The translations under genes and the position numbers were made by a program. From contig JAGLRQ010000095.1 in assembly GCA_023136205.1 (NCBI GenBank), positions 1-13,171 on the forward strand: a stretch of 13,171 nt of DNA. The letters are read 5' to 3'. This document shows positions 1 to 13,171 of this stretch, piece by piece. Position 1 is the stretch's first letter. Every line of letters begins with the position of its first letter. This DNA is from Candidatus Auribacterota bacterium (GTDB lineage Bacteria; Auribacterota; UBA6266). The notes under the pieces were generated by a model. It searched no databases. It saw only the letters and a program-made list of their open reading frames with translations, and had not been told where the DNA came from.

Positions 1-174
1 GACTTCGGCCGCTTGCCTGGGGAAGGCCAAAGAAGAAAAAATAGTCGCTGTCCCTATTTTACGTATATTTATTACGATGAAGAGAATAATCAAATACTTG
101 TAGATTATGAAGCAAAGGAAGCAGGGAAGCATTACACAATAAAGGGTGTAAATTTTCAAAATATAAGGAAATAG
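1..174 (+). CDS. 3' end of a CDS entering from the left edge (57 codons plus TAG); hypothetical protein, possibly a paralogue of the 2010-2771 product
   Basis: Frame 1 is open from nt 1 to TAG 172-174 (followed by TAA 175-177). It reads ...CPYFTYIYYDEENNQILVDYEAKEAGKHYTIKGVNFQNIRK*. It is not in the ORF track because it has no start and is under 60 aa. The ending (YIYYD...VNFQNIRK) loosely resembles the ending of the 2010-2771 protein (ISYYIDD...LDIRYDNLRVR). The same repeat element follows both stop codons. Confidence 0.45.
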   Translation, partial: DFGRLPGEGQRRKNSRCPYFTYIYYDEENNQILVDYEAKEAGKHYTIKGVNFQNIRK

Positions 175-233
175 TAAGAAAATAGAAGGAAATAGGGAGC
201 AGACACCTATTAAATTCCTCGACGACAAACTCC
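160..233 (+). repeat. Repeat element copy R1 (full length), beginning at the stop codon of the 1-174 CDS
   Basis: AATATAAGGAAATAGTAAGAAAATAGAAGGAAATAGGGAGCAGACACCTATTAAATTCCTCGACGACAAACTCC. Three tandem GAAATAGnnn units of about 10-11 nt. Hairpin AATAGG 191-196 / CCTATT 206-211 with a 9-nt loop. The right arm CTCGACGACAAAC matches CTCGATGACAAAG in R3. Confidence 0.7.
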
Positions 234-342
234 TTTTTTGTTGATTAATTTTTTGATGTATTTTTTTAATATTGCAGTCGTGGTATATCCCTCCCAGAGC
301 AACTTTGTTTTAAATTATTCTTCGCAAGTCACTTTCATTCGG

Positions 343-380
343 CACGTGCCGATAATCCCCGGATTATCCGACGTGTTTTT
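343..380 (+). terminator. Rho-independent terminator candidate (probably ends the transcript of the left-edge gene or a short RNA)
   Basis: CACGT 343-347 pairs with ACGTG 371-375. GATAATC(C) 351-358 pairs with (G)GATTATC 361-368. There is a small internal loop, and TTTTT 376-380 follows immediately. Confidence 0.55.
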
Positions 381-384
381 CTGT

Positions 385-552
385 CACAAAAGCCGCTAAA
401 AAAGAAGCACCTTTTGCGCCAGAAAAATCCCCTCATTCCGTTAGACATAACAAGTTCTGTCTACTTGCCGGCTTGTGGTTTATCAGGTGTAGTACACGAT
501 GGCATCGTTGCTCTTCCCACCCCGGCATAGCACTGGATAACGCGGATGTATA
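385..552. other. GC-enriched non-coding segment with nested helices; unclassified candidate structured RNA or decayed sequence
   Basis: No ORF of 60 aa or more in any frame; the short ORFs lack SD sequences. Helices seen by eye: TAGACA 442-447 / TGTCTA 458-463; TGCCGG 466-471 / CCGGCA 522-527 enclosing GTGG 475-478 / CCAC 517-520 and ACGAT 496-500 / ATCGT 504-508. Visibly more GC-rich than the flanking AT-rich DNA. I recognised no known riboswitch, tRNA, tmRNA, SRP or RNase P signature. Confidence 0.25.
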
Positions 553-583
553 TTTTTTTAGCTGCAAATAGCAGCTAAAAAAA
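553..583. repeat. Perfect inverted repeat, 13-bp arms, 5-nt spacer
   Basis: TTTTTTTAGCTGC 553-565, AAATA 566-570, GCAGCTAAAAAAA 571-583. The T-run is 5' and the A-run 3' of the GC core on both strands, so the runs pair with each other rather than acting as a terminator U-tract. Confidence 0.8.
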
Positions 584-646
584 AGAAGAAAAATCTTTTA
601 CTACTAATAAATAGTATTATGAGTATAGATTCATTGAAGGGGTTAC

Positions 647-675
647 TTGACAATACTACTTATAAGTGGTATTGT
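647..675 (+). promoter_or_regulatory. sigma70-type promoter of the NTase/HTH operon
   Basis: TTGACA 647-652, 17-nt spacer, TATTGT 670-675 preceded by TGG 667-669 (extended -10 TGn). The predicted transcription start lies just upstream of or at the SD GGAGG 682-686, giving a very short leader. Confidence 0.5.
653..672. promoter_or_regulatory. 20-bp palindrome (candidate operator) filling the -35/-10 spacer
   Basis: ATACTACTTA|TAAGTGGTAT: 9 of 10 positions are complementary, with the single T657/G668 mismatch. It starts directly after the -35 hexamer and overlaps the first 3 nt of the -10. Confidence 0.45.
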
Positions 676-691
676 ATTGTTGGAGGTTAAG

Positions 692-1387
692 ATGAAAGAT
701 ATTCCATATTTAGTTAGTGAACAAAAAAGAATTACTAAACTAGTTATCGAAAATTTTAAGAGTTATTATTTGACTGGCGGTACAGCGTTATCATTCTATT
801 TGAACCACCGGTTTTCTGAAGATTTAGATTTTTTCACTCATAATTATAAAAAAGAAGATCCAAATAAGATTATGGAATTTATTAAACAGAAAACGGGTTT
901 TGAATTTGAACCTGGGGATGAACAGGATGATCCAAAGTTTATTCCTATTCGGATATTTTATTTAGGGCTTAAAGATGAAGAAAATTTGAAGGTTGATTTT
1001 GTACAGGATTATACAGAAAACATTGAAGATATTAAAGATGGATTACATTCTATAAAAGATATTTATTATAGGAAGTTAATTTCTGCTGTTGGTTTAGGGG
1101 AAAAAGAATCTGAATTGGGTCGACTCGTACCAACTGGCCGGCAAGAAACAAAGGATTTGTACGATATTTATTGTTTATCAACAAAATTTGAACCTTTGTC
1201 AGAGTTCTTTTTTGAATATTTTTCTTATGATAAAGCTGAGAGACTTATTATTTGGTATAAAACATTTAATAGAACTAACTTGAAATTTGAATTATTGGAT
1301 TTAGTTGAAAATATTGATGTACAGAAAATATTAAAAGCATTAGATGATGAGATACTTAAAAAGATTCCTGACAAGTTGATATCCTAA
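692..1387 (+). CDS. Nucleotidyltransferase, AbiEii/AbiGii (DUF1814)-like putative toxin, 231 aa
   Basis: Frame is that of track ORF 647..1387. I prefer ATG 692 (GGAGG 682-686, 5-nt spacer), because TTG 647 is the -35 hexamer of the promoter. Motif YLTGGTALSFYLNHRFSEDLDFF: GG at nt 776-781 and D-x-D at nt 821-829. This is the pol-beta NTase G[GS]-x(9-13)-DxD pattern in the GGTAL...RFSEDxDF form that I recognise from AbiEii proteins. A second AbiEii-like motif, KDLYDIY, lies at nt 1151-1171. Confidence 0.75.
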   Translation: MKDIPYLVSEQKRITKLVIENFKSYYLTGGTALSFYLNHRFSEDLDFFTHNYKKEDPNKIMEFIKQKTGFEFEPGDEQDDPKFIPIRIFYLGLKDEENLKVDFVQDYTENIEDIKDGLHSIKDIYYRKLISAVGLGEKESELGRLVPTGRQETKDLYDIYCLSTKFEPLSEFFFEYFSYDKAERLIIWYKTFNRTNLKFELLDLVENIDVQKILKALDDEILKKIPDKLIS

Positions 1388-1397
1388 GGAGATTAAA

Positions 1398-1910
1398 ATG
1401 AAGAGAAATTGGCTTTGGGATAGCCGTCTTAGTGTAGAGGAAGCCGAAAATATTCTTAAGGATAGATCAGATCCCAGATTTGACTATTTTGCAGAGAAGT
1501 TGATTTCGAGAGATAGTCCGAAAGTTGTTTTTGACTTGATGAGTGAAGAATCTTTCTGTAGGAGATGGCCGCAAATTAAAAAAAGGATGAGAAAGAATCA
1601 ATGGTCAAAGCAAAGAGTTGATTTCTGGGATGTGATATACAAGAGGGTTTATGCCCAGCTTAAAGAAAAAGGAATAATGATCAGGAAGCCGGAGAGAGTT
1701 GACATTTCTCATGAGCGAATGGAAGTATCAACTCAAATTAGAAAGATACGTAAATCTACAGGGCTTACTCAAAAAGATGTTGCAGGTAGGTTGGGAGTAA
1801 TACAACAGTATATATCTAAAATTGAGACAGGACATGAGAATATTTCCATAGATACTTTAAAACGGATTGCTGATGTATTGGACAAAAAGTTAATAGTTAG
1901 GTTGCGATAA
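1398..1910 (+). CDS. XRE-family helix-turn-helix protein with an uncharacterised ~105-aa N-terminal domain; putative antitoxin/regulator
   Basis: ATG 1398 is preceded by AAGGAG 1386-1391, which overlaps the NTase stop TAA 1385-1387, with a 6-nt spacer. Residues ~110-165 (nt ~1725-1895), QIRKIRKSTGLTQKDVAGRLGVIQQYISKIETGHENISIDTLKRIADVL, form a classic XRE/Cro-type HTH. I do not recognise the N-terminal part (WLWDSRLSVEEAENILKDRSDPRF...RVDFWDVIY). Confidence 0.8.
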   Translation: MKRNWLWDSRLSVEEAENILKDRSDPRFDYFAEKLISRDSPKVVFDLMSEESFCRRWPQIKKRMRKNQWSKQRVDFWDVIYKRVYAQLKEKGIMIRKPERVDISHERMEVSTQIRKIRKSTGLTQKDVAGRLGVIQQYISKIETGHENISIDTLKRIADVLDKKLIVRLR

Positions 1911-1950
1911 GAGATATATAGTTTAGGAAAATAGGGGAAAATAGGGACAC
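1911..1950 (+). repeat. Repeat element copy R2 (left part only), beginning right after the HTH gene stop
   Basis: GAGATATATAGTTTAGGAAAATAGGGGAAAATAGGGACAC. It aligns with R3 (GAGATATATA[TTA]GTTTAGGAGAAAATAGGGAAATAGGGTC). The hairpin and right arm of R1/R3 are absent. Confidence 0.65.
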
Positions 1951-2009
1951 GTTGAGCTAGCCCGGATTTAACGGACACTGTAAAATGGAGACAGATAAAA
2001 GGCGGATTT

Positions 2010-2771
2010 ATGAAAACAAATCTATATAGAGTTGTTATTATAGTTTTAGGATTGGTTTCACTAATGTCCAAGAGTGGATGTTATCATTTAACGAAAAAGC
2101 AAGAATGGAATACTATTGCCATGTTTGACTTTGATAAAGGCGGGATATGGAATATATCACTTGAGGAAACGGACCCTGGTCTTATTTGGTCTATTGTAGA
2201 TGATGCGGGTCGATTCTCAGGCATCACTCAAGATACTGAATGGATTGGAAACCGCATTTGGTTACCAGTTACTGGAGATAAATGTACAACAATAGAGATT
2301 TCTGGTGATTTTAAAATTAACCAAAGCAGTGGTCATCAATTGGTAGGTCTCTGGGGACTAACAGATAATAATAAAATTGGCTGGAGTCCTTTATGTATGT
2401 ACTTCGAAGGTAAAAATGGTACGGGATGTTATTATATTCAAACGCGCTGGCTAAAACTTAAATCCAAACGTATACAGAAGAGAAAAACCAAACGTGGGAT
2501 TGTTTTTTTGCAAGGTGAAACGGCTAAGGCGGTTAAGCATGAGTTTAGTAACCCCCAAAAAGGTTTTCATACGATGAAGATGGTGCTTAATAGAGAATCC
2601 TCTGAGATATCATATTATATCGATGATATCTCTTTAGGAGTAGTCAAGGTAGAAGGCGAAATAGGTCCAATTACAAAAGTGATGATGGATATCGAAACTC
2701 CTGTATCGGGAGTAGAATTGGATATTCGGTATGATAACCTTAGAGTACGAAGTTCTGGAGATATATATTAG
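2010..2771 (+). CDS. Secreted or membrane-anchored hypothetical protein, beta-sandwich (concanavalin-A/LamG-like or DUF1080-like) by impression
   Basis: The 253-aa ORF starts with a basic then hydrophobic N-terminus, MKTNLYRVVIIVLGLVSLMSKSGC (Cys24; the lipobox is imperfect because position -3 is K). The body is strand-like, with ISYYIDDISLG and LDIRYDNLRVR endings typical of lectin-like jelly rolls. The fold call is weak. Confidence 0.6.
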   Translation: MKTNLYRVVIIVLGLVSLMSKSGCYHLTKKQEWNTIAMFDFDKGGIWNISLEETDPGLIWSIVDDAGRFSGITQDTEWIGNRIWLPVTGDKCTTIEISGDFKINQSSGHQLVGLWGLTDNNKIGWSPLCMYFEGKNGTGCYYIQTRWLKLKSKRIQKRKTKRGIVFLQGETAKAVKHEFSNPQKGFHTMKMVLNRESSEISYYIDDISLGVVKVEGEIGPITKVMMDIETPVSGVELDIRYDNLRVRSSGDIY

Positions 2772-2835
2772 TTTAGGAGAAAATAGGGAAATAGGGTCAA
2801 TAGCCCCCTAATAAACTTCTCGATGACAAAGTCTC
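2757..2835 (+). repeat. Repeat element copy R3 (full length), overlapping the last codons and stop of the 2010-2771 CDS
   Basis: GGAGATATATATTAGTTTAGGAGAAAATAGGGAAATAGGGTCAATAGCCCCCTAATAAACTTCTCGATGACAAAGTCTC. Hairpin TAGGG 2792-2796 / CCCTA 2806-2810 has a 9-nt loop, the same loop length as in R1. Confidence 0.7.
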
Positions 2836-3019
2836 TCAACAATTACCGGTTGTATTATTTGAGGCGTTTTTTTTAGGGTTTTAAGACAGAATTTTATATC
2901 GTCATGGTTTCCCAAACAAAAGAATTTTACGATATCTTTTTCCCGCAAATAAGCTATGCGGCTGCTTTTAATTCGTCCTGTGGATACTTATCCTCAAAGA
3001 AAACCTCTTTAGGTATCAT
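2808..3019 (-). pseudogene. Possible decayed small ORF (frameshifted), unknown family
   Basis: On the minus strand, ATG at 3019-3017 opens MIPKEVFFEDKYPQDELKAAA, ending at a stop (2956-2954). A second frame continues ...YLREKDIVKFFCLGNHDDIKFCLKTLKKTPQIIQPVIVERLCHREVY* with its stop at 2810-2808 inside R3. There is no SD. The ending V.V....HREVY* is only reminiscent of RelE/ParE-type C-termini. Confidence 0.2.
2834..2874 (+). terminator. Possible intrinsic terminator of the 2010-2771 gene
   Basis: TCTCAA 2834-2839 pairs with TTGAGG 2859-2864 (one G-U). There is an inner ACAA/TTGT helix around loop TTACCGG, then GC and T8 at 2867-2874. The stem is AT-rich and interrupted. Confidence 0.4.
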
Positions 3020-3037
3020 TAGAATTTCTTTAATATA

Positions 3038-3066
3038 TTGACAGTACTCGTTTAACAAAATATAAT
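3038..3066 (+). promoter_or_regulatory. Consensus sigma70 promoter for the uppS operon
   Basis: TTGACA 3038-3043, exactly 17 nt, TATAAT 3061-3066; 38 nt upstream of the uppS ATG. Confidence 0.7.
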
Positions 3067-3104
3067 CTCCGTTGATAATTTTCCGGCAGTTAACAGGTGA
3101 ATAT

Positions 3105-3833
3105 ATGGATAAAATAACTATTCCTGAACATATAGCGATTATAATGGATGGAAACGGCCGCTGGGCTAAGAAGCGGGGCCTTCCCAGGGTAAAAGGGCAC
3201 TATGAAGGCGCCAAAGGGGTAAGGGGTATTGTTGAATCCTGCTCGGACATTGGTGTTAAATACCTGACGCTCTATGCTTTTTCAACGGAGAACTGGAAAC
3301 GTCCCAAGGCCGAAATCTGGGCGCTTATGGCTTTGCTTAAAAGATTTCTTAAGGCTGAACTTAAAACAATGATGAAGAATGATATCCGGTTTAAGACTAT
3401 CGGGGATATTAAAAAACTTCCGTCCGATGTTCGCGCTGAAATAAAGTCTGTAACTAAGAAGACCGCGCTTAATAGGGGCCTTACTTTTATCCTCGCTTTA
3501 AACTATGGTTCAAGGCCCGAAATTGTTAAAGCAGCAAGGGCAATCGCTAAAGAATGTGTTGAAGGAAAGATTAATCCTTCTTCTATTGATGAGAGCGTTT
3601 TTGAAAAACATTTAGACACCTGTGATATTCCTGACCCCGACCTGCTTATAAGAACCAGCGGGGAGATGAGAATAAGCAATTTCCTTTTGTGGCAATTGTC
3701 TTATTCCGAATTTTATATTACCGATGTGCTGTGGCCGGACTTCGATAAAAAAGAACTGAAAAAAGCTGTCAGGGAATATTCAAAAAGGGAAAGAAGATTT
3801 GGAGAAACCCGCAAAAAGGCTGTGAAAGAATGA
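3105..3833 (+). CDS. uppS: Undecaprenyl (isoprenyl) diphosphate synthase
   Basis: HIAIIMDGNGRWAKKRGL, YAFSTENWKRP and RTSGEMRISNFLLWQLSYSEFY are hallmark cis-prenyltransferase motifs. I prefer ATG 3105 (MDKITIPEH...) over the track's TTG 3072, which lies only 6 nt after the -10 hexamer. Confidence 0.93.
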   Translation: MDKITIPEHIAIIMDGNGRWAKKRGLPRVKGHYEGAKGVRGIVESCSDIGVKYLTLYAFSTENWKRPKAEIWALMALLKRFLKAELKTMMKNDIRFKTIGDIKKLPSDVRAEIKSVTKKTALNRGLTFILALNYGSRPEIVKAARAIAKECVEGKINPSSIDESVFEKHLDTCDIPDPDLLIRTSGEMRISNFLLWQLSYSEFYITDVLWPDFDKKELKKAVREYSKRERRFGETRKKAVKE

Positions 3834-4663
3834 ATGATCTCCACAAAAGACTTTTTAGCTCGGCAGTATTAACATTACTGCTTCTATCATTGATAGTTTT
3901 TGATGTGCCTTTGGTTATTGCTCTGGGGGCTTTAGCATTTGTTTTCCTGGGCTCTGTTGAATTCTACGATCTGGTTCAGCAAAAAGGGCTCAAAGCCTCA
4001 AAATGGTACGGGACAATCAGTAACATTGTTATTATCGTTCTGGTTGTTGTCTTTGCTGTTAAGGGAAAGAATTCTCTTTCTATTCTTCCGTGGATATTTT
4101 TACTATGCGCTATCGGCGCGTTTGTAAGACAGTTATTCGTTAGTACCACCAACCACGCGATATTCGGTATTTCTACGACAATACTTGGTATTTTTTATAT
4201 GGGGTATCTTTTTAGCTTCCTGGTTTTATTAAGGTTTTTCCCTTCTATGGAACAGGGTAAATGGTATCTTCTTTCCGCGGTAATGATGATAAAGTTTTCC
4301 GATATGTTCGCGTTTTTCGCGGGTTCGCTTTTTGGCAGGCACAAGATAAATTCAACAATAAGCCCTAATAAATCTATTGAAGGGCTTGTCGCTGGTGTGA
4401 TTGGTTCAATCGTGGGCGGGTTGGTAGTTTACTTTTTTATTGACGCGGTAAATTTCCGGTTTATTGATGCTCTGGTTCTGGGTTTTATAATAGGTGTTAT
4501 GGCTGAAATCGGTGACTTTTCGGAATCTTTGCTTAAACGGGATGCCGAGATAAAAGATTCCAATCGGCTTCTTCCCGGGATGGGAGGGATCCTGGATGTT
4601 CTGGATAGCACTCTTTTGTGTGCCCCGATATTCTATTTTTATGTGAGGTACATTATAAAATAG
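3830..4663 (+). CDS. cdsA: Phosphatidate cytidylyltransferase (CDP-diglyceride synthase)
   Basis: Polytopic membrane protein with the C-terminal signature region SLLKRDAEIKDSNRLLPGMGGILDVLDS. The start ATG 3830 overlaps the uppS stop (ATGA). Its position between uppS and dxr is the canonical one. Confidence 0.85.
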   Translation: MNDLHKRLFSSAVLTLLLLSLIVFDVPLVIALGALAFVFLGSVEFYDLVQQKGLKASKWYGTISNIVIIVLVVVFAVKGKNSLSILPWIFLLCAIGAFVRQLFVSTTNHAIFGISTTILGIFYMGYLFSFLVLLRFFPSMEQGKWYLLSAVMMIKFSDMFAFFAGSLFGRHKINSTISPNKSIEGLVAGVIGSIVGGLVVYFFIDAVNFRFIDALVLGFIIGVMAEIGDFSESLLKRDAEIKDSNRLLPGMGGILDVLDSTLLCAPIFYFYVRYIIK

Positions 4664-4665
4664 TC

Positions 4666-5829
4666 ATGAAAAAGAAAAAAATTTCCATTTTAGGTTCTAC
4701 GGGTTCGATAGGCAGGAACTGCCTTGATGTGGTTAGAAATAGCGGCGGCAGGTTTAAAATTGTTTCCTTGAGCGCGGGGTCAAATGTAAAGCTTCTTGCC
4801 GCTCAGATAAAAGAGTTTAATCCCCGTGTTGCTGTTATTGGCAGCGTCTCAAAGGTTGGAGAATTGAAAAAGCTGGTTCCCCGATCTGTGAAAGTTACGG
4901 GGGGGATGGAAGGTTTATGCGGGATTGCGTCGGGAAGGGATGTTGATATTTTTGTATCAGCATTGGTGGGTTCGGCGGGTCTGCTCCCGACGATTGAGGC
5001 AGTTAAAACAGGCAAGAGAGTAGCGCTGGCTAACAAGGAATCTCTGGTAATGGCGGGCGAGTTTGTGATGAAACTCGCGAGAAAAAAAGGTACGGAGATA
5101 CTGCCGGTTGACAGTGAGCACAGTGCTGTCTTCCAGTGTATTTCAGCCAACAGGAAAGAAACAGTGAGAAAGATTACCCTTACAGCTTCCGGAGGCCCGT
5201 TTCTTAAAACCGGTATTTCACAAATGAAAAACATGACTCCTTCAAAGGCTCTTAAGCATCCGCGGTGGAAAATGGGAGCTAAGGTGACTATAGATTCGGC
5301 GACACTGATGAATAAAGCCCTGGAAGTAATCGAGGCAAAATGGCTTTTTGATGTTCCTTCCCACATGATAGATGTAGTTATCCATCCTGAATCGATAGTG
5401 CACTCTTTTGTAGAGTTTGTAGACCGTTCAACAATCGCGCAGATGAGTATTCCTGATATGAGGATTCCGATACAATATGCTCTTACGTATCCCGAGAGAG
5501 TTGCTAATCATGTCAGGCATCTTGATATGGCGCGTATAGGAAAACTTACTTTTGAAAAGCCGGATATGAAGAAATTTCCGGTGCTGAAGCTTGTCTATGA
5601 GGTTTTGAATAAAGGGGGAGTTCTTCCGGCGGTGATGAGTTCGTCAAATGAAGTGGCGGTAAACTCTTACCTGAAAGGCCGGATTAAACTTACGGATATA
5701 TTTAAAGTGGTTAGCAGGGCCGTTAAAGCAAGGAAAGATATAAAGGCAAAGTGTATTGACGATATTTTTAAAGCGGATAAATGGGCCGTGAACTATTCCG
5801 AAGATTTAATAAATAGAAAGGTATTTTAA
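4666..5829 (+). CDS. dxr: 1-deoxy-D-xylulose 5-phosphate reductoisomerase
   Basis: MKKKKISILGSTGSIG (NADPH-binding N-terminus), LANKESLV, PVDSEHSA, ASGGPF, and HPRWKMG then DSATLMNKALEV. I prefer ATG 4666, 2 nt after the cdsA stop, over the track start 4618, which adds 16 non-conserved residues overlapping cdsA. Confidence 0.93.
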   Translation: MKKKKISILGSTGSIGRNCLDVVRNSGGRFKIVSLSAGSNVKLLAAQIKEFNPRVAVIGSVSKVGELKKLVPRSVKVTGGMEGLCGIASGRDVDIFVSALVGSAGLLPTIEAVKTGKRVALANKESLVMAGEFVMKLARKKGTEILPVDSEHSAVFQCISANRKETVRKITLTASGGPFLKTGISQMKNMTPSKALKHPRWKMGAKVTIDSATLMNKALEVIEAKWLFDVPSHMIDVVIHPESIVHSFVEFVDRSTIAQMSIPDMRIPIQYALTYPERVANHVRHLDMARIGKLTFEKPDMKKFPVLKLVYEVLNKGGVLPAVMSSSNEVAVNSYLKGRIKLTDIFKVVSRAVKARKDIKAKCIDDIFKADKWAVNYSEDLINRKVF

Positions 5830-7421
5830 TGGAAATTTTGATTGGTATTTTAATTCAAGCGCTGACATTTGTAATTTTTCTCGGAATCCTGGTCTTCGTT
5901 CATGAGCTTGGACATTTTGTTGTTGCCAAGCTTATGAATATATATGTTTTTGAGTTTATGCTCGGGTTTCCCCCTAAGATTTTCAGGATAAAGAGAAAAG
6001 AAACCGAGTATGGTATCGGAATGATACCCCTCGGAGGCTATGTAAAAATGGCCGGACAGGAAGACTTTCCCGGGCATGAGGAAGATGAATCACAAAAACC
6101 GGATATAAATGTTCCCGAAGATAGGAAGTTTAATAGTAAAAAGATATGGCAGAGAATGGCGGTAATAGTCGCGGGCCCTTTTACGAATCTAGTATTCGGC
6201 GCCCTGGTTTTTATACTTTTGTTTGTGGTGGGACATCAAGTTGATCTTGGTGTGGAAAAGAATTTTATCGGTTTTGTAAGAGAAGATTCTCCTGCCCAAA
6301 AGGCGGGGATTAAAGTCGGAGACAGAATATCTTCGGTTAACGGTGCTAAAACAGAAACCTTTAGTGATATAAGGTGGAATATACTTTCTCATGTTAATGA
6401 AGAAATAGAAATTGGAGTAGAAAGAGATAAGGAATTTCTTTTGTTAAGAGCTGTTCCGGAAAAACCCGGGGGTAAAGAGATGGGGGGAGTAGGCATTGGG
6501 CCGTTCCATTTTGTAGAGATAAAACGGGTTGATGAAGGTTCCCCCGCGGAAAAAGCCGGCGCTTATGCGGGAGATATAATTTTTAAAGTTAATAATGAGT
6601 ACGCGCAGTACTTTGATGTATACGAGAAGATTGGACAGAGCGGGAAAAAAGGAATATCACTGGTTGTCTTAAGGGATGGCATGGAAAAAACACTTAGGAT
6701 GATACCTGAAGAAGTGGGAAATCTTGATGGTGTGTTGATTCGTTCGGATAACGTGATAATAGTTAGTGATGATAAGAAGGCAAATAAGGCTTTTAAAACG
6801 GGAGACAAGATACTTTCCTTTGGAGGGGTTGAAGTTTCAGAAAAAGAAAATGCCGTTAATCTAATAAATTTTTTTGAGGGAGATGAAGCCGAAATAGTTC
6901 TTCTGAGAAAGGAAAAAACCGGTTTTATAAAAATGGAAACCAGAGAAATAAGAGTTGTTGCGGAAGTTTCCAGAAAAGGCCTTGTAGGCATCAGCTATTC
7001 TACCGCCACGACACTGGAAAAATATCCTTTGCCGAAAGCTATTTCAAAAGGGCTGGAATTATCTGCCTCTACGTTAAAAATGGTCGTGGGCGGTATAGTT
7101 CTTCTTTTTAAGGGTAAGGTTGGAACTGACCAGATGGCCGGCCCTGTAGGAATTTTTAAAATGACATCAATGGCCGCGAGCCAGGGTTTTTCTTCCCTTT
7201 TGCGGTTTCTTGGATTATTAAGCATGGCGCTTGCCTTTTTCAATATTTTACCTTTGCCGGTATTGGATGGCGGACATGTTTTTCTACTCCTTATTGAGAA
7301 GATAAAAGGAAGCCCGATAAAGGAAAAATATATTATCGCGTGGCAGAAAGTGGGAATTGTCCTGATTATATCGTTACTGCTCTTTGTAACGTTTAATGAT
7401 GTACGCTGGAGGATTTTTTAG
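5829..7421 (+). CDS. rseP: RIP site-2 metalloprotease RseP/YluC family, 530 aa
   Basis: HELGHF (HExxH) in the first TM segment, NILPLPVLDGGH near the C-terminus, and PDZ-like segments in between. The ATG overlaps the dxr TAA by 1 nt (TAATG). Confidence 0.9.
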   Translation: MEILIGILIQALTFVIFLGILVFVHELGHFVVAKLMNIYVFEFMLGFPPKIFRIKRKETEYGIGMIPLGGYVKMAGQEDFPGHEEDESQKPDINVPEDRKFNSKKIWQRMAVIVAGPFTNLVFGALVFILLFVVGHQVDLGVEKNFIGFVREDSPAQKAGIKVGDRISSVNGAKTETFSDIRWNILSHVNEEIEIGVERDKEFLLLRAVPEKPGGKEMGGVGIGPFHFVEIKRVDEGSPAEKAGAYAGDIIFKVNNEYAQYFDVYEKIGQSGKKGISLVVLRDGMEKTLRMIPEEVGNLDGVLIRSDNVIIVSDDKKANKAFKTGDKILSFGGVEVSEKENAVNLINFFEGDEAEIVLLRKEKTGFIKMETREIRVVAEVSRKGLVGISYSTATTLEKYPLPKAISKGLELSASTLKMVVGGIVLLFKGKVGTDQMAGPVGIFKMTSMAASQGFSSLLRFLGLLSMALAFFNILPLPVLDGGHVFLLLIEKIKGSPIKEKYIIAWQKVGIVLIISLLLFVTFNDVRWRIF

Positions 7422-7426
7422 ATTTC

Positions 7427-8491
7427 ATGGAAAGAAGAAAGACAAGAAAGATTAAGGTTGGTAGTGTTGAGGTTGGAGGTAATGCCCCGGTTTCAATCCA
7501 GTCCATGACTAAAACGGATACAAAAAATGTTGAAGCTACCTTAAAGCAGATAAGAGATCTTGAAAAAGAAGGCTGTGAGATTGTAAGAGTCGCGGTTAGC
7601 GATTCGGCTTGCATAAAACCTTTTAAAAAGATTGTTAACGGCAGTTCTATTCCGGTTGTTGCTGATATCCATTTTGATTACCGCCTTGCCATAAAATCTG
7701 CCGAGGCCGGCGCTGATTGTCTCAGGATTAATCCGGGAAATATCAGTTCAATAGAAAACATAAAAGCTGTGGCGGACTGCGCGAAGAAAAACGGGGTTTC
7801 CATAAGGGTTGGTGTGAATTCCGGTTCTCTGGAAAAAGATTTACTGGAAAAGTATTCTCATCCGGTTGCCGAAGCTCTTGTTGAAAGTGCTTTGAGAAAC
7901 ATAAAGATTTTAGAAAACGCGGGTTTTGAGGATATGAAAATATCCATAAAATCCACAAGCGTTCCCGACACTTATAAAGCATACAGTCTTCTTGCGAAAA
8001 GAGTTGACTATCCTTTTCACATAGGCGTTACGGAATCAGGCCCTCTTTTCTCGGGAACTGTTAAGTCCGCCGTTGGAATAGGTGCTCTTCTTCTGGAAGG
8101 GATAGGGGATACCTTAAGGGTTTCCCTTTCAGCGGATCCGGTTCAGGAAGTTCGGGTAGCGAAGGCGATCCTTCAGTCTGCCGGGATAAGGGCATTTGGG
8201 CCCGACATAGTGTCGTGCCCTACCTGCGGGAGAGCCGAGATAGATGTCCAGAAGCTCGCGTCCGAAATTGAAGAATTTACTTGTAGAATTAAAGAACCAA
8301 TAACAATTGCCGTTATGGGTTGTTCTGTTAATGGCCCGGGAGAAGCGAAGGAAGCGGATATCGGAATAGCCGGCGGAAAAAACATTGGAATTATTTTTAA
8401 AAAAGGTAAGATTATTAAGAAAGTACCATCCGAAAAATTACTTTCTGAGTTTAAAAAAATTATTGCGGGAGAAATAAATGCGCTGGAGTAA
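7427..8491 (+). CDS. ispG: 4-hydroxy-3-methylbut-2-enyl diphosphate synthase (GcpE)
   Basis: RKIKVGSVEVGGNAPVSIQSMT, RINPGN, SCPTCGR and MGCSVNGPGE (Fe-S ligand motifs). Confidence 0.93.
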   Translation: MERRKTRKIKVGSVEVGGNAPVSIQSMTKTDTKNVEATLKQIRDLEKEGCEIVRVAVSDSACIKPFKKIVNGSSIPVVADIHFDYRLAIKSAEAGADCLRINPGNISSIENIKAVADCAKKNGVSIRVGVNSGSLEKDLLEKYSHPVAEALVESALRNIKILENAGFEDMKISIKSTSVPDTYKAYSLLAKRVDYPFHIGVTESGPLFSGTVKSAVGIGALLLEGIGDTLRVSLSADPVQEVRVAKAILQSAGIRAFGPDIVSCPTCGRAEIDVQKLASEIEEFTCRIKEPITIAVMGCSVNGPGEAKEADIGIAGGKNIGIIFKKGKIIKKVPSEKLLSEFKKIIAGEINALE

Positions 8492-10193
8492 AGCACTGAT
8501 ACCGACTTTGAAGCAATCGCCCGCGGAAGCGGAGGTTGTCAGCCACAAGCTGATGATACGTGCCGGAATGATAAGAAAGCTTGCTTCGGGTATATATAGT
8601 TATATGCCTCTTTGCCTTAGGGTAATAGATAAAGTTGAAACAATAGTAAGAGAAGAAATGGACAAAGCGGGCGCTCAGGAGCTTCTGATGCCGGTATTGT
8701 CTCCTTCAGAACTCTGGATAGAAAGCGGCAGGTGGGATGTTTATGGCAAGGAGCTTATGCGCCTTGAAGACCGCAATGAAAAACATTTTGCGTTAGGCCC
8801 TACTCATGAAGAAGTTATAACTGATATTGCAAGAAGAGAATTAAGGTCATATAAACAGCTTCCCGTTTGTCTTTATCAGATTCAAACGAAGTTTCGGGAC
8901 GAAATCCGTCCCCGGTTCGGCGTTATGAGGGGAAGAGAATTTACGATGAAAGATGCCTACAGTTTTCATCCGACTAAAGAGTGTCTTAATAAATACTATA
9001 AACTTATGTTTGAAGTTTATTCGGATATATTTAAGCGCTGTGGGCTTAAGTTCAGGGCGGTTTTAGCGGATTGTGGGGCTATCGGAGGCGATGAAACTCA
9101 TGAGTTTATGGTCCTTGCTTCTTCGGGTGAGTCTCTGGTTTTAAGTTGTCCTGATGACACCTGCGGTTATGCGGCAACGGATGATACGGCTAAAAGCAAG
9201 ATACTATCCGTGGAAGAAAATTTATCGGGTGAGCTTTGTGAAAAAGATACTCCCGGGAAAAAGAGTGTTGAAGATGTGTCTGCCTTTTTGAATGTGAATC
9301 CCTTTAACCTTATAAAAACCCTTGTTTACAAAACGTCAAAAGAACCGGTGGTTGTTCTCGTGAGAGGTGACAGGGAAATCAACATTAGTAAGCTTAAAAA
9401 GGTTTTAAAAGATGAACTTGTTGAGCTGGCCGATGATAAGACGACAACGGATATATCAGGTTGTGAAGTAGGGTTTGCCGGGCCTGTCGGGCTTAAACAA
9501 AAAGTAAAAGTTATCGTAGATTTAACTATTAAAAATATGGGTTGCGGTGTGACGGGCGCCAATAAGAAAGATAAGCATTATGTCAATGTAGTGCCCGGCA
9601 AAGATTTTGATGTCGAAAAATATTACGATATTGCAATGGCTAAAGCCGGTGACCTGTGCGTAAAATGTTCAAAGCCGCTTGAAGAATTCAGGGGAATTGA
9701 AGTAGGCCAGATATTTAAACTGGGTGCTAAGTACAGCAAGTCCATGGATGCAAATTATACGGGGGAAGACGGGAAAGCAAAACCTTTTATCATGGGCTGT
9801 TACGGGATAGGAATAACAAGGACAATAGCGGCGGCTATCGAACAGAACAATGACGAAAACGGAATTATATGGCCCATGGAAATAGCGCCGTATCAGGTTA
9901 TTTTAATTGGTGTTAACATGAAGGACACGCAAACCGTTGCTATTTGTGAGGAACTGTACAAAGAACTTAAGGAAAAAAGCATTGAAGTTCTTTATGATGA
10001 CAGGGATCAGAGAGCAGGATTTAAGTTTAAGGATGCGGATCTTATTGGGGTTCCTTATAAAGTTGTGGTTAGCGAGAAAAATCTTAAAGAGAACAAGGTT
10101 GAAATACAGGAAAGAAGGTCGGGGAGCAGGGATTTTACTCCCCGGGATAATGTTATAAATTATATTCAGTCCAAAATCTATCCATTATTCTAA
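8478..10193 (+). CDS. proS: Proline--tRNA ligase, bacterial type with insertion (editing) domain, 571 aa
   Basis: MRWSKALIPTLKQSPAEAEVVSHKLMIRAGMIRKLASGIYSYMPL, FRDEIRPRFGVMRGREFTMKDAYSF and GCYGIGITR. The start overlaps the ispG end by 14 nt. Confidence 0.93.
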   Translation: MRWSKALIPTLKQSPAEAEVVSHKLMIRAGMIRKLASGIYSYMPLCLRVIDKVETIVREEMDKAGAQELLMPVLSPSELWIESGRWDVYGKELMRLEDRNEKHFALGPTHEEVITDIARRELRSYKQLPVCLYQIQTKFRDEIRPRFGVMRGREFTMKDAYSFHPTKECLNKYYKLMFEVYSDIFKRCGLKFRAVLADCGAIGGDETHEFMVLASSGESLVLSCPDDTCGYAATDDTAKSKILSVEENLSGELCEKDTPGKKSVEDVSAFLNVNPFNLIKTLVYKTSKEPVVVLVRGDREINISKLKKVLKDELVELADDKTTTDISGCEVGFAGPVGLKQKVKVIVDLTIKNMGCGVTGANKKDKHYVNVVPGKDFDVEKYYDIAMAKAGDLCVKCSKPLEEFRGIEVGQIFKLGAKYSKSMDANYTGEDGKAKPFIMGCYGIGITRTIAAAIEQNNDENGIIWPMEIAPYQVILIGVNMKDTQTVAICEELYKELKEKSIEVLYDDRDQRAGFKFKDADLIGVPYKVVVSEKNLKENKVEIQERRSGSRDFTPRDNVINYIQSKIYPLF

Positions 10194-10209
10194 AGTTGCT
10201 GGTTTTTTC

Positions 10210-10238
10210 TTGACATTCAGCATCAGGTAAAATATACT
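10210..10238 (+). promoter_or_regulatory. sigma70 promoter for nusA-infB
   Basis: TTGACA 10210-10215, 17 nt, TATACT 10233-10238. Confidence 0.6.
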
Positions 10239-10281
10239 CCCACGGACGTAGAAATTTGCAATGTTTAAAGAAGGTGGGAAT

Positions 10282-10298
10282 AAGCGCCCGCTTTTTTT
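10282..10298 (+). terminator. Weak hairpin plus T7 in the nusA leader (possible attenuator)
   Basis: AAGC 10282-10285 pairs with GCTT 10290-10293 (loop GCCC). The T-run 10292-10298 lies between the promoter and the nusA SD. The stem is only 4 bp. Confidence 0.2.
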
Positions 10299-10326
10299 AT
10301 TGGGGTTAAAACAGGAGATAAATTGT

Positions 10327-11574
10327 ATGAGCGGTGAGTTGTTATCTATCCTGGACTATCTGGAGAGAGAAAAGGGGATTGACAGAGAAACGTTAATCTC
10401 TGCCGTTGAAAGTTCTTTGCTGTCCGCGGCCAGGAAAAGTATGCTTTCTGAAAAATCTGTTGAGATAAAAATTGACCGGAAAACAGGGGAAATCAAGGCT
10501 TATGCCATGCTTGAAGTTGTAAAAAAGGTTGAAGATCCTGACAAGGAAGTTTTACTGCGTGATGCCAAAAAGATTGATCCAAAAACCAAAGTTGGAGAGG
10601 AAATAAGAATAGAAATCAACCAAAAGGGTTTTGGCAGGATAGCGGCGCAGACTGCTAAACAGGTTATTATTCAGAAGCTGAAGGAAGCTGAGAGGGAAAA
10701 TGTCTTCAATGAGTATAAAGACAGAGTTGGAGATATTGTTCTCGGAGCCGTCCGCAGGTTTGAAAAGGGGAACATTATAGTTGACCTGTCAAACGCGGAA
10801 GCTATTTTGCCTTACAAAGAGCAGTGTCCGGGGGAATCTTATAGTCCCGGAAACAGGATAAGGGCTTATATATATGATGTCAAGCTTGGCCCAAAAGGCC
10901 CCGAGATTTTACTTTCGCGGGCGCATCCCAATTTTGTTATAAAATTATTTGAACTGGAAGTCCCTGAAATTATCGAAGGCAGCGTGGAGGTGAAAGGGAT
11001 AGCCCGGGAACCCGGATATAGAACCAAGATAGCTGTTTCTTCTTCGGATGAAAAAATTGACTGTGTTGGTGCCTGTGTGGGGTTAAGGGGTTCACGCGTA
11101 AAAAATATTGTAGCTGAACTGGGAAACGAGAAGATAGATATTGTAAGGTGGTGTGAAGATATTGCAGCCTATGTATCCGAGGCTCTCAATCCCGCGAAAT
11201 TAAGGACTGTAGACGTTTCTGAAAACGGCAAGATGGTAACGGTTGGGGTGGATGACGACCAGCTGTCCCTGTCTATAGGGAAGAAAGGGCAGAATGCCCG
11301 GCTGGCGGCGAAGCTTGTGGGATGCAGGATTGACATCAAAAAAGCATCTGAAATAAATGTACTCGGTAAAATTGAGCATGCCTGGCACCAACTGGCCAAG
11401 ATTGAAGATATCGATGAAAAGATCGCCCAGTGTCTGGTTGAAGCCGGGTACACTGATGTTGACGGGCTTGCCCTTGCCACCGTTGAAGATTTAATGAAGA
11501 TACCTGGTATTGACGGTGAGAGTGCCGCGGCAATAGTAGAAGCTGTAAAAAAAATAAAAGAGGATAAGACTTGA
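10327..11574 (+). CDS. nusA: Transcription termination/antitermination factor NusA, 415 aa
   Basis: N-terminus MSGELLSILDYLEREKGIDRETLISAVESSL, an S1 segment (GDIVLGAVRRFEKGNIIVDL), KH motifs (CVGACVGLRGSRVKNIVAELGNEKIDIV; LSLSIGKKGQNARLAAKLVG) and a C-terminal HhH. I prefer ATG 10327 (AGGAG 10313-10317, 9-nt spacer) over the track start 10261, which would read through the leader hairpin. Confidence 0.92.
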   Translation: MSGELLSILDYLEREKGIDRETLISAVESSLLSAARKSMLSEKSVEIKIDRKTGEIKAYAMLEVVKKVEDPDKEVLLRDAKKIDPKTKVGEEIRIEINQKGFGRIAAQTAKQVIIQKLKEAERENVFNEYKDRVGDIVLGAVRRFEKGNIIVDLSNAEAILPYKEQCPGESYSPGNRIRAYIYDVKLGPKGPEILLSRAHPNFVIKLFELEVPEIIEGSVEVKGIAREPGYRTKIAVSSSDEKIDCVGACVGLRGSRVKNIVAELGNEKIDIVRWCEDIAAYVSEALNPAKLRTVDVSENGKMVTVGVDDDQLSLSIGKKGQNARLAAKLVGCRIDIKKASEINVLGKIEHAWHQLAKIEDIDEKIAQCLVEAGYTDVDGLALATVEDLMKIPGIDGESAAAIVEAVKKIKEDKT

Positions 11575-13171
11575 GAGTTCACGAATTAGCAAAAGAATTA
11601 TCAGTAACAAGTAAAAAAGTTATAGAGATATTAAAGGTCAATGGTGTTGTTGTTAAAGGGCACATGTCTTCTGTCAGCAGTGATGCCATAGCTGTCGTTA
11701 AAAATATTTTAGCCAAAGTTACAAAGGAAGCACCTGTAAAAAAACCTGTTTCAGATAAAGTAAAAGAAGAAAAGAAGGTTGAGAAAGCTGCAAAGGAAAT
11801 ACCTGTAGAAAAACCTGTTTCAGAAGAGACTTCAAAAAAAGTTTTAGATATCGAAACACCGATTTCCGTTAAAGATTTATCCGGCCAGATGAATATCAAG
11901 CCTAATGAACTCATAGCAAAACTTATGGCTTTGGGAATTTTTGCTTCGCTTAACCAGAGGCTGGATACAGAAACCACCGAAATTGTACTTCATGAATACG
12001 GTTTTGATCTTTTGAAAAAAGAGCGCAAAAAGGAACCTGAAATCCAGCCGATTCCCGAGAAGAGCAGCATAATTGAAGAAGATTTGCTGGAGGAAATAGA
12101 AGACAAGCCTGAGGATTTAAAACCTCGACCGCCTGTTGTTGCCTTTTTAGGGCATGTTGACCATGGCAAGACAACCCTGCTCGATTATATAAGGAAAACA
12201 AAAGTAGTTGCCGGAGAACACGGAGGGATAACCCAGCATATAGGCGCGTACAGGGTTCATATGAAGGGTACTTCGATCACGTTTCTTGATACTCCCGGCC
12301 ATGCGGCTTTTACCGCGATGAGGGCAAGGGGGGCCAATATTACGGATATAGTGGTCCTGATAATTGCCGCGGATGATGGTATTATGCCTCAAACAGTTGA
12401 AGCTATAAATCATTCAAAGGCGGCCGGTGTTACGATTATGGTTGCCATTACAAAGGTTGACAAGCCTGATGTAAATATAGACACAGTGAAAAGACAGCTT
12501 AGTGAGCTGGAGCTTATGCCCGAAGACTGGGGAGGAGAATTGATATGCTGCCCGGTTTCGGGAATAACCGGAGAAGGAGTAGAACATCTGCTTGAAATGA
12601 TACCTCTACAGGCTGAAGTGCTTGATCTTAAGGCGAATCCAAACAGGCCCGCGCAGGGTACCGTGATTGAAGCAAAATTGACAAGTGGTAAGGGCCCCAT
12701 AGCTGTTGTTCTGGTGGAAAAAGGGACATTGAAGCGTGGAGACTATGTAATTAGCGGATTATATTACGGAAAGGTAAAAGCGCTTGTAGATGAACACGGG
12801 AAGATGCTGAAAGAAGCGGCGCCTTCTGTTCCGGTGGAGATTCTTGGGCTTTCGGGGGTTCCTGAAGCCGGTTCTGATTTTCGTGTGGTTGCTGACGAAA
12901 AGAAGGCAAGAACTATTTCTCAGGCCCGGGCCAACCGGCATAAATTTGAACAACTGGATACGCGTCAGAAAATAACCCTTGAGAATTTGTATGATCATAT
13001 CCGGATGGGAAGCGCGCGCGAACTTAAAATTGTTTTGAAAAGCGATGTCCAGGGTTCAATGGAAGCTCTGGTTAAATCCCTTGAATCCATAGATTCAAAA
13101 GAGGTGAATCTTAATATTATCCATAGCGGCATAGGTGATATTAACGAATCTGACATTATGCTGGCTTCCGC
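11571..13171 (+). CDS. infB: Translation initiation factor IF-2, N-terminal ~533 codons (continues beyond the window)
   Basis: Not in the ORF track. The frame is open from TTG 11571 to the window end: [21 protein letters not shown] (IF2_N), a second IF2_N ([22 protein letters not shown]), then the G domain [17 protein letters not shown] (from nt 12135), DTPGH and TKVD. GAGG 11560-11563 lies 7 nt upstream. TTG overlaps the nusA TGA (TTGA). Confidence 0.9.
11722..11824 (+). repeat. In-frame direct duplication in the IF-2 N-terminal linker
   Basis: CAAAGGAAGCACCTGTAAAAAAACCTGTTTCAGA (11722-11755) versus CAAAGGAAATACCTGTAGAAAAACCTGTTTCAGA (11791-11824). 31 of 34 nt identical; the 69-nt offset equals 23 codons ([11 protein letters not shown] / [11 protein letters not shown]). 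Confidence 0.8.

Follow-up and report, generated by a model that had tools for sequence, protein, structure and literature searches.

Nucleotidyltransferase (NTase) toxins of the DUF1814/AbiEii/MenT group are under active study, and recent work has reportedly proposed that antitoxins of unrelated structure all neutralise them through induced autophosphorylation of one active-site Ser/Thr. The characterised members of the AbiEii family are growth-arresting toxins (PMC3985639, PMC10435456, PMC11375011). Pol-beta motifs I and II take the form hG[GS] ... R-x-x-x-D-h-D in this family, with a family-specific Arg, and are followed by a family-specific motif IV, +DxxD (PMC3985639). DUF1814 genes that lie upstream of their regulator or antitoxin have been described (PMC11375011; bioRxiv 10.64898/2026.01.19.700257, RlegTA); for sanaTA, the gene order was sought, and the locus was not found in the 49 kb of the Shewanella ANA-3 plasmid inspected.

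The window analysed here, 13,171 nucleotides of a Candidatus Auribacterota contig (JAGLRQ010000095.1), contains a two-gene module that we read, with a probability of roughly 0.7, as a horizontally mobile AbiEii-type toxin-antitoxin cassette with a new class of antitoxin. The first gene (692–1387, plus strand) encodes a 231-aa putative toxin that belongs to the AbiEii/DUF1814 NTase family and has catalytic motifs I, II and IV intact. It matched Pfam AbiEii (PF08843, COG2253) with E = 7.8e-16 and 59.2 bits (cut-off 22.5), residues 23–218 aligning with profile positions 13–224 of 238. PADLOC AbiEii models also matched (best 1.4e-09), and the protein is NCBI MCK4947899.1, annotated as 'AbiEii/AbiGii toxin family protein'. 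Motifs I, II and IV are present as G29-G30-T-A-L, R40-F-S42-E-D44-L-D46-F, which includes the R-x-S-x-D-x-D loop, and K154-D-L-Y-D158-I-Y; the initial annotation had recognised an AbiEii-like 231-aa NTase by GGTAL, RFSEDLDF and KDLYDIY, and was correct in this.

Across 21 NTase homologues, residues G29, G30, R40, S42, D46, D102, K128, R150, D155 and D158 were invariant, and D44 and K154 were conserved in at least 90%. The K154-D155-L-Y-D158 stretch of motif IV aligned with R..RDLFDL of PDB 4o8s. For motif III, the invariant R127-K128 is a candidate, proposed from sequence conservation rather than from a structural alignment. Ser42, found in 21/21 homologues, lies two positions ahead of the leading catalytic Asp, D44. 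Equivalent [ST]-x-D sites are MenT1 T39 (R37-F38-T39-R40-D41), MenT3 S78 and AbiEii T65, the last with D67/D69 (PMC11375011; bioRxiv 10.64898/2026.01.19.700257; PMC3985639); the correspondence of Ser42 with MenT1 T39 and AbiEii T65 is one of motif, not of structural superposition.

Both genes appear to be expressed from one site. A sigma-70-like promoter at 647–675 (plus strand) has a −35 box TTGACA at 647–652, a 17-nt spacer and a −10 box TATTGT at 670–675 with a TG extension, and a Shine-Dalgarno sequence for the NTase gene, GGAGG, is seen directly at 682–686 (plus strand). The NTase ORF has a mechanical TTG start at 647; the ATG at 692 is supported because NTase homologues are almost all 231 aa long. 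The gene ends with TAA at 1385–1387, and the second ORF (1398–1910, 170 aa, here called the partner) begins with ATG at 1398, leaving an intergenic gap of 10 nt. A second Shine-Dalgarno sequence, AAGGAG (1386–1391, plus strand), overlaps the NTase stop codon, consistent with translational coupling. Relatives that are more divergent have a 4-nt overlap between NTase and partner genes. Coupled translation, whether over the 10-nt gap or through the 4-nt overlap, would suit the formation of a stoichiometric complex. The gap, the length of the partner and the Shine-Dalgarno sequence over the stop codon had all been placed correctly at the outset.

Upstream of the module, region 1–690 holds two 53-aa mechanical ORFs only. 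A 72-aa ORF fragment at the upstream contig edge had no Pfam match; it may resemble the C-terminus of an IS200-like transposase. Neither ncRNA nor tRNA was found in the GC-richer upstream region (Rfam at gathering thresholds and at E ≤ 1; ARAGORN). Direct repeats at 178–198 and 1927–1947 flank the module and are real, but by our estimate chance alone would yield about 15 pairs of this quality in AT-rich DNA of 13 kb, and they were set aside; a shuffle test on them is circular, because the pattern came from the data itself. An empty-site comparison, intended to reveal the module as an insertion, was uninformative: the sister-MAG contig opens 84 nt ahead of the downstream gene, and every assembly of the source genome breaks about 870 nt upstream.

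The partner is built of two parts. Residues 105–165 (1710–1892, plus strand) form an XRE-type HTH, a putative operator-binding autorepressor, which matched HTH_3 (PF01381) over aa 114–165 with E = 3.6e-15, as the initial annotation had proposed for the C-terminus. The closest solved folds to this HTH were the restriction-modification controllers C.BclI, C.AhdI and C.Esp1396I, and HipB, with TM scores of ~0.75–0.87 (relative to the target) over ~61–66 columns. No restriction-modification genes adjoin the module, and the likeness of the partner to controller (C) proteins is one of HTH fold only.

The remainder of the partner is an N-domain of ~100 aa, all-helical and without a wing, which an AF2 model (pLDDT 78–85) resolves into five predicted helices over aa 1–90 (1398–1667, plus strand). 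It carries the motifs NWLWD, F-C-x-x-W-P-x-I-K-K and F-W. Residues 1–105 had no match in Pfam, NCBIfam or PADLOC, and the N-domain had none among PDB sequences or by Foldseek, PDB included, in line with the earlier remark that the first ~105 residues match nothing recognised. The absence of an AbiEi-like partner, claimed at the same time, was likewise upheld: AbiEi/COG5340 Pfam models gave no match at E ≤ 10 in 23 N-domain members. Profile searches did not recognise the partner as a MenA-like antitoxin. No known antitoxin is recognisably related to the N-domain, so its role is assigned only by elimination and association.

That association is broad. Clustering at 50% identity gave 132 clusters for the N-domain family out of 1.84 billion representatives, and the domain is always N-terminal. 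Besides the XRE form, a Variovorax plasmid family has what is probably the same domain fused to a winged HTH (hhalign 86%, E 4.7e-6), and other proteins, of up to ~1300 aa (L047 has 1195 aa), carry it with Mrr_cat, TPR and PIN-TPR-GreABC extensions. Every one of these forms sits 3′ of an AbiEii gene, the long Mrr/TPR/PIN relatives with a 4-nt overlap. The N-domain is the one constant part of the AbiEii-linked partners, whatever their DNA-binding domain and with or without large C-terminal extensions, which supports a toxin-antitoxin logic, and we infer from these comparisons that it binds and neutralises the NTase.

The promoter itself provides a candidate site for the HTH. An 18-bp palindrome with consensus TACTACTTATAAGTAGTA lies between the −35 and −10 boxes in 30/36 distinct loci from many phyla, counted at no more than 2 mismatches and no further than 45 nt from the start codon, and all of the 48 palindrome matches in 346 kb of loci fell at module boundaries. 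In most related loci, the NTase gene is preceded by TTGACA, the palindrome and TATAAT or TATACT, in that arrangement. The operator palindrome O2 of the window (TACTACTTATAAGTGGTA, 654–671, no strand assigned) has one mismatch to the consensus; it takes up the spacer of the promoter and extends into the −10 box, which is weak. An operator-like palindrome, O1 (TACTACTAATAAATAGTA, 599–616, no strand assigned), with 2 mismatches to the family consensus, lies 55 nt upstream of O2, and a second upstream copy is also present in L010, L012, L032 and L038. The palindrome is almost constant even as protein identity falls to ~55%. Recognition helix QQYIS accompanies TACTA..TAGTA, and QQIIS accompanies CAACA..TGTTG in a few divergent loci. 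This co-variation of palindrome and recognition helix points to autorepression, and the partner HTH probably represses its own promoter through the palindrome.

The two genes travel together. Among 38 genome loci anchored on the partner, the NTase gene was intact and directly upstream in 30, degraded in 4 and lacking in 2, the other 2 loci being cut by contig ends; in the 25 informative loci anchored on the NTase, the partner was immediately downstream every time, and none held an orphan NTase. These same two genes, arranged in this order, recur in about 60 loci from many phyla. Both families are large and length-conserved, and they are neighbours in dozens of unrelated genomes, so the pairing is far beyond chance. 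Decay is asymmetric: the NTase is lost with the partner intact, and the converse was never seen. Orphan partners occur (L025, L027), and in another lineage either a frameshift scar or the insertion of an IS605 element splits the NTase beside an intact partner. Orphan partners without orphan NTases are the pattern expected if the NTase is the toxin.

The taxa concerned are mainly uncultivated: Omnitrophota, Auribacterota, Planctomycetia-labelled MAGs, Peregrinibacteria, Ratteibacteria, Firestonebacteria, and some Actinomycetota and Clostridia MAGs. In related loci the module often neighbours other toxin-antitoxin genes, IS elements, integrases and defence genes. No relative was found in IMG/VR viral contigs with the NTase profile, nor in PLSDB plasmids by tblastn with the N-domain; a plasmid search with the NTase gave 3 distant matches only. 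Mobility is accordingly read from the patchy distribution and the neighbouring genes.

Taken together, the asymmetric decay, the palindrome within the promoter and the constant link of the N-domain to AbiEii lend support to the toxin-antitoxin reading put forward in the initial annotation. The three outcomes that could be computed against that reading were all tested (no AbiEii profile match, a pair that is not conserved, an AbiEi-like N-domain), and none was observed. In this cassette, a single promoter would drive a bicistronic, translationally coupled operon. By analogy with MenT and AbiEii, the first gene would encode an active AbiEii/DUF1814 (MenT-like) NTase, which may be toxic by adding nucleotides to tRNA 3′ ends and so arresting growth. 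The second gene would encode the antitoxin, with its helical N-domain as the NTase-specific binding part. Neutralisation might occur by sequestration or, as in MenT1, MenT3 and AbiEii, by triggered autophosphorylation of Ser42. The C-terminal XRE HTH, presumably dimeric, would bind the spacer palindrome and the upstream copy, and so repress the operon. The cassette would be a toxin-antitoxin system of a known kind, and its new part is the partner protein rather than the toxin-first order, because the DUF1814-upstream order may have published precedent. The initial annotation had called that order non-canonical; this stands in comparison with AbiE, AbiEi being absent, but the order alone may have DUF1814 precedent (PMC11375011; bioRxiv 10.64898/2026.01.19.700257).

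Of the alternatives, the one that survives best holds that the module serves mainly in abortive infection or phage defence, the N-domain sensing a phage cue or being degraded on infection and thereby freeing the NTase. This overlaps the preferred explanation and differs from it in biological role alone. AbiEii takes its founding members from Abi systems, and T7 is affected by DUF1814 toxin-antitoxin systems such as SanaTA (bioRxiv 10.64898/2026.01.19.700257); in one lineage the module adjoins a Shedu-like SduA_C gene, and the nuclease and TPR domains of the long forms are typical of conflict systems. The module of the window, however, adjoins the housekeeping genes uppS, cdsA, dxr, rseP, ispG and proS, not a defence island. 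S. agalactiae AbiE in E. coli gave no protection against 32 coliphages (bioRxiv 10.64898/2026.01.19.700257), so a role in defence cannot be assumed here. We regard such a main role as possible but on balance unlikely.

The long fusions also allow a wider and distinctly more doubtful proposal. The N-domain could be an AbiEii-docking adaptor that is plugged into varied outputs (XRE HTH, winged HTH, or Mrr-like nuclease with TPR and PIN). In the long forms the NTase might not act as a toxin by itself but serve a new multi-domain nuclease defence system in signalling or licensing, for example by nucleotidylating the adaptor or being gated by it, and the cassette of the window would be a minimal, regulatory-only version.

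An operon of regulator and enzyme, rather than a toxin-antitoxin system, seems improbable to a similar degree. Here the NTase would be a non-toxic modifier of a small molecule, RNA or the partner, the HTH protein its transcription factor, and the N-domain a ligand-sensing or oligomerisation part. An HTH and a promoter operator indicate regulation only, and the orphan partners show a regulator persisting alone. Against this, the characterised family members are growth-arresting toxins, as cited above, and the module occurs in toxin-antitoxin and defence islands, patchily across phyla. In the 25 informative loci the NTase is never without the partner, while the partner survives NTase decay; such dependence is what addiction predicts, unlike a simple regulator. 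Reversed polarity, as in MntA-HepT (type VII), with the NTase an antitoxin that nucleotidylates and silences a downstream effector, would best suit the long Mrr/PIN forms, in which the Mrr_cat, TPR and PIN-TPR-GreABC proteins still follow AbiEii with their 4-nt overlap and the NTase-then-effector order is the usual antitoxin-first convention, but it is very unlikely, as the partner in the window has no effector domain beyond N-domain and HTH, orphan NTases were not seen, and the partner remains intact in several loci whose NTase has been destroyed or deleted, which would be lethal were the partner the toxin.

On the preferred toxin-antitoxin reading, the cassette would represent a third, unrelated antitoxin architecture, with an unannotated domain, and would offer a clean test of the generality of the autophosphorylation mechanism. 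The N-domain, as a new domain family, could enter annotation tools for toxin-antitoxin and defence systems, and the 18-bp palindrome and the partner form an unusually well-defined putative operator-repressor pair. The Variovorax plasmid provides a cultured handle, and the long Mrr/TPR/PIN fusions are a hint that some larger defence system is based on the same NTase-adaptor pair.

Among known systems, AbiE (Lactococcus, S. agalactiae; COG5340-DUF1814) has in common with the cassette the toxin family, motifs I, II and IV, and a Ser/Thr two residues before the Asp. Both are bicistronic, with a DNA-binding domain in the antitoxin and inverted repeats at the promoter, the repressor role being putative for the cassette. 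AbiEi is the product of the upstream gene and joins a winged HTH at its N-terminus to an alpha/beta antitoxicity domain (COG5340) at its C-terminus, whereas the partner is encoded downstream and has an all-helical N-domain without AbiEi similarity and a C-terminal XRE HTH. AbiEi Pfam and PADLOC models had no match in the partner or the upstream ORFs, so the upstream AbiEi that defines AbiE is lacking; the palindrome sequence and the class of DNA-binding domain differ from those of AbiEi as well. MenAT of M. tuberculosis (MenT1, MenT3, MenT4) shares the DUF1814 NTase with its R-x-[ST]-x-D loop. MenA antitoxins are structurally diverse, and unrelated partners act on one toxin fold by sequestration and/or induced autophosphorylation. 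In the MenAT examples considered the antitoxin comes first, and the cassette has no MenA homologue.

In organisation, the cassette follows the XRE type II modules HigBA and HipBA/HipB, with the toxin gene first, the XRE HTH gene second and, as proposed for the cassette, the XRE antitoxin on promoter-overlapping palindromes. Its putative toxin, however, is a nucleotidyltransferase rather than a RelE-like RNase or a kinase, and its putative toxin-recognition part, unlike that of HigBA/HipBA, is a separate domain of ~100 aa at the N-terminus. Of the other AbiEii clades that the same metagenome scan recovered, the nearest pair AbiEii with a small upstream ORF (DUF6922-like, uncharacterised). These partners of 65–80 aa show a loose W-D-Y ... 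K-K-x-W ... W pattern as in the N-domain, with no statistically supported homology: hhalign gave a probability below 1% and a score of 13.8, where column shuffles reached 9.7 ± 2.5 (maximum 14.8), so this relation was rejected. DUF6922 (PF21956) was absent at E ≤ 10 from all families matching the 23 N-domains, and from the 25 most frequent families of 63 full-length members. DUF6922-like partners also lie upstream and have no DNA-binding domain, unlike the partner in the cassette. Pairs of AbiEii with a 172-aa protein, such as the one on the Variovorax sp. WDL1 plasmid NZ_LR594691 (WP_068685058 / WP_146039601), are annotated as hypothetical only and differ in a TrmB/HVO_A0114-like winged helix in place of XRE and in a longer NTase, of 261–280 aa. 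Here too the NTase comes first, with a 4-nt overlap, and the 172-aa partner has the layout of that in the cassette, a ~105-aa N-domain followed by a C-terminal DNA-binding domain; the two N-domains are probably homologous.

The two co-oriented ORFs described by the initial annotation were recovered on the forward strand of the window: a 231-aa AbiEii/DUF1814 nucleotidyltransferase (NTase; 692–1387, counted from ATG) and a 170-aa partner (1398–1910). A Shine-Dalgarno sequence, GGAGG, was read upstream of the NTase ATG (682–686, forward strand), while the mechanical TTG start at 647 fell within a promoter-like region. The intergenic gap was 10 nt, and the NTase stop codon (TAA, 1385–1387) was overlapped, as proposed, by AAGGAG (1386–1391). 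The expected AbiEii match was clear (PF08843, 59.2 bits versus a cut-off of 22.5) and covered nearly the whole Pfam profile. Several PADLOC AbiEii models also matched the NTase, and no NCBIfam model was reached. All quoted motifs were present: G29-G30-TAL, R40-F-S42-E-D44-L-D46-F and K154-D-L-Y-D158. NCBI lists the exact protein, from a Candidatus Auribacterota/Aureabacteria MAG, as MCK4947899.1, 'nucleotidyl transferase AbiEii/AbiGii toxin family protein'; relatives were numerous, nearly all of 231 aa, with identities of 57–63%. The family profile matched two solved chains deposited as 'Putative', 4o8s and 4ok0, which we take to be the H. pylori DUF1814 protein JHP933, and the match passed through G-x-TAL...RFSEDLDF and R..RDLFDL, the same motifs as in the NTase family. 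An alignment of 21 sequences showed that the DUF1814 motifs, as defined by Dy et al. (PMC3985639), were conserved, with G29, G30, R40, S42, D46, D102, K128, R150, D155 and D158 invariant; at least 90% of the sequences also had D44 and K154. S42, two residues ahead of the first catalytic Asp, occupies the same motif position as MenT1 T39 (R37-F38-T39-R40-D41), MenT3 S78 and S. agalactiae AbiEii T65, which are autophosphorylated upon antitoxin binding (PMC11375011; bioRxiv 10.64898/2026.01.19.700257). The NTase itself is a typical representative of an established toxin family.

The C-terminal 60 residues of the partner were confirmed as an XRE HTH (HTH_3, E = 3.6 × 10−15). As modelled by AF2 (pLDDT 84.8), the HTH superposed on the R-M controllers C.BclI, C.AhdI and C.Esp1396I and on HipB antitoxins over ~61–66 columns, and no structural match spanned the N-terminal part. 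Residues 1–90 formed five helices, followed by a linker (91–104). This N-domain had been unrecognised, and the window protein indeed gave no match to it in Pfam, NCBIfam or PADLOC. Nor was it AbiEi-like, as 23 homologues produced no match at E ≤ 10, every AbiEi family included. PDB sequences also contained no match, and Foldseek with an N-domain-only model (pLDDT 77.6) found none in PDB and BFVD. The domain was nevertheless strongly conserved, with motifs N-W-L-W-D, F-C-x-x-W-P-x-I-K-K and F-W. Searched exhaustively by profile, 1.84 billion representatives contained only 132 clusters with the domain, which was N-terminal in all of them. The domain content of 20 members that were longer or unusual was checked, and HTH_3 lay C-terminal to the N-domain in each; the same held for 60 of another 63 members.

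Conservation of the two genes as neighbours held whichever of them served as anchor. Scanning with the N-domain, one genome per species, gave 38 loci, mostly from Omnitrophota, with others labelled Clostridia, Actinomycetota, Peregrinibacteria, Ratteibacteria, Firestonebacteria, Auribacterota and Planctomycetia. By tblastn, 30 of these had a full-length NTase directly upstream in the same orientation, and two loci were truncated by contig ends. Scanning metagenomes with the NTase recovered its subfamily at 27 loci, and in all 25 with downstream sequence an N-domain protein followed immediately. One metagenome contig carried two complete modules in tandem (L069, 2–2754).

Some N-domain–HTH proteins were much longer (320–1300 aa), with Mrr_cat, TPR or PIN-TPR-GreABC domains or unannotated extensions. 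Four of the five long forms looked up (P0315, P0312, P0300 and P0346) lay directly behind an AbiEii gene, with a 4-nt overlap. The fifth, P0286, lay at a contig edge, where a 21-codon ORF fragment overlapped its start by 4 nt. Long relatives at L047 2238–5825, L049 5001–7466, L053 4001–7750 and L051 1908–3347 (479–1249 aa) retained both N-domain and HTH, and each overlapped the stop of the preceding AbiEii gene by 4 nt. These fusion forms may hint at a larger system that includes nucleases and rests on the NTase–partner pair. A cultured organism provided a different variant: on the Variovorax sp. WDL1 plasmid NZ_LR594691.1 (443335–444635; L140 1881–3181), beside a tyrosine recombinase, a 261-aa AbiEii gene preceded and overlapped by 4 nt that of a 172-aa 'hypothetical protein' whose C-terminal domain was a TrmB-like winged helix, not XRE. 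Profile–profile comparison of this family with that of the window partner (86% probability, E = 4.7 × 10−6, 126 columns from the W-x-W-D motif) suggests that the N-domains are probably homologous. The Variovorax-type family was always NTase-first, in TA-rich neighbourhoods. The NTase is therefore always accompanied by the N-domain, while the part that binds DNA or acts as effector can be swapped. We take this as the main argument that the N-domain would be the NTase-specific, neutralising part; a plain regulator encoded with an enzyme was scored separately as a rival. AbiEii clades further removed, recovered by the same metagenome scan, instead carried a 65–80-aa ORF just upstream (L082–L133, e.g. 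L086 727–975 and L091 1552–1791), with consensus WDYD...INYG...KKxW...LLIWGK and weak, sub-threshold DUF6922 matches. No support was obtained for homology between these ORFs and the N-domain; they look like a separate, uncharacterised antitoxin-first pairing.

The promoter-like site upstream of the NTase gene, TTGACA-17-TGTATTGT (647–675, forward strand), had its spacer filled by a 26-bp near-palindrome with core TACTACTTATAAGTGGTA (654–671), and a second copy with two mismatches lay at 599–616. In related loci, TTGACA was followed by 1–3 bases and the perfect palindrome TACTACTTATAAGTAGTA, its right arm running into TATAAT or TATACT. This layout was strikingly constant: among 36 distinct upstream regions, drawn from different phyla, 30 had it. 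All 48 palindrome matches (≤2 mismatches) in 346 kb of fetched DNA were at module boundaries, among them some ahead of orphan partners and, in two loci, some just past the partner stop. Such a pattern is characteristic of an autorepressor operator, and the partner very probably represses its own promoter. Divergent partners had other palindromes and a recognition helix altered in step, on few data points (QQYIS with TACTA..TAGTA; QQIIS with CAACA..TGTTG). Extra perfect 18-bp operator copies, ~25 nt past the partner stop in L011 (4540–4557) and L035 (4537–4554), might control the gene that follows or be left over from a tandem module. About 70 nt upstream of the window promoter lay a perfect palindrome with 13-nt arms, TTTTTTTAGCTGC N5 GCAGCTAAAAAAA (553–583); it does not resemble a terminator on either strand, the T run preceding the stem.

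In the window the cassette adjoined housekeeping genes (a 253-aa protein, then, as labelled by Pfam, uppS, cdsA, dxr, rseP, ispG, proS, nusA and the start of infB). The 253-aa protein (2010–2771), lipoprotein-like with a hydrophobic N-terminus ending ...SKSGC, had no match in Pfam, NCBIfam or PADLOC; it was kept beside uppS in sister Auribacterota MAGs and elsewhere was not part of the module. Positions 1–43 held the last codons of an ORF (...RLRPLAWGRPKKKK*). Direct repeats GAAAATAG(A/G)(A/G)G(G/A)AAATAGGGA at 178–198 and 1927–1947 bracketed the upstream non-coding region and the module; they may be meaningless, such pairs being expected by chance, by our own estimate, in an AT-rich 13-kb window. 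Several independent assemblies broke ~870 nt upstream of the NTase, suggesting that a repeated element lies at this point; a 72-aa ORF fragment at the upstream contig edge (L135 3–221) had no Pfam match. Neighbours elsewhere included IS21, a Shedu-like SduA_C gene, PhD/ParE, RadC, HigB-like/XRE pairs, VapC, MazEF and integrases, a setting which, with ~55–60% identity across phyla, is consistent with horizontal spread. IMG/VR viral contigs and PLSDB plasmids yielded no copy. A defence-first role was weighed as a further rival, with its own score.

Of the 38 N-domain loci, two (L025 and L027) lacked the NTase gene and four had it in degraded form: L013 carried a frameshift, L022 and L037 had internal deletions, and L045 retained a 27-residue remnant. 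In a further lineage, named Actinobacteria at source, the NTase gene was broken at codon 87/88 beside an intact partner, as a scar in one MAG assembly and an IS605-type insertion (resolvase and OrfB/TnpB) in another (L008 389–2957, L006 4156–4906, L007 2018–2359). Reversed polarity, also scored separately, is disfavoured: the partner outlived the NTase, and none of the 25 NTase-anchored loci with downstream sequence had an NTase without its partner, the asymmetry predicted for a toxin and its antidote. In L025 (Firestonebacteria MAG, 3042–4516), the operator palindrome lay ~960 nt upstream of the orphan partner, and the expected NTase place held an apparent toxin-like 117-aa ORF (RelE/Gp49-like by eye) and a 108-aa XRE protein; a similar pair lay just downstream on the opposite strand.

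Overall, we put the probability that the module is a TA system at about 0.7. A single autoregulated promoter would drive coupled expression of NTase and partner, and the NTase would act as a MenT/AbiEii-like toxin. The N-domain would bind the NTase, which we consider reasonably likely, and inactivate it by sequestration or by induced S42 autophosphorylation, the phosphorylation route being a tentative proposal. The HTH, presumably dimeric, would repress the promoter through the palindrome.

The module falls outside the definition of AbiE, having no AbiEi/COG5340 antitoxin. Literature searches found no description of AbiEii paired with such a partner. Dy et al. (PMC3985639) and Makarova et al. 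describe COG5340/COG4861 pairs, regulator first. In two recent papers, the NTase of some DUF1814 systems is described as lying upstream (PMC11375011; bioRxiv 10.64898/2026.01.19.700257), and thus gene order alone is not the novelty. What is new here is a putative family of antitoxin or adaptor domains that would serve AbiEii toxins, together with a defined operator.
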